Shown: piece by piece, positions 1 to 42,170 of the stretch
Layout: every line of letters begins with the position of its first letter
How positions within the stretch are numbered: the stretch's first letter is position 1
Origin: an uncultured Tissierellia bacterium
GTDB lineage: Bacteria; Bacillota; Clostridia; Tissierellales; Peptoniphilaceae
Length of the DNA: 42,170 bases
Direction: 5' to 3'
Assembly: GCA_902489375.1 (NCBI GenBank)
Contig: CABTZP010000001.1
Span: 1 to 42,170 of the forward strand
Made by a program: the position numbers and the translations under genes
Notes under the pieces: generated by a model
Databases searched by the model: none
What the model was told of the DNA's origin: nothing
Seen by the model: only the letters and a program-made list of their open reading frames with translations

Positions 1-583
1 CTTCATTGCCAAAGACCAAAGACCATTTCTCAGGCGGCGCCTGGCCGGGAAGGGGGGAAGCCTGGGGATCGAGCATAAAAAGAAAGAGTTTTCGGTTCGG
101 ATCCGGAAAAGCCCTCCGATATTCTTCCAAATTGTGATAATGGCTATAGCGAAGATGAAAAACGGCCCCCATCGAAGAACGAATCGTTCGAGGATGATCA
201 AAGTCGCAGGAATCCCCCAGGGTCACCAGATCGTGCAAGCCAAAGGCAAGAAGGGATCGGGAGATGTTTCCCAGGTTTCCCATATCGGAAACCCGGTCCA
301 GGACCACATGGTTTTTATCTCGAACCCCTTCATGAACCGTCTTAAAAACGCCAACAAGGTAGGTATTTCCTTTTACCGCCAATCTTTTGATCTCCTTATC
401 GGCGATCCGGTAGGGAATCTTTTTTTCTTCCAGGAGGCCGATGACCTTCTCCTTTTCCCGAAAATCCGAAGAAATGAGAATGTCCATAATCTTTTCCGGC
501 GCATGCAAAATCAGCTCCATGGTCGGAAAGGCCCCCAACGTATAGGAGTACCCTTCCTCTTTTTTATATTTTTTCCAGACCAT
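1..583 (-). CDS. TrmH/SpoU-family RNA 2'-O-methyltransferase (partial; 3' end lies beyond the window edge)
   Basis: Absent from the ORF track because it runs off the window. Manual minus-strand translation from ATG at 583 (GGGAGGG RBS at 587-593) is stop-free to position 2. It reads MVWKKYKKEEGYSYTLGAFPTMELI...DRVSDMGNLGNISRSLLAFG...EKWSLVFGNE. The GNLGxIxRSxxAFG and LVFGNE stretches match SpoU methylase motifs 1 and 2. Confidence 0.8.
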   Translation of the reverse strand, partial: MVWKKYKKEEGYSYTLGAFPTMELILHAPEKIMDILISSDFREKEKVIGLLEEKKIPYRIADKEIKRLAVKGNTYLVGVFKTVHEGVRDKNHVVLDRVSDMGNLGNISRSLLAFGLHDLVTLGDSCDFDHPRTIRSSMGAVFHLRYSHYHNLEEYRRAFPDPNRKLFLFMLDPQASPLPGQAPPEKWSLVFGNE

Positions 584-846
584 CAGCCCTCCCTTTTGCC
601 CAGACCTTTGCGAAAGCAAAGCGGGCGTAAAGCCTATTTTTCAAAGAAAAAGAATCCTTCGTCTTTCCATTATATTCCTTCCCCCAAAAGGCCAGGAAAA
701 ATGTTTTCCTGGATCTTTTCCCTTTTTTGTTCGATTGAAAGGGAATTCCGATATAATACTAGAAAAGCCAAGGGGACCTTTTGCCAAAGACATATTCTTT
801 GCATCCTATTTTTTCCAGATCCCAGTGAACTTTCGAGGAGGAGTCC

Positions 847-2307
847 ATGAATCGCAATGAAGAAAACCTAACCATGCTCTTTGATTACTATGAAATGACC
901 ATGGCAAACGGTTACTATGAATATGGAGCCGGTGATGTGATCAGCACCTTTGATCTGTTTTACCGAAAAAATCCGGATAATGCCGGTTTTTCAATCTTTG
1001 CCGGTCTAGAATCCATTATTGATTACATCCAGAATCTGCATTTTTCCAAAGAAAATATTGATTTTTTGAAAAAGAAAAAAGTGTTTAATGAGGAGTTTCT
1101 AGACCGTTTAGAAGACTTTCACTTTACCGGAGATCTTTGGGCGGTTCCCGAAGGAACGGTTGTCTTCCCCCATGAGCCCCTCATTACCGTCCAGGCGCCC
1201 GTGATTGAAGCAAGCCTTCTGGAAACCATGCTCCTTCTTACCGTAAACCACCAGAGTCTCATTGCAACGAAAGCAAATCGAATCGTTCGCGCAGCAAAGG
1301 GCCGGCCAGTCATGGAGTTTGGGTCCCGTCGGGCTCAGGGGCCGGATGCCGCGACCTTGGGAGCCAAAGCCGCCTATATCGCCGGCTGCGTCGGGACGGC
1401 CAATACCCTTTGCGATGAACGTTTTGGGGTCCCCGCCCTGGGCACTATGGCCCATTCCTGGGTCATGAATTTTCCCAGTGAATTTGATGCGTTTAAGGCC
1501 TATGCCAAAACCTATCCCAATAACTGCGTTCTTCTTGCCGATACCTATGATGTCTTAAATTCCGGCGTTCCCAATGCCATTCGGACCTTTAAAGAAGTCC
1601 TGGCGCCCATGGGATATCGCCCGGGCGGAATCCGTCTGGATTCCGGAGATATCGCCTACCTGAGCAAAAAAGCCCGGATCATGCTCGATGAAGCAGGTTT
1701 CCCGGATGCAACCATTGTTGCCTCCAACGGATTGGATGAGTACCGGATCCGGGATATTTTGGACCAGGGCGCTCAAATTAACAGTTTTGGCGTGGGTGAG
1801 CGGCTGATTACCGCAGCCTCGGATCCAGTCTTCGGCGGCGTTTATAAGGTCAATGAGCTAAAGATCAAGGGCGAGCGTGTTCCTAAAATTAAGGTCACCG
1901 AAAATGTCGATAAAATTACTACGCCTGGCTTTAAGCACTTTTACCGGTTCTATGATCAGGAGGGCATGGCCCTGGCTGACCTGATTGCTCTAGCCGATGA
2001 AAAATTGCCGGACGGAGAGCCTTTTGAAATCTTCCACCCCATATACACCTGGAAAAAAACCCTCCTTAAAAACTATCAGATCCGCCCCATGCATGAGCAT
2101 ATTTTCCATGAAGGAAAACTGATTTATGACCTTCCCAGTCTCCAGGAAAGCAAGGCCTATTGCCAAAAAGAAATCGAATCCCTCTGGGAGGAATACCGTC
2201 GTTTCGATCAGCCCCATATTTATAAGGTCGATCTTTCTAAAGATCTCTGGAATCTCAAGCAAAAACTTTTAAATGAAGAGCGGGCCAAGGTTTTTCATAT
2301 CGATTAA
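847..2307 (+). CDS. pncB: Nicotinate phosphoribosyltransferase
   Basis: 486-aa ORF with GGAGGAG RBS upstream. The N-terminus LFDYYEMTMANGYY, the EFGSRRAQG and MAHSWV motifs, and the length are typical of Firmicute NAPRTase. Confidence 0.9.
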   Translation: MNRNEENLTMLFDYYEMTMANGYYEYGAGDVISTFDLFYRKNPDNAGFSIFAGLESIIDYIQNLHFSKENIDFLKKKKVFNEEFLDRLEDFHFTGDLWAVPEGTVVFPHEPLITVQAPVIEASLLETMLLLTVNHQSLIATKANRIVRAAKGRPVMEFGSRRAQGPDAATLGAKAAYIAGCVGTANTLCDERFGVPALGTMAHSWVMNFPSEFDAFKAYAKTYPNNCVLLADTYDVLNSGVPNAIRTFKEVLAPMGYRPGGIRLDSGDIAYLSKKARIMLDEAGFPDATIVASNGLDEYRIRDILDQGAQINSFGVGERLITAASDPVFGGVYKVNELKIKGERVPKIKVTENVDKITTPGFKHFYRFYDQEGMALADLIALADEKLPDGEPFEIFHPIYTWKKTLLKNYQIRPMHEHIFHEGKLIYDLPSLQESKAYCQKEIESLWEEYRRFDQPHIYKVDLSKDLWNLKQKLLNEERAKVFHID

Positions 2308-2391
2308 AGACGATTTTCTTCGATCAAGTTTTGCTTTCCAAAGATCCGCCTTTCTTTGCGCCATGAATTTTCTCAATAAAAGGATAAGAAA

Positions 2392-2424
2392 CCCGAAGAG
2401 AGCTGCTTTTTTTCTCTCTTCGGG
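2392..2424. terminator. Bidirectional intrinsic terminator between convergent pncB and pta
   Basis: Inverted repeat CCCGAAGAGAG (2392-2402) / CTCTCTTCGGG (2414-2424) with a T-rich loop. Flanking sequence is T-rich when read on the minus strand. Confidence 0.6.
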
Positions 2425-2542
2425 CTTCTATTGATGAAAAGGATCTTCCGGTTTCTCCCCCCGCGATCCAAAATGGCGGTCCTTTTGCCATCCAATCCCA
2501 TTCGTATTCTATTTTATTGTGCGTCTTTCATAAAGGGTTCGT

Positions 2543-3541
2543 TTAATAGGGCTGATCCTGTAAAGAGTGCTCCAGCGCCATGGCCGCGGTAACAATGGCC
2601 GTCAGGAAAACATCCTCTTCGGTACATCCACGGGAAAGGTCGTTGATCGGGGCGTTAAGGCCAAGGAGGATCGGGCCGAGGGCAAGGTAATGGCCCAGGT
2701 GCTGACCGATTTTATATCCGATATTTCCAGCATCTAGGTTGGGGAAAATGAAGACGTTGGCATGCCCGGCAATTTTTGATCCCTGCGCTTTTCTGGCGCC
2801 GATGACCGGAACAACAGCCGCGTCGAACTGAAGCTCCCCGTCGACAGGAAGTCTGGGGAACATCTTATGGGCAAGCTTTGTCGCTTCCACCATTTTTTCC
2901 TGTTCGGGAGAAGATGCCGACCCTTTGGTTGAGAAGGAGAGCATGGCAATCTTGGGGTCAATGCCGAACATTTTCGCGAATTTTGCCGCATCGTGCGAAA
3001 TATAAACCAGCTCTTCCGGCGTAGGCATAATGTTTACCGCAATGTCCGCGAACACATATTCCTGATTTTCCGGACCGACCATGATCATCGCGCCGGAAAC
3101 CAGCTTGGAATCAGGAGAAGTCTTAATCAGCTTCAAAGCCGGGAGAATCGTTTCCGCTGTTGAACCGACTGCGCCGGAAATCATCCCATCCGCCAAACCC
3201 TGATAAATTAACATGGTTCCAAAATAGTTGGGATTGCGCAGCATTTTACGGGCGGTTTCTTCATCTTCCTTCCCATTGCGGCGTTTGACGTAATCCTCTA
3301 CCATTTTATCAATATCCGGATAATTATTAATGTCAATAATCTCCAGGTCCCCGATATTTTTACCGATTTCCTTTGCCTGAACAGTAATGACATCCGGCTG
3401 TCCTAAAACGATGGGGTGAATATATCCCAATTCCTGATGGCGGATCGCCGCGCTTAAAACACGCTGAGAATAGCCCTCTGCAAAAACAATACGCAAACCA
3501 TGGCCTTTAATGCGATCCTGCAAGTCTTTAATGATACCCAT
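2543..3541 (-). CDS. pta: Phosphate acetyltransferase
   Basis: 332-aa ORF. RIVFAEG near the N-terminus and AGNIGYKIGQ...LGPILLGLNAPINDLSRGC near the C-terminus match Firmicute Pta. Confidence 0.9.
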   Translation of the reverse strand: MGIIKDLQDRIKGHGLRIVFAEGYSQRVLSAAIRHQELGYIHPIVLGQPDVITVQAKEIGKNIGDLEIIDINNYPDIDKMVEDYVKRRNGKEDEETARKMLRNPNYFGTMLIYQGLADGMISGAVGSTAETILPALKLIKTSPDSKLVSGAMIMVGPENQEYVFADIAVNIMPTPEELVYISHDAAKFAKMFGIDPKIAMLSFSTKGSASSPEQEKMVEATKLAHKMFPRLPVDGELQFDAAVVPVIGARKAQGSKIAGHANVFIFPNLDAGNIGYKIGQHLGHYLALGPILLGLNAPINDLSRGCTEEDVFLTAIVTAAMALEHSLQDQPY

Positions 3542-3784
3542 AAACCCTCCTTGAATTCAAAAACCGCCTTCTACGGGAAGCGGCGAAAGTCGAACTCTTC
3601 CGCCTTTCTTCAGTCATTTTTGATCTTTTCTAAAGTGTACTCATTATAGATCATAACACTTTATTGCATACCCGCAATTCAGAGAAAATCATTTATTTCT
3701 TTCGATTTGTCAAAAATATGTGTTTTTAAAATACCAATTTTTAGCGGATTTCCCTTCCTTCTCGCCTGAGTGCTCAGCCAAATT

Positions 3785-4822
3785 TTATTTTTGAATGGCC
3801 TTTTCCAAAGCTGATGATTCTTCACGAGATAGGGCCTGCTCTGACTCACCATTTTTTATGGTTTTACAGAAGATGTTCGACCCCTCCGAAGAATAAATCG
3901 AAGTCAGAAGAATCCCATCCCGATGCTCATCCAGAAGGACCAGACTAAAGGAATGCTTGCCCGAAAGCTCTTCAAAGGCGTCATACCGATTCATGCACAC
4001 CTTGGAAATGGCTAAAGAAAGTTGATCTTTGAGGAGATTTGACTGGACCTTAAGCTGCTTTTTCTGGCTTTCTTCCTGAGCGCTTAGCCTCTGTTCCGTT
4101 TCTTTTTCAATCCGGTCCATTCGATCTGTCAAATCAATGTTTGTCGACTGAAGGGCATCTCGGGTCTTTTGATCAATCGCAGAAAGACTCTGATTGACAA
4201 AAAGATCCAAATCTTCAACCGCTTGGATCCGCTCTCTTTTTTCTTCCGCCATCGCGTCATTGGTCTGTTTTTCAAAGGACTTTAAGGCCTCGGCAACCCC
4301 ATCAAAACGCACAAAGGCTTCTTCTTCATCTTTTTTCATTCTTCGGTCCAAATCATTGGTAAATTCCTGAACATGGGTCTGGACAAAAGCCGTGAGCTTC
4401 TCGATGGCCTGAATATTTTCTCCTTCAACCTGATCCATCCGGGCATAGACTTGTTCGTCCAGCCTTTTCATCTCCGAACTAAGTTTTTCTTCTGTCGAAT
4501 GAAAATCCGCTGATAACTGGCCTGTCACGGTATCAAATTTTTCATTTAGGGCCTTCGTCTTCTCTTCATTGGCAGCTTTTACCCAGGCTTCCAGATCTTT
4601 TACCGTTTGGTCGGTTTTTTCATCCTTTTCTTTAAAAAGATCAAGATCCGTTCCAAACTGAAGCAAAAGCTCTTCCATATTGACGTCTCCATGACCTCGG
4701 AGCAGATGATTATACCTTTTGTTCAACCGGTCAATTTTTGAGCGGGTATTAAAGGAAAAATAGAGGCTGGCCCCGGAAAGAAGGAAGGCAAGAATGCCAA
4801 AAATAACCATGGCCTTACTCAT
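3785..4822 (-). CDS. DUF4446-like membrane protein with a long internal coiled-coil expansion
   Basis: Start refined to ATG 4822 (AGGAGG 8 nt upstream); the track start at 4831 is a GTG abutting the RBS. It has an N-terminal TM helix followed by RLNKRYNHLLRG. The C-terminal block is RYDAFEELSGKHSFSLVLLDEHRDGILLTSIYSSEGSNIFCKTIKNGES..LSREE, as I recall for DUF4446 proteins found next to parB. About 200 aa of E/K/Q-rich heptad-like sequence lies between the two ends. The gene overlaps the parB stop by 8 nt. Confidence 0.6.
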   Translation of the reverse strand: MSKAMVIFGILAFLLSGASLYFSFNTRSKIDRLNKRYNHLLRGHGDVNMEELLLQFGTDLDLFKEKDEKTDQTVKDLEAWVKAANEEKTKALNEKFDTVTGQLSADFHSTEEKLSSEMKRLDEQVYARMDQVEGENIQAIEKLTAFVQTHVQEFTNDLDRRMKKDEEEAFVRFDGVAEALKSFEKQTNDAMAEEKRERIQAVEDLDLFVNQSLSAIDQKTRDALQSTNIDLTDRMDRIEKETEQRLSAQEESQKKQLKVQSNLLKDQLSLAISKVCMNRYDAFEELSGKHSFSLVLLDEHRDGILLTSIYSSEGSNIFCKTIKNGESEQALSREESSALEKAIQK

Positions 4823-5807
4823 TTTCTTCACCTCCTAAAAGCTTTTCCGAAAATTGATTCAGATCTTCCAGGGAATAGCAGGCAATTTGAATGTCCCAGC
4901 CTTTCTTTCGAGAACAAATGGTCACCGGCGTGCCCAAAGTCTCTGACAATCGCTCTTCCAGATCTTGAATAAAGATATTATTTTTTTTCTTTTTTAGGCT
5001 GGCTGCGCTCATCTTTTTTTCAGCGGCATTTACATTCAGTTTTCCCGTAAGAAAAAGATCTCGGATTTTTCCTCTCTTTTTTAAATCCGGCTCAGAAAGG
5101 AGGGTCCTGGCCTGCGAAGAAGAAAGCTTCCCCTCAATAAGGGCTTTTTTGGAAAGATCATCTAAGGAATCCAGACGGCTGATGTTAGCAATATATGCCC
5201 TTGATTTTCCCAAAAGCCTTGCTAAGGCTTCCTGGGTGAGCGCATGGTCCGCCATAATTTCCTTATAGGCCTGAGCCTCCTCCAAAGGATTGAGATTCTC
5301 CCTTTGAATATTTTCCACCACAGAAAGAAGTGCCCCTTTCTTTTGGCTGTCCCTGCGGATCATCACCGGAATTTCGCGTAATCCCGCCTCTTTGGCTGCC
5401 CGGTACCTTCTCTCCCCCGCAATGATAAGATACGGGGCGTCCCCTTCCTCCCTCGGATGTTTTTCTAAAACAACAATCGGCTGCAAGAGCCCATATTTTT
5501 TAATCGAATCAGAAAGCTCTTTTAACGCCTCCGGATCAAAATGCTTCCTCGGCTGATCCGGATTCGGCGAAATCTGCTCTAATGGAAGCATTTGGGTCAA
5601 AAGCTCGGTTTGCGTCTGATCTCTTTGAGGTCTTTTTTTCTGGGCGGATTCCTTTTCTTTATCCTGGATCGGCTTTTCTGCCTTTGAATCCTTTTTTTGT
5701 CCCTCCTCAGCCCTCTTTTGCTCTTCCGAAAGCGTATTTTCTTCTTTTTCATCAGGATCGGGAATCAGAGCCGCTAATCCCCGTCCCAGTCCTCGTTTTT
5801 TGGCCAT
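4815..5807 (-). CDS. parB: Chromosome partitioning protein ParB/Spo0J
   Basis: The N-terminal MAKKRGLGRGLAALIP peptide, the GERRYRAA box and an HTH region (LTQEALARLLGKSRAYIAN) are present. About 60 aa of K/E/Q-rich linker is inserted after the N-terminal peptide. Confidence 0.92.
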   Translation of the reverse strand: MAKKRGLGRGLAALIPDPDEKEENTLSEEQKRAEEGQKKDSKAEKPIQDKEKESAQKKRPQRDQTQTELLTQMLPLEQISPNPDQPRKHFDPEALKELSDSIKKYGLLQPIVVLEKHPREEGDAPYLIIAGERRYRAAKEAGLREIPVMIRRDSQKKGALLSVVENIQRENLNPLEEAQAYKEIMADHALTQEALARLLGKSRAYIANISRLDSLDDLSKKALIEGKLSSSQARTLLSEPDLKKRGKIRDLFLTGKLNVNAAEKKMSAASLKKKKNNIFIQDLEERLSETLGTPVTICSRKKGWDIQIACYSLEDLNQFSEKLLGGEENE

Positions 5808-5886
5808 GTCATTTCTCCCTTATCTATCGCGCCTGTTTTCCTGGCTTGGCTTTTTTCCCTATCCATGCGAAACCTTCGGATTTCTT

Positions 5887-6675
5887 TCATTTTTTCATTT
5901 GCTCGTCTTTTCTTTTTTTCAGCTCTTTTGCCAGATTGATGTAGGCCTGAGCACCTTTGGAGAATCGATCAAAGTGAATAATACTTTCTCCATAGGATGG
6001 AGCCTCGGCTAAACGAACATTTCGTGGAATCACCGTCTTAAAAACTCGATCTCCAAAATATTTTTTTACTTCTGCTTCGACATCCTGGGCAAGATTGGTC
6101 CTTCGATCGACCATGGAGAGAAGAACCCCCTCCACCTCTAAGGCGGGATTGATGCTTTTTCTGATCATCTCAAGGGTAGAGACCAGCTGGCTGACCCCTT
6201 CCAAGGCGAAAAATTCAGTTTGAATGGGTATCAAAACGGAATCTGAAGCCGCCAGGGCATTGAGACTAAGCATCCCTAAAGAGGGGGGACAGTCGATAAA
6301 GATATAATCATACCGGTCCTTCACCGCTTCCAAAGGTTTTTTTAATCTCAGGTTTCGGTCTTCCAGACCCAGGGCTTCGATTTCAAAACCGGTCAGATCC
6401 GGACTTGACGGAATCAAATGCAGGTGACTGTTTTGGATGTCTTTTTTTGCCTGATCCATCGTCGCGTTGCCCAGTAGGACCTGATAGAGATCCGCCGTAA
6501 GAGACTCCTTATCCACGCCCAATCCCGAAGTGGTGTTGCCCTGAGGATCCATATCCAGGACCAAAACTTTTTTCTTTTTTAAGGAGGTATCGGCGAGCGC
6601 CGTGGACAGATTGATGACGGTTGTCGTTTTGCCGACCCCGCCTTTTTGATTGTACACGCTAATAATTCGAGTCAT
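5887..6675 (-). CDS. parA: Chromosome partitioning ATPase ParA/Soj
   Basis: Deviant Walker A motif NQKGGVGKTTT. Length of 262 aa and position upstream of parB fit ParA. The start ATG overlaps the cinA stop (ATGA). Confidence 0.92.
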   Translation of the reverse strand: MTRIISVYNQKGGVGKTTTVINLSTALADTSLKKKKVLVLDMDPQGNTTSGLGVDKESLTADLYQVLLGNATMDQAKKDIQNSHLHLIPSSPDLTGFEIEALGLEDRNLRLKKPLEAVKDRYDYIFIDCPPSLGMLSLNALAASDSVLIPIQTEFFALEGVSQLVSTLEMIRKSINPALEVEGVLLSMVDRRTNLAQDVEAEVKKYFGDRVFKTVIPRNVRLAEAPSYGESIIHFDRFSKGAQAYINLAKELKKRKDEQMKK

Positions 6676-7925
6676 GGTTCCATCCTTTTTTGGCCTTCTT
6701 TTCGAAGATTAATCGTTGCCCGATCAATCGCCTGGTTGCAAATGATTCGTCGAATCATCTGCCGGCCGGTGTGGAGCTGGTATTCGTAAATCTCAACTTT
6801 TTCTCCGATGCCAATGCCCAAAAAGACGTGGCCGACTTCAGCGCCTTCTGGTCCTGCGTATCCAGTTGTCGCAATGCCCACATCGCATCCCGTTTTTTCC
6901 CGCAGGCCCTTTAACATTGCCCGGCAGGTTTTCTCAGAAACGGCGGAATCCCTTTTTAAAATTTTCTCAGGAACCCCAAGGACCTTTTGCTTGGCTTCAT
7001 CACTGTACACCACAAAAGACCCTTTGAAGGCTTTCGATGCTCCCGGACAATTGACAAATCTTGATGCCACCATTCCTCCAGTAAGGCTCTCCGCCATGGA
7101 AATCGTATAGTTTCTTTTTAACAGCTCCTTTAAAAGGGTTTCCTCCCGGCTTTCTTTATTCCAGTTGATGACTTTTTCTCCCAATTTTTCCTGGACAAGT
7201 TTAAGTCCCTTGTTCAAGCATTGATTTGCTTCTTCTTTGGTCTTTGCCTTCGCCGTAATGCGAACAAGGGCACCATCTGGCTTGACGTAGGGAGCAAAAG
7301 TAGGATTGGTGAAATTTTCCATTACGTATTCTAGCTCTTTAAAAAGCTGATATTCCCCAAGCAACCCCACCTTTACCTCCATAGAAAGGGTTGCAGCTTT
7401 GGCATGGTCCATTAAAGCCGGAACTAAGGCTAAGTCGACCATAGGCTCAAATTCGTCCGGTGGGCCTGGCAAAATGACAATGATTTTGTCTTTTCCATAG
7501 GCCTGAAAGGGAATCCATGCTCCAGAAGAGGTCCCGACAGTATTTTTTAATATTTTTGAACCCTGGGGAAAGATATAGGTTCTTTCTTCATCTTTTATGG
7601 ACTCAATATCCCCTTTAAAGAAGGCGGCAATTTGTTTTTTGCTCCCTTCGTCAATTTCCGTAGGAAGTCCAACGTATTGCAGAACGATGTTTTTGGTAAT
7701 ATCGTCATTCGTTGCGCCAAGGCCCCCCGACGTAATAACCATGTCCGATCGGGAAACGGCTAAATCCAGTGCCTTCAACAGCCTTTGATCATTGTCGCCA
7801 ACAACCTGAGTATGATAGACATCGTAGCCGAAGCTCGCCAGTATTCGACTCAGATACTGAACATCCGTATTAACGATATCGCCTAAAAGAAGTTCGGTTC
7901 CTACAGAAATGATTTCTACAATCAT
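6672..7925 (-). CDS. cinA: Competence/damage-inducible protein CinA (MoCF-binding domain plus PncC nicotinamide-nucleotide amidase domain)
   Basis: 417-aa ORF. The N-terminus MIVEIISVGTELLLGDIVNTD and the C-terminal SMAESLTGG...GYAGP motif are typical of full-length CinA. Confidence 0.88.
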   Translation of the reverse strand: MIVEIISVGTELLLGDIVNTDVQYLSRILASFGYDVYHTQVVGDNDQRLLKALDLAVSRSDMVITSGGLGATNDDITKNIVLQYVGLPTEIDEGSKKQIAAFFKGDIESIKDEERTYIFPQGSKILKNTVGTSSGAWIPFQAYGKDKIIVILPGPPDEFEPMVDLALVPALMDHAKAATLSMEVKVGLLGEYQLFKELEYVMENFTNPTFAPYVKPDGALVRITAKAKTKEEANQCLNKGLKLVQEKLGEKVINWNKESREETLLKELLKRNYTISMAESLTGGMVASRFVNCPGASKAFKGSFVVYSDEAKQKVLGVPEKILKRDSAVSEKTCRAMLKGLREKTGCDVGIATTGYAGPEGAEVGHVFLGIGIGEKVEIYEYQLHTGRQMIRRIICNQAIDRATINLRKEGQKRMEP

Positions 7926-8007
7926 GATTTTTCCTCGTTCTTTCCTCTAATGGATAAGAAGCTTTTTTCTTTAGTGTAAGAAATGTTCATTGCCATTCTT
8001 CTTTCTC

Positions 8008-8016
8008 ATTATATCA
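8008..8016 (-). promoter_or_regulatory. Candidate extended -10 promoter (TGaTATAAT) for the cinA-parA-parB operon
   Basis: The minus strand reads cTGaTATAATg, with TATAAT at 8008-8013 and TG at 8015-8016. It lies about 80 nt upstream of the cinA ATG (7925). There is no good -35; palindrome 1 sits immediately upstream. Confidence 0.45.
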
Positions 8017-8038
8017 GGGATACTTTTAAAAAATAGAC

Positions 8039-8064
8039 CGGAATGTTTCATATGAAACATTCCG
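8039..8064. promoter_or_regulatory. parS-like palindrome 1 (26-bp perfect palindrome containing TGTTTCATATGAAACA)
   Basis: CGGAATGTTTCATATGAAACATTCCG is a perfect inverted repeat. Its 16-bp core (8045-8060) matches the parS consensus TGTTNCACGTGAAACA at 14 of 16 positions; the central CG is replaced by TA. Confidence 0.55.
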
Positions 8065-8142
8065 GGAAAATTTAATTGAAATAGGGATGATTTTGCTTTC
8101 CTTGAAACAAAATGGGCAATCAAACAAGTCTTTTCGAAAAAA

Positions 8143-8158
8143 TGTTTCATATGAAACA
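8143..8158. promoter_or_regulatory. parS-like palindrome 2 (TGTTTCATATGAAACA)
   Basis: Exact second copy of the 16-bp palindrome, flanked by A6 on the plus strand (T6 on the minus strand). Confidence 0.55.
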
Positions 8159-8184
8159 AATGATGAGTTCGAACAGGGCGTTCA

Positions 8185-8200
8185 TGTTTCATATGAAACA
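8185..8200. promoter_or_regulatory. parS-like palindrome 3 (TGTTTCATATGAAACA)
   Basis: Exact third copy of the 16-bp palindrome, 42 bp centre-to-centre from copy 2. Confidence 0.55.
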
Positions 8201-8250
8201 AAGCATTCTCAAATTAAATTTTTCTTGCGCCATATTGATAACAAGTGGAT

Positions 8251-8967
8251 TTAAATTAATGGGGCCTTTTTCACGCGGCCTCGTCCGCGGGGATATTCCT
8301 TTGGCGTCTCTTTTATTTTTATAATTTCGATCAGCATCCGCTGATAAGGTTCCTCTGACCAGGAAAAAATGTCTACCCGGCCCAGCTCTCCCCCAAGCAA
8401 GCTAATCGCTTTTTTTCCTTCTATAAGCTCTTCTTCTCCGGCGGGTCCTTTCATCGCAATAAAAGATCCGCCAACCCTTACGGCCGGAAGGGCATATTCC
8501 AGGAGGCTGGGAAGGGGCGCAAGGGCTCTCGAAACAGCAAGGTCAAAACTTTCCCGGTAAAGAGGGTCCTGGAAAAGATCTTCGGCCCGTCCATGAATCG
8601 CTTCTGTTCTTTCTAATTGAAGATCCTCTATTACCTGATCGAGAAAATCAACCCGCTTTTTTAAACTGTCTACCAAAGTCATCGAAAACTGAGGATTCCA
8701 AATTTTCATCGGAATTCCCGGAAATCCGCCGCCGCTTCCGATATCAACAACGGATCCTGATGAGGGAAGATCAATTAACCGAAAGACGCTTAGAGAGTCG
8801 AGAAAGTGTTTGCGATTAATTTCCTCCGGCGTCGAAATTCGGGTAATATTCATTTTCTTATTTCCTTCAATGATCCGGTCCCGGTAAAGAGCAAAGCGCT
8901 TTTCCTGGTTGGGCGTAAGGAAGAAGCCCAGGTCACGGCACTGTTCTGCAAAATCGCTATTTTTCAC
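8251..8967 (-). CDS. rsmG: 16S rRNA (guanine527-N7)-methyltransferase RsmG/GidB
   Basis: SAM-binding motif DIGSGGGFPGIP. Start refined to GTG 8967 (GGAGGG RBS 6 nt upstream); the track start at 9009 lies 53 nt inside mnmG. Confidence 0.88.
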   Translation of the reverse strand: MKNSDFAEQCRDLGFFLTPNQEKRFALYRDRIIEGNKKMNITRISTPEEINRKHFLDSLSVFRLIDLPSSGSVVDIGSGGGFPGIPMKIWNPQFSMTLVDSLKKRVDFLDQVIEDLQLERTEAIHGRAEDLFQDPLYRESFDLAVSRALAPLPSLLEYALPAVRVGGSFIAMKGPAGEEELIEGKKAISLLGGELGRVDIFSWSEEPYQRMLIEIIKIKETPKEYPRGRGRVKKAPLI

Positions 8968-10861
8968 TCTTTGCCCTCCGAACCTGCTCGAGGTAGATAA
9001 GAAGAACATTGATGTCCGCTGGAGAAACGCCGGAAATTCGGGAGGCCTGGCCTACAGATTCCGGTTTAATGGCATTTAGCTTTTGAGCCGCTTCCTTTTT
9101 AAGGCCAAAGATGGTCCGATAATCTTCGATGCTTAGCCTTCTTTCTTCCAGCTTTTTAAATTTTTCAATCTTCATCTCTTCTTTTTTAATATAACCCTCG
9201 TACTTGATCTCCGTTTCCAGCTCCACTTGAATTTCCAGAGGAAGATTAGGCCGGTCCGGATCAAGGGGAGATAGGCTCTCATAGGAAAGCTCCGGCCGCT
9301 TTAAAAGTTCCGCCAGGCTCTGTCCCTTTTTCAGGGGAGCGGATCCCTGTTTTTCCAGCCAGCCATTGACCCTTTCCGTAGGATTGATGGAAAGATCTGA
9401 AAGACGATCCCTTTCCTTTTGAAGGAGCGCTTTTTTTTGAATCATCAGCTCATAGCGCCTGGGAGAGACCAAGCCAATTTGATAGCCGAGTTCCGTTAGC
9501 CGAAGATCAGCATTATCCTGCCGAAGACTGAGCCGGTATTCACAGCGGGAGGTCATCATCCGGTAGGGTTCATTCGTTCCCTTGGTGACCAGGTCATCAA
9601 TTAAAACACCAATGTAGGCTTGACTTCGGTCTAAAATAAAGGGTTCCTTTCTGTCAATCAGGAGGGCGGCATTGATGCCCGCCATGAGTCCCTGCCCAGC
9701 TGCTTCCTCATAACCGGAAGAGCCATTGATCTGACCGGCGAAAAAAAGCCCCCGAAGCTTCATATACTCCAGGCTCCTCGATAAGGTTCTGGCATCAATG
9801 CAGTCATACTCAATCCCATAGGCGGGACGCATGATTTCCGCCTTTTCCAAGCCAGGGACGGTGCGAACGTACATCTCCTGAATTTCCAAAGGCAGGGTGG
9901 AGCTGAGTCCATCCACATAGATTTCATCGGTCGATGCCCCTTCCGGCTCGAGAAAAATCTGATGGTGTTCATGGTCTGGGAAACGGACCATCTTATCTTC
10001 AATGGAAGGGCAGTAGCGGGGGCCAACTCCGTGATCTTCTCCGGAATACATGGTCGCCCGAGTGAGATTTTCTTCGATAATCTCTCGGGTTTTCTGATTG
10101 GTATGGGTCAGGTAACAGGGAATCTGCTTTTCGGCATCATAGACCTGATCCTGATTTAAAAAGGAGAAGGGAATAATGCGCTCGTCTCCTTTTTGAATCA
10201 AGGTCTTTGAATAATCAATACTTCTCTTGTTAACCCGGGGCGGAGTTCCCGTTTTAAAGCGCATCAAGGGAAGGCCCATTTCCCGCAGACTATCCGTTAA
10301 ATAAAGAGAGGGCTTTTGCCCATGGGGACCGGAAGAATAGGTGAGTTCACCCATAAGGATTTGTCCGTTAAGAAAAGTTCCCGTGCAGACAATGACGCAT
10401 TCGCAGGGATAATAGGCTCCCTGGACGGTTTCTACCCCCAAAATTTTCTGATCGTCATGATCAATTCGTTTGACTTCGGCTTCGACCAGGGTGAGATTAT
10501 TTTCTCGTTCTATCACCCTTTTCATTTCTTCATGATAGCGCCTTTTATCCGCTTGGACCCGAAGGGAATGAATCGCCGCGCCCTTTGAAAGATTCAGCAT
10601 CCGAGACTGAAGGAAAGTCCGATCAATCGTCAGGGCCATCTGACCGCCTAAGGCGTCAATCTCCCGGACCAGGTGTCCTTTTCCCGTTCCGCCGACATTG
10701 GGATTACAGGGCATATCGGCGACAGATTCCAGGCTGATGGAAGAAAGAATTGTCTTTTTCCCTAAACGAGCCGCGGCCAGCGCGGCTTCACACCCCGCAT
10801 GACCCGCACCAATAACAAAAACGTCGACCGGGTCTTTTTTAAATGCTTTCAGCTTTTTCAT
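8957..10861 (-). CDS. mnmG: tRNA uridine 5-carboxymethylaminomethyl modification enzyme MnmG/GidA
   Basis: FAD motif VIGAGHAGCEAA. The length and conserved blocks (GTTPPR-like TGTPPRV, GQINGSSGYEEAA) fit MnmG. The likely start is ATG 10861 (MKKLKAF), just downstream of the mnmE stop. Confidence 0.93.
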   Translation of the reverse strand: MKKLKAFKKDPVDVFVIGAGHAGCEAALAAARLGKKTILSSISLESVADMPCNPNVGGTGKGHLVREIDALGGQMALTIDRTFLQSRMLNLSKGAAIHSLRVQADKRRYHEEMKRVIERENNLTLVEAEVKRIDHDDQKILGVETVQGAYYPCECVIVCTGTFLNGQILMGELTYSSGPHGQKPSLYLTDSLREMGLPLMRFKTGTPPRVNKRSIDYSKTLIQKGDERIIPFSFLNQDQVYDAEKQIPCYLTHTNQKTREIIEENLTRATMYSGEDHGVGPRYCPSIEDKMVRFPDHEHHQIFLEPEGASTDEIYVDGLSSTLPLEIQEMYVRTVPGLEKAEIMRPAYGIEYDCIDARTLSRSLEYMKLRGLFFAGQINGSSGYEEAAGQGLMAGINAALLIDRKEPFILDRSQAYIGVLIDDLVTKGTNEPYRMMTSRCEYRLSLRQDNADLRLTELGYQIGLVSPRRYELMIQKKALLQKERDRLSDLSINPTERVNGWLEKQGSAPLKKGQSLAELLKRPELSYESLSPLDPDRPNLPLEIQVELETEIKYEGYIKKEEMKIEKFKKLEERRLSIEDYRTIFGLKKEAAQKLNAIKPESVGQASRISGVSPADINVLLIYLEQVRRAKSEK

Positions 10862-10869
10862 CGCTCTTC

Positions 10870-12282
10870 CTACTTTCCTATACAAAAATCCTGGAATATT
10901 TTATTGAGCACATCTTCATTGATCTCTTCGCCTGTAATTTCCGCCAGTTTTTCATAGGCGAGAGATAGATCCACATCGCAGGCATCTAAAGGAATTCCTC
11001 TTTGCATGTCCTCCAAGGCGCTTTTTAGAAGATCCCTGGCCTCTTCCAAAAGGCGCTGGTGGCGCACATTGGTAATGGCCAGCTCCTCGCCCTCCCGGTC
11101 CGGATCGAAAAAGAGGGTTCGAATGGCGTCTTTTAGCTCTTCGAGGCCCCATTCTTCCTTGGCTGAAATGGAAATGACCGGATCGGAAGGATGGTTTTTT
11201 TTCCATTCCTGGATAAAAACATCGATGGAAGAATCTCTTTTCAGGTCGGACTTATTAACCAAAAGGATCCGAGGAATATCTTCGGCTTCTTTAAGCAAAG
11301 ACCAGTCTTCTTTGCTGAGGGTCCGTGACCCGTCGAAAAGAAGGAGGGCTAGGTCAGCCTTTTTTAAAAGATCCCGGCTTTTTTCCACCCCTATGGCCTC
11401 GACGAGGTTGTCCGTATCTCGAATCCCAGCCGTGTCAATCAGTCTTAGCTCCAAGCCGTCGATCTGATAGGATTCTTCAATGGCATCTCGGGTGGTTCCC
11501 GGAATGTCCGTGACGATGGCCCGATTATCTTCCAGGAGAGCATTTAAAAGAGAGGACTTGCCCACATTGGGTTTTCCGCAAATCACCGTCCCGATTCCTT
11601 CCCGAAGGAGCCGTCCCGTTTCTGCTCCTTTCAAAAGGCGGTCCATTTCCTCTAAAATCACTTTTCCTTTTTCAATCGTGGGGGAGAGGGGAGGATCCTC
11701 CAGGGCATCCTCCATAAAATTAATGGTATATTCAACCTGCGAAAGAAGGCGTAAAAATGAGTCCTTGAGCTTTTTCATCTTCCCGGAAAGCTTTCCGGAA
11801 AGCTGCTCTTCGGCAGCCCTTTGGGAACGGGTGGTTTTGGCGTCAATGATATCCTTGACGGCTTCCGCCTGAGTAAGGTCAATTCTCCCATTTAAAAAGG
11901 CTCTTTTGGTAAATTCTCCGGGATCCGCCAGCCGGGCGCCTTTTTGAAGAAGGAGGGAAAGAATCCTTCTTACTGCGACCCTGCCTCCGTGCGCGTTGAT
12001 TTCCACCAGATCCTCACCGGTATAGGAGTTCGGTCCGATGAAACAGGAAACCAAAACTTCATCTACGATTTCCCCTTGATTGAGGATATGTCCCATCCGT
12101 AATTTCCGGTCTTCTTCCTTTCGAAAGGGCTTTCCGGAATAGGGGCGAAAAATCATTTCGCAAATTGAAAAAGCCAAAGGACCGCTCAGGCGAATGATGC
12201 TGATTCCTGCCGGACCAAGGGCAGTGGAAATTGCAGCAATTGTATCATTTTCAACAATCCCCATGGCCTGATCTATCTGCAT
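10870..12282 (-). CDS. mnmE: tRNA modification GTPase MnmE/TrmE
   Basis: G1 motif GKPNVGKSSLLNAL, a DTAG motif, and the C-terminal CIGK tetrapeptide characteristic of MnmE. An AGGAGG RBS lies 9 nt upstream of ATG 12282. Confidence 0.93.
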   Translation of the reverse strand: MQIDQAMGIVENDTIAAISTALGPAGISIIRLSGPLAFSICEMIFRPYSGKPFRKEEDRKLRMGHILNQGEIVDEVLVSCFIGPNSYTGEDLVEINAHGGRVAVRRILSLLLQKGARLADPGEFTKRAFLNGRIDLTQAEAVKDIIDAKTTRSQRAAEEQLSGKLSGKMKKLKDSFLRLLSQVEYTINFMEDALEDPPLSPTIEKGKVILEEMDRLLKGAETGRLLREGIGTVICGKPNVGKSSLLNALLEDNRAIVTDIPGTTRDAIEESYQIDGLELRLIDTAGIRDTDNLVEAIGVEKSRDLLKKADLALLLFDGSRTLSKEDWSLLKEAEDIPRILLVNKSDLKRDSSIDVFIQEWKKNHPSDPVISISAKEEWGLEELKDAIRTLFFDPDREGEELAITNVRHQRLLEEARDLLKSALEDMQRGIPLDACDVDLSLAYEKLAEITGEEINEDVLNKIFQDFCIGK

Positions 12283-12348
12283 TTTCTCATTCCTCCTTTC
12301 CTATTTTTTTGACTATAAAGGATTCTCAAAAAGGTCCGCAATGAGAAA

Positions 12349-12386
12349 AATCGGCAGAATCCGTATCGCTACGCCTTCTGCCGATT
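12349..12386 (-). terminator. Intrinsic terminator downstream of jag
   Basis: Inverted repeat AATCGGCAGAA (12349-12359) / TTCTGCCGATT (12376-12386). On the minus strand the stem is followed by TTTTTCTCATT. Confidence 0.65.
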
Positions 12387-12445
12387 CAAAACGTATTCAA
12401 AATCATCAAAGCATTTCAAAGGCTTGCTTGTTGGCTTTCATCCAA

Positions 12446-13645
12446 CTACCCTTTATATCGGATCACTACCCGGCGGTTTGGATCCCGTCCTTCTGAAACG
12501 GTCACGATGTTCGCCATACCCTGGAGGGCTGTGTGAACAATCCGGCGCTCATAAGCATTCATGGGTTCCAGGCTCATCTTCCGATGGGTTTTTTGGACCT
12601 TTTCCGCATTTCGGCAGGCCATCTTTTCGATCTTTGCTTTTCTGCGAATCCGGTATCCGCCCACATCCACAAAAATCCGATAATGGTCACGGGTATGGTG
12701 ATTGAGGGAGACGCTTAAAAGATACTGGAGAGCATTGAGGGTCTCGCCCCGCCGTCCGATGATAATGCCTGTATCCGAATCAGAAATTTCTACAATCTCA
12801 TAATAGAGATTGCCCTCTTTTTCTGACCCTTCAAGGGCTGCCTCAATGTGCATTTCGCTAAGAATTTTTTCCAGCCATTCTTTCCCGGCGGAAAATACTT
12901 CTTCAGGCGCTAATAAATCCACCGGTTCAAGATCATCATCTTCTTCTCCCTCTTCCCTGATTTCTTCTTTCTTTGTTTCTTCCTTTTTTTCTTCTTCTTT
13001 CAGGCTTTGGCGAATGGAAGCTTCAAGAAGAGAGCCTTCTTCTTTTTCGGTTTCCTGCTCTTTTTCTTCTAGAATGGGCGCTTGCGATTCTTTAGAAAGT
13101 TCGGCCTTTAAAAGTTCGTCAATCCGTAAGGACGGTGTGCTTTCTTTTTCGGATTGATCCTCAGCTTTTTGGGAAAGGTCGGGCTGTTCTTCCTTTTTTT
13201 TCTCCTGGTCCGGCGTGAAGACGTCTTTGACACGACTTGGCTTTTTCGCTTCTTCCTCTTCTTTTTTCAAATCAATGACAGGAAGGGGAAGTTCGGTCAC
13301 ATCTTTTTCTTCCTGATTTTTTGGACCATGGGCTTCGACAATCTTCTTTGCCGGAGGAATTTTCTTTATAGGCTTTTCAATGGACTCAAAGTGGGTGGTT
13401 TTCTTTTTATGATCATCCCATTCTTTCTTTTCTTTTTCTAAGAGATCCTGGTAAGCATCATTTTTTAAAGAAAGACGAACAACCGCGTCTTTTGCTCCGA
13501 AGACGCCTAAAAAGCCCGACTTTGCTTCTGAAAGAATTTCAATTTTTACTTCATCCGGATCAACCGCTAGGGCTTTTAATCCTTCCTGAACGGCTTCTTC
13601 GACCGTTTTTCCTGATTTGACCACCGTGTTCAATTGTTTAGTCAT
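12446..13645 (-). CDS. jag: Jag/KhpB RNA-binding protein (Jag_N, KH and R3H domains) with a large E/K-rich insertion
   Basis: The N-terminus GKTVEEAVQEGLKAL matches Jag_N. The C-terminus carries a KH-like block (IIGRRGETLNALQYL) and R3H (LEPMNAYERRIVHTAL). It is 399 aa, against roughly 200 aa as I recall for typical Jag. The excess is a central K/E/D low-complexity tract. Confidence 0.85.
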   Translation of the reverse strand: MTKQLNTVVKSGKTVEEAVQEGLKALAVDPDEVKIEILSEAKSGFLGVFGAKDAVVRLSLKNDAYQDLLEKEKKEWDDHKKKTTHFESIEKPIKKIPPAKKIVEAHGPKNQEEKDVTELPLPVIDLKKEEEEAKKPSRVKDVFTPDQEKKKEEQPDLSQKAEDQSEKESTPSLRIDELLKAELSKESQAPILEEKEQETEKEEGSLLEASIRQSLKEEEKKEETKKEEIREEGEEDDDLEPVDLLAPEEVFSAGKEWLEKILSEMHIEAALEGSEKEGNLYYEIVEISDSDTGIIIGRRGETLNALQYLLSVSLNHHTRDHYRIFVDVGGYRIRRKAKIEKMACRNAEKVQKTHRKMSLEPMNAYERRIVHTALQGMANIVTVSEGRDPNRRVVIRYKG

Positions 13646-13702
13646 AGGTATTCTTCTCTTTTCCTTTTCATCTTTCGAACGTCGTCTCTTAACCGGGTTT
13701 TT

Positions 13703-14428
13703 TTAGTCTTTCTCGGGAACGCCTTCCTTTTTCTTAAGTTTAACAATCAGTGTGCTGATCCCTCGGAAAATGATTTCAAAAAGGTTGCCCACTGCCCAAT
13801 AGAGCAGAAGACCCGCTGACCATTTGATCGTAATTACATAGAACATGATCGGCATATATTTCATAAAGCTGGTCGACATCCCAGCCTGTTCCTGCTGTTT
13901 CATCTGTGGATTAAGGAAGGTAACCCCAAGCTGGGTGAACATATTAAGCAGGGGCATACCAAACCAGGCCTTTGGATCCGCCTTCGTTAAATCGGGAATC
14001 CAAAGGAAATTTTTTTGAATGCGATCAATAGCGGACGGATCCTCAAACATATATTTTCCTGGTTTTTGGATCACATAGAACAGGGCAATAATCAAGACAA
14101 ATTGGATGATCATCGGTAAGCATCCCGAACAGCCTGCCATGGTCATATTATGTTCTTTATAATATTCCTGTATTTTTTGCTGAAGAATTCGTTCGTCGTA
14201 GCTGTATTTTTCTTTAATTTTATCAAGCTCCGGCTGAAACTTCTGCATTTTTTCAGAAACCTGAGTTGATTTCCAGGTTAGGGGGATGGTGATGATTTTA
14301 CTTACCAGCGCCATCACCATCAGCGTCATTGCCAGATAAGAGACGCGGGCCGGCTCAGGCCCCAGACTCATGAAGTTCATATAAATCCACTTCATGAGAT
14401 GGCCAAAAAGTTCACTAATAAAAGACAT
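13703..14428 (-). CDS. yidC: Membrane protein insertase YidC/SpoIIIJ family
   Basis: 241-aa polytopic membrane ORF in the canonical position between yidD/rnpA and jag. Its conserved hydrophilic-groove region (PLTWKS...) fits YidC. Confidence 0.88.
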   Translation of the reverse strand: MSFISELFGHLMKWIYMNFMSLGPEPARVSYLAMTLMVMALVSKIITIPLTWKSTQVSEKMQKFQPELDKIKEKYSYDERILQQKIQEYYKEHNMTMAGCSGCLPMIIQFVLIIALFYVIQKPGKYMFEDPSAIDRIQKNFLWIPDLTKADPKAWFGMPLLNMFTQLGVTFLNPQMKQQEQAGMSTSFMKYMPIMFYVITIKWSAGLLLYWAVGNLFEIIFRGISTLIVKLKKKEGVPEKD

Positions 14429-14448
14429 CTTTACTCCAATATTCGCAA

Positions 14449-14664
14449 TTAGGGTCTAAGCGGGTCCCATCCTCCCCGAGAAAAAGGATTGCACCGTAAA
14501 ATTCTCCAGACCGTTAGGGCCAGGGCAGTGGAAAAACGATAGCGGCGGAAAGCTTCAAGGCCATAGGAAGAACAAGTGGGTTCAAAACGGCATTTTCCTG
14601 GACCCAGGAGGGGAGAAAAAAACCGCTGATAAAAAAGGATAAGAGACTGAGCAAGTTTATTCAT
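14449..14664 (-). CDS. yidD: Membrane protein insertion efficiency factor YidD
   Basis: 71 aa with [14 protein letters not shown] and [10 protein letters not shown] motifs. It overlaps the rnpA stop by 8 nt. Confidence 0.9.
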
Positions 14665-15088
14665 GGGGACGTTCCTGATTCTCGCATTTTTCCCCTTCGA
14701 TCGTTTCTTCTTTTTTCTGCGCTTCTTTCGAAAGGTTTTTCTTCTGTTTCTTTTCCTTTTTTTGCTTCCAAATCTCTACACCGCGAAAAAGAGATTCTTC
14801 CAGCTCCGAATACGTCTTTCCGATAGCAGTGGGATTGGGCATGATAATAAAATCAAAACCCTGGGGAAACCGATCTTCCTGAAGACGAACGATTTCTCGC
14901 AGCTGTCTTTTTAACCGGTTCCTTGTTACGGCATTGCCTAATTTTTTGGAAAGGGAAAAGCCGTAACGATTGGTTGGCTTTCCATTTTTCCTTCCGAAAA
15001 TCGCAAATTCCTGATGATAAATCCGAAAGCCTCTGCGATAGACCCGGGTAAAATCTGAATTTCTCCTCAAGCGAAGATTTTTTTTCAT
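14657..15088 (-). CDS. rnpA: Ribonuclease P protein component with a K/E-rich C-terminal tail
   Basis: [16 protein letters not shown] and NRLKRQLRE are RnpA signatures. The likely start is ATG 15088; the alternative is GTG 15115. The last ~35 aa are a KKEKKQKK...-type tail that typical RnpA lacks. Confidence 0.88.
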
Positions 15089-15128
15089 GATCGCCCCCCG
15101 AAAAAGAACCCTCACTGCCGGATTACTC

Positions 15129-15263
15129 TTAAGCAGAAAGTCTCTTTCTTCCTTTTCTTCTTCTCGCGCGAAGGACTCTGCGTCCCGATTTCGTTGACAT
15201 TCTCTTCATGAAGCCATGATCATGTGCTCTTTTTCTTGTATTCGGCTGATAGGTTCTTTTCAT
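15129..15263 (-). CDS. rpmH: 50S ribosomal protein L34
   Basis: [44 protein letters not shown] (44 aa) is canonical L34. The longer track ORF (to 15347) is an upstream in-frame extension. Confidence 0.95.
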
Positions 15264-15460
15264 CTTTTCCTCCTCCTCGTGAACGTTCCCGTTCGTACAA
15301 AATTGACGAAAAAAAATAAACTCGACAGAACGAGCTTCCGGGAACACAGTTATCTAATTATAAAAAAATTGATTTTTTGTGTCAAGAAAGAAAAGCCCTT
15401 CTTTGGGGATATTCCTGAAAACCGGGAGGGGCTTGGGGATAATTATAGCGAAAGCATTTT

Positions 15461-15760
15461 TTATCCACCGTTTTCCTTCGCTTGTGATGAACTTTTTGCG
15501 AAATATGATAGAATAATAGAGCAACAGAGAGGAAAAGCGTTGGTTTGCCCTTAAATTATCCACATTTTGTGGACAGATTGTGAATAAACTTTCTTTTTCC
15601 CTCTGAAAACCCCGTTGAAAAGAGAAATTCTGTCCTTTTTCATGAAGAATTTGTAAAATTTTTGAAGGGGAAGAAAAGAAAAGTTTTTTTTGTGGATAAG
15701 TGGATAAAAGCGCTCATTCCCATAAAATCATTCTTTCAGAAGAGAAAAAGAAGTGGATAA
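15461..15760. promoter_or_regulatory. oriC left (dnaA-upstream) DnaA-box cluster
   Basis: Boxes found: TTATCCACC 15461-15469; perfect TTATCCACA 15556-15564; TGTGGACAG 15568-15576; TGTGAATAA 15579-15587; perfect TGTGGATAA 15691-15699; AGTGGATAA 15699-15707; AGTGGATAA 15752-15760. The cluster sits in the rpmH-dnaA intergenic region. Confidence 0.85.
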
Positions 15761-15832
15761 ATTGTTAAAAAAGGGGGAAAGTTTTTTCTTTCTTTTTCTT
15801 CCCCAGATGAAAATGAATATTAAGGAACCATC

Positions 15833-17293
15833 ATGAATGAAATGACGATGATTTGGGATGAAGTCATCTCTATGCTTAATCTCAAATTGAATAAGATCCA
15901 GCTGAAAAATTGGATTCAGCCCTTAGTCCCTCTTTACCAAGAAGAAGATCTTTTTGTTTTTGATTCCACTTCCTCTTTTATCCGTTCAATGGTCCAAAAA
16001 AATTATCAGGATAAAATTGAAGAGTGCCTTTCCTATATCTGTCAAAGACCCATTCATATGGAGATGATTGATCCTTCTTCGCCCCGATATGAGAAGGATC
16101 TCAATAAAGCTAAGCTTTTTCAAAATCAGCAAAAGGAAGAACAAAGAAAAGAAGGCTTTGAGGACTTTGATCCCCGGTCTTCTGAGCGGGAAAACGAAAG
16201 AAAAAAAAAGGACCAGCTTCGCCTTTATCAGGAAAAAAATGGTTATAAAACCTTAAATCATAAATACACCCTGGAAAATTTTGTCCGCGGTCCATCGAAT
16301 GATTTTGCTTATGCCGCAGCAAGTGCCGTAATTAATCACCCAGGAAGTCTCTATAATCCTCTATTTATTTATGGACTCTCCGGCCTTGGAAAAACTCACC
16401 TCATGCAAGCCATTGCCCATGAAATATTAAAAAAAGATCCTACAAAAACCGTTTTCTACATTACCAGCGAAAACTTTATGAATGAGATGATCGCAACAAT
16501 TGAAGACGGCTCCAATAAGGAAAAAGAGAATTTTCGAAGAAAATACCGGTCAATTGACGTTCTTTTAATCGACGATATCCAGTTTATCGCCGGAAAAAAA
16601 GCAACCATGGAAGAAATTTTCCATACTTTTAATGACCTCAAAGAGGCCAATAAGCAGATTATTCTTTCCGCCGATAAGCCGCCAAAGGAACTCAAAAATT
16701 TAGAAGAACGTTTGGTTACCCGTTTCGAAGGAGGAATGACGGTAGATATCCAGCAGCCGGATTTTGAAACCCGAGTTGCCATTTTAAATCATAAAATGAA
16801 AGAGGAATCCCTTACCCTTCCCGCCTATGTCGTTGATTACATTGCTGAAAATGTTTCAAATAATATCCGGGAACTGGAGGGGGCCTTACTGAAAGTAATC
16901 GCCTACTTTCACTTTCGGAGCCGTACCATTGACCCCCTTTCGGTAGAGGAAAATATGACTTTTACCCGGGAAGCATTAAAATTAGATGAGGAAAATCCTC
17001 CTCAAATTACGATTGAAGAGATTATGACCATCGTGACGAAGTATTATCAGCTCAGTACTGATGATTTAACCTCAAAATCCAGGACTTCCTCAATTGCCTT
17101 TCCTCGTCAAATCGCCATGTATGAGGCAAGAAAGCAAACAAATCTTTCCCTGGTTGCCATCGGCCGCTCTTTTTTCCGAGACCATACTACAGTCATGCAC
17201 GCAGTAGATAAGGTCAATGAAAAAATTGCCGAAGACCCCAAGGTCAAAAATGATATTGACACCATCGAAAGGGAATTTCAGCGAAGGGGATAA
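15833..17293 (+). CDS. dnaA: Chromosomal replication initiator protein DnaA
   Basis: AAA+ Walker A GLSGLGKTHL, a box VII region, and domain IV (AFPRQIAMYEARKQTNLSLVAIGRSFFRDHTTVMHA). Domain II is expanded by a K/E/R-rich stretch. Confidence 0.95.
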   Translation: MNEMTMIWDEVISMLNLKLNKIQLKNWIQPLVPLYQEEDLFVFDSTSSFIRSMVQKNYQDKIEECLSYICQRPIHMEMIDPSSPRYEKDLNKAKLFQNQQKEEQRKEGFEDFDPRSSERENERKKKDQLRLYQEKNGYKTLNHKYTLENFVRGPSNDFAYAAASAVINHPGSLYNPLFIYGLSGLGKTHLMQAIAHEILKKDPTKTVFYITSENFMNEMIATIEDGSNKEKENFRRKYRSIDVLLIDDIQFIAGKKATMEEIFHTFNDLKEANKQIILSADKPPKELKNLEERLVTRFEGGMTVDIQQPDFETRVAILNHKMKEESLTLPAYVVDYIAENVSNNIRELEGALLKVIAYFHFRSRTIDPLSVEENMTFTREALKLDEENPPQITIEEIMTIVTKYYQLSTDDLTSKSRTSSIAFPRQIAMYEARKQTNLSLVAIGRSFFRDHTTVMHAVDKVNEKIAEDPKVKNDIDTIEREFQRRG

Positions 17294-17394
17294 AGAAAAA
17301 GGAACGGGGATAAAAAGAAATCTTATCCACAAGATTATCCCCGGTCAAAAAGGCATAAAAAAAATCAGAAAGGGACTTTTCCACCCTATCCACC
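17286..17394. promoter_or_regulatory. oriC right (dnaA-dnaN) DnaA-box cluster
   Basis: One perfect TTATCCACA at 17323-17331. Degenerate boxes: GGGGATAA-type at 17285-17293 and 17305-17313, TTATCCCCG at 17335-17343, and tandem TTTTCCACC (17377-17385) plus CTATCCACC (17386-17394). Confidence 0.75.
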
Positions 17395-17398
17395 GTCC

Positions 17399-17435
17399 CT
17401 ACTGCTATTACTACTAAAACTTATTACTATTATGA
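17399..17435. promoter_or_regulatory. DnaA-trio array and AT-rich unwinding element (DUE)
   Basis: A short GC spacer (GTCC) follows the tandem boxes. The plus strand then reads CTA CTG CTA TTA CTA CTA (17399-17416), so the complement is 3'-GAT GAC GAT AAT GAT GAT-5'. An AT-rich tract AAAACTTATTACTATTAT follows. Confidence 0.65.
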
Positions 17436-17473
17436 TCCGCGCAAGATGAACCTTTTTTAGAAAGGATAAGCCG

Positions 17474-18583
17474 ATGAAAATCCAAGTGATGCCACAGGAA
17501 ATGGTCAAATTTATTTCCATTAATCAAAGAGCCATTTCAACCAGAACGACCCTGCAGCTCCTCAAATGTATTCGTTTTGAGGCAGCTGATGATGAACTTT
17601 ATCTTCGTTCCACGGACAATGAATTGACGATCGAAAGTCACTTTCCTTGCCGGGTCATTGAACCGGGTGAAGTGATCATTCCCGCTGCCCTTATCGGGGA
17701 TATTTTTCGTAAGCTTCCTTCGGAGATGACCACCTTAACCGAAAAAATGGGAATGGTTACCATTACGTGCGGAGAGGTTCATTTTAATCTCCAGGCACCT
17801 TTAGTAGGAGAATTTCCTTCTTTGCCGGAAGTAAAAGAAGAAGAATGCACCCTTCTTTCCAATGAAGAGTTGATGCAATCCGTAAAGGAAACTGAATTTG
17901 CCGCTTCCCTGGATGATACCAAAGAAGCCATCACCGGCATTTTCTTTGATCAGCGGTCGGATCATATCCGGATGGTCGCTTTGGATGGGTATCGGCTAGC
18001 TGTAAAAAGGCTTTTGATGAAAAATCAAAAAGAACTTCCCGAATGTTCCTGCATTGTTCCGAAAAGAGCTTTTAATGAACTGATCCGGATGATTGACCCT
18101 CAGGAAAAAACATTCCTTCGGATTTTAGATGGCCATATCTACCTACAAAGCGGTTCTTTAAAAATGCTTTCCCGGACCATTGATCAGACCTATATCGAAT
18201 ACGAAGAAGTGATCACGGCCGAAAGTGCGAAAACCAAGGTCACCCTTTCCCGGCAGGCTTTGGTCAGCGCCCTGGAAAGAGCCTCGCTACTTTCTCGCGA
18301 GGATAAATCCAATCTTATTAAAATGAATTTTTCCGGCGATCAACTGCTGATTTCCTCGAATTCAGAACTGGGAAGCGTTGAGGAAACCCTGCCCTGCCAT
18401 CAAGAGGGAGAAGATCTTCTTATTGCTTTTAATGCCAAGTATATCTTAGAAGGAGTAAAAGCCTTTTCTTCTGACCGCCTTCTTTTGCATTTTGACGGGG
18501 AGCTAAATCCCTTGATCATTTACCCGGAAGAAGAGAAAAATTATCTCTATCTCGTCCTTCCCGTTCGCATAGCAGGTGAATAA
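17474..18583 (+). CDS. dnaN: DNA polymerase III beta sliding clamp
   Basis: 369 aa, in the canonical position after dnaA, with conserved three-domain clamp length and blocks (LDGYRLA, YLVLPVRI). Confidence 0.93.
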   Translation: MKIQVMPQEMVKFISINQRAISTRTTLQLLKCIRFEAADDELYLRSTDNELTIESHFPCRVIEPGEVIIPAALIGDIFRKLPSEMTTLTEKMGMVTITCGEVHFNLQAPLVGEFPSLPEVKEEECTLLSNEELMQSVKETEFAASLDDTKEAITGIFFDQRSDHIRMVALDGYRLAVKRLLMKNQKELPECSCIVPKRAFNELIRMIDPQEKTFLRILDGHIYLQSGSLKMLSRTIDQTYIEYEEVITAESAKTKVTLSRQALVSALERASLLSREDKSNLIKMNFSGDQLLISSNSELGSVEETLPCHQEGEDLLIAFNAKYILEGVKAFSSDRLLLHFDGELNPLIIYPEEEKNYLYLVLPVRIAGE

Positions 18584-18587
18584 ATCC

Positions 18588-18830
18588 ATGGAAATCGTAG
18601 AAATCAAAACGGAAACGATTCGTCTTGACCAGGCAATGAAACTTTCTGGCCATGTTGAATCCGGCGCAATGGCAAAATGGCTCGTTCAGGAAAAAAGGGT
18701 CATGGTCAATGAAAAGCCCTGTCTGATGAGGGGAAAAAAGCTTCGGTCCGGAGACCGAGTATCTTTTGAAGGCATTTGTTTTATCGTTCGACAAAGCGGG
18801 GATGCGTCAGAGAAGGAAGAAATTTTTTAA
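18588..18830 (+). CDS. yaaA: S4-domain RNA-binding protein YaaA
   Basis: Small ORF between dnaN and recF, as in Bacillus. It reads IRLDQAMKLSGHVESGAMAKWLVQEKRVMVNEKPCLMRGKKLRSGDRV, which looks like an S4-like fold. ATG 18588 is preferred over 18576 because 18576 overlaps the dnaN stop. Confidence 0.75.
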   Translation: MEIVEIKTETIRLDQAMKLSGHVESGAMAKWLVQEKRVMVNEKPCLMRGKKLRSGDRVSFEGICFIVRQSGDASEKEEIF

Positions 18831-18883
18831 AAGGAAAAGACGTTTTTTAAAGATTTCTTTCGAAAGGAAGAACAGAGGATGCC

Positions 18884-20059
18884 ATGAAACTAAAGCACCT
18901 TACCTTGATCAATTTTCGAAATTTTCCCTATCAGGAAATTGATTTTGATCCGAACTGGAATCTTTTTTATGGCCCGAATGCCCAAGGAAAGACCAACCTT
19001 TTGGAAGGAATTTATTTAGCTGCTCATGGAAGTTCGTTTAAAAAAGCGTCGGACAGGGAAATGATCCGTTTTGGAGAACGTTCGGCCTATGTAAAAGCCA
19101 CCATTGAAGAAAAAGAAAAAATCAAAGAGGTCGAAATTAAGCTTTCAAAAGTGGATCGAAAGAGAATCCGCATCAACCAAATCGAGGCGGAAAAAATAAA
19201 GGAACTCTCCAGCCAGTTTGAAGTCGTTTTTTTTTCCCCCCAAGATCTTCTTCTCGTAAAAGGAGGGCCCTCTCATCGAAGGTCTTACCTAGATGAATTA
19301 ATCAAAAACATCGATCCCCTGTATAATAAAGAGCTGAGGATCTATGAACAGGTGCTTTCTCAAAGAAATCAGTTTCTCAGACGTCCGGTCGATTCTTGGT
19401 ATGAAAGGCAGCTGGATATTTATGACGAGCAAATGGCGGAGGCGGCCAGTTTTCTTTTTTTAAAAAGAGCTTATGCCTCTTTTCTTGTCCAGCGATATGC
19501 GGATTATGCTTTAAAAAAGCTGACTTCTGGAAAAGAAAAGCTTTCTTTATCCTATCTTCCCGGTTTTTGCGAAGGAAAGGAAAAAGAAGAGCAGGAAGAT
19601 GAGCTCAAGCATGTCGATTTTCGTTCCTATACCCGAAATCCGGCATATTTGGGAACAATCAAAGGTCTTTTTCATGATAAAATTCTAGAGGAAAGAGCAA
19701 AAGATGAGCGTTTGGGCTTTAGCCAGTTTGGTCCGCACAAAGACGATCTTCTCCTTTTGATTAATGGTCTTTCCACCAGAAAATTTGCCTCCCAGGGGCA
19801 GGTGAGAACCCTTACCCTGGCTTTAAAGCTGGCTGAGTTAAAAATTATTGAAAGGGCAAAAAAAACAAAACCCATTCTCCTTTTGGATGATGTTTTTTCG
19901 GAGTTGGATCGAAAGCGATCGGCGGATCTTTTCGAAGCGATTTTTCCCTATCAAACGATGCTCACGGCCAATGAACCCTTCTTAGAAAACCGTTTTTCCG
20001 GTCAGACGAAGCGGGGGAAAAGGATGGGGGTTTTTCAGGGAAGGCTGATCGAAAAATAG
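18884..20059 (+). CDS. recF: DNA replication and repair protein RecF
   Basis: Walker A GPNAQGKTNLLEG, an SMC-like signature region (SQGQVRTLTLALKLAE) and Walker B LLLDDVFSELD. Confidence 0.92.
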   Translation: MKLKHLTLINFRNFPYQEIDFDPNWNLFYGPNAQGKTNLLEGIYLAAHGSSFKKASDREMIRFGERSAYVKATIEEKEKIKEVEIKLSKVDRKRIRINQIEAEKIKELSSQFEVVFFSPQDLLLVKGGPSHRRSYLDELIKNIDPLYNKELRIYEQVLSQRNQFLRRPVDSWYERQLDIYDEQMAEAASFLFLKRAYASFLVQRYADYALKKLTSGKEKLSLSYLPGFCEGKEKEEQEDELKHVDFRSYTRNPAYLGTIKGLFHDKILEERAKDERLGFSQFGPHKDDLLLLINGLSTRKFASQGQVRTLTLALKLAELKIIERAKKTKPILLLDDVFSELDRKRSADLFEAIFPYQTMLTANEPFLENRFSGQTKRGKRMGVFQGRLIEK

Positions 20060-20107
20060 AGTAAGAAAAGATTTCAGCAAAGCGGAAAACTTTTCAGGAA
20101 TAGAAAG

Positions 20108-22039
20108 TTGAGAACAGAAAAAAATATGCCAGTTAAGAAGGTTAATTACGGAGAATCGAATATTCGCGTTTTGGAAGGGCTAGAGGCCGTTCGGGTTCGT
20201 CCGGGCATGTATATCGGCTCTACCGGCGAAAGGGGTCTTCACCATTTGGTTTACGAGGTGGTTGATAATTCCGTTGATGAGGCCTTAGCCGGACGGTGTG
20301 ATCACATCACCATTGAATTATTTCCGGACGGCGGCTGCCGAGTAACCGATAATGGTTCTGGAATTCCGGTTGAAATTCACCATCAGACTAAAAAATCAAC
20401 CCTGGAAACCGTGATGACCATTCTTCATGCCGGTGGAAAATTTGATTCCTCCGCCTACAAATTTTCGGGTGGCCTTCACGGTGTCGGGGTTTCCGTTGTC
20501 AATGCCTTATCCAAAAGAATGGATGTCTGGGTTCATCGGGAGGGATTTGAATTTCATCAGGCCTATGAAAAAGGAAAGGCAGTCACCGAGCTTGAAAAAG
20601 GAAAAAAAGTAAACGATACGGGCACATCCATCCTTTTTTATCCGGATGATGCGATCTTTGAAACCATTTCCTTTGATCATCAGATTTTAGCGGATCGATT
20701 CCGGGAAATTTCCTATTTAAACGCCGGCGTTCATTTTCAGCTGATTGACCATCGCAATGACTATGACGAAAGTTTTTATTCCAAGGGGGGCATTTCTGAA
20801 TTTGTCAGCTTTTTAAATCGAAATAAGGATCCTCTTTTCAGTCAGGTTCTTCATTTTGAAGGAGTTCAGGAAGAGATTCAAATTGACATCGCCTTCCAGT
20901 ATACGACAGGTTATTCTGAGCTAGTATTAGCCTTTGCCAATAATATCCTCACCCCTGAAGGGGGCACACACCTTACCGGTTTTCGATCGGCCTTAACGAA
21001 GTCACTAAATGACTATGGCCGAACCTATAACATTATGAAAGAAAAAGATGAGAATTTAACCGGGGATGATGCCCGAGAAGGTCTTACCGCCGTCGTCTGC
21101 GTCAAGCTTTCCAATCCGCAGTTTGAAGGCCAAACTAAGGCGAAACTTGGAAATTCTGAAGTTCGGGGAGCTATGGATGCCTTCTTTTCCGAGAAGATTT
21201 CGGCTTTCTTAGAAGAAAATCCAAAGATTGGAAAAACGATTCTGGAAAAGGCCCTTTCCTCTCAAAGGGCCCGGCAGGCTGCCCGAAAGGCTAGAGATCT
21301 TAGCCATAAGAAAAATATGCTCGATTCGATGACACTTCCGGGAAAGCTGGCCGATTGTCAGTCGAATAATATTGAAGAAAATGAAATCTTTCTGGTCGAG
21401 GGAGATTCCGCCGGCGGTTCAGCGAAAACGGGTCGTGACAATAAATTTCAGGCGATTCTTCCCCTGCGTGGAAAAATTTTAAATGTTGAAAAAGCTTCAA
21501 TCAATCACATCCTCTCCTATGAAGAAATTCAGGCCATGATCACCGCTTTTGGCACGGGAATTGGGGAAGCCTTTGATATTTCCAAGCTTCGCTATGGAAA
21601 AATTATCATTATGACGGATGCTGATGTGGATGGAGCCCATATCCGGACTTTGCTTTTGACTTTCTTTTATCGGTATCTGAAACCGCTCATTGACGGAGGT
21701 CATATTTATATTGCCCAGCCCCCTCTTTACCGGGTAGTCAAAGGAAAGAAAGAAAGGTATGCCTATGATGAAAAAGAATTGGAAAAAGTCACGGCCGGCC
21801 TTCCAAAAGATTCCTACAAGATTAACCGGTATAAGGGTCTTGGAGAAATGAATGATGATCAGTTATGGGAGACAACGATGAATCCGGACCATCGTTTGCT
21901 TCTTCAGGTTTATGAAGATCCTGAATCAACAACCACCGATGACACCTTTTCCCTGCTCATGGGCGATAAAGTTCCTCCTCGAAGAGAATTCATCGTGACA
22001 AACGCCAAGCTTGCGGAAAATATTGATACGATTGGTTAA
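20108..22039 (+). CDS. gyrB: DNA gyrase subunit B
   Basis: LEGLEAVRVRPGMYIG, a GHKL ATPase N-box (EVVDNSVDEA), Toprim EGDSAGG and PLRGKILNVE. The start is either TTG 20108 or ATG 20126. Confidence 0.95.
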   Translation: MRTEKNMPVKKVNYGESNIRVLEGLEAVRVRPGMYIGSTGERGLHHLVYEVVDNSVDEALAGRCDHITIELFPDGGCRVTDNGSGIPVEIHHQTKKSTLETVMTILHAGGKFDSSAYKFSGGLHGVGVSVVNALSKRMDVWVHREGFEFHQAYEKGKAVTELEKGKKVNDTGTSILFYPDDAIFETISFDHQILADRFREISYLNAGVHFQLIDHRNDYDESFYSKGGISEFVSFLNRNKDPLFSQVLHFEGVQEEIQIDIAFQYTTGYSELVLAFANNILTPEGGTHLTGFRSALTKSLNDYGRTYNIMKEKDENLTGDDAREGLTAVVCVKLSNPQFEGQTKAKLGNSEVRGAMDAFFSEKISAFLEENPKIGKTILEKALSSQRARQAARKARDLSHKKNMLDSMTLPGKLADCQSNNIEENEIFLVEGDSAGGSAKTGRDNKFQAILPLRGKILNVEKASINHILSYEEIQAMITAFGTGIGEAFDISKLRYGKIIIMTDADVDGAHIRTLLLTFFYRYLKPLIDGGHIYIAQPPLYRVVKGKKERYAYDEKELEKVTAGLPKDSYKINRYKGLGEMNDDQLWETTMNPDHRLLLQVYEDPESTTTDDTFSLLMGDKVPPRREFIVTNAKLAENIDTIG

Positions 22040-22050
22040 GGAAGAGACCT

Positions 22051-24513
22051 ATGACAGAAGAAACAAAAAGAAACGATATTTTACCCATTGACCTGGAAAA
22101 GGTCATGAAAAGTTCCTATCTGGACTATTCAATGTCGGTTATCATTGGCCGAGCCTTACCGGACGTACGGGACGGATTAAAGCCGGTTCACCGAAGAATC
22201 CTCTATGGAATGAGTCAGTTGGGCTTGACAGCAGATAAACCCTACCGAAAATCCGCTCGATTGGTCGGTGATGTTATGGGCCGCTTTCATCCCCACGGCG
22301 ATTCTGCGATTTATGATGCTGTTGCCCGGCTTGCCCAGCCCTTTAATACTCGCTATCTTTTGGCGGATGGTCAGGGAAACTTCGGTTCTATTGATGGGGA
22401 CCGGCCGGCCGCGATGCGGTATACAGAAGTGCGAATGACCCGCTTAGCCCAGGAGATGCTTCGGGACATCAATAAAAATACAGTTGATTTTCAGCCCAAC
22501 TTTGATGAAGAAGAGCTGGAGCCAGTCGTTTTACCGGCTCGTTTCCCGAATCTTTTAGTCAACGGATCGGCAGGCATTGCCGTCGGCATGGCAACGAACA
22601 TGGCCCCTCATAATCTTGGGGAAACCATCGATGCCTGTATTGCCTATATGAAAGACCCCGACTGCTCCACAGAAAAACTAATGACTTATCTACCCGGGCC
22701 GGATTTTCCGACCGGAGCCCAAATCATGGGAAAAAGCGAGATCAAAAAAGCCTATGAGACGGGAAAGGGAAAATTAAAATTACGAGCGGTCGCGAGAATT
22801 GAAGAAAGTAAAAATCGTTATCGGATTGTCATTAGCGAAATTCCTTATCAGGTCAATAAAGCCAAGCTCATAACGGATATCGCGAAACTGGTCCGGGAGA
22901 AAAGATTGGAAGGCATTTCGGATGTCCGCGATGATACCAACCGGACAGGAATGCGGATTATTGTCGAGTTAAAAAGAGATGCCATTCCGAAAGTGGTTTT
23001 AAATAACCTCTATAAAAACACCCAAATGGAGACAACTTTTGGGATTATTAACCTTGCCCTGGTAGATGGTCAGCCTAAAATTCTTTCTTTAAAGGACCTG
23101 ATTCGCTATTACGTTTCCCATCAGGAAGAGGTTGTGACAAGAAGAACTCAGTATGACCTGGAAAAGGCAGAAGCCCGTGCCCATATCATTGAAGGCCTAA
23201 AAATTGCCCTGGATCATATCGATGAAATTATCCGCATCATCCGCTCTTCCTATGACAGTGATGAAATCAAGAAGATATTTCTTGAAAAATTCGGTCTGGA
23301 TGATCTTCAGTCTCAGGCGATTTTGGATATGCAGTTAAAGCGGCTTTCCGGCTTGGAAAGAGAAAAATTGGATGAAGAATATGAAGAGCTTCTTAAGAAA
23401 ATCGCTCGTTTCCGGGAAATTCTTTCTTCGAAAAGAGTGCTCTATCAGGCTATTGAGCAGGAGATGGAAGAAATCAAAGAAAAATATGGAGATGAACGAA
23501 GAACGAAGATCATGCCGGCGGTGGATGAGCTTTCCATTGAAGATTTGATCAAAGAAGAGGCGATCGTCATTTCTATGACCCAGAAGGGATACATCAAAAG
23601 AACCCCGGTCAGTGAATATAAGGTTCAGCGAAGGGGCGGAAAGGGAATCCGGGGAATGACGACCCAGGAAGATGATTATGTGAAGCATCTTTTTGTCGTC
23701 TCTTCCCATGACACGATCTTATTCTTTACGAACTTTGGGACGGCGTATCATCTTAATGCTTATGAGATTCCGGAAGGTTCTCGGACGGCAAAGGGTCAAA
23801 ATATCATCAATCTCTTGCAGCTGGAGCCGGAGGAGAGGGTTGAGGCCATGTTCCCGGTCAAGGAAGATGACAGGGATGAAAATTCTTATTTTGTCATGGT
23901 CACAGCCCAGGGAATTCTCAAAAAGACCGCAGTCAGCCTCTTTAAAAACATCCATGCCAAGGGCATTCGGGCGATTCGTCTGGCCGAGGGCGATGAACTT
24001 CGCCTGGTCCGCATAGGCCGGGAAGAGGATGAGGTTTTCATGGTCACCAAACTGGGCATGGCCATCCACTTTAGCCTAAAGGATATTCGTCCCATCAGCC
24101 GAGATGCGATGGGGGTAAAAGGAATCCGCTTGGATCTAAAAGATCAGGTAATTGATACGGATATTGTTGGCGATAATGAATATGTCCTTTGTGTTACCGA
24201 ATCGGGTTACGGAAAAAAGACCCATATCGATCAGTATAACTTGCAAAATCGTGGAGGAAAGGGCTTAATTACCTATAGGATCACGAAAAAAACAGGACCT
24301 TTAATTGCGGCCTGTCTGGTCAGAGAAGACGATGAAGTTCTTTTGATGAGCCAAAATAATGTCCTGATTCGGCTTAACGTCCAGGATATTTCGACGATCG
24401 GCCGATCAACCCAAGGGGTTAAGCTCAAAGAAGTTGTCAATGAAAGCGACCGGGTAGTCGCTGTTGCAAAATACATTGAAGAGCTGGACGAAGAAAATAA
24501 GGAGAACCAATAA
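22051..24513 (+). CDS. gyrA: DNA gyrase subunit A
   Basis: DGLKPVHRRILY, the QRDR region HPHGDSAIYD, the active-site AAMRYTE, and a C-terminal beta-pinwheel with a GyrA-box-like QRRGGKG. Confidence 0.95.
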   Translation: MTEETKRNDILPIDLEKVMKSSYLDYSMSVIIGRALPDVRDGLKPVHRRILYGMSQLGLTADKPYRKSARLVGDVMGRFHPHGDSAIYDAVARLAQPFNTRYLLADGQGNFGSIDGDRPAAMRYTEVRMTRLAQEMLRDINKNTVDFQPNFDEEELEPVVLPARFPNLLVNGSAGIAVGMATNMAPHNLGETIDACIAYMKDPDCSTEKLMTYLPGPDFPTGAQIMGKSEIKKAYETGKGKLKLRAVARIEESKNRYRIVISEIPYQVNKAKLITDIAKLVREKRLEGISDVRDDTNRTGMRIIVELKRDAIPKVVLNNLYKNTQMETTFGIINLALVDGQPKILSLKDLIRYYVSHQEEVVTRRTQYDLEKAEARAHIIEGLKIALDHIDEIIRIIRSSYDSDEIKKIFLEKFGLDDLQSQAILDMQLKRLSGLEREKLDEEYEELLKKIARFREILSSKRVLYQAIEQEMEEIKEKYGDERRTKIMPAVDELSIEDLIKEEAIVISMTQKGYIKRTPVSEYKVQRRGGKGIRGMTTQEDDYVKHLFVVSSHDTILFFTNFGTAYHLNAYEIPEGSRTAKGQNIINLLQLEPEERVEAMFPVKEDDRDENSYFVMVTAQGILKKTAVSLFKNIHAKGIRAIRLAEGDELRLVRIGREEDEVFMVTKLGMAIHFSLKDIRPISRDAMGVKGIRLDLKDQVIDTDIVGDNEYVLCVTESGYGKKTHIDQYNLQNRGGKGLITYRITKKTGPLIAACLVREDDEVLLMSQNNVLIRLNVQDISTIGRSTQGVKLKEVVNESDRVVAVAKYIEELDEENKENQ

Positions 24514-24522
24514 GGAGGATCT

Positions 24523-24849
24523 ATGTCTTTTCATATGAAATTGGAACAAACAGAGGAGAAGATCCTCGTGATTTTGGAGGGTGATCTGGATATCAACTCT
24601 TCGCCGGAACTAAAAGAAGCAGTGATCAGGGCTTTTGAAAAATCGCCAAAAGAAATTGTTTTTGATTTTTCCCAGTTGGACTATTTGGATTCAACGGGCT
24701 TAGGGGCTTTAATGGCGATCTTTAAAGTGGCAAAAAAAGAGGGCTATTCCCTTCGCATTCGCAATGCGAAGAAAAATGTCCGAAAACTTTTTACGATTAC
24801 CGAACTAGATAAGGAATTTATCATGGAGGATCCGGATGCAGACCGTTAA
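24523..24849 (+). CDS. STAS-domain anti-sigma-factor antagonist (RsbV/SpoIIAA-like)
   Basis: 108 aa. DYLDSTGLGALM matches the RsbV phospho-serine motif (YMDSTGLG). It starts 9 nt after the gyrA stop, with an AAGGAGGA RBS. Confidence 0.85.
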   Translation: MSFHMKLEQTEEKILVILEGDLDINSSPELKEAVIRAFEKSPKEIVFDFSQLDYLDSTGLGALMAIFKVAKKEGYSLRIRNAKKNVRKLFTITELDKEFIMEDPDADR

Positions 24850-25171
24850 ATTGACGATTCCTTCTCAGCCTGAATATGTGACTACCCTTCGCCTGGTTAC
24901 CGCATCCCTGGCAAGGGGGATGGACTTTGATTATGAAGCCGTGGAAGATTTACGGGTTTGCGTTTCAGAGCTGGTGAATTACCTTTTACCTTTTAATGAG
25001 AAACTCAAAGTGATTTTCGAAGAAGAAAAGGACTGCATGAAAATTCGAATCAAAGCGGAAATGAAAGACGAAAAAAGTTCAGCCGCCCAAATGAGTCGGA
25101 TGATCCTGGAAAGTTTAATGGATGAAGTTTCTCGCGGCAAGGATGGCATTTATCTGGTAAAACACCGCTAA
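24836..25171 (+). CDS. Truncated RsbW/SpoIIAB-like anti-sigma factor lacking kinase G-boxes
   Basis: 111 aa. The N-terminal half IPSQPEYVTTLRLVTASLARGMDFDYEAVEDLRVCVSELVNYL aligns closely with B. subtilis RsbW as I recall it ([44 protein letters not shown]). The C-terminal ILESLMDEV aligns with RsbW LMETLMDEV. The G1 motif (DEG) reads AEMKD, the G2 motif (GGLGL) reads AAQMSRM, and roughly 35-50 aa of the ATP-lid region are missing. Confidence 0.7.
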   Translation: MQTVKLTIPSQPEYVTTLRLVTASLARGMDFDYEAVEDLRVCVSELVNYLLPFNEKLKVIFEEEKDCMKIRIKAEMKDEKSSAAQMSRMILESLMDEVSRGKDGIYLVKHR

Positions 25172-25181
25172 AGGAGATGGC

Positions 25182-26006
25182 ATGGCCAAGGCAAAAAAGA
25201 AAAAAACCGAAAAGCAGGAGAAAAAAGCGACGGAAGAAGCTGAATTTCTTGAGCTGAGAAAAACAGGCGACCCAAAGCTGAGAAATAAGATCATCACCGA
25301 TCATCTCTATATTGCGGAAATTTTGGCAAAGAAATACCTGAACCGGGGCATCGAATATGATGATCTTTTTCAGGTTGCCTCAATTGGTCTGATTTATGCG
25401 GTCGATCGCTATGATGTCAGCAAGGGCTATGCTTTTTCTTCTTTTGCAACGCCGACCATCATCGGAGAAATCAAGAGACATTTTCGAGACAAGGGCTGGG
25501 TGATCCGGGTACCGCGCAGAATTCAGGAACTTTCAAAAAAAATCAATCTGGCGCGAAATATTCTTTCCCAGGAACTTCAAAGACAGCCTACCGTAGATGA
25601 TATTGCCGAATATCTCAATGTCTCTGTAGAAGAAGTTCTGGAAGCGATGGAGGCTTCTCAGGTTTATTCTCCCCAATCCCTGGACAAGTCCTTTGACCTG
25701 GGTGCGGATGATCGGGAAATGAGTTTGGCCGATGTTCTGGGTCAAGAAGATGAAGGCTTCGAAGACATTGATTTTTATGACGTCGTTGAAAAACTAACGG
25801 GTCATCTTAATGATCTCGAAAAGAAAATTTTTTACTACCGGTATTACGATAAAAGAACCCAGATTTCCATTGCTGAGGAACTCAATGTTTCTCAGATGAC
25901 GGTATCGCGCATTGAAAAAAAGATCATTCAAAAGTTTCGCGATGCCCTAAATATCAGTCCGAAGGATTTAAAAAAATCCAAATCAAAGACTCATTTGACG
26001 AGCTAA
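25182..26006 (+). CDS. Group-3 sigma-70 family factor, SigB/SigF/SigG subfamily (most SigB-like)
   Basis: Region 2 reads [58 protein letters not shown]. Region 3 reads [22 protein letters not shown]. Region 4 reads [21 protein letters not shown]. The closest match I recall is B. subtilis SigB ([30 protein letters not shown]). Confidence 0.85.
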   Translation: [274 protein letters not shown]

Positions 26007-26011
26007 AACGG

Positions 26012-26032
26012 GAAAAGGGCCTTTTCTTTTTT
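26012..26032 (+). terminator. Weak candidate terminator after the sigma gene
   Basis: GAAAAG-GGC-CTTTTC (6-bp AT-rich stem, 3-nt loop) followed by TTTTTT. The predicted stability is marginal. Confidence 0.3.
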
Positions 26033-26075
26033 AAGAAGGGCGCTTTTTTAAAAAGAGAAAAAGAGCGGAGGATCC

Positions 26076-27257
26076 ATGGACCGTACGGAAATGGAAAAAC
26101 GAGAATGGCAAGATCTTTTTGATTCCAGTGGGAAAGTGATCGGAAAACAGCAAAGGGGAGACCGAGTTCCTGACGGGGCCTTTACGAAACTGGTTTCCAT
26201 TTTCACCTTTAACAATCGGGGCGAGGTCCTTTTGACGAAAAGAGCCGAGACGAAAACCTTTGGCTTGCTTTGGGAAAATACAGCAGGAGCCTGCCTTTCC
26301 GGAGAAACGCAAAGAGAAGGCGCACTCAGGGAACTCAGGGAAGAAACGGGCATTTGCGCCAAGGACGAGGAGCTAATTGAACTCGGCCGTTTCGAAACCC
26401 CCTCCCGTCATGCCTGGATGTACGGCTTTTTTGTCAATAAAGAAATTCCCATTGAGCAGATTGTCCTTCAGCCCGGAGAAACGATTGATGCGAAATGGGT
26501 TCCTTTTGACATTGGCCTTACCTATGATGATGGCTTAGCCTGGCCGGTTCGCTACCGCTTTGTCTATTTTTGGAAGCAGCTGGAAACCTATTTTCATGCG
26601 GAAAATCATCTTTCTCCTTGGCTTGATTGGGCGCAAAATCTTCAATTTTGGGCCCAGCAAGGGCAGGCTTACACCAAAAGTCGTTTTGATAAGGATCGGT
26701 ATGATCATATTTCAAAAACCGCTTCAGAAATGTTGGCCTACAAAACCGGCATTTCAACAGAAAAGGTATTAGGCCTTTTCGCCTCTGAAAAAGGCTATCA
26801 AACGCCAAAGATTGAATGCCGGGCGGCCGTCTTTCATGAAGACCGTATTTTATTGGTGCAGGAAGCCAGCAATTATCTTTGGTCGATGCCCGGAGGCTGG
26901 TGTGATATTGGCATTTCGCTAAAAGAAAATTTAGAAAAAGAAGTCTTTGAAGAGGCGGGCCTGAAAGGAAAAGCAGGAAAACTGGTGGCCATTGAAAACC
27001 GATCTTATCATCAATACAAGCCCATTCCTTATGAAATTTACAAGTGCTATATGATCTGCCATGTCGATCAGATAGGGCCAATCAAAGAGGGGATCGAACA
27101 AGTCCCTGGTTTTCAGGGAAATTTAGAAACGCTGGGCGCAGCGTTTTTTCCCTTGGACCGACTTCCTCCTCTTTCTACCGGGCGGGTCAACGAGGATGCC
27201 ATTCGGATGTGCTATGAAGCCAGCGAAGATCCGAACTGGATCCCCCGTGTGGATTAA
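26076..27257 (+). CDS. Tandem Nudix hydrolase fusion (Nudix + Nudix_N_2-like helical domain + second Nudix)
   Basis: The first Nudix box is GACLSGETQREGALRELREETGI. The central segment WLDWAQNLQFWAQQGQAYTKSRFDKDRY resembles the N-terminal helical domain of ADP-ribose-pyrophosphatase-type Nudix proteins. The second box is GGWCDIGISLKENLEKEVFEEAGL. Confidence 0.75.
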   Translation: MDRTEMEKREWQDLFDSSGKVIGKQQRGDRVPDGAFTKLVSIFTFNNRGEVLLTKRAETKTFGLLWENTAGACLSGETQREGALRELREETGICAKDEELIELGRFETPSRHAWMYGFFVNKEIPIEQIVLQPGETIDAKWVPFDIGLTYDDGLAWPVRYRFVYFWKQLETYFHAENHLSPWLDWAQNLQFWAQQGQAYTKSRFDKDRYDHISKTASEMLAYKTGISTEKVLGLFASEKGYQTPKIECRAAVFHEDRILLVQEASNYLWSMPGGWCDIGISLKENLEKEVFEEAGLKGKAGKLVAIENRSYHQYKPIPYEIYKCYMICHVDQIGPIKEGIEQVPGFQGNLETLGAAFFPLDRLPPLSTGRVNEDAIRMCYEASEDPNWIPRVD

Positions 27258-27343
27258 AAAGACAAGGAGACCATGAAAAAAGGATCATCGCATGGAAAGA
27301 CTTCGTTTTTCTATGCTTTTTTATTCATTATCAGGAGACAGGT

Positions 27344-29299
27344 ATGAAAAACAAAAAGCAAAACCAATCTCCCTCCTCCCTTTCCCATTTGGATAAAAGG
27401 AAGGTGGGCGCGTTAATCGGCGTGATTGTCCTTGCCACGGTTCTGCTTATCGTATATATTACGCGAGATACAGGCCAGCGGCTTGTTGAAATCACCGATG
27501 ATTCGGAATCAATGGAAAACCAGATTTCCGAAGGGCCGGAAGACGAGGAAGAAACGGTTGCTCTTATTCGCAGCGATGAGGATTTTTCCTTTTCTTTTTC
27601 AGAAAAAGAAAAAGAGGAAAGTTCTTTCGGGGGGGAGATGTCAAAGGAACTTCCGCCCAAAGAAAATCCCCCTGAGAAAGGAGAAAAAGCAGGAAGAAAA
27701 GAAGGACCCTTCTATCAGCCGGAAATTCTCAAAGAGCCGCCTCAGGTAGAAACGGAAATTTCTGTCCGTCCGGCAAAGGAGCCATCCGAAGAGGAAAGCC
27801 TCGAAAATCATCCTGGCTCTTTTCCCCAAGAAAGCGCAGATGATAATCGGGGGCCTTCTGAAAAGCGTCAGCAAATTGAAGGGATGGCCTTCGGCCAGCA
27901 AATTTTAAAGGCTTCCCCCTATGACCGGCAGAAAATGGGCAATGCCCCGGTCTTTTTCTACCAGCATCCCAACCAGTCTATGGGCATTGACCTTCGCGCC
28001 GAACCGGAAAAGGCTTCAAGTCTTTATGTTCTGCCCACGGAAAAGGGCTTTGTGATCATGGACCGGCATTTGATGGCTTTAAATCACTGGTCAGAAGAAG
28101 ACATTCGACAAAATCTGCTCAAAGGAAAGGTTGTTGCGGGCCTGGTGGATGTGCGGCTGGTTTCTGAAAAAGAAGCTGAGGAGATGAAGAAAGATTCAAA
28201 ACTGGAAAGTCTTATCGAAGAGAAAGGAAAGGGCCAGGTTTTCGTTTTTTCCCGGGCAAAGGAAAATGCCTGGATGATGGATTCCCTTCTTACTCAGCTT
28301 GGAGAACAGGCGATTGATCTTTCCTTTGTACAAAATATTCTTTCTCCCGATGGACTGATCGGAAGGATTGATCCGCCAAAAGGAGAAGATCCGGAAAAAG
28401 AATTTTCTGCCCTGCAAAAAGAGCTTCAGTCTGATCCGGCAAAGGTTGAGTGGCTCTATCAATTGCCTTTGTATGGACCCGGAAATTACAAAGTGGGAGG
28501 TAGAGATCTTCGCCGTGATATCCCGGAAAGGGCCCCGGTTTATCAGTGCGGGGTCGCGGACCTTAATGGGGACGGGTATCCAGAGTATGTGATTCATGCC
28601 AGCCTGAGCCAGGAGAAAAAATCGGGCCTTCAGGGATATTACGCCATTTTAACTCCATCCCCAACGGGCCTGATCACAACAGAAGTGATTTATCATGGAA
28701 ATGGCCCCTTAATAAAAAATGGGAAGACCCTTTTAACGGCCTCTCAGTCGGAAAAAGAGGGAACAAAAATCCTTCAAATTGCCCAGAATCCTTATCCTCC
28801 CGAGGGCCAGGGCTGGATTCCAGCGGAGGTGCATTTTCTTCAGCCCCAGGGGCTGGGAAAGAGTCTGACCGGAAAAGAATTGGCCCGGCTTTACCCGGAT
28901 CACTATCTTGTTCCCCATGAGGGGACCCTTTATCTGGTTCCTCTCGCGGATTACGATATGCTTATGGATTTTGCTTTAAATAGGCTTTCTGGCGGAACCG
29001 AGGTCTTCCTTAAAGACGCGGATGATCCCCAGCAGGTTCCGGCTTTTCGCATTAAGGACCCGGCAGCCTATCTGGCCCAAAAATTTCCGGACCTTCCTTT
29101 CAGTCAGGAAGATTGGTCCAAGGCTCAACCGGCGGGAATGTTTCGAGCTGATCCCATGCCGATTACCATTGAAGACCTCGTTTCGGGAAAGGGGAAGGGG
29201 AAGGGTGTAGACCAGAAAAACGAAAATAAAAATCCATCTCCGGCCTATCCGCTTCCGGACGATCCGATGAATCCCGCGATAAAACAGGAGAAAAAATGA
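27344..29299 (+). CDS. Hypothetical single-pass membrane protein with acidic linker and large extracytoplasmic domain
   Basis: 651 aa. An N-terminal TM helix (GALIGVIVLATVLLIVYI) is followed by about 150 aa of D/E/S/P-rich low complexity and then a globular region. That region contains one FG-GAP/VCBS-like calcium-loop motif, ADLNGDGYPEYVI. I recognise no family. AGGAGA RBS. The stop overlaps the next gene's start (ATGA). Confidence 0.6.
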   Translation: MKNKKQNQSPSSLSHLDKRKVGALIGVIVLATVLLIVYITRDTGQRLVEITDDSESMENQISEGPEDEEETVALIRSDEDFSFSFSEKEKEESSFGGEMSKELPPKENPPEKGEKAGRKEGPFYQPEILKEPPQVETEISVRPAKEPSEEESLENHPGSFPQESADDNRGPSEKRQQIEGMAFGQQILKASPYDRQKMGNAPVFFYQHPNQSMGIDLRAEPEKASSLYVLPTEKGFVIMDRHLMALNHWSEEDIRQNLLKGKVVAGLVDVRLVSEKEAEEMKKDSKLESLIEEKGKGQVFVFSRAKENAWMMDSLLTQLGEQAIDLSFVQNILSPDGLIGRIDPPKGEDPEKEFSALQKELQSDPAKVEWLYQLPLYGPGNYKVGGRDLRRDIPERAPVYQCGVADLNGDGYPEYVIHASLSQEKKSGLQGYYAILTPSPTGLITTEVIYHGNGPLIKNGKTLLTASQSEKEGTKILQIAQNPYPPEGQGWIPAEVHFLQPQGLGKSLTGKELARLYPDHYLVPHEGTLYLVPLADYDMLMDFALNRLSGGTEVFLKDADDPQQVPAFRIKDPAAYLAQKFPDLPFSQEDWSKAQPAGMFRADPMPITIEDLVSGKGKGKGVDQKNENKNPSPAYPLPDDPMNPAIKQEKK

Positions 29300-30111
29300 A
29301 AATCTGTTCTATTGCCTCCGGTTCCAGCGGCAACTGTATCTACCTGGAAACCGAGCAAAGTCGAATATTAATTGATGCCGGCTACAGCGCAAAACAAATT
29401 GAAATCCTGCTTAAAGAAGCCAACATTGACCCCAGGAAACTAGATGCGATTTTTGTCACCCATGAGCATTCAGACCATATCCAGGGGGTAGGGGTCCTGA
29501 GCAGAAGATTTCATCTTCCCATCTATGCGAATCGAAAAACCTGGGAGGCCATGGCAGGAAAACTCGGAAAAATCACCCCGGCTCATCGGTTTACCTTTAA
29601 AAATAACCAGCGGTTCTCCTTTCAGGATTTGGAAATTTTTCCTTTTCCCGTCCATCACGATGCCGCCGATCCGGTCGGGTATTCTTTTCTCTGTCAGGAT
29701 GAAAAGGCGTCGATTGTAACGGATACAGGCGTTTTGGATCAGGGAATCATGGACGCGGTTCAAGGGTCGGATATTTACTATTTTGAAGCCAACCATGATG
29801 TTGGGATGGTTTTGAACGGTCCCTATCCCCAGCAGCTCAAAGAGCGAATCTTATCCGACCGGGGACATCTTTCTAACCGGCAGGCGGGTCTTGCTTTGTC
29901 CGAGCTTCTGCGGGGAGAAGATGAGGTGGTCCTGCTTGCCCATATGTCGATGATCAATAACAACATTCGGGTCTGTCAGGATACAGTCCTTTCCACCCTG
30001 ATGGAAGAAGGCATTGACCCCAAAAATCATATGAAGCTTCTGGTCGCGCCAAGGCTTTCGCCTTCTGCCTTGTACACCTGTACCTATCCGAAAAAAGCGG
30101 TAATGGATTAA
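29296..30111 (+). CDS. MBL-fold metallo-hydrolase, YycJ/WalJ-like
   Basis: The N-terminus is SGSSGNCIYLE...ILIDAGYS. The HEHSDH (HxHxDH) metal motif and a length of ~270 aa fit the YycJ-type beta-lactamase-fold proteins of Firmicutes. Confidence 0.8.
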   Translation: MKICSIASGSSGNCIYLETEQSRILIDAGYSAKQIEILLKEANIDPRKLDAIFVTHEHSDHIQGVGVLSRRFHLPIYANRKTWEAMAGKLGKITPAHRFTFKNNQRFSFQDLEIFPFPVHHDAADPVGYSFLCQDEKASIVTDTGVLDQGIMDAVQGSDIYYFEANHDVGMVLNGPYPQQLKERILSDRGHLSNRQAGLALSELLRGEDEVVLLAHMSMINNNIRVCQDTVLSTLMEEGIDPKNHMKLLVAPRLSPSALYTCTYPKKAVMD

Positions 30112-30130
30112 TCCGCAAGAGAAATTATTG

Positions 30131-31123
30131 ATGAATGAAATGACAAAAAAAAGAACACTGATTAGCCCAACCGGACAAGGAACTCCCGTTCCTGTTGGCG
30201 ATGAAATCAGAATTCAGGTCGAAAAAAAACCCGGAGAAAGCCACGAAGAAGCTGTTATTCGGATGTTTCCACAGATTTATGATCTTTTCGGAAGAGATCT
30301 TCTTCCCCTGGAAGAGATTGAACACGCCCTTCAGACTACCTACCGGATCCGGCTCCTTTCCCGCTTTACCCGGGCTTTGAAAGATTATGAGATGCTTAAA
30401 CCAGGGGATAAGGTTGCCGTCGCGATTTCCGGAGGAAAAGATTCCCTTCTTTTGGCAAAGCTCTTTCAGATTCTTCAGCGCTATACCAAAATTCCTTTTG
30501 AATTAGACTTTCTCGCCATGGATCCGGGCTATGCGCCCATCAACCGGGATCTTCTGATCTTTAACCTAGCCTGGCTGGGCATTCCTGCCCGGGTAAAAAA
30601 GTCAGATATTTTTCAGGTTTCCGAAACGATTTCTCAAAAGCCCTGCTATCTTTGCGCACGAATGAGAAGAGGCTTTCTTTATGGCAATGCCAAGGAGATG
30701 GGATGTAATAAAGTGGCGCTAGGCCATCATTTTAATGATGTGATTGAAACGACTTTGTTAAACCTTCTCTGGTCAGCCAACTACAAAATCATGATGCCGA
30801 AAATCATCGCCCAAAACTTTGATCACATGGAGCTCATTCGGCCGATGTATTACATCGAGGAATCATCCATTATCGCTTTTCGGGATTTTATTGGCCTTAA
30901 GGCCCTAGATTGCGCCTGTTCAGTAACGGCTAGCAAGGAAAGCTCACAGAGAAGAGAAGTGAAGGCGCTGATCCAAAAACTTAAAAAAGACAATCCCAAT
31001 GTTGAAAAGTCCATCTTTCGAAGCGGGGAAAATGTTGCCGTCGATGCGATTTTGGGCTATGTCAACCGAGGGAAAAAGCACAGCTTTTTGGAACATTACG
31101 GAGATGAAGAATGGAATTTTTAA
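30131..31123 (+). CDS. PP-loop ATPase, TtcA-like tRNA thiolation enzyme
   Basis: PP-loop AISGGKDS, cysteine motifs CYLCARMRRG and DCACS, and LGHHFND. The start is ambiguous (TTG 30128 or ATG 30131). The ~70-aa N-terminal extension is unusual. Confidence 0.7.
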   Translation: MNEMTKKRTLISPTGQGTPVPVGDEIRIQVEKKPGESHEEAVIRMFPQIYDLFGRDLLPLEEIEHALQTTYRIRLLSRFTRALKDYEMLKPGDKVAVAISGGKDSLLLAKLFQILQRYTKIPFELDFLAMDPGYAPINRDLLIFNLAWLGIPARVKKSDIFQVSETISQKPCYLCARMRRGFLYGNAKEMGCNKVALGHHFNDVIETTLLNLLWSANYKIMMPKIIAQNFDHMELIRPMYYIEESSIIAFRDFIGLKALDCACSVTASKESSQRREVKALIQKLKKDNPNVEKSIFRSGENVAVDAILGYVNRGKKHSFLEHYGDEEWNF

Positions 31124-32004
31124 AAAATTTATTTAAAGTCATCCTCCTGGCTCTGGTGGAAGGAATTACTGAGTTTTTGCCTGTGTCTTCGACAGGGCAC
31201 CTGATTCTGGTCAATGATTTTATTAAGCTTCAGCCGGAATCTTTCGCCAACTCCTTTAACATTATTATTCAGTTGGGTGCGATCCTTTCGGTCATGGTTC
31301 TCTATTTTCCCCGGCTCAATCCCTGGGCGGCGGGAAAGCAAAGAAAAAACCTTCCTCCGATCAATCCTCACTGGAACACCCAGACCAAATTTTACGTTCG
31401 GATTTTTAAAAGGGCGGACCGCCCGACCCTGCGCCTATGGGCGAATGTTTTGATCGGCTGTATTCCCGGAGGAATTTTTGGCCTTCTTTTCCACGATGTC
31501 ATCAAGGAAAAGCTGATGAATTCGAAAACCGTCGTTGTCACCCTCCTTTTGTACGGAATTTTGATTATTGTCATGGAACGGTGGAACAAGGGAAGAAAAA
31601 AGGTTCGCTTCCAGAAAGCCCAGGATATCCCCTATTCTTCGGCCTTTCTTATCGGCTGCTTTCAGTGCCTGGCCATGGTTCCAGGGACATCTCGGTCGGC
31701 GGCTACGATTATCGGGGCGATGCTGATCGGAACCAGTCGGCTTGCGGCGGCGGAATTTTCTTTCTTTTTAGCCATTCCAACGATGATTGGGACTACCCTC
31801 CTGGAGCTTATTAAAGAGGGGGCCTCATTTTCCGGTCAGGAATGGCTTTTCATCCTTATCGGATTTTTTCTCTCCTTTCTTGTCGCTGGGTTGGTTATTC
31901 GGAAATTTATTGGATATATTCAGCATCATGACTTTGAGATTTTTGGCTGGTATCGGATTGTCCTGGCTATCCTGCTCATTATTTATATGCTGATAACAAT
32001 GTGA
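31111..32004 (+). CDS. uppP: Undecaprenyl-diphosphate phosphatase
   Basis: EGITEFLPVSSTGHLIL and PGTSRSAATI motifs are diagnostic of BacA/UppP. It is a polytopic membrane protein. Confidence 0.92.
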   Translation: MEFLKNLFKVILLALVEGITEFLPVSSTGHLILVNDFIKLQPESFANSFNIIIQLGAILSVMVLYFPRLNPWAAGKQRKNLPPINPHWNTQTKFYVRIFKRADRPTLRLWANVLIGCIPGGIFGLLFHDVIKEKLMNSKTVVVTLLLYGILIIVMERWNKGRKKVRFQKAQDIPYSSAFLIGCFQCLAMVPGTSRSAATIIGAMLIGTSRLAAAEFSFFLAIPTMIGTTLLELIKEGASFSGQEWLFILIGFFLSFLVAGLVIRKFIGYIQHHDFEIFGWYRIVLAILLIIYMLITM

Positions 32005-32045
32005 TAAAATAGGTGAACAAACAAATTTTATTCAAGGAGGTTTGA

Positions 32046-33425
32046 ATGGACGCTGCTCAAGCGGATCCCGGATCAGGAGGAAATATCCTTTTTCAATTTT
32101 TTCTTCTGGTGATCTTGATCCTTGTCAATGCTTTTTATTCGGCTTCGGAAATGGCTCTGATTTCCGTTGACAAAAATATCATTAGGGAAAAAGCCGAGGA
32201 AGGTCAGGTCAAGGCAAAAAGGATCCTTAAGCTCTTGGATGATCCATCAAAGTTTTTATCCACGATCCAGGTCTGCATCACCCTTGCCGGCTTTTTCAAC
32301 GCTGCCTTTGCGGCAACCGGCATCTCACAAGGGCTGGGCGACGGGCTTTTTCGAATCGGTGTGCCCAGGGCCTACCAGCTGGCCACGATTCTTTTCACGA
32401 TTCTTTTATCCTTTGTGACCATTATTTTTGGGGAACTAATTCCCAAGCGTTTAGCTTTAAAAGCTCCTGAGCAATTTGCTTTTTCCGCCTCCGGTGTTCT
32501 CTGGTGGTCCTACCGACTTTTAAAACCCTGTGTACATCTCCTTTCTTCCATCACCAACGCGCTCCTTCGGGCAATGGGGGTAGAGATCAATGCTGTCGAG
32601 GAAAAAGTCACCATGTCGGATATTAAATCCATTGTTCAGGTGGGCCAAAGCCAGGGACTGATTAATGTGACCGAAGAGGAAATGATCAATTCCATTATCA
32701 GCTTTGACAACAAAACCGCCGAGGAGATCATGACCCCCAGAACATCGGTTTTTGCCATTGACATTACCGACCCGCCTTCGGAATACATGGATGAGCTGTT
32801 GTCTGTTCATTTTTCAAGGATTCCGGTCTATGACGATGACATAGACAATATTATTGGCGTTCTTTATATCAAAGATTATATGCAGGAAGCCTACGAAGTC
32901 GGTTTCGATCAGGTCGACATTCAAAATATTGTCCGGCCAGCCTACTTTGTTCCGGAAAGGAAAAATGTCAATGAGCTTTTCAATGAGCTTCGGGAAAACA
33001 ATTCTCATATTGCCGTTTTGATTGACGAGTATGGCGGGTTTTCGGGGATTGTCACCATGGAAGATCTCATCGAAGAAATCGTGGGCGATATTGACGATGA
33101 ATATGACTCGGATGAACCGGAAATCAATAAAATCAGTCAGAATACCTATATGGCAAAGGGGACCCTTTCCATTAAAGAGCTCAATTCGAATATTGGGTCG
33201 GAATTTGACGAAGAAAACGAAGACTATGACAGTTTGGGCGGACTGCTCTTTTATTTGATGGGCAGAATTCCGGAAGATACTGAGCAGCCTTTTGTTGAAT
33301 ATGACCAATGCCAGTTTTTTATCCGAAAAATGTCCAACAAAAAAATTGAACAGGTTCGGATTGAATATGACCGGGAAAAGGTGAAAAAGGAAAAAGCCCT
33401 TCGCTTTCAGCGTCAGGAAGAGTAA
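32046..33425 (+). CDS. CNNM/DUF21-CBS-CorC_HlyC family transporter (hemolysin-family protein)
   Basis: An N-terminal DUF21 membrane domain (NAFYSASEMALIS) is followed by a CBS pair (IMTPRTSV..., HIAVLIDEYGGFSGIVTMEDLIEEIVGDI) and a C-terminal CorC_HlyC-like region. Confidence 0.85.
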   Translation: MDAAQADPGSGGNILFQFFLLVILILVNAFYSASEMALISVDKNIIREKAEEGQVKAKRILKLLDDPSKFLSTIQVCITLAGFFNAAFAATGISQGLGDGLFRIGVPRAYQLATILFTILLSFVTIIFGELIPKRLALKAPEQFAFSASGVLWWSYRLLKPCVHLLSSITNALLRAMGVEINAVEEKVTMSDIKSIVQVGQSQGLINVTEEEMINSIISFDNKTAEEIMTPRTSVFAIDITDPPSEYMDELLSVHFSRIPVYDDDIDNIIGVLYIKDYMQEAYEVGFDQVDIQNIVRPAYFVPERKNVNELFNELRENNSHIAVLIDEYGGFSGIVTMEDLIEEIVGDIDDEYDSDEPEINKISQNTYMAKGTLSIKELNSNIGSEFDEENEDYDSLGGLLFYLMGRIPEDTEQPFVEYDQCQFFIRKMSNKKIEQVRIEYDREKVKKEKALRFQRQEE

Positions 33426-33431
33426 GGACCA

Positions 33432-34643
33432 ATGAAAAGACCAGAAAAACCTTCGCAAAAAGAAAGAGTACAAAAGGGAAACGCTCAAGAGGAAATTTCT
33501 CCGGAAAAAGAAAAAAAGCCGCTCTCGGATCAAAAAGGTCCGTTAAATCGGCGGGCCTTTCTTTTGGGCCTTTTTCTCTTCGCCCTGATTGGCTTGATTT
33601 ATTATAGTACAAGGTCAACCAACCCGGACTCCCCCTTGCGGATTGCTGAAAAAGCTTCCCTGTCTCCCCAGGAAGGGTGGACTTCGATCGGCTCCTGCGG
33701 AACGAATTTTTATTATGTGAAGGATCACAAACTCCATGGCCTTCAGGCAAACGGAAGGGAGCTTTTCACCTGGGATTTGGGAGAAGAGGGCAAGGTTTCT
33801 TATGGACGGGAAATCGCGGTTTTAAAGCCAAATTTTTCCCTTTGTCTTTTGGATCCGCAGACCGGGGAGGTAAAAAAGGAAATTTCGGCGCCAGAAAGTT
33901 TGGATCTTTGCGCCACCCCGCGGGGAAAGTCCTCTTATGCTGTTTTTTTTAAAGATAAGATTCGCCTGTACGATTCGAAACTCAAGGTTGTCGGGGAAAT
34001 TTTAGATCTTCAGGATCCCTTCCGTCTGGCCGTTCAAGACCAAGGCGAGGCCTGGCTGGAACAAGGCCCCACGACCATGAAAGAAGTGCGTTCCCAAGAT
34101 GAGGGAACGGTTTTTTGGGATGAGGGCATCGCTCCTCTTCCGGCTTTCTGGCCGAGTCGATCGTACTTAGGCTTGAAGGATGAGAAAAAAACGTCGGGCC
34201 TTCCCTCGCAAAGACCCTATCTCGATGTTCTTCCCCTGGGCCAGGGAGCTTTTGTTGCCCTTACCCGCCAGGACCTTTTGATTATAAAGAATCACCAGCT
34301 GCTTCAACGCTATCCCCTTCAGGATCCCCGTTCCTGGGACAGCGGCTTTTTGTTTGTCGTTTTAGATGGGGACAAGGTTCGTCGCTTTACTGAAGAGGGA
34401 AAAGAGCTTCCGCCTCCTTCCCTATCCTTTACGCCCAAAGAGGTCAAAATTGGGAAAGAGGCCTGTTTTGCCTTTGGAGAGGGGACCTTTGCCCGGATTG
34501 GGGAAAGCACAGAGGAAAAACCTTTAAAATTAGACGAAAAGCTTTCTGATCCTTTTGTACGGGGATCCGGGCGGCTTGAGGTCTTTACCGATCAGGGGCT
34601 CATGAATTTGGATACGGCAAAGGCTCCACAGGGCACTTTTTAA
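33432..34643 (+). CDS. Hypothetical single-pass membrane protein, probably with a beta-rich extracytoplasmic domain
   Basis: 403 aa. A K/E-rich cytoplasmic N-terminus is followed by a TM helix (AFLLGLFLFALIGLIYY) and then a ~330-aa domain with repeated short beta-strand-like segments. I recognise no motif with confidence. The start is 7 nt after the preceding stop. Confidence 0.55.
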   Translation: MKRPEKPSQKERVQKGNAQEEISPEKEKKPLSDQKGPLNRRAFLLGLFLFALIGLIYYSTRSTNPDSPLRIAEKASLSPQEGWTSIGSCGTNFYYVKDHKLHGLQANGRELFTWDLGEEGKVSYGREIAVLKPNFSLCLLDPQTGEVKKEISAPESLDLCATPRGKSSYAVFFKDKIRLYDSKLKVVGEILDLQDPFRLAVQDQGEAWLEQGPTTMKEVRSQDEGTVFWDEGIAPLPAFWPSRSYLGLKDEKKTSGLPSQRPYLDVLPLGQGAFVALTRQDLLIIKNHQLLQRYPLQDPRSWDSGFLFVVLDGDKVRRFTEEGKELPPPSLSFTPKEVKIGKEACFAFGEGTFARIGESTEEKPLKLDEKLSDPFVRGSGRLEVFTDQGLMNLDTAKAPQGTF

Positions 34644-34664
34644 AAAATAGGAGAAAGTGAGAAT

Positions 34665-35543
34665 ATGCAAATGAACCTTTCTTTTCGGCCCCTGTTTTTA
34701 TGGGCAAAAGGGAACCCGCCCCTTCAAAAGGGGATTGACCTGGCGATCATCCTGGGCAGCGCGCTTTTCATTCTTTGGCTTGGTCAGTTTCTGATTAACC
34801 GATTCTTTGAAAAAAGAGCGAAAAAGGCGGAAAACGGATACTTCGCGACCATCCACAGTATCTTCTATTCCATTTTCCGTATTTTTGTCCTCTTTTCTGC
34901 CCTGATGGATGCCCTCCGTATCCTTGGGGTGAATACTTCATCCATTCTTACGGCTGCCGGGGTCGGCGGTATTGCCATTGCCTTTGGCGCGCAGAAGATC
35001 ATCGCCGATATTTTTACCGGAATCACTTTCTTGATGAATAACGAACTCCATTTGGGGGACTATGTTGTTCTTTCGGGCTGTGAGGGAACGGTGGTTTCCA
35101 TGAGCCTATATCGAATTCGGGTCCAAGGGTATTCGGGGATTCTTTACATCATTCCCAACTCCTCCGTTGAAATTATTTCGAATTACCGGAAGGATCCGGT
35201 TTTCTGCGATGTCACCCTGGCCCTTCCGAACGGGTTTTCTTTGGAAAAAGCAAAGACGCTTTTGGAAAAAGTCCTGGACGAGCTCTATGAAAAACATTCG
35301 TCCCTTTTTCTTCAAAAACCCTCTTTTATGGGGATTGATGCCGTAAATCCTTTCACCTATAGCTACCGGATCAATATCCGAACGCTTATAGGAGATTCCT
35401 GGTCTTGCCAGCGAATGGTCCGGGAAGCCTGCCTCCAGGCCCTTCAAAAAGAAGGGGTGTTTGCCCGCTTATTCGATGAGCCGGAAGCTTTGAACATGCC
35501 AACGATCAGCTTAAAGAGCATAGAATCGAGGGACCATGAGTAA
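34665..35543 (+). CDS. Mechanosensitive ion channel, MscS family
   Basis: Three N-terminal TM segments precede the pore-lining/beta-domain junction GAQKIIADIFTGITFLMNNELHLGDYV, which is typical of MscS-like channels. Confidence 0.82.
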   Translation: MQMNLSFRPLFLWAKGNPPLQKGIDLAIILGSALFILWLGQFLINRFFEKRAKKAENGYFATIHSIFYSIFRIFVLFSALMDALRILGVNTSSILTAAGVGGIAIAFGAQKIIADIFTGITFLMNNELHLGDYVVLSGCEGTVVSMSLYRIRVQGYSGILYIIPNSSVEIISNYRKDPVFCDVTLALPNGFSLEKAKTLLEKVLDELYEKHSSLFLQKPSFMGIDAVNPFTYSYRINIRTLIGDSWSCQRMVREACLQALQKEGVFARLFDEPEALNMPTISLKSIESRDHE

Positions 35544-35790
35544 ATATCAGGTTGGAGATCATGTCACGCTAAAAAAGGGCCACCCCTGTGGAACAAATGA
35601 TTGGCAGATTCTTCGAACGGGCGTAGACATCAAATTATCTTGTACGGGCTGCCAAAAGATCGTTTGGTTAAAGAGAACGGAATTTGATAAGCGGGTTAGG
35701 AAAATCCAAAATCAAGAGGGAAAATTTGTCTCTATTGTCCACTTTCAGCGTGAAGAAGAAAACGATTTTAAAGAAGAGTCTCTGGAATAG
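35536..35790 (+). CDS. DUF951-family small protein
   Basis: 84 aa. GDHVTLKKGHPCGTNDWQILRTGVDIKLSCTGCQKIVWLKRTEF matches the conserved DUF951 pattern (KKxHPCG..W...R.GaDi...C..C) that I recall from Bacilli and Clostridia. Confidence 0.7.
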   Translation: MSKYQVGDHVTLKKGHPCGTNDWQILRTGVDIKLSCTGCQKIVWLKRTEFDKRVRKIQNQEGKFVSIVHFQREEENDFKEESLE

Positions 35791-35831
35791 GACCGCCGCT
35801 TTTAAGAAAAAAATTGAAGAAAAAAAGGCAT

Positions 35832-35915
35832 AAAAAAAGAGCCGCCTTTAGATGGGATCATGCCGAAAAGGACCTTTCGGGCATGATCGATCAAAAAGGA
35901 CAGGGCTCTTTTTTT
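35832..35915. terminator. Compound bidirectional terminator between DUF951 gene and glyA
   Basis: The inner hairpin is GATCATGCCGAAA / TTTCGGGCATGATC (35856-35888). It is nested inside the outer pairing AAAAAAAGAGCC (35832-35843) / GGCTCTTTTTTT (35904-35915), which gives a U-tract in either reading direction. Confidence 0.6.
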
Positions 35916-35928
35916 CGTTCAATTTCTA

Positions 35929-37158
35929 TCAATAGGATGGATACCAGAGGGGGTGCTTTTCGGTTAAAGCCAGCACTTCTTTAGAGAGTCTTTCCAGCTG
36001 GGATTCCTGATCCCGGTTTTCAATGGCTTCGGAAATGATCTGAGCGACCTTTCTAAAGTCATCTTCTTTAAAGCCCCGTGAGGTCATTGCGGGAACCCCA
36101 AGGCGAAGGCCGGAGGTGACGGCAGGAGATTCTGTTTCGTTGGGAATGGTATTTTTGTTTGCCGTGATATGGATTCGGTCCAAAAGTTCTTCCGCATCCT
36201 TACCGGTGATGCCCTTGCTTTTGACGTTTAAAAGGACCATGTGATTATCTGTTCCGCCGGCGACAATAGTAAAGCCTTCTTTTATCAGCTCATCGGCAAA
36301 GGCTTTGGCATTGGCGACCACCTGCTTTTGATAGTTCACAAATTCCGGCTGCAGGGCCTCATAAAGGGCCTGGGCCTTGGCGCCGATCACGTGCATAAGA
36401 GGACCGCCCTGGATTCCAGGGAAAATGGCGTGATTAATTTTTTTATAGATTTCCTTATCGTTGGTCATAATCATGCCGCCTCTCGGGCCCCGGAGGGTTT
36501 TATGGGTGGTTGTCGTGACCAGATCAGCATAGGGACAAGGATTAGGATGGAGTCCCGCCGCAACAAGACCTGCAATGTGGGCCATGTCCACCATCAAAAA
36601 GCAGCCGACCTCATCCGCGATTTCTCTAAATTTTTTAAAATCAATGGTTCGGGAATAAGCGGAGGCGCCGGCAACGATAACATTGGGCTTTTCTTCCAGC
36701 GCCATTTGTCGAATGGCATCATAATTGAGCTGTTCGGTTACCGGATCTATCCCATATTGAACGATTTGATAGTCTTCTCCACTGAAAGAAACCGGACTAC
36801 CATGGGTCAAATGGCCGCCGTCACTGAGGCGCATCCCCATAATTTTTTCTCCATGTTTTAAAAGAGCCCGGTAGGCCGCCATATTTGCGGAAGAGCCGGA
36901 ATGGGGCTGAACATTGACATACTTTACCTGGAAGAGTTCCTTTGCGTAGGATCGGGCCTGGCGCTCAAAGATATCGATGTACTCACAGCCGCCGTAGTAT
37001 CTGCGACCGGGATAGCCCTCGGCGTATTTGTTATTGAGAATGCTTCCCTGAAGTTCCAGGACGGCATTCGAAGGATAATTTTCACTGGCAATTAACTCAA
37101 TATTTTTTTCCTGACGGCTGCGCTCGGCAACCAAGGCTTCCTTCAAAATGGGATCCAT
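35929..37158 (-). CDS. glyA: Serine hydroxymethyltransferase
   Basis: ELIASENY and the PLP-lysine motif [14 protein letters not shown]. Start refined to ATG 37158 (MDPILKEAL), with GGAGGAGG 9 nt upstream. Confidence 0.95.
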
Positions 37159-37250
37159 ATTTTTCATCCTCCTCCGTGTTAAAAGTCTTTTTTTCCATCC
37201 GCGTCCAATCAAGGCCAGAGCAAGCGGGCCTTAAAGGCAAATCTTTGGAC

Positions 37251-37754
37251 CTACCGGCGGAGAAAGTCCGCCCGGCCCGGTTCGGTCGCCGGAATTTCAT
37301 AACCGGCTTTTTGCATTTCATGAAGTTTCATCAGCAAGAGGTGAATATCGACATTTAAGATCTGGGCGATACCGACCACATCATATCCGTCTCGAGCCAG
37401 CTGTTCAATCTCTTTTTCCTCTAACAGCAAATGACAGGCAAAAAGATTCGCTTCATATTCGGTCCGGGAGCTGGCCGAAAAAAGGGTAAACGGGACAAGG
37501 TCAGCGATGCCCTCAGAAGGCCGGTGCAAAAGGGCATGGCCCAATTCATGGGCAAGAACCGTTCGCCGCTCCTGATCACCCATATTGGCATTGAGAAAAA
37601 TACAGGACCTTCCTTCAATCACGGCATACATTCCCAAGAGATTCTCGAAATCCGACCGGTTATACAAAGAAATTGACAGGGCGGAAACCAGCTCTTCCGG
37701 GTCGGAAGTCTTATACTGATCTTTCAGCCCTTGCACCATTTCTTTCATATTCAT
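37251..37754 (-). CDS. ImmA/IrrE-family (M78/DUF955) metallopeptidase
   Basis: HEXXH motif in VLAHELGHALLH, with a downstream EYEANLFACHLLL block typical of ImmA/IrrE proteases. The start overlaps the stop of the XRE gene (TAATG). Confidence 0.85.
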   Translation of the reverse strand: MNMKEMVQGLKDQYKTSDPEELVSALSISLYNRSDFENLLGMYAVIEGRSCIFLNANMGDQERRTVLAHELGHALLHRPSEGIADLVPFTLFSASSRTEYEANLFACHLLLEEKEIEQLARDGYDVVGIAQILNVDIHLLLMKLHEMQKAGYEIPATEPGRADFLRR

Positions 37755-38143
37755 TAAAATTTCTCCCGGCGGCCGTCCCAGTAGGCATCTTCCAGGGCTT
37801 TCATGACAGCATCCTTATCCCGGCTGGAAAGCTTGCCTCCGGAAAACATGGCCTGGGCCTGCCGAATCAGAGTCTCGGCCTGGATTTTCCCGTCTTCCTT
37901 TTCCCACATCGCATGCATCTCTTCTTCTTCATTCTCAACGAACAGGTAATTGAGGCGGACATGGAAAAGCTCTGCCATTTTTTCATAGGTTTCCCGGCTT
38001 TTGGGATAGGACTGGCCGGATTCATAGGAACCGACCGTTCGGGTGGATACGCCGATTTTTTCTCCCAGAGCGCGTTGGGTCAAACCGGCCTTTTTTCTCA
38101 GCGCTTTGATTTTTTCTGCAAAGGTCACAGGATCCTCCTTCAT
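37754..38143 (-). CDS. XRE-family helix-turn-helix transcriptional regulator (ImmR-like)
   Basis: HTH_3 region FAEKIKALRKKAGLTQRALGEKIGVSTRTVGSYESG. The C-terminal helical domain FSGGKLSSRDKDAVMKALEDAYW is common in ImmA-partnered repressors. The likely start is ATG 38143 (nearly leaderless); the track start at 38218 would run into the promoter/operator region. Confidence 0.85.
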   Translation of the reverse strand: MKEDPVTFAEKIKALRKKAGLTQRALGEKIGVSTRTVGSYESGQSYPKSRETYEKMAELFHVRLNYLFVENEEEEMHAMWEKEDGKIQAETLIRQAQAMFSGGKLSSRDKDAVMKALEDAYWDGRREKF

Positions 38144-38158
38144 GGTCGCAAAATCAAG

Positions 38159-38187
38159 AAGATAAAGTTCTTGTTTCTTCTTGACAA
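38159..38187 (-). promoter_or_regulatory. Candidate divergent promoter for the XRE-ImmA operon
   Basis: The minus strand reads TTGTCA (38182-38187), a 17-nt spacer, then TATCTT (38159-38164). Its -35 overlaps the -35 of the plus-strand promoter. Its -10 lies inside operator copy A. The predicted start is a few nt from ATG 38143. Confidence 0.4.
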
Positions 38188-38209
38188 AGGAAGATAAACT
38201 TCCTATACT
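38181..38209 (+). promoter_or_regulatory. Near-consensus sigma-A promoter reading toward the Y-family polymerase gene
   Basis: TTGACA (38181-38186), a 17-nt spacer, then TATACT (38204-38209). The spacer is entirely occupied by operator copy B. Copies C and D lie just downstream of the predicted transcription start. Confidence 0.65.
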
Positions 38210-38314
38210 GATATCCAAGAGGGGAAAGAAGAAGTTTATCTTCTTGAAGTTTACTTCTTTTTGAGGGAACTGTCAAAAGGAAAAGCGGGGGTGGGAGCAG
38301 AAAGAGAGAAGGAA

Positions 38315-39565
38315 ATGAAAAAAACCATCCTTCATGCCGATATGAATTCTTGTTACGTCTCCATTGAACAAGCTCGTCATCCCGAGTTAAAAGGAAAGGC
38401 GGTAGCGGTTGGCGGGTCAGAAAAAGATCGAAATGGGATTATTTTAGCCAAGTCAATTGAGGCGAAGGCCCAGGGAGTAAAGACCGGCGAGGTCATCTGG
38501 CAGGCCAAAGGCAAATGTCCGAACCTGATGATTCTTCCCGCTGATTTTGCGCTGTATCTGACCTATTCGAAGCTGGCTCATGCGATTTACCGGGAATACA
38601 CGGATCGGATTGAACCCTTTGGCATTGATGAATGCTGGCTGGATGTTACCGAAAGTCAGAAGCTTTTTGGAAATGGAGATGTGATTGCTGAGGAGCTGAG
38701 AAGAAGATTTCGAGAAGAGCTGGACATCACTATCTCGGTGGGAATTTCTGACAATAAAATATTTGCGAAACTCGGCAGCGATTATAAAAAGCCGGATGCG
38801 CAAACGAGAATTGATTTGGAAAATTATCAGAAAATTGCCTGGCCTCTTCCGGTAGAAGATCTGCTTTATTGCGGGCCAAGGACAAGGAAAAAGCTTCATC
38901 GCATGGGGGTGATGACAATAGGGAATCTGGCAAAGACGGACCCTTCCTTTATTCAAAAGTTTCTTGGCGTAAATGGCCTTCGCCTTTGGATTGCCGCCAA
39001 TGGAAGGGATGATACGCCGGTTGCCCGGGAAGATTTTGTCCCCCCGATCAAGTCCATCGGCTGTGGAACAACCTTTCGAAGAGATCTTAGAAATGATAAG
39101 GAAGTAAAAGGGGGACTGATTGCTTTGGCCCAGGAGCTGGAAAAAAAGCTGATCGAGAAAAAATTTTCCGGAAAAAGCCTCCACCTTTCCGTTCGAGACG
39201 GCCTGCTGGCTTATCAGGAGGCCAAAATGAACCTGGCCTATCCAGTACAAAATGCCAGCGAGCTTGCCGAAAGTGGCTTTTCTCTTTTTTGCCAGACTTG
39301 GACCTGGAAGCATCCGGTTCGGGCGATGACCCTAAGGGTCAGTGACCTTTTTCCCGAACAAACGGCCGTTCAAAGGGCCTTTTTTCCTGATTTTTTACGG
39401 CATGAAAAAAAAGAGAGATTAGGGAAAACAATTCATGAACTTCAAAAGCGATACGGCCCGCAATCGGTCCAGCCTGCGGTTATGAAAGATTTTCACCAGG
39501 CCGATCTTTTACGGCCCCGGGCGACCATGCCGTCAAATTGCTTTTCCGCGCTTCGAAAAGCCTGA
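38315..39565 (+). CDS. dinB: Y-family DNA polymerase (DinB/Pol IV-like)
   Basis: The N-terminus ILHADMNSCYVSIEQ (catalytic Asp), FGIDECWLDVT and SVGISDNKIFAKLGSDYKKPD are Y-family palm motifs. ATG 38315 is preferred over the TTG at 38261. Confidence 0.85.
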   Translation: MKKTILHADMNSCYVSIEQARHPELKGKAVAVGGSEKDRNGIILAKSIEAKAQGVKTGEVIWQAKGKCPNLMILPADFALYLTYSKLAHAIYREYTDRIEPFGIDECWLDVTESQKLFGNGDVIAEELRRRFREELDITISVGISDNKIFAKLGSDYKKPDAQTRIDLENYQKIAWPLPVEDLLYCGPRTRKKLHRMGVMTIGNLAKTDPSFIQKFLGVNGLRLWIAANGRDDTPVAREDFVPPIKSIGCGTTFRRDLRNDKEVKGGLIALAQELEKKLIEKKFSGKSLHLSVRDGLLAYQEAKMNLAYPVQNASELAESGFSLFCQTWTWKHPVRAMTLRVSDLFPEQTAVQRAFFPDFLRHEKKERLGKTIHELQKRYGPQSVQPAVMKDFHQADLLRPRATMPSNCFSALRKA

Positions 39566-39712
39566 CCTCTGAGAAGAGGCCCGAAAAATCCCAAGGGGAA
39601 GGGGGAAAGAAGGATTGCTTTCTTTTTCAGATTGAGATAGGTTGAAATGGGCTTTGAAAAAAAGATGATTTTCAATTTGAATAAGCGAACTCGCTTGAGA
39701 AAGGAAAGGCCT

Positions 39713-40633
39713 ATGATTTACACGGTTACCTTAAATCCCTCCCTCGACTTTATTACCGTGGTTAAAGACTTAAAAAAGGGAAAAATCAACCGATCTTGTG
39801 AAGATAGCATGAATGCTGGCGGCCATGCGATTACGGTCTCCCGATTTTTAAATATTTTGCAGATGCCGACGACCGCAACCGGTTTTGTTGGAGGAAAAAC
39901 CGGCGCCTTTGTCGAGGATGAACTTAGCCGGCAGGGAATCGCCCATCATTTCATTCACATTAAGGAAAATACCCGAATCAACCTGGGCATTTTTTCCGGG
40001 GGCATGGAGACCCGGATTAATGGGACGGGCCCTCACGTTAGCCTGGAGGAAATCAATGATCTGATGTACTATCTTTCCCGGATTCGGGAAGGAGATGTTG
40101 TCATTATGGCTGGATCCATTCCTAAGGATATGCCTCCCAGCGTTTACAGCCGGATTGTTGAGATTGCCGTTGTCAATGGAGCTGACTTTATTCTTCACGT
40201 TGATCAGGCGTTGGTCAAGCCGATCCTTCAAAAGGGACCCCTTCTGGTGACCCCAAGCCTGGAAGATCTTTCTGAATTTTACGGGCAGGAAGTCCTCACG
40301 AAAGAAGACGTATTAAAATATGGAATGCGCTATTTTAACGAAGGACCAAAAAATGTCCTGGTCAATATGGGACTGGAAGGATCCATGCTTTTTGCGGAAG
40401 ATGGAAAAATCTATGAGGCCGGAGGCCCCGGAAAAACCATTATTTCCACAACCTACGCGGATATGGGTCTGGTTGCCGGCTTTGTTGGCGATTATATGCG
40501 AACGGGAAACCCAAAAGAAGCCTTTCATTTAGCCCAGGTCATTGGTCATGCGGCCTGTTATGTTCAAACCTTGCCAAATATGGACCTTCTTCGTCAGGCC
40601 GGCGAAGAGGTGGAGATTCTTCCTCTTAATTGA
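39713..40633 (+). CDS. fruK: 1-phosphofructokinase / PfkB-family sugar kinase
   Basis: The MIYTVTLNPSLDFI N-terminus is typical of FruK. There is a C-terminal PfkB signature region (..TTYADMGLVAGF..). A ~306-aa product results from ATG 39713 (AGGAAAGG RBS). No fruR or fruA is adjacent. Confidence 0.7.
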   Translation: MIYTVTLNPSLDFITVVKDLKKGKINRSCEDSMNAGGHAITVSRFLNILQMPTTATGFVGGKTGAFVEDELSRQGIAHHFIHIKENTRINLGIFSGGMETRINGTGPHVSLEEINDLMYYLSRIREGDVVIMAGSIPKDMPPSVYSRIVEIAVVNGADFILHVDQALVKPILQKGPLLVTPSLEDLSEFYGQEVLTKEDVLKYGMRYFNEGPKNVLVNMGLEGSMLFAEDGKIYEAGGPGKTIISTTYADMGLVAGFVGDYMRTGNPKEAFHLAQVIGHAACYVQTLPNMDLLRQAGEEVEILPLN

Positions 40634-40645
40634 GCGGAAGAAAAA

Positions 40646-40670
40646 GGCAGAAAGATTTTTTCTTTCTGCC
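40646..40670. terminator. Intrinsic terminator between convergent fruK and NYN genes
   Basis: GGCAGAAAGA-TTTT-TCTTTCTGCC is a perfect 10-bp stem. On the minus strand it is followed by TTTTTCTTCC. Confidence 0.75.
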
Positions 40671-40690
40671 TGAGTCGAGATATGGAGATT

Positions 40691-41488
40691 TTACTGTTTT
40701 ATTCGGACAAAGACCTGTTTTCCGCCTTCTTTAGTGATTTGCCGGCGTTCGGTTTCTAAGGATTCCATGGACTCTATAAAAGGGGCCAACTTCTTATATC
40801 CGTAATTTCGGACATCAAAATCAGGAAAGCGCTTAGAAAGTTGGTTTCCCAAGTCTGCCAGAGAGATCCAGGAATCCTCATCGGAATTTTCCATAATAAT
40901 GGAACGGATAGCCCGGCGGAGGGTAGAGAACTTCGTCAGGGGCTGGGCCTTTTCCCGGTGAGCGCTCTGGCTTTTTTCCCCGTTTACTAAGCTGGCATTG
41001 GCTCCCGAATTTTCCTGGGAATCCGGTCCGTCTTCAGCGTCATTTTGATGGTCACTATAAAGAATGTCCAAATATTTAAACGTATTGCAGGCCGCAATAA
41101 AGGCCGGTGGCGTCTTGCTCTCTCCCATTCCGATGACATTCATTCCGGATTCCCGAAGGCGGGAGGCCAGACGGGTAAAGTCACTGTCAGAGCTCACCAG
41201 CACAAAGCCATCGACCGTCATGGTATAGAGAATATCCATGGCGTCAATAATTAAGGCAGAGTCCGAGGAATTTTTCCCATTAGTATAGGAATACTGCTGG
41301 ATAGGCGTAATGGAGGCATCCAGGAGGGTTCTTTTCCACCGGTTATTTTGCGTTTGTGTCCAGTCTCCGTATATGCGCCGGTAGGTGGTTATTCCGTACG
41401 TGGACACTTCGTCAAAAATAGTCTGAATATACTTTGGCGAAATATTTTCCGCGTCAATAAGTAAGGCATACTGATCTTCTTCGTTCAT
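40691..41488 (-). CDS. NYN-domain (LabA/PIN-like) protein with C-terminal OST-HTH/LOTUS domain
   Basis: The N-terminus ALLIDAENISPKYIQTIFDEV...YGDW...VLVSSDSDFTRLASRLRESG is the NYN/LabA pattern. The C-terminal WISLADLGNQLSKRFPDFDVRNYGYKKLAPFIES fits OST-HTH. Confidence 0.75.
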   Translation of the reverse strand: MNEEDQYALLIDAENISPKYIQTIFDEVSTYGITTYRRIYGDWTQTQNNRWKRTLLDASITPIQQYSYTNGKNSSDSALIIDAMDILYTMTVDGFVLVSSDSDFTRLASRLRESGMNVIGMGESKTPPAFIAACNTFKYLDILYSDHQNDAEDGPDSQENSGANASLVNGEKSQSAHREKAQPLTKFSTLRRAIRSIIMENSDEDSWISLADLGNQLSKRFPDFDVRNYGYKKLAPFIESMESLETERRQITKEGGKQVFVRIKQ

Positions 41489-41509
41489 TTTTTGCTCCTG
41501 CGAAATCGT

Positions 41510-42046
41510 TTATTCGGATTTTTCTTCCTCTCCTTTAAAGAGGATATGAGCGGGAACGCCAACGGCTGTGGCTCTGGCGGGAACGTCATGAAGAACAACG
41601 GCTCCGGCGCCAATTTTTGCGCCGTCCCCAACATGGATGGGGCCCAGGAGGGTGGCATGGGTGCCGATATAGACATGATTGCCTAAAATGGGATGGCGGT
41701 GTTTGGAATCTCCCCCCCGGCCACCTAAGGTGACCGAGTGGAACATTACGCAATCATCCCCGATTTCAGCTGTTTCTCCGATCACCACGCCCATTCCGTG
41801 ATCAATGAAAAAGCGGCGGCCGATCTTGGCGCCCGGATGAATTTCAATTCCGGTTTTTTTTCTGGCCCATTCGGAAATCGCCCGGGCAATAAGGGGTTTT
41901 CCTTTTAAATAAAATTCATGGGCAATATCATATGCTTTTAAAGCCTTGTTCATCGGGTAAAAATGGCGTGCTTCAAATAAAGAATGGCAGGCGGGGTCAT
42001 GGTCCATGACGCACTGAGCCTGTTCTTTCCAGTCTCTGTTTTTCAT
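41510..42046 (-). CDS. cysE: Serine O-acetyltransferase
   Basis: The left-handed beta-helix hexapeptide region IHPGAKIGRRFFIDHGMGVVIGETAEIGDDCVMFHSVTLGG is the CysE signature. The gene is 178 aa. Confidence 0.88.
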   Translation of the reverse strand: MKNRDWKEQAQCVMDHDPACHSLFEARHFYPMNKALKAYDIAHEFYLKGKPLIARAISEWARKKTGIEIHPGAKIGRRFFIDHGMGVVIGETAEIGDDCVMFHSVTLGGRGGDSKHRHPILGNHVYIGTHATLLGPIHVGDGAKIGAGAVVLHDVPARATAVGVPAHILFKGEEEKSE

Positions 42047-42170
42047 GAAAAATCCTTTTCTATTTTATCGTTTTAAGAAAAATTCGCAAAAGCGAATATA
42101 AGGAAGAGTAAAAAAATGCAAATCAGAAAAAAGGCCGGCAGACGAACGAATGCTTTTATTGAAAAGTAAA

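Follow-up and report, generated by a model that had tools for sequence, protein, structure and literature searches.

Are the three parS-like palindromes that lie upstream of a par operon in an uncultured Tissierellia bacterium the centromere sites of its chromosome, and, if so, how is the TA that each of them carries in place of the central CG of parS to be explained? The sites lie in a 42,170-nucleotide stretch of DNA (the window, 42 kb) assigned to the Peptoniphilaceae lineage. Both chromosomal parS and the residues with which ParB reads DNA are regarded as near-invariant across bacteria. A family-level clade that departs from both norms would offer a natural experiment on how centromere and ParB drift together without loss of segregation. 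An earlier annotation made from the letters of the window (the sequence-only reading) proposed that the palindromes are selected protein-binding sites, and offered two accounts of their centre: either the specificity of ParB for the central bases has changed, or the centromere is a variant that ParB tolerates.

The gene neighbourhood is that of a chromosomal replication origin. On the minus strand the genes are ordered mnmE, mnmG, rsmG, a 325-bp gap, cinA, parA, parB, a DUF4446 gene and pta, while the plus strand from 15833 carries dnaA, dnaN, recF, gyrB and gyrA. The dnaA gene (15833-17293, plus strand), taken from the open reading frame list and the GC skew, marks the origin region; its position, together with a GC-skew sign change near 17-18 kb, makes the cluster of palindromes, at a distance of 7.6-7.8 kb from dnaA, origin-proximal. 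DnaA was also recognised by homology in the loci of relatives. Pfam and NCBIfam domains bear out the sequence-only gene calls for rsmG, cinA, parA and parB. The upstream gene rsmG (gidB; 8251-9009, minus strand) contains Pfam GidB and TIGR00138 domains. The operon begins with cinA (6672-7925, minus strand; Pfam CinA, MoCF_biosynth and CinA_KH, NCBIfam PRK00549), encoding a competence/damage-inducible protein of the NMN deamidase family, followed with a 4-bp overlap by parA, encoding a soj-type partition ATPase (5887-6675, minus strand; Pfam AAA_31, CbiA and MipZ), and by parB (4815-5807, minus strand; 330 aa; Pfam ParB_N, HTH_ParB and ParB_C, TIGR00180), the sole ParB-family gene within the window. 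The DUF4446 gene downstream of parB (3785-4831, minus strand; Pfam DUF4446) is a usual neighbour of spo0J/parB in Bacillota, and its synteny next to parB is kept in all relatives. Cognate chromosomal parA and parB genes are thus both present, their domain sets complete and the CTP motif included.

A search of the window for the 16-mer TGTTTCATATGAAACA returned exactly the three copies announced by the sequence-only reading, at 8044-8059 (copy 1, closest to cinA), 8143-8158 (copy 2) and 8185-8200 (copy 3, 50 nt past the stop codon of rsmG), all three being exact matches. No further copy was found in the 42 kb with up to 3 mismatches allowed, and the expectation from shuffles is 0.01 matches at <=2 mismatches. 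The gene coordinates of rsmG and cinA confirm the 325-bp length of the gap, and the cluster, which lies entirely inside it, spans 157 bp. Two details of the earlier description need correction: copy 1 had been placed one base off, at 8045-8060, and its extended perfect palindrome is 28 bp long (8038-8065; CCGGAA, the 16-mer, TTCCGG) rather than 26 bp. The comparison with the parS consensus TGTTNCACGTGAAACA holds as described, with a match at 14/16 positions; all 14 arm positions are those of the consensus, and the sole difference is the change of the central CG to TA. A CG-centred parS within 3 mismatches is absent throughout the 42-kb window. Identity among the three copies spans 17-19 nt only, so they do not stem from the duplication of a longer stretch. 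A REP-like dispersed repeat was considered and rejected, only a 16-19 nt core being common to the copies and no further copies being present within 42 kb. A Noc-binding site was likewise rejected: G and A are retained at positions 1 and 6 of the half-site, respectively, R173 is unchanged in ParB, and the window contains no second ParB-family gene.

The history of the sites was followed in loci encoding ParB homologues of falling identity, with 14-42 kb seen per genome. The closest named relatives of the window ParB belong to Peptoniphilaceae, Anaerococcus, Helcococcus and a Tissierellia bacterium. Relatives hold 1-7 copies within 20 kb of parB. The order rsmG-cinA-parA-parB-DUF4446-pta is found in most of them, with L131, L213 and L214 differing between rsmG and parA. 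The exact 16-mer is present in the rsmG-cinA gap of L002/L003 (98% ParB identity, 1 copy, retaining the left flank of copy 3), L004 (71%, 3 copies), L005 (59%, 2 copies), L006 and L215 (57% and 56%, 3 copies, with an additional one-mismatch copy within the gene of a HAD hydrolase) and L128 (47%, 3 exact copies and 3 near ones). At 40% ParB identity, Helcococcus L131, which lacks cinA, contains AGTTTCATATGAAACA three times downstream of rsmG, at one mismatch, and a fourth copy with two mismatches directly upstream of parA. The flanks of the 16-mer diverge in every lineage, against an exact core kept across 47-98% ParB identity. Other relatives have different centres: the orthologous gap of L132 (44% ParB identity) holds three TG-centred sites and a single CG-centred one, the site at the orthologous position being of the canonical CG form; CG, TG, CA and TA centres occur side by side in Anaerococcus loci; and L213 and L214 have CG centres only. 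Orthologous sites that change at the centre alone, inside an otherwise invariant parS, identify these sequences as parS sites, and the three window 16-mers are almost certainly the centromere sites of this bacterium. The proposal of selected, parS-like protein-binding sites is accordingly upheld by the arms, the proximity to the origin, the core kept against diverging flanks and the CG- and TG-centred parS sites in the L132 gap.

Copy 1 has further features on the rsmG and cinA sides. The 28-nt perfect palindrome, whose tip is parS copy 1, was picked up by a terminator scan as a candidate intrinsic terminator for rsmG (8038-8065, minus strand), at which the rsmG transcript would end. On the minus strand the hairpin has a 12-bp stem (RNA fold -18.8 kcal/mol, z -6.0) and is followed by TCTATTTTTT, from 8037 to 8028. 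The sequence-only reading had suggested that copies 1 and 2 could both double as rsmG terminators. Judged as intrinsic terminators (a GC-containing hairpin with a T-run downstream of a gene), copy 1 passes and copies 2 and 3 fail, folding no better than shuffles (z -0.3 and z -1.4, respectively), copy 2 having no significant hairpin outside the 16-mer, so that the suggestion stands for copy 1 and falls for copy 2. Orthologous hairpins with a T-run are present in L004, L006 and L132 (-23.0, -19.1 and -34.4 kcal/mol), with differing stem extensions (GCCAGAG, AAAAAGAA and GCCACCCCAAAA) and, in L132, with CG- and TG-centred sites in place of the TA form, and in L005 a separate hairpin abuts the site. 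The extended -10 element reported next to copy 1 is real: TGATATAAT, read from the sequence on the minus strand from 8016 to 8008, is a candidate for the cinA-parA-parB promoter (8008-8016), lies 27 nt from copy 1 and is identical in L002 and L004. Relative to this candidate promoter copy 1 occupies about -43 to -58; a consensus promoter scan found no pair of -35 and -10 elements. In L005, L006, L128 and L132 a TGnTATAAT adjoins a parS, and one site lies between it and the cinA ribosome-binding site. This placement makes autoregulation of cinA-parAB by ParB plausible.

How unusual the TA centre is was assessed in 80 metagenomic ParB loci picked by ParB peptide patterns alone, a choice that is independent of the sites. 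Outside the clade of the window, the centres in this unbiased sample were CG 74, CA 3, TA 0 and TG 0 (96% CG); the sole clade locus, L133, had CG 3, TG 1, TA 1 and AG 1. Given these counts outside the clade, the TA centre is not ordinary degeneracy. Mutational bias towards AT was also considered as a cause and rejected, since L213, at 27% GC, keeps CG and L005, at 55% GC, has TA, so that GC content is not the driver. An exact 16-mer scan with one genome per species gave at least 120 loci. Among the 120 genome matches listed, 26 have ParB, RsmG, MnmG, DnaA or gyrase genes within 8 kb and 51 hold at least 2 parS-like sites, and TA-centred sites are frequently intermingled with canonical parS, e.g. 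in Christensenella (L108), Lachnospiraceae (L047, L114, L123) and many Patescibacteria. As a control, 119 loci on viral contigs matching the 16-mer were inspected; 4/119 had at least 2 sites, and no ParB was found in the 119. For the Patescibacteria, Saccharibacteria and spirochaetes, whose clusters are rich in TA centres, no ParB gene was present in the 8-kb loci, a profile search included.

The other partner is ParB. The window protein matches ParB/Spo0J structures in the PDB with E-values of 1e-37 to 1e-39, and contains the CTP motif GERRYRAA at residues 131-138 and the helix-turn-helix motif GKSR at residues 200-203. It keeps the contact residues Q162, G170, K171, S172, R173, N178 and R204, which are those named for Caulobacter ParB in PMC7383237. 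No finer covariation with the centre was found inside the helix-turn-helix: L132 (CG/TG) and L006 (TA) have the same contact residues there. Two departures lie elsewhere in the DNA-binding domain. One is S231-Q232 (codons at 5112-5117, minus strand), which aligns with Caulobacter G201-H202 in the GHAR motif, the CBM2 of Sanchez et al. (PMC3597684), so that CBM2 in the window reads SQARTLL against GHARALL. S/T/N-Q is found at the G-H position in 120/120 of the closest ParB homologues. According to PMC7383237, which terms G201 absolutely conserved, parS binding persists when position 201 is S, T or C, and S/T at 201 is enriched among dual parS/NBS binders. S201/Q202 as a sufficient switch was rejected, the S-Q or N-Q ParBs of L213 and L214 having CG-only sites; L213 has the same SSSQAR sequence with CG sites only, and G-Q ParBs also have CG sites only.

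The other departure is N260 (codon AAT at 5028-5030, minus strand), which emerged only from a full-length scan for discriminating ParB columns and aligns with Caulobacter R227 and B. subtilis R206 in the L-S/N-V-R helix. Arginine occupies this position in 79/80 non-Noc ParBs of the unbiased sample. The six sampled TA-only lineages (the window, L004, L005, L006/L215, L128 and L131) all have asparagine, and 20/20 of their sites have TA at the centre. In five relatives from the clade whose residue is Arg or Gln, the centres are CG 9, TG 5 and TA 1 (Fisher p = 6e-9, with no correction for phylogeny and within one family-level clade). Counts at this position among the 120 homologues are Asn 52, Arg 58, Lys 5, Gln 3, Ser 1 and Ala 1. 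In a rough neighbour-joining tree Asn falls in two groups, with a K/Q/S/R subclade that includes L132 nested among Asn sequences, indicating that the residue changed more than once.

R227 can be placed at the DNA interface because R227A appears, with V226A, E230A and R234A, in the plasmid list of the Caulobacter study, which states that each DNA-contact residue was mutated to alanine (PMC7383237). At the 'DNA-gate' a cross-link joins L224, three residues before R227, to its symmetry mate (PMC8367383), which puts the L-S/N-V-R helix at the dyad. Pairing of arginine with guanine and of asparagine with adenine is the usual chemistry, and may apply at the R227/N260 position. A simple rule in which 'Arg reads G' is not established, however, since in Noc proteins the R227-equivalent residue is K or S and the centre of the Noc site is also CG. 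Nor is asparagine required for TA sites to exist, as in L126 and L080 canonical ParBs (G-H and Arg) adjoin clusters made up of TA sites alone (3 and 2 sites, respectively); other canonical ParBs adjoin mixed TA and CG clusters.

These exceptions bear on the strongest competing explanation, which deserves serious weight although we think it somewhat unlikely: parS function is the same, ParB does not read the central pair strongly, the TA centre is tolerated and effectively neutral and was fixed by drift or by gene conversion between the copies, and the changes in ParB are unrelated. Besides the TA-only clusters of L126 and L080, it can draw on the mixing of TA, TG/CA and CG within clusters of canonical-ParB lineages (L108, L047, L114, L123 and L055), with 5 TA and 4 CG centres at <=1 arm mismatch in L108, on Anaerococcus, which lies within the clade, has Arg and mixes all centre types, and on the tolerance of S, T or C at position 201 for parS binding, as given in PMC7383237. 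A neutral centre would not, however, predict the preponderance of CG in the unbiased sample, and it sits poorly with Asn lineages that are uniformly TA, with no TG/CA intermediates, down to 40% ParB identity; GC content likewise fails to explain the pattern. Of the two accounts offered by the sequence-only reading, a proposed change in central-base specificity is better supported than a tolerated variant, because the TA-only lineages all carry Asn for a near-invariant DNA-interface Arg; the canonical ParBs with TA-only sites in L126 and L080 weigh on the other side.

Explanations that dispense with ParB fare much worse. That the palindromes are operators of another transcription factor, for cinA or NAD salvage genes, with a coincidental likeness to parS, we consider very improbable: sites do flank the candidate promoter, and in four relatives one is interposed before the cinA ribosome-binding site, but the arms equal the parS consensus at 14/14 positions, unrelated phyla have the 16-mer clustered together with canonical parS at origin and par loci, some additional copies fall within coding sequence away from promoters (e.g. 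the HAD hydrolase gene of L006 and L215), and a candidate regulator gene adjoining the sites is absent. A purely structural role in RNA or DNA, as terminator hairpins or a REP-like dispersed repeat without a protein partner, is if anything more improbable still. The strong hairpin and T-run of copy 1 would suit it; copies 2 and 3, which fold like shuffles, and the want of any other copy in 42 kb do not, and an invariant 16-mer whose stem extensions vary across species is the reverse of the pattern expected from a constraint on the hairpin alone.

The explanation preferred here, which we hold to be probable by a modest measure, is that the three 16-mers are origin-proximal parS sites of the chromosome in which TA is the fixed cognate form, co-varying with a ParB shifted in preference from C.G to T.A. 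As in the family at large, ParB dimers would recognise the sites with the helix-turn-helix and the helices next to it, form closed clamps in a CTP-dependent manner and slide away from the sites, and the resulting partition complex would be acted on by ParA, and probably SMC, to organise the origin. The TA centre would be a fixed form in the lineage rather than a product of decay, accompanying ParB changes in the part of the DNA-binding domain that is predicted to face the centre of the palindrome: S-Q for G-H throughout the Peptoniphilaceae-like clade, to which the TA-only sublineages add Asn for a near-invariant dyad-proximal Arg. The covariation suggests that the preference for the centre has moved from C.G to T.A, and that centromere and binding protein may have changed together. 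Copy 1 would double as the loop-proximal stem of the terminator-like hairpin after rsmG and, lying just upstream of the -35 position, might on a more speculative note allow bound ParB to modulate both read-through and cinA-parAB transcription. A stronger version, in which Arg to Asn on a permissive S-Q background is a natural specificity switch in a primary chromosomal ParB, with CATATG-only loading, discrimination against canonical parS and an orthogonal pair within one Bacillota family, is conceivable, and we regard it as rather unlikely.

Within the clade the centre of the site tracks one interface residue, and the system could supply an orthogonal ParB-parS pair for chromosome labelling. 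It also has a practical bearing on annotation, as motif searches that demand CACGTG will call 'no parS' in TA-centred genomes. Searched in the literature as strings, the 16-mer, the 14-mer at its core and the TG-centred version matched a sole, unrelated paper on thermophilic antibiotic-resistance markers, a search on parS/ParB in Peptoniphil* gave no match, and no mention of a TA-centred chromosomal parS was found in the literature searched. In the table of a 2020 review (PMC7022226) the parS centres of model species are all CG, except for the S. coelicolor entry, printed CACCTG. As a kind of element parS is well known, and it is the lineage-fixed centre variant tied to ParB interface changes that appears to be undescribed.

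The nearest known system is the chromosomal ParABS of B. subtilis, C. crescentus and T. thermophilus (parS tGTTNCACGTGAAACa, ParB/Spo0J), with which the window shares the 16-bp palindrome and its identical arms, an origin-proximal cluster beside parAB, the ParB_N, HTH_ParB and ParB_C domains, GERRxRA and the contact residues; the window lineage differs by TA at every site, S-Q for G201-H202 and Asn for the R227-equivalent. Natural ParB-parS pairs with diverged sites are also known from multipartite genomes, e.g. Burkholderia chromosome 2 (gTTTATGCGCATAAAc) and V. cholerae ParB2-parS2. Those variants belong to secondary replicons, have widely diverged arms and coexist with a canonical chromosomal system, whereas the window system is that of a primary chromosome and differs at the centre only. 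In the secondary centromere-binding motif described by Sanchez et al. in 2013 (PMC3597684), involving SopB R219 with sopC G7, KorB T211 and R240 with OB, and CBM2 GHA(R/K)(A/V)LL, residues outside the helix-turn-helix read bases close to the palindrome centre. The ParB of the window is likewise altered inside CBM2; by contrast, its CBM2 arginine is retained and the residue that tracks TA is one helix further on. Finally, in Jalal et al. 2020 (PMC7383237), Noc and its site NBS (the palindrome tATTTCCCGGGAAATa) couple symmetric half-site differences to changes in interface residues. Noc, a paralogue with a new function, carries Q173, K179, K184 and R201, and differs at half-site positions 1 and 6 via residues 173, 179, 184 and 201, while in the window the change is at central position 7 and involves residues 201/202 and the 227-equivalent, R173 is kept, and the protein is the window's only ParB. 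The path proposed for Noc, in which permissive changes precede switching ones, is a possible model for the present clade, with S-Q acquired clade-wide and Arg then replaced by Asn.

Four lineages, represented by the window and the relatives' par loci L004, L006 and L132, share a terminator-like hairpin following rsmG that has a parS site at its tip (window 8038-8065, L004:4355-4384, L006:7707-7738 and L132:7691-7730, the last of which carries the canonical CG-centred form). The sequences of the hairpin stem extensions vary among these lineages, while their complementarity is maintained. By contrast with the three sites in the window (8044-8200), a 98% identical strain (loci L002, 7698-7882, and L003) contains only a single site, whose left-hand flank is that of copy 3 and whose right-hand flank is that of copy 1. 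The difference is a 141-bp deletion through recombination between the repeats, and the hairpin stem extension is lost along with it.

The position of parS relative to the candidate cinA promoter also differs within the clade. The related loci L005 (7893), L006 (7962), L128 (7922) and L132 (7941) contain a parS between an extended -10 element (TGnTATAAT) and the cinA ribosome-binding site, a placement where a roadblock or repressor site would be expected to sit. Unlike these loci, the window and L004 have their closest parS upstream of the -10 element.

G201 (Caulobacter numbering) is reported to be absolutely conserved in extant ParB orthologues (PMC7383237). Across the whole Peptoniphilaceae/Anaerococcus/Helcococcus clade, the G-H of the ParB GHAR (CBM2) motif (positions 201/202) is replaced by S/T/N-Q, corresponding in the window to S231-Q232 (codons at 5112-5117). 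The ParBs encoded beside TA-centred sites in Christensenella (L094:5376-6431) and Oscillospiraceae (L110:1764-2693) contain A-I and G-T, respectively, rather than G-H at these positions, and both retain the Arg of the L-S/N-V-R helix (R227 in Caulobacter). The window ParB (4815-5807) additionally contains an insert, some 55 residues long and rich in Lys, Glu and Gln (residues 17-70), located after the N-terminal ParA-interaction peptide and before the CTP domain.

Genome matches to the exact TA-centred 16-mer also led to clusters with mixed centres. Adjoining mnmG-rsmG-parA in Burkholderia sp. Bp8963 (L066:4083-6302) are seven parS-like sites (five TG-, one TA- and one CG-centred) spaced by 357-375 bp, suggesting a tandem array of ~370-bp units, each with one site. 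A Christensenella MAG contains ten sites within ~860 bp adjoining mnmG (L108:2059-2920), alternating between TA and CG. Patescibacteria loci from Kaiserbacteria, Saccharibacteria, Minisyncoccia and Sungbacteria (L096, L038, L103, L046 and L028) contain clusters of 3-6 TA-centred sites, sometimes accompanied by CG or CA copies, and no ParB gene is present in the 8 kb fetched around them.

The cinA gene (NMN deamidase family, window 6672-7925) lies between rsmG and parA, the place of noc in many Bacillota, and overlaps parA by 4 bp, while a nicotinate phosphoribosyltransferase gene (847-2307) lies 2.5 kb past the par operon, which is therefore bracketed by NAD-salvage genes clade-wide. The window also encodes a 348-aa DUF4446 protein (3785-4831), whose long, coiled-coil-like N-terminal extension gives a weak apolipoprotein match. 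Further along, at 37251-39565, a Y-family DNA polymerase gene is oriented divergently to genes for an XRE-family helix-turn-helix protein and an M78 (ImmA/IrrE) peptidase, a set that looks like a damage-response module. Immediately after gyrA, at 24523-26006, are genes for a STAS-domain protein, a 111-aa ORF without a Pfam match, and a sigma-70-family factor, an order that resembles the spoIIAA/spoIIAB/sigF arrangement.

Follow-up and report, generated by a model that had tools for sequence, protein, structure and literature searches.

A 111-residue RsbW-type anti-sigma factor, predicted to be kinase-dead, encoded behind gyrBA in a Tissierellia bacterium

RESULTS

Genes of the locus

The window analyzed here is a 42,170-nt stretch of a contig from an uncultured Tissierellia bacterium, and all features described below lie on its forward strand. 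A probable transcription unit begins with gyrB (20108..22039), recognized from its translation and from syntenic genes that carry HATPase_c, DNA_gyraseB and Toprim domains, and continues with gyrA (22051..24513), recognized from translation and synteny. gyrA ends 9 nt before the gene for a 108-aa STAS-domain anti-sigma-factor antagonist of the RsbV/SpoIIAA type (24523..24849), and a consensus scan revealed no terminator-like site between the two. The following gene (24836..25171) encodes the 111-aa anti-sigma factor considered in this study. It has an ATG start and a Shine-Dalgarno sequence, GGAGGA, 6 nt upstream; its start overlaps the end of the STAS gene by 14 nt, and 10 nt separate its stop codon from the gene of a 274-aa sigma factor with a Lys-rich N-terminal tail (25182..26006). 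The STAS, anti-sigma and SigB-like sigma genes form a translationally coupled operon directly behind gyrBA. A double-NUDIX hydrolase gene (26076..27257; identified by Pfam and synteny), syntenic in Peptoniphilaceae loci only, is probably the last of the unit. The best terminator-like hairpin, a 12-pair stem followed by a T run (27290..27316), is the first strong-stem candidate after gyrB, as predicted from the consensus scan only. The gyrBA-linked module lies ∼9 kb from oriC.

The sigma factor belongs to the SigB/SigF/SigG family. It contains Pfam regions 2, 3 and 4 and scores 266.1 bits against TIGR02980, above the cut-off of 234.35; its equivalog scores are all under cut-off (SigB, 201 versus 315; SigF, 188.5 versus 321; SigG, 142–157 versus 372–457). 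Matches to the B. subtilis-like SigB promoter GTTT-N-GGGWAW number 3 in the window compared to 5.5 expected, and the C. difficile sigma-B consensus WGWTT-N13-17-KGGTWA has 0 matches compared to 2.2 expected. A Pfam search of 29 further ORFs in the 42-kb window returned no second HATPase_c_2 protein, no PP2C and no extra STAS gene, and the genes called in seven related loci, with flanks of 6–10 kb, likewise included none of the three.

Assignment of the STAS protein is firm by profile (Pfam STAS, E 1.6e-19; TIGR00377, 78.5 bits against a cut-off of 53.45), and the protein aligns to B. subtilis RsbV (6m36_B) with an E value of 2e-13. A first-pass annotation, made from the sequence, had held that this protein keeps the RsbV phospho-acceptor context DSTGLG. 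The motif is read directly as D56-S57-T58-G-L-G, and the alignment to 6m36_B makes Ser57 (codon 24691..24693) the equivalent of the RsbV phospho-acceptor Ser56. The serine is retained at all 44 loci with a degenerate anti-sigma factor. It is equally invariant beside canonical RsbW, so retention of the motif is not distinctive in itself.

An RsbW fold in 111 residues

The same annotation had proposed an RsbW-like anti-sigma factor cut to 111 aa, with the N-terminal partner-binding half and the last helix kept. Profile, fold and comparative evidence bear out both points. The NCBIfam RsbW model PRK04069 aligns with residues 2–109 over profile positions 6–121 of 161 (E 8e-12), at 44.8 bits where the cut-off is 145. 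Scores against TIGR01924 (38.9 bits, cut-off 155) and TIGR01925 (22.3 bits, cut-off 135) are likewise low, the NCBIfam SpoIIAB model covers no more than residues 3–48, and Pfam HATPase_c_2 (PF13581) matches only residues 8–48 (E 2.6e-5; 24.6 bits, under the gathering threshold of 27.4). A phmmer search of the PDB aligned B. subtilis RsbW over residues 4–51 (E 1e-7) and M. tuberculosis RsbW/UsfX over residues 2–104 (E 7e-4). Homology to the RsbW family is thus well above chance and under the curated family cut-offs.

An AF2 model of the protein is confident and compact (pLDDT 93.9, pTM 0.86). When the model was compared with known structures in Foldseek, the top match was B. subtilis RsbW (6m36/6m37; E 3e-10, TMq 0.83, TMt up to 0.90), with M. 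tuberculosis UsfX (8ih8/8jzt; TMq 0.78–0.86) and SpoIIAB (1th8/1tid/1l0o) among the further top matches. All matches to RsbW, UsfX and SpoIIAB had a probability of 1.00 and TMq values of 0.72–0.86. By this model, the Bergerat alpha/beta fold of RsbW/SpoIIAB is present in the window protein.

Loss of the kinase elements

Alignments place a vestigial G1 box, A74-E-M-K-D (25055..25069), at the position of D-x-G-x-G, and a vestigial G2 box, A83-A-Q-M-S-R-M (25082..25102), at the position of G-G-L-G-L-Y-L of RsbW, just as the first reading of the sequence had them. Against the D-E-G-x-G form of G1, the protein has neither the adenine-binding Asp nor either glycine; Ala74, which takes the place of the Asp, is invariant in a 15-sequence family alignment. 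None of the G2 glycines is left. Of the N-box there is a remnant, E45-L-V-N48-Y-L-L-P-F (24968..24994), in which Glu45 is kept and the His is lost, again in agreement with the earlier reading. The N-box Asn, in addition, sits one position early (N48), leaving Tyr49 at the Mg-binding Asn position; this shift had escaped the earlier reading.

The claimed deletion of the ATP lid is supported by the secondary structure of the AF2 model: since only residues 74–81 (25055..25078) join strand 67–73 to helix 82–94, an 8-residue loop stands in for G1 and the lid together. Compared with the RsbW sequence, ∼20 residues have been removed in this region. The protein therefore contains no complete N-box (E-x-x-x-N-x-x-x-H), G1, lid or G2 (G-x-x-G-x-G). 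Most likely every element needed for ATP binding is gone, and from this loss of motifs we predict that kinase activity is absent.

Conservation of the short form

Database homologues of the anti-sigma factor (n = 14) are 109–117 aa long, and the same ORF structure is found at 23 genome loci. More broadly, the short form (109–125 aa) holds its length in hundreds of proteins from dozens of independent genomes. In a comparison with the closest relative, dN/dS was 0.06; the gene is under purifying selection. These data exclude a frameshift whose repair would restore a full-length HATPase_c domain, the outcome the first-pass annotation had named as refuting. Constant length, the dN/dS value, the Shine-Dalgarno sequence with coupling and the compact AF2 fold all argue against both an artefact of sequencing or assembly and the decay of a full-length RsbW gene, explanations for which we found no support and to which we give practically no credence.

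In all inspected loci of Peptoniphilaceae and other Tissierellia, the short anti-sigma gene is the middle gene, between STAS and sigma genes, of the arrangement gyrB-gyrA-STAS-antisigma-sigma. The order gyrA-STAS-antisigma-sigma is seen in Kallipyga, Khoudiadiopia, Murdochiella, Levyella, Gallicola, Keratinibaculum and Tissierella, and, judged by such gene orders, the gyrA-linked arrangement has been kept throughout the class Tissierellia. We then looked at 109 related loci, in 49 of which gyrA is directly upstream of the STAS gene. The anti-sigma factor at these 49 was classed as degenerate in 39, canonical in 9 and partial in 1, counts that are indicative only, as motif classes were assigned with simple regular expressions and the partial class is soft. 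A canonical gyrA-linked RsbW has its closest match in the anti-sigma-B RsbW of Bacilli. Because kinase-competent RsbW proteins fill the equivalent gyrA-linked slot elsewhere in the Bacillota, loss of kinase function in place is the most likely origin of the short form.

The predicted docking interface

In B. subtilis, RsbW residues R23, D42, K44/S48 and E49 bond RsbV residues D23, R84/R87, Y53 and S56, respectively (PMC7340262). The RsbW equivalents in the window protein, placed by alignment offset, are R19, D38, R40, S44 and E45, all invariant or nearly so. Arg19 (codon 24890..24892), the equivalent of the RsbW Arg23 that hydrogen-bonds RsbV Asp23 in that interface (PMC7340262), is invariant in all three anti-sigma family alignments. 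On the other side of the interface, residues D23, Y54, S57, K88 and I92 of the STAS protein are also invariant or nearly so. This pattern of residue conservation suggests that the STAS protein docks on the anti-sigma factor.

DISCUSSION

A proposed partner switch on a probable pseudokinase

We think it likely that the window protein is a functional, minimal RsbW-type pseudokinase that sequesters the adjacent sigma factor and is displaced from it by the STAS protein; sigma binding, dimerization and displacement are inferred. The protein would keep the Bergerat-fold core, the dimerization elements (strand 1 and helix 1) and the STAS-docking surface, and a dimer of it would hold the sigma factor. 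The unphosphorylated STAS protein would dock through the pairs Arg19–Asp23, Asp38–Lys88, Arg40/Ser44–Tyr54 and Glu45–Ser57, and would expel the sigma factor by a steric and electrostatic clash involving STAS Asp21. Being unable to phosphorylate the STAS protein, the anti-sigma factor could not reset the switch by itself. As first proposed from the sequence, the switch would then require some input besides autonomous phosphorylation, a logical consequence of this prediction that agrees with the one characterized precedent, the RsbW1/RsbW2 system of M. smegmatis (PMC7693655).

As to what the input is, our preference, held tentatively and at somewhat less than an even chance, goes to a kinase and a PP2C encoded elsewhere, which would phosphorylate and dephosphorylate STAS Ser57 in the manner of M. 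smegmatis RsbW1/RsbW2/RsfB. A kinase in trans is favored by retention of the STAS serine at 44 of 44 loci although the anti-sigma factor is degenerate. This retention is informative only in light of a published mutant: RsfB S63A binds kinase-dead RsbW1 like wild type, and S63E does not (PMC7693655), from which it follows that the serine is dispensable for binding and that its phosphorylation blocks binding. As the serine is equally invariant next to canonical RsbW, it could instead be kept for structural reasons, such as helix capping or the contact with Glu45.

Alternatively, the switch may be independent of phosphorylation, with sigma activity set by the relative amounts or stabilities of the STAS protein, anti-sigma factor and sigma factor, and with the serine serving in structure or docking only. 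We regard this as possible, at roughly a one-in-three level of belief. Levers might include co-transcription with gyrBA (sensitive to supercoiling and, near the origin, at high gene dosage), translational coupling and regulated proteolysis. Consistent with such a scheme, neither the window nor the inspected flanks encode a kinase or PP2C, the 9-nt gap between gyrA and the STAS gene has no terminator-like hairpin, the linkage to gyrA is strongly conserved, and the Glu45–Ser contact belongs to the RsbV–RsbW docking interface. The sigB operon of C. difficile, moreover, is reportedly driven only by sigma-A, without autoregulation (PMC10210984). On the other hand, expression of three genes at a fixed ratio offers no obvious signal input, and RsfB tolerates Ser-to-Ala for binding, yet 0 of 44 loci have lost the serine. 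A more specific form of the scheme, in which the gyrA-linked SigB-type module works across the Tissierellia as a phosphorylation-free partner switch on a 110–125-aa pseudokinase and, co-transcribed with gyrBA next to oriC, couples sigma-factor activity to supercoiling or origin dosage instead of a kinase/phosphatase cascade, seems unlikely to us; if true, it would be a regulatory logic undescribed for RsbW-type systems.

We rate as equally unlikely that the STAS protein is itself the sensor, with a ligand or another modification (e.g. redox) tuning its affinity for the anti-sigma factor. There is a precedent in the redox-controlled RsfA, which acts on kinase-dead UsfX/RsbW1 in M. tuberculosis (PMC7693655), and the absence of enzymes from the neighborhood would fit. 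However, the window STAS protein lacks cysteine and is of the plain, single-domain RsbV/SpoIIAA type with no extra domain and no unusual conserved pocket residues. Less likely still, the 111-aa protein could be a decoy or modulator that heterodimerizes with a full-length RsbW encoded elsewhere, or a titrator of the STAS protein, as might be imagined from M. smegmatis RsbW3, a kinase-less RsbW homolog that binds RsbW1 rather than SigF (PMC7693655). Its middle slot in a V-W-sigma operon, 10 nt from the sigma gene, argues against this very improbable role, as do the canonical gyrA-linked operons, which hold their only RsbW in the equivalent slot, and the lack of a second RsbW at any inspected locus.

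Some pseudokinases of other families bind nucleotide without the motifs, which counts in favor of an anti-sigma factor that still binds ATP and phosphorylates the STAS protein through a non-canonical site. M. tuberculosis UsfX has been reported to phosphorylate a model substrate (PMC1847690), but M. smegmatis RsbW1, which shares 66% identity with UsfX, does not phosphorylate RsfB, and with the adenine-binding Asp an invariant Ala, Tyr at the Mg-binding Asn position, all G1/G2 glycines missing and the lid an 8-residue loop, we consider such a site highly improbable.

Comparison with known systems

The nearest known parallels are M. smegmatis RsbW1 (MSMEG_1803) and M. tuberculosis UsfX (Rv3287c), anti-SigF factors with an RsbW fold whose genes, like that of the window protein, adjoin a SigB/F-family sigma gene. 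RsbW1 does not phosphorylate its STAS antagonist and falls into a group of kinase-negative anti-sigma factors, and a separate RsbW2, acting in trans, is the only kinase (PMC7693655). UsfX can be aligned to the window protein over the full length of the latter. The mycobacterial proteins come from another phylum, are longer (138–145 versus 111 aa) and share only weak similarity with it (E 7e-4); their operon has no STAS gene, which lies elsewhere beside the kinase, whereas the operon of the window includes its STAS gene and has no kinase nearby. The presence of kinase-competent RsbW at the equivalent gyrA-linked slot in other Bacillota suggests that the two losses of kinase function were probably independent.

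The RsbV-RsbW-SigB system of B. subtilis (6m36/6m37) gives the best structural match and has the same V-W-sigma gene order. B. subtilis RsbW, however, is 160 aa long, has N, G1 and G2 boxes plus the lid and phosphorylates RsbV Ser56, whereas the window protein is without these elements; nor does the window neighborhood contain a PP2C of the RsbU/RsbP type. The rsbV-rsbW-sigB genes of C. difficile, like the window module, make up a clostridial SigB-type partner switch, and their operon presumably also lies just downstream of gyrA. It has a sigma-A promoter and its PP2C, RsbZ, is encoded elsewhere; C. difficile RsbW is described as an active kinase (PMC10210984), unlike what we predict for the window protein.

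The SpoIIAA-SpoIIAB-SigF system of Bacillus (1th8, 1tid, 1l0o) has the fold and the three-gene logic in common with the window module, but SpoIIAB, at 146 aa, is a kinase that depends on ATP. The Tissierellia genera with the module include spore-formers, which presumably have a spoIIA operon of their own, and for this reason the module is probably not a sporulation switch.

Significance

Degenerate forms of RsbW are common in databases, and kinase-less RsbW anti-sigma factors are already known; the window protein is a new, more extreme variant among them. A literature search for RsbW in Tissierellia found no reports, and another, on pseudokinase or otherwise degenerate anti-sigma factors, brought up no relevant work. 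At 109–125 aa, about the ordered core of RsbW crystals, the short form would be the smallest natural RsbW-type anti-sigma scaffold, and it could be useful for parting binding from kinase function in GHKL anti-sigma factors. Loss of RsbW kinase function, if our prediction is right, is not confined to mycobacteria; it recurs in Bacillota and has been fixed across one class. With its serine invariant and no cognate kinase nearby, the STAS protein also raises the question of which enzyme, if any, phosphorylates that residue.

Homologs of the short form are publicly annotated as ‘serine/threonine-protein kinase RsbW’, ‘ATP-binding protein’ or ‘histidine kinase’. These kinase and ATP-binding annotations are probably wrong, and reconstructing pathways in such organisms on the premise of a self-resetting partner switch would mislead. 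The class that carries the short form consists mostly of gut, soil, clinical and digester anaerobes.

A short anti-sigma gene conserved in length

The anti-sigma ORF (24836-25171, + strand; 111 aa, ATG start) is preceded, at a distance of 6 nt, by a GGAGGA ribosome-binding site and starts inside the STAS gene (24523-24849, +; 108 aa; Pfam STAS, E = 1.6e-19), overlapping its last 14 nt. The sigma-factor gene (25182-26006, +; 274 aa; sigma-70 regions 2, 3 and 4) begins 10 nt past the anti-sigma stop. Its product belongs to the SigB/SigF/SigG subfamily (NCBIfam, 266 bits versus a cut-off of 234) and scores below the cut-off of every NCBIfam equivalog. Region 2 is preceded by a Lys-rich N-terminal tail (MAKAKKKKTEKQEKKATEE...; 25182-25260), and Peptoniphilaceae orthologues have similar basic tails.

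Among 5.8 billion proteins, searched through a word index, 14 homologues were found, each of 109-117 aa and with 51-98% identity. The nearest genome is an uncultured Tissierellia MAG (83% identity), and dN/dS between the window gene and this nearest relative is 0.06 (dN 0.087, dS 1.45). Scanning one genome per species, we found 23 loci with the short form, in Kallipyga, Khoudiadiopia, Murdochiella, Levyella, Gallicola, uncultured Peptoniphilaceae/Tissierellia and one Christensenellaceae MAG; the ORF structure is identical in kind at all 23. The first-pass annotation had allowed for a frameshift or assembly error, which the length-conserved homologues, the 23 loci and the dN/dS value exclude.

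Searching 1.84 billion representatives with a family profile (HMMER) gave 2321 matches at E ≤ 1e-3, 195 of them at E ≤ 1e-10, with a median length of 120 aa among the best 150 of the 2321. D-x-G-x-G and a G2-like motif are both absent, by regular expression, from 147 of 164 database proteins, mostly matches of this pass. Relatives of 121-125 aa in Keratinibaculum, Schnuerera/[Clostridium] ultunense, Sporanaerobacter, Anaerosalibacter and Tissierella, found by profile search, keep E-x-x-x-N, lack the His, G1 and the lid, and retain one Gly of G2. They are named 'ATP-binding protein', 'serine/threonine-protein kinase RsbW' or 'histidine kinase' in databases; short motif-less proteins so named include P0008, P0180, P0184, P0199, P0220, P0233 and P0244. 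Because the ATP-binding elements are absent, names implying kinase activity or ATP binding are probably wrong for such proteins.

An RsbW fold without the nucleotide-binding elements

The Pfam HATPase_c_2 match, limited to residues 8-48, scores 24.6 bits and misses the gathering score of 27.4; the NCBIfam RsbW model aligns its positions 6-121 (of 161) with residues 2-109 and gives 44.8 bits versus a cut-off of 145. Against PDB sequences, Bacillus subtilis RsbW was matched at residues 4-51 (E = 1e-7) and Mycobacterium tuberculosis RsbW/UsfX along the whole length (2-104, E = 7e-4). An AlphaFold2 model, built from an alignment of 15 family members, was very confident (pLDDT 93.9, pTM 0.86). Its N-terminal half comprises strand 2-9, helices 13-28 and 33-53, and strands 56-63 and 67-73; in the C-terminal half, an 8-residue loop (74-81) leads to helix 82-94 and strands 97-101 and 104-110. 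The top Foldseek match in the PDB was B. subtilis RsbW (6m36/6m37; E = 3e-10, TMq 0.83), followed by M. tuberculosis UsfX (8ih8/8jzt) and SpoIIAB (1th8, 1tid, 1l0o), which bears out the RsbW/SpoIIAB kinship that profile and structure comparison had been proposed to check. The target-normalised TM-score reached 0.90 for RsbW chains with only 98-115 residues modelled, so the 111-aa protein approximates their modelled core.

Motifs were aligned to B. subtilis RsbW and SpoIIAB sequences, whose numbering is consistent with the PDB sequence match and the interface residues of PMC7340262. In place of the G1 motif D-E-G-x-G stands A74-E-M-K-D, the adenine-binding Asp being replaced by Ala74, which is invariant among the close family; in place of G2 (G-G-L-G-L-Y-L) stands A83-A-Q-M-S-R-M. 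The N-box reads E45-L-V-N48-Y-L-L-P-F, with the His gone, the Asn shifted by one position and Tyr49 at the Mg-binding Asn position. About 20 residues of the ATP lid are missing relative to RsbW, and the model has only loop 74-81 there. The initial description of an RsbW-like protein devoid of G1, G2, the N-box His and the lid was thus accurate. Judged by these residues, the 111-aa protein is predicted not to bind ATP, and phosphorylation of the antagonist by it would therefore be impossible.

The docking residues are retained

In the crystal structure, RsbW Arg23, Asp42, Lys44/Ser48, Glu49 and Tyr118 hydrogen-bond RsbV Asp23, Arg84/Arg87, Tyr53, Ser56 and Ile91; Glu49 directly contacts the phospho-acceptor Ser56, and RsbV Glu21 supplies the clash that expels SigB (PMC7340262). 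By alignment, the equivalents are Arg19, Asp38, Arg40, Ser44 and Glu45 in the anti-sigma factor and Asp23, Lys88 (Arg87), Tyr54, Ser57, Ile92 and Asp21 in the STAS protein. Across the family, the mapped residues of both partners vary little or not at all, the sole differences being Tyr118 to Met89 and Arg84 to Asn85. Strand 1 and helix 1, the dimerisation elements, are also present. From these features we infer that the protein still acts in a partner switch, in which it would sequester the sigma factor and be displaced by the STAS protein.

What may set the switch

The STAS Ser is kept in all 44 loci with a degenerate anti-sigma factor (D-S-x-G-L-G in 43, D-S-T-A-L-G in one), and is retained equally beside canonical RsbW. 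In M. smegmatis, RsbW1 (the anti-SigF factor) lacks kinase activity; the sole kinase of the antagonist RsfB is RsbW2, a separate protein whose motifs are intact. RsfB S63A binds RsbW1 like wild type, and S63E does not bind (PMC7693655). Given that the Ser is dispensable for binding there, the best explanation for its strict retention in the present loci is that it still serves as a phospho-acceptor. The input we tentatively favour is a kinase and phosphatase acting in trans, which would set the state of the STAS protein. Neither the 42 kb nor the inspected flanks contain a PP2C phosphatase or a further HATPase_c_2 protein or STAS gene. RsbW of C. difficile is described as kinase-active, and the PP2C RsbZ of that species is encoded away from the sigB operon (PMC10210984). 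A purely stoichiometric or transcriptional switch is possible and ranks below the trans-acting pair; ranked lower still is a ligand- or redox-sensing STAS protein, which is improbable, the redox version having against it that the window STAS protein contains no Cys.

Linkage to gyrA and origin of the short form

The order gyrB-gyrA-STAS-short anti-sigma-sigma holds in every relative inspected, among them distant ones and two complete genomes from Tissierellia. In the window, gyrA and the STAS gene are 9 nt apart; a consensus scan found no terminator-like hairpin in this gap and two weak matches within the anti-sigma ORF, with the first strong match at 27290-27316, 3' of the NUDIX gene. The stretch from gyrB through this hairpin occupies 20108-27316. 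The short gap and its lack of a terminator suggest that the module is co-transcribed with gyrBA.

In a wider set, the module sits immediately 3' of gyrB-gyrA near oriC in 49 of 109 loci (gyrA-linked); by simple regular expressions, which make the partial class soft and the counts indicative, 39 of these carry degenerate anti-sigma factors (110-134 aa), nine canonical ones (N, G1 and G2 present; 132-144 aa) and one a partial one. For one canonical member, the nearest proteins are from Clostridia/Bacillota MAGs, followed by Bacilli anti-sigma-B RsbW (40-45% identity). With both forms at gyrA-linked loci and this affinity of the canonical form, the short form most likely arose at this site, from an RsbW that was kinase-competent and belonged to a SigB-type operon. 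In Tissierellia, the module probably corresponds to the SigB operon of clostridia; that of C. difficile, too, presumably lies directly 3' of gyrA.

The soil and peat metagenome contigs L051-L100 are not gyrA-linked and encode many RsbW-like proteins of 130-140 aa with G1 absent and a G2-like motif kept, still between a STAS gene (DSTGLG) and a sigma gene. This partial class, soft as it is, numbers 26 loci. Erosion of kinase motifs among RsbW homologues seems to be widespread beyond Bacillota too.

Kinase-negative RsbW-type anti-sigma factors have already been described in mycobacteria (PMC7693655), and our locus sample shows degenerate motifs to be common in RsbW-like proteins at large. New here are the extent of reduction (to 111 aa, with the lid deleted and an invariant Ala in place of the Asp), the STAS gene retained in an operon without a nearby kinase, the conserved attachment of the module to gyrBA at the origin, and the lineage: class Tissierellia of Bacillota is apparently undescribed for such proteins, and a literature search for RsbW in Tissierellia found no description.

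The origin region and neighbouring genes

The window corresponds to the chromosomal origin region, with the order parB, parA, gidB, gidA, mnmE, jag, yidC, rnpA, a DnaA-box cluster, dnaA, dnaN, recF, gyrB, gyrA, the three-gene module, a double-NUDIX gene and a gene for a 651-aa protein. Seven DnaA-box-like sites (TTATCCACA, ≤1 mismatch) cluster at 15434-15760, 5' of dnaA, and a further one (17323-17331) lies in the dnaA-dnaN interval; window-wide, 16 matches were observed versus 7.3 expected. The cluster and a cumulative GC-skew minimum at ∼16-18 kb place the replication origin within the window. A 112-aa ORF (15216-15554) in the rnpA-dnaA intergenic/oriC region is probably not a gene; by synteny with locus L002, rpmH is expected in this region on the minus strand. 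This ORF and those at 134-850 (238 aa) and 33432-34643 (403 aa) had no Pfam match at E ≤ 1e-5.

The double-NUDIX gene (26076-27257; 393 aa, two NUDIX domains plus a Nudix_N domain) directly follows the sigma gene with no terminator between, and may be co-expressed with it; it is syntenic in Peptoniphilaceae loci (L003-L018) and not in other Tissierellia. The 651-aa ORF (27344-29299) has no Pfam match; read by eye, its translation has an apparent hydrophobic N-terminal segment and then an acidic, Ser-rich low-complexity region. Its position is held by a 577-aa protein without a Pfam match in loci L001, L002 and L006. At 37251-39565, an ImmA/IrrE-type M78 peptidase and an XRE-family HTH repressor (minus strand) are divergent from a Y-family (impB/umuC-like) DNA polymerase gene, an arrangement that looks like a damage-inducible module.

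Follow-up and report, generated by a model that had tools for sequence, protein, structure and literature searches.

A phage-type XRE repressor and M78 metalloprotease gene pair divergent from a Pol IV-like polymerase gene in the oriC region of an uncultured Tissierellia bacterium

The window analyzed in this study is a 42,170-nt stretch of DNA from an uncultured Tissierellia bacterium (GCA_902489375.1 CABTZP010000001.1:1-42170), in which positions 37251-39565 form a small cassette. The cassette contains genes encoding an XRE repressor (xre) and an M78 ImmA-like metalloprotease (immA), both on the minus strand, together with a divergent plus-strand gene for a Y-family polymerase (polY), an arrangement hereafter referred to as the triad. 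An earlier sequence-only reading had proposed these three genes; all of them were found where it had placed them, and their domains were confirmed by profile matches (Table 1). The TAATG stop/start overlap that it described between xre and immA is real, with coordinate 37754 common to both open reading frames (ORFs). The window represents the oriC region and carries mnmE, mnmG, rsmG, cinA, parAB, rnpA, yidC, jag, dnaA, dnaN, recF, and gyrBA, among others. As that reading also held, ORF and repeat checks revealed no integrase, conjugation, or phage genes besides the cassette itself among the large ORFs of the window, and no meaningful repeats flanking the cassette. No GC anomaly was detected either. 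Nothing in the window places the cassette within an ICE or temperate phage whose excision or lytic genes it would control.

Table 1. Coordinates of genes, predicted promoters, and candidate operators in and around the cassette.
Feature	Position	Strand	Description and evidence
glyA (SHMT)	35929..37167	minus	SHMT profile, E 6.7e-168
immA-like M78 zinc metalloprotease, 167 aa	37251..37754	minus	Peptidase_M78/IrrE-N, PF06114, E 3.3e-14
xre	37754..38128 (alternative 38143)	minus	phi105/ImmR-type HTH repressor; HTH_3, E 1.2e-14
O1 candidate operator	38156..38173	plus	core GAAGATAAAGTTC, 38158-38170; upstream of P_polY -35, in xre leader
P_polY	38181..38209	plus	predicted; TTGACA-17-TATACT, 11/12 consensus sigma-70
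O2 candidate operator	38188..38205	plus	core GAAGATAAACTTC, 38190-38202; inside 17-nt P_polY spacer
O3 candidate operator	38229..38246	minus	core GAAGATAAACTTC on minus strand, 38231-38243; between the two -10 boxes
O4 variant	38246..38257	plus	GAAGTTTACTTC, 4-nt spacer; overlaps P_xre -10; evidence weaker than for O1-O3
P_xre	38248..38276	minus	predicted; TTGACA (38276-38271)-17-TAAACT (38253-38248), 10/12
polY, Pol IV (DinB)-like Y-family translesion polymerase, 416 aa	38315..39565	plus	IMS, E 2.9e-42; IMS_C, E 9.4e-17
pfkB-family hexose kinase	39647..40633	plus	downstream of polY; PfkB, 2.3e-27; TIGR03168, 1.5e-69

The protease carries an HELGH motif at residues 69-73 (H69-E70-x-x-H73) and a third-ligand motif, EYEAN, at residues 99-103 (E99-x-E101-A-N), in which H69, E70, H73, E99, and E101 are invariant across 26 homologues. 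It shares 34.8% identity with the ImmA ORF of phage phi105 (E 2e-12, 84% of length), matches the phrog_87 metallo-protease family (1.2e-24), and gives profile matches to IrrE/PprI and CapP (capP, 1.2e-11) that are limited to the N-terminal parts of both proteins. Foldseek searches with the AF2 model (pLDDT 84) recovered PprI (8sln, E 1.8e-4, TM 0.60) and CapP (7t5t, TM 0.61). The model comprises a peptidase domain and a short helical region only; neither a GAF domain nor a cysteine switch was identified in the protein. In combining HEXXH with a Glu ligand farther downstream, it has the features of the small single-domain M78/COG2856 proteases of ImmR/ImmA-type systems.

Also typical of ImmR/ImmA-type systems, the gene directly upstream on the same strand encodes an XRE/Cro-CI HTH repressor with a two-helix C-terminal region. 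The GTG start at 38128 yields a product of 124 aa and is backed by gene callers on identical or near-identical contigs (124-125 aa) and by homologue alignment starts. The alternative ATG at 38143 (129 aa) is less likely because the GTG is preceded by a perfect Shine-Dalgarno sequence, AAGGAGG, at a spacing of N5. The repressor shares 28% identity with that of phi105 across 121 aa (E 2e-8), matches the phi106 repressor 9sf2 over its full length (E 7e-6), and matches capH (E 8.3e-12). In the AF2 model, whose C-terminal half is of low confidence (pLDDT 50-70), an N-terminal five-helix HTH is followed by two C-terminal helices; F95 ends the helix spanning residues 67-95, and the linker SGGKLS (96-101) comes next. 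The protein carries a conserved AMF95-S96-GG, and the motif LF-A/S-GG-x-L-xxx-DKDAVM-x-AL-xx-AYW is kept in nearly all 34 members of the repressor family. The F-[AS]-G-G portion aligns with LSFSGEPMSQEAVESLMEAM of the phi105 repressor and with the cleavage region of ImmR, whose scissile bond, F95-M96, lies in the linker joining its two C-terminal helices (PMC8960796).

PolY resembles Pol IV/DinB in having IMS palm/fingers and little-finger domains with the catalytic Asp and Asp-Glu (D9, D104-E105), and it also contains a KIFAKLGSDYKKPD motif and a clamp-binding-like QRAFF past the little finger. Pol IV models are its best matches (NCBIfam Pol IV subfamily NF002848, 6.4e-97) but score below their curated cutoffs. 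It further matches the Pol IV structure 7yll in the PDB (3.5e-43) and phrog_1268 (2.8e-80), and is merely 23% identical to SPbeta UvrX. Of 33 triad polymerases, at least 90% retain the catalytic motif columns, and a KxFAKLxSDxKKPD motif is conserved as well. No ImuB-C gene was found beside the cassette.

Between xre and polY, two promoters are predicted to face each other: P_polY adjoins the xre start and points to polY with a predicted leader of ~100 nt, and P_xre adjoins the polY start and points to xre. Their -10 ends are 39 nt apart and their predicted transcription start sites ~25 nt apart. A weaker, back-to-back alternative for P_xre scores 9/12 (38187-38159). The promoters are consensus predictions, and a face-to-face pair was counted when both scored at least 10/12; such pairs are present in 29 of 34 triad intergenic regions, compared with one of 3400 shuffles. 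Both the position and the near-consensus quality of P_polY recur across triad loci, and the P_polY sequence is invariant in close relatives.

The 186-nt intergenic region also contains three exact 13-mers of the form GAAGATAAA(C/G)TTC and one variant, which overlap both predicted promoters. Four exact copies of GAAGATAAASTTC were identified in the window, three of them in this region, whereas none occurred in 100 shuffles. The fourth lies inside dnaN (17594-17606). Counted from the predicted start site of P_polY, O3 covers about +15 to +27; counted from that of P_xre, it covers about +1 to +11. In close relatives O2 is almost invariant, the O3 core is invariant, and so are the ACTTC half of O4 and the T-run that follows it; where the leaders of these relatives have diverged, the promoters, O2, and O3 stand out as conserved blocks. 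Other lineages have different, lineage-specific palindromes at the same positions, including the P_polY spacer, a pattern consistent with co-evolution with the repressor.

Error-prone polymerases are, in the textbook view, controlled by LexA and RecA. LexA is present in most Bacillota, which would favor a scheme in which LexA, acting at a distant or non-canonical site, is an additional or the main regulator of polY and the role of the XRE/M78 pair is limited to fine-tuning. The sequence-only reading had reported no Cheo-type LexA box in the intergenic region, and this finding extends to sites with a mismatch: GAAC-N4-GTTC is found neither exactly nor with up to one mismatch in 38123-38334, so that this feature of the LexA/SOS regulon is missing from the promoter region. 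The sole exact copy in the window is at 30180, and none of the 34 triad intergenic regions contains an exact box. One-mismatch sites in nine of these 34 regions, compared with 7.5% of shuffles, speak for LexA, but several of them fall within repeated operator-like motifs, and none was found in the intergenic regions of the closest relatives. We therefore consider control by LexA very improbable. The proposed LexA independence stands in that a canonical box is missing here and from the other 33 triads, but it does not equate to independence of SOS or RecA; the ImmA of ICEBs1, for instance, responds to damage via RecA (Lau et al., 2022).

With the protease alone as query, related XRE-M78 pairs were retrieved from 80 species-level loci. 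The divergent triad is present in 28 of them, which bears out the earlier suggestion that xre, immA, and polY form a unit. A further eight loci encode a UmuC/UvrX-like polymerase and YolD, downstream and on the same strand. The remaining pairs include 36 without a nearby polymerase, and the XRE-M78 pair is therefore not intrinsically dedicated to polymerases. These 36 loci would also fit a toxin-antitoxin-like XRE/COG2856 addiction pair that merely lies beside polY without controlling it, as COG2856-Xre pairs have been predicted to be toxin-antitoxin-like mobile two-gene modules (Makarova, 2009) and a ZnMP/HTH-Xre pair of Brucella has been described as a toxin-antitoxin system. The linkage to a polymerase in 28 + 8 of the 80 loci, the predicted repressor-specific operators inside and just downstream of the polY promoter spacer, and the specific relationship of repressor and protease to the regulatory pairs of phi105 and ICEBs1 all point the other way. 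Gene context thus argues for a regulatory role, and an addiction pair appears extremely unlikely.

The same triad was identified at the repressor/early-gene junction of three temperate gut phages of the Ca. Heliusvirales (PV036429, PV036445, and PV036413), which also have face-to-face near-consensus promoters and the C-terminal motif of the repressor. Their polymerases are the closest phage homologues of PolY (40-45% identity), and their proteases are 35-42% identical to that of the window. At least seven of the 28 genomic triads adjoin phage-type genes of families common with Heliusvirales, including a serine integrase and an exonuclease. A "DNA polymerase" is a marker gene of the Ca. Heliusvirales order, although the repressor/protease/polymerase module is not described in the corresponding paper (PMC11283538).

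These parallels could mean that the cassette is a prophage relic, that is, a Heliusvirales-like immunity region kept to silence incoming related phages, with the polymerase as a passenger that serves no regulatory purpose for the host. Such a relic is difficult to reconcile with a 42-kb window lacking any other phage gene, with the conservation of the polymerase catalytic motifs, and with a synteny comparison in which the chromosomal neighbourhood of the cassette remains the same in relatives down to 54% protease identity. Moreover, dN/dS values are 0.09-0.13 for xre, immA, and polY alike, indicating that all three genes are under purifying selection of similar strength. A pure relic is thus unlikely in our view; the cassette could serve the host and provide superinfection immunity at the same time. 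In Heliusvirales the polymerase gene comes first in a long early operon that also includes an exonuclease gene and others, and the genome encodes an integrase and structural proteins, whereas polY of the window stands alone in an oriC-proximal housekeeping region and is followed only by a sugar kinase gene. The copy in the window is best described as a phage-type module that has been domesticated. The sequence-only reading had considered it a chromosomal cassette rather than a mobile-element immunity module; the cassette is indeed chromosomal here and syntenic in related species, but the contrast was too sharp, since phages carry the same triad.

Among characterized systems, ICEBs1 ImmR/ImmA and phi105/phi106 are similar to the window in that a repressor gene is followed by an overlapping or adjacent protease gene. 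The phi105 ImmA is likewise a small single-domain M78 protease (~167 aa in the window), and the phi105/phi106 repressors are homologous to that of the window and have the HTH and two C-terminal helices in common with it. In ImmR/ImmA-type systems the repressor binds several operators in the divergent control region, by which it represses the outward promoter and regulates its own; the window has several candidate operators in such a region. These elements control excision, conjugation, or lytic genes, whereas the evident target in the window is one chromosomal translesion polymerase gene, without integrase or other element genes. After DNA damage, ImmA cleaves ImmR and the phi105 repressor (Lau et al., 2022).

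IrrE/DdrO and CapP/CapH are more distant homologues, in which an M78 protease cuts the C-terminal dimerization region of an XRE repressor after DNA damage and induction is LexA-independent. In the window, xre and immA are transcribed away from their evident target, as are the CapH/CapP regulator genes from their target operon (CBASS and other defence operons). However, IrrE and CapP are ~290-aa proteins with three domains (peptidase, HTH, and GAF) and an ssDNA-binding groove between the peptidase and GAF domains, an architecture not present in the 167-aa protease. The parallel drawn earlier with both ImmR/ImmA and DdrO/IrrE is therefore supported by homology, but the sensing mechanism of DdrO/IrrE is not simply transferable because the window protease has no GAF domain. 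In Deinococcus the DdrO regulon is dispersed and irrE is unlinked to ddrO, in contrast to the adjacent target gene evident here. Local non-LexA regulators of error-prone polymerases are also found in the umuC operon of streptococcal Tn5252/Tn5253 (UmuD/MucA-like regulator) and in Acinetobacter (UmuDAb), but each of those is a single polypeptide that acts as a LexA/UmuD-like S24 serine autopeptidase, whereas repressor and zinc metalloprotease are separate in the window.

We propose that the cassette is a chromosomally fixed, domesticated phi105-like module of the ImmR/ImmA type, whose cargo is one Pol IV-like polymerase that is derepressed by the protease, a reading that, on sequence evidence, we regard as reasonably probable. 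The repressor probably dimerizes via its two C-terminal helices and would bind GAAG-N5-CTTC operators, its putative targets being O2 in the P_polY spacer, O3 between the promoters, and O1 and the variant O4 flanking them. Binding would silence the strong polY promoter and autoregulate the xre-immA operon. Because the promoters face each other and the predicted start sites are only ~25 nt apart, RNA polymerase at one promoter would hinder the other, and interference of P_polY with P_xre may reinforce the loss of repressor, as in a phage-type switch. Upon a damage-linked signal, the co-translated M78 protease may cut the repressor where its first C-terminal helix ends, at the predicted F95-S96 site within the conserved F-[AS]-G-G; this cut would part the HTH from the last helix and derepress polY. 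Judging from ICEBs1 and phi105, the signal probably depends on RecA/ssDNA and would not need LexA.

Because IrrE and CapP have a GAF domain and an ssDNA-binding inter-domain groove that are missing from the window protease, the activating signal need not be DNA damage. The same repressor/protease circuit could instead respond to a cell-density or Rap-like signal, to zinc or redox status, or to phage infection, given that the ICEBs1 ImmA is also activated by the RapI quorum signal independent of damage and that IrrE activity depends on zinc availability. Two observations make a trigger of this kind improbable: the characterized ImmA, phi105 ImmA, IrrE, and CapP proteins respond to DNA damage, and a translesion polymerase is the cargo in two independent architectures (DinB-like and divergent; UvrX-like with YolD and co-directional), which points to DNA damage.

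A bolder version, which we find doubtful, is that a temperate-phage lysis/lysogeny switch, made up of a phi105-type repressor, an ImmA protease, and face-to-face promoters that interfere with each other, was captured and fixed near oriC in a Tissierellia lineage, and independently in other Clostridia, and would confer LexA-independent, possibly bistable control of the polymerase, with a mutagenic subpopulation after damage. If so, the 13-mer in dnaN would hint that the repressor also touches sliding-clamp expression.

A link between DUF955 (= Peptidase_M78) zincin-like peptidases and both DinB and ImuB-C has been reported from gene neighbourhoods, and an SOS-related proteolytic step was proposed for it (Aravind, Anand & Iyer, 2013, PMC3765255); the portion of that text searched mentions no repressor, operator, promoter, phage connection, or mechanism. 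The peptidase-DinB link was thus already known computationally, and the candidate operators, the predicted promoter geometry, and the phage connection are new findings of this study. The control of error-prone polymerases sets the bacterial mutation rate under stress, including antibiotics, and the arrangement of the cassette suggests that damage induces mutagenesis here without recourse to the usual LexA system. If the proposed module is confirmed, many anaerobic Bacillota, including gut Clostridia, would control a Pol IV-like enzyme by a phage-derived two-protein repressor/metalloprotease circuit. Confirmation would also provide a clear example of a host domesticating a phage decision switch for its own function, and it would explain why a Y-family polymerase gene next to the repressor is a hallmark of a phage order that is very widespread in the human gut. 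A cleavage site in ImmA-type systems is predicted from the F-[AS]-G-G motif and can be tested experimentally, as can the face-to-face promoter design.

Both flanks of the cassette were also compared. The earlier suggestion of read-through from immA into glyA is compatible with the region between these genes, where no terminator-like site or stable structure was detected (folding z = 0.08), but the gap is 83-92 nt, varying with the glyA start chosen, rather than a fixed 92 nt. Only in the closest clade, with proteases 74-100% identical, does glyA adjoin the cassette; farther out, its place is taken by a Na/Pi cotransporter or NYN-domain gene. Read-through is not a conserved feature of the system, and glyA is a possible read-through target in the closest clade only. 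On the other side, the pfkB-family kinase gene, whose true start is likely ATG 39713 (MIYTVTLNP), is syntenic with polY across the whole family of the window's cassette.

The gene content proposed in the sequence-only reading was borne out by the ORF list, the sequence itself and a Pfam scan, with an ImmA-like protease gene (immA) and an XRE repressor gene (xre) transcribed divergently from a Y-family polymerase gene (polY). The TAATG overlap that it had described is also present, base 37754 being common to the stop codon of xre and the start codon of immA. The ATG of xre at 38143 is without a Shine-Dalgarno sequence, and the first codons after it (AAG GAG G) form a perfect AAGGAGG located 5 nt ahead of a GTG at 38128. 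Because homologue alignments also begin at the position of this GTG and gene callers report xre as 124-125 aa on identical and near-identical contigs, the repressor is most likely a protein of 124 aa. The protease contains the motifs H69-E70-L-G-H73 and E99-Y-E101-A-N, whose positions are invariant in 26 homologues. For all three genes the least saturated comparisons gave dN/dS values of 0.09-0.13, which indicate purifying selection.

Coordinates of the cassette, its predicted control elements and other sites discussed in the text
Feature	Position	Strand	Evidence or description
glyA	35929-37167	minus	SHMT, Pfam E 6.7e-168
immA	37251-37754	minus	Peptidase_M78/IrrE-N, 167 aa, Pfam E 3.3e-14
Protease C-terminal tail	37251-37281		disordered in the model
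Promoter-like site inside immA	37408-37380		9/12
xre	37754-38128 (most likely extent)	minus	HTH_3 XRE protein, Pfam E 1.2e-14
Arms of O1/O3 inverted repeat	38154-38177 / 38224-38247		24 nt
O1 (candidate operator)	38158-38170		exact match
P_polY (predicted promoter)	38181-38209	plus	TTGACA-17-TATACT, 11/12, sigma-70-like site scan
O2 (candidate operator)	38190-38202		exact match
O3 (candidate operator)	38231-38243		exact match, inverted
O4 (candidate operator)	38246-38257		12-nt variant, GAAGTTTACTTC
P_xre (predicted promoter)	38276-38248	minus	TTGACA-17-TAAACT, 10/12, sigma-70-like site scan
polY	38315-39565	plus	Y-family polymerase, 416 aa; IMS E 2.9e-42, IMS_C E 9.4e-17
C-terminal M-P motif region of polY	39460-39565		past clamp-like motif
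pfkB-family kinase gene	downstream of polY	plus
cinA	6672-7925		between parA and rsmG
dnaN	17474-18583	plus	sliding-clamp gene
Operator 13-mer in dnaN	17594-17606	minus	GAAGATAAAGTTC
Genes directly 3' of gyrA	24523-26006		STAS-domain anti-sigma antagonist, unassigned 111-aa ORF, sigma-70 family factor

IrrE/PprI and CapP are among the solved structures matched by the protease profile, and an AlphaFold model of the protease (pLDDT 84) resembles PprI (E 1.8e-4, TM 0.60) and CapP (TM 0.61) over nearly its full length. PADLOC matched the protease to capP (1.2e-11) and the repressor to capH (8.3e-12). Both proteins also resemble those of phage phi105: the protease shares 34.8% identity with the ImmA ORF of the phi105 immunity region, and the repressor aligns with the phi105 repressor across 121 residues (E 2e-8). 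Residues 10-123 of the repressor (129-aa numbering) further align with the phi106 repressor 9sf2. Nearly all of 34 repressor family members, phages included, share the C-terminal motif (L/M)-F-(A/S)-G-G-x-L-xxx-D-K-D-A-V-M-x-A-L-xx-A-Y-W, which in the window repressor pairs with 'LSFSGEPMSQEAVESLMEAM' of phi105 in a pairwise alignment. ImmR of ICEBs1 is cut by ImmA at F95-M96, in the linker joining two C-terminal helices (PMC8960796). The low-confidence half of the window repressor model comprises a helix (67-95), a linker (96-101, SGGKLS) and a second helix (102-123). Based on this modelled arrangement, the motif match to phi105 and the ImmR site, we predict that the repressor is cleaved at F95-S96. 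The protease itself ends in a tail of pLDDT below 50 with a conserved P-x-[AS]-D-F-L end (RADFLRR in the window), which could be a signal for docking or for degradation and have a bearing on activation.

The polymerase is Pol IV-like. The columns of the catalytic motifs are kept in at least 90% of 33 polymerases from triads (polY divergent from xre-immA), most of which also carry a clamp-motif-like Q-x-x-[LF]-F. A UvrX/UmuC-type identity was rejected, as the window polymerase has clear Pol IV matches and is 23% identical to SPbeta UvrX versus 40-45% to polymerases of Ca. Heliusvirales phages. No YolD or ImuB-C gene adjoins polY in the window. Many triad polymerases have a short M-P-containing motif near the extreme C-terminus (e.g., VTMPGMMY; RATMPSNCF in the window).

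The 186-nt intergenic region between xre and polY contains three exact copies of GAAGATAAA(C/G)TTC, and across the whole window this candidate operator pattern is matched exactly four times versus none in 100 shuffles. P_polY and P_xre are the top two sigma-70-like sites in a 4-kb region. Since P_polY adjoins xre and P_xre adjoins polY, the two promoters lie face-to-face, with predicted start sites approximately 25 nt apart and predicted leaders of approximately 100 nt on both mRNAs. O1 is located upstream of the -35 box of P_polY and O2 within its spacer, while O3 falls between both -10 boxes (approximately +15 to +27 for polY and +1 to +11 for xre) and O4 overlaps the -10 box of P_xre. Centre-to-centre distances of 32 bp (O1-O2) and 41 bp (O2-O3) are near whole helical turns. 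The sequence-only reading had reported no Cheo box (GAAC-N4-GTTC) here, and a search of the window agreed; the exact site is likewise found in none of 34 triad intergenic regions, and one-mismatch sites elsewhere lie mostly in repeated operator-like motifs. Control by LexA was rejected on these grounds.

Together with flanking bases, O1 and O3 make up an inverted repeat that is 92% complementary, its arms 46 nt apart. The predicted xre leader would contain most of both arms, and a long hairpin could thus form there. A weak, sub-threshold Rfam match to LhrC (E 0.31) covers this repeat; for both leaders and the region upstream of glyA, Rfam returned only two sub-threshold matches (E 0.2-0.3), and a structured RNA or riboswitch at these places was rejected. 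The fourth exact operator 13-mer is found approximately 120 nt into dnaN, where its flanks do not extend the palindrome, and may be either a chance occurrence or a second, genuine binding site. The polymerase carries a clamp-binding-like motif.

Homologues of the protease are few (54 clusters at E < 1e-5). A scan with the protease profile, using one genome per species, recovered 80 loci, all from Clostridia, Tissierellia, and allies. The divergent triad is present in 28 of them; a weaker-scoring Y-family polymerase follows downstream on the same strand in eight, a polymerase lies elsewhere within 6 kb in two, no polymerase is nearby in 36, and the upstream XRE gene was not detected in the remaining six. 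The co-directional arrangement (genomic loci L016, L027, L048, L051, L053, L055, and L083; IMG/VR loci L098-L101 and L115) consists of xre-immA, sometimes a NUDIX or WapI-like gene, and then the IMS polymerase, a protein of 457-500 aa in sampled loci. In at least one locus (L099) a YolD-family protein is encoded 3' of the polymerase, and this order corresponds to a UvrX/UmuC-like architecture.

Relatives with a protease 74-100% identical to that of the window keep its gene order, glyA included. At 54-63% identity, pfkB-polY and the divergent xre-immA still lie between CNNM/CorC, MscS, DUF951, and NYN genes as in the window, with the four-gene block inverted and glyA absent among the called genes. 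Comparison of loci L004 and L005 with window positions 35800-41500 placed the block between DUF951 and an NYN/OST-HTH gene in these loci and in the window alike; in the window's clade the block is inverted relative to these loci and glyA has joined it.

Repeat-based automated operator discovery across loci was confounded by inverted promoter hexamers, and triad intergenic regions were instead inspected after anchoring on the polY promoter. They have a near-consensus TTGACA-17/18-TATAAT toward polY and a mirrored TATAAT-17-TTGACA toward xre. A face-to-face pair (both promoters at least 10/12, -10 boxes 15-70 nt apart) was identified in 29 of 34 regions versus 1 of 3400 shuffles. Locus-specific palindromes (e.g., CACAAT-N3-ATTGTG, ACACGAA-N6-TTCGTGT, GACCG-N3-CGGTC) turn up repeatedly in the spacer of the polY promoter and in the interval between the -10 boxes, and the xre spacer often has them as well. 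In close relatives both promoters, O2, and O3 stand out as conserved blocks, flanked by leaders that have diverged.

These three genes are arranged in yet a third way in L086 (Monoglobus pectinilyticus, NZ_OY725729.1, labelled plasmid 5; circular, 37.7 kb, annotated as a non-mobilizable plasmid), where xre-immA is followed approximately 1 kb on by a co-directional Pol IV gene whose product shares 46% identity with the window polymerase. Many of the related loci that lack a polymerase (L015, L023, L028, L034, L037, L063, L065, L071, L078, L079, and others) instead encode a conserved protein of approximately 190-200 aa divergently from xre-immA, with weak matches to phrog_1558 and to 'transcriptional activator' and often with a sigma-70 region-4 protein encoded after it; five upstream neighbours contain a second M78 domain. 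These loci resemble further immunity regions of phages or ICEs.

In tblastn searches of phage records with the protease and polymerase, the best matches were temperate gut phages of Ca. Heliusvirales. In PV036429, PV036445, and PV036413, an annotated 'DNA polymerase' (E 1e-104 to 1e-114 to the window polymerase) is divergent from a 'transcriptional repressor' and a 'metallo-protease' and is the first of a leftward early-gene run; all three intergenic regions have the same face-to-face promoters. The paper describing the order lists 'a DNA polymerase' among its nine marker genes, but the terms repressor, metallo, lysogen, and Y-family gave no match in its text (PMC11283538). At least seven of the 28 genomic triads have gene families common to Heliusvirales phages, including a large serine recombinase, a DUF2800 exonuclease, and a second M78 protein; the neighbours of the remaining ones are heterogeneous and mostly large genes. 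The best 80 protease relatives in IMG/VR include three divergent triads and five co-directional ones. Taken together, the triads in Heliusvirales, the phage-type genes at genomic triads, and the IMG/VR triads indicate that the module circulates in temperate phages.

The window cassette stands alone in the oriC region, approximately 21 kb from dnaA. Consistent with the earlier claim of no mobile-element genes or flanking repeats, Pfam assigned large ORFs to housekeeping and oriC-region functions only, a repeat search gave short chance matches only, and the GC content of the cassette (0.46-0.50) is that of its flanks. A mobile element in the window was therefore rejected.

Gene content, motifs, homologies, conservation of the cis elements, and lack of a Cheo box are established from sequence; the binding, cleavage, signal, and dynamics of the switch we infer as follows. 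In the model that fits the evidence best, the repressor would bind the operators and silence polY strongly through O2 and O3, and its own operon partly through O3 and O4. A damage-linked signal would lead the protease to cut the repressor at the conserved motif, and polY would be derepressed. The face-to-face geometry may add promoter interference, resembling that of P2/186-type phage switches. The signal is the weakest step of this model. In IrrE and CapP a peptidase-GAF groove serves to sense ssDNA, and the window protease has no such groove; because it contains no GAF domain and, in the loop that separates HEXXH from the third ligand, no conserved cysteine, this type of sensing is not transferable to it. 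ImmA of ICEBs1 responds to damage via RecA and also to RapI (Lau et al. 2022), and thus it is reasonable to call the cassette LexA-independent but not RecA-independent.

The pfkB gene is found 3' of polY throughout the window's family, and adjacency to glyA is confined to the closest clade. Scanning and folding of the immA-glyA gap identified neither a terminator-like site nor a stable structure (z = 0.08), in agreement with the suggestion that read-through into glyA is possible. No promoter-like site was found in the gap by the promoter scan; the site inside immA could serve glyA.

COG2856-Xre pairs were previously described as toxin-antitoxin-like or regulatory pairs with targets still to be identified (Makarova et al. 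2009), and the literature search found no experimental study in which an XRE/ImmA pair controls a Y-family polymerase. Relative to the papers searched, three points look new: the recognition of the repressor, its operators, and a face-to-face promoter layout that is conserved; the identity of the module with the repressor/early-gene junction of Heliusvirales; and the evidence for chromosomal fixation in one lineage. Judged from sequence comparison, the comparative-genomics case for the module appears solid.

Elsewhere in the window, the genes directly 3' of gyrA look like a SigF/SigB-type partner-switching module, and cinA is also present.
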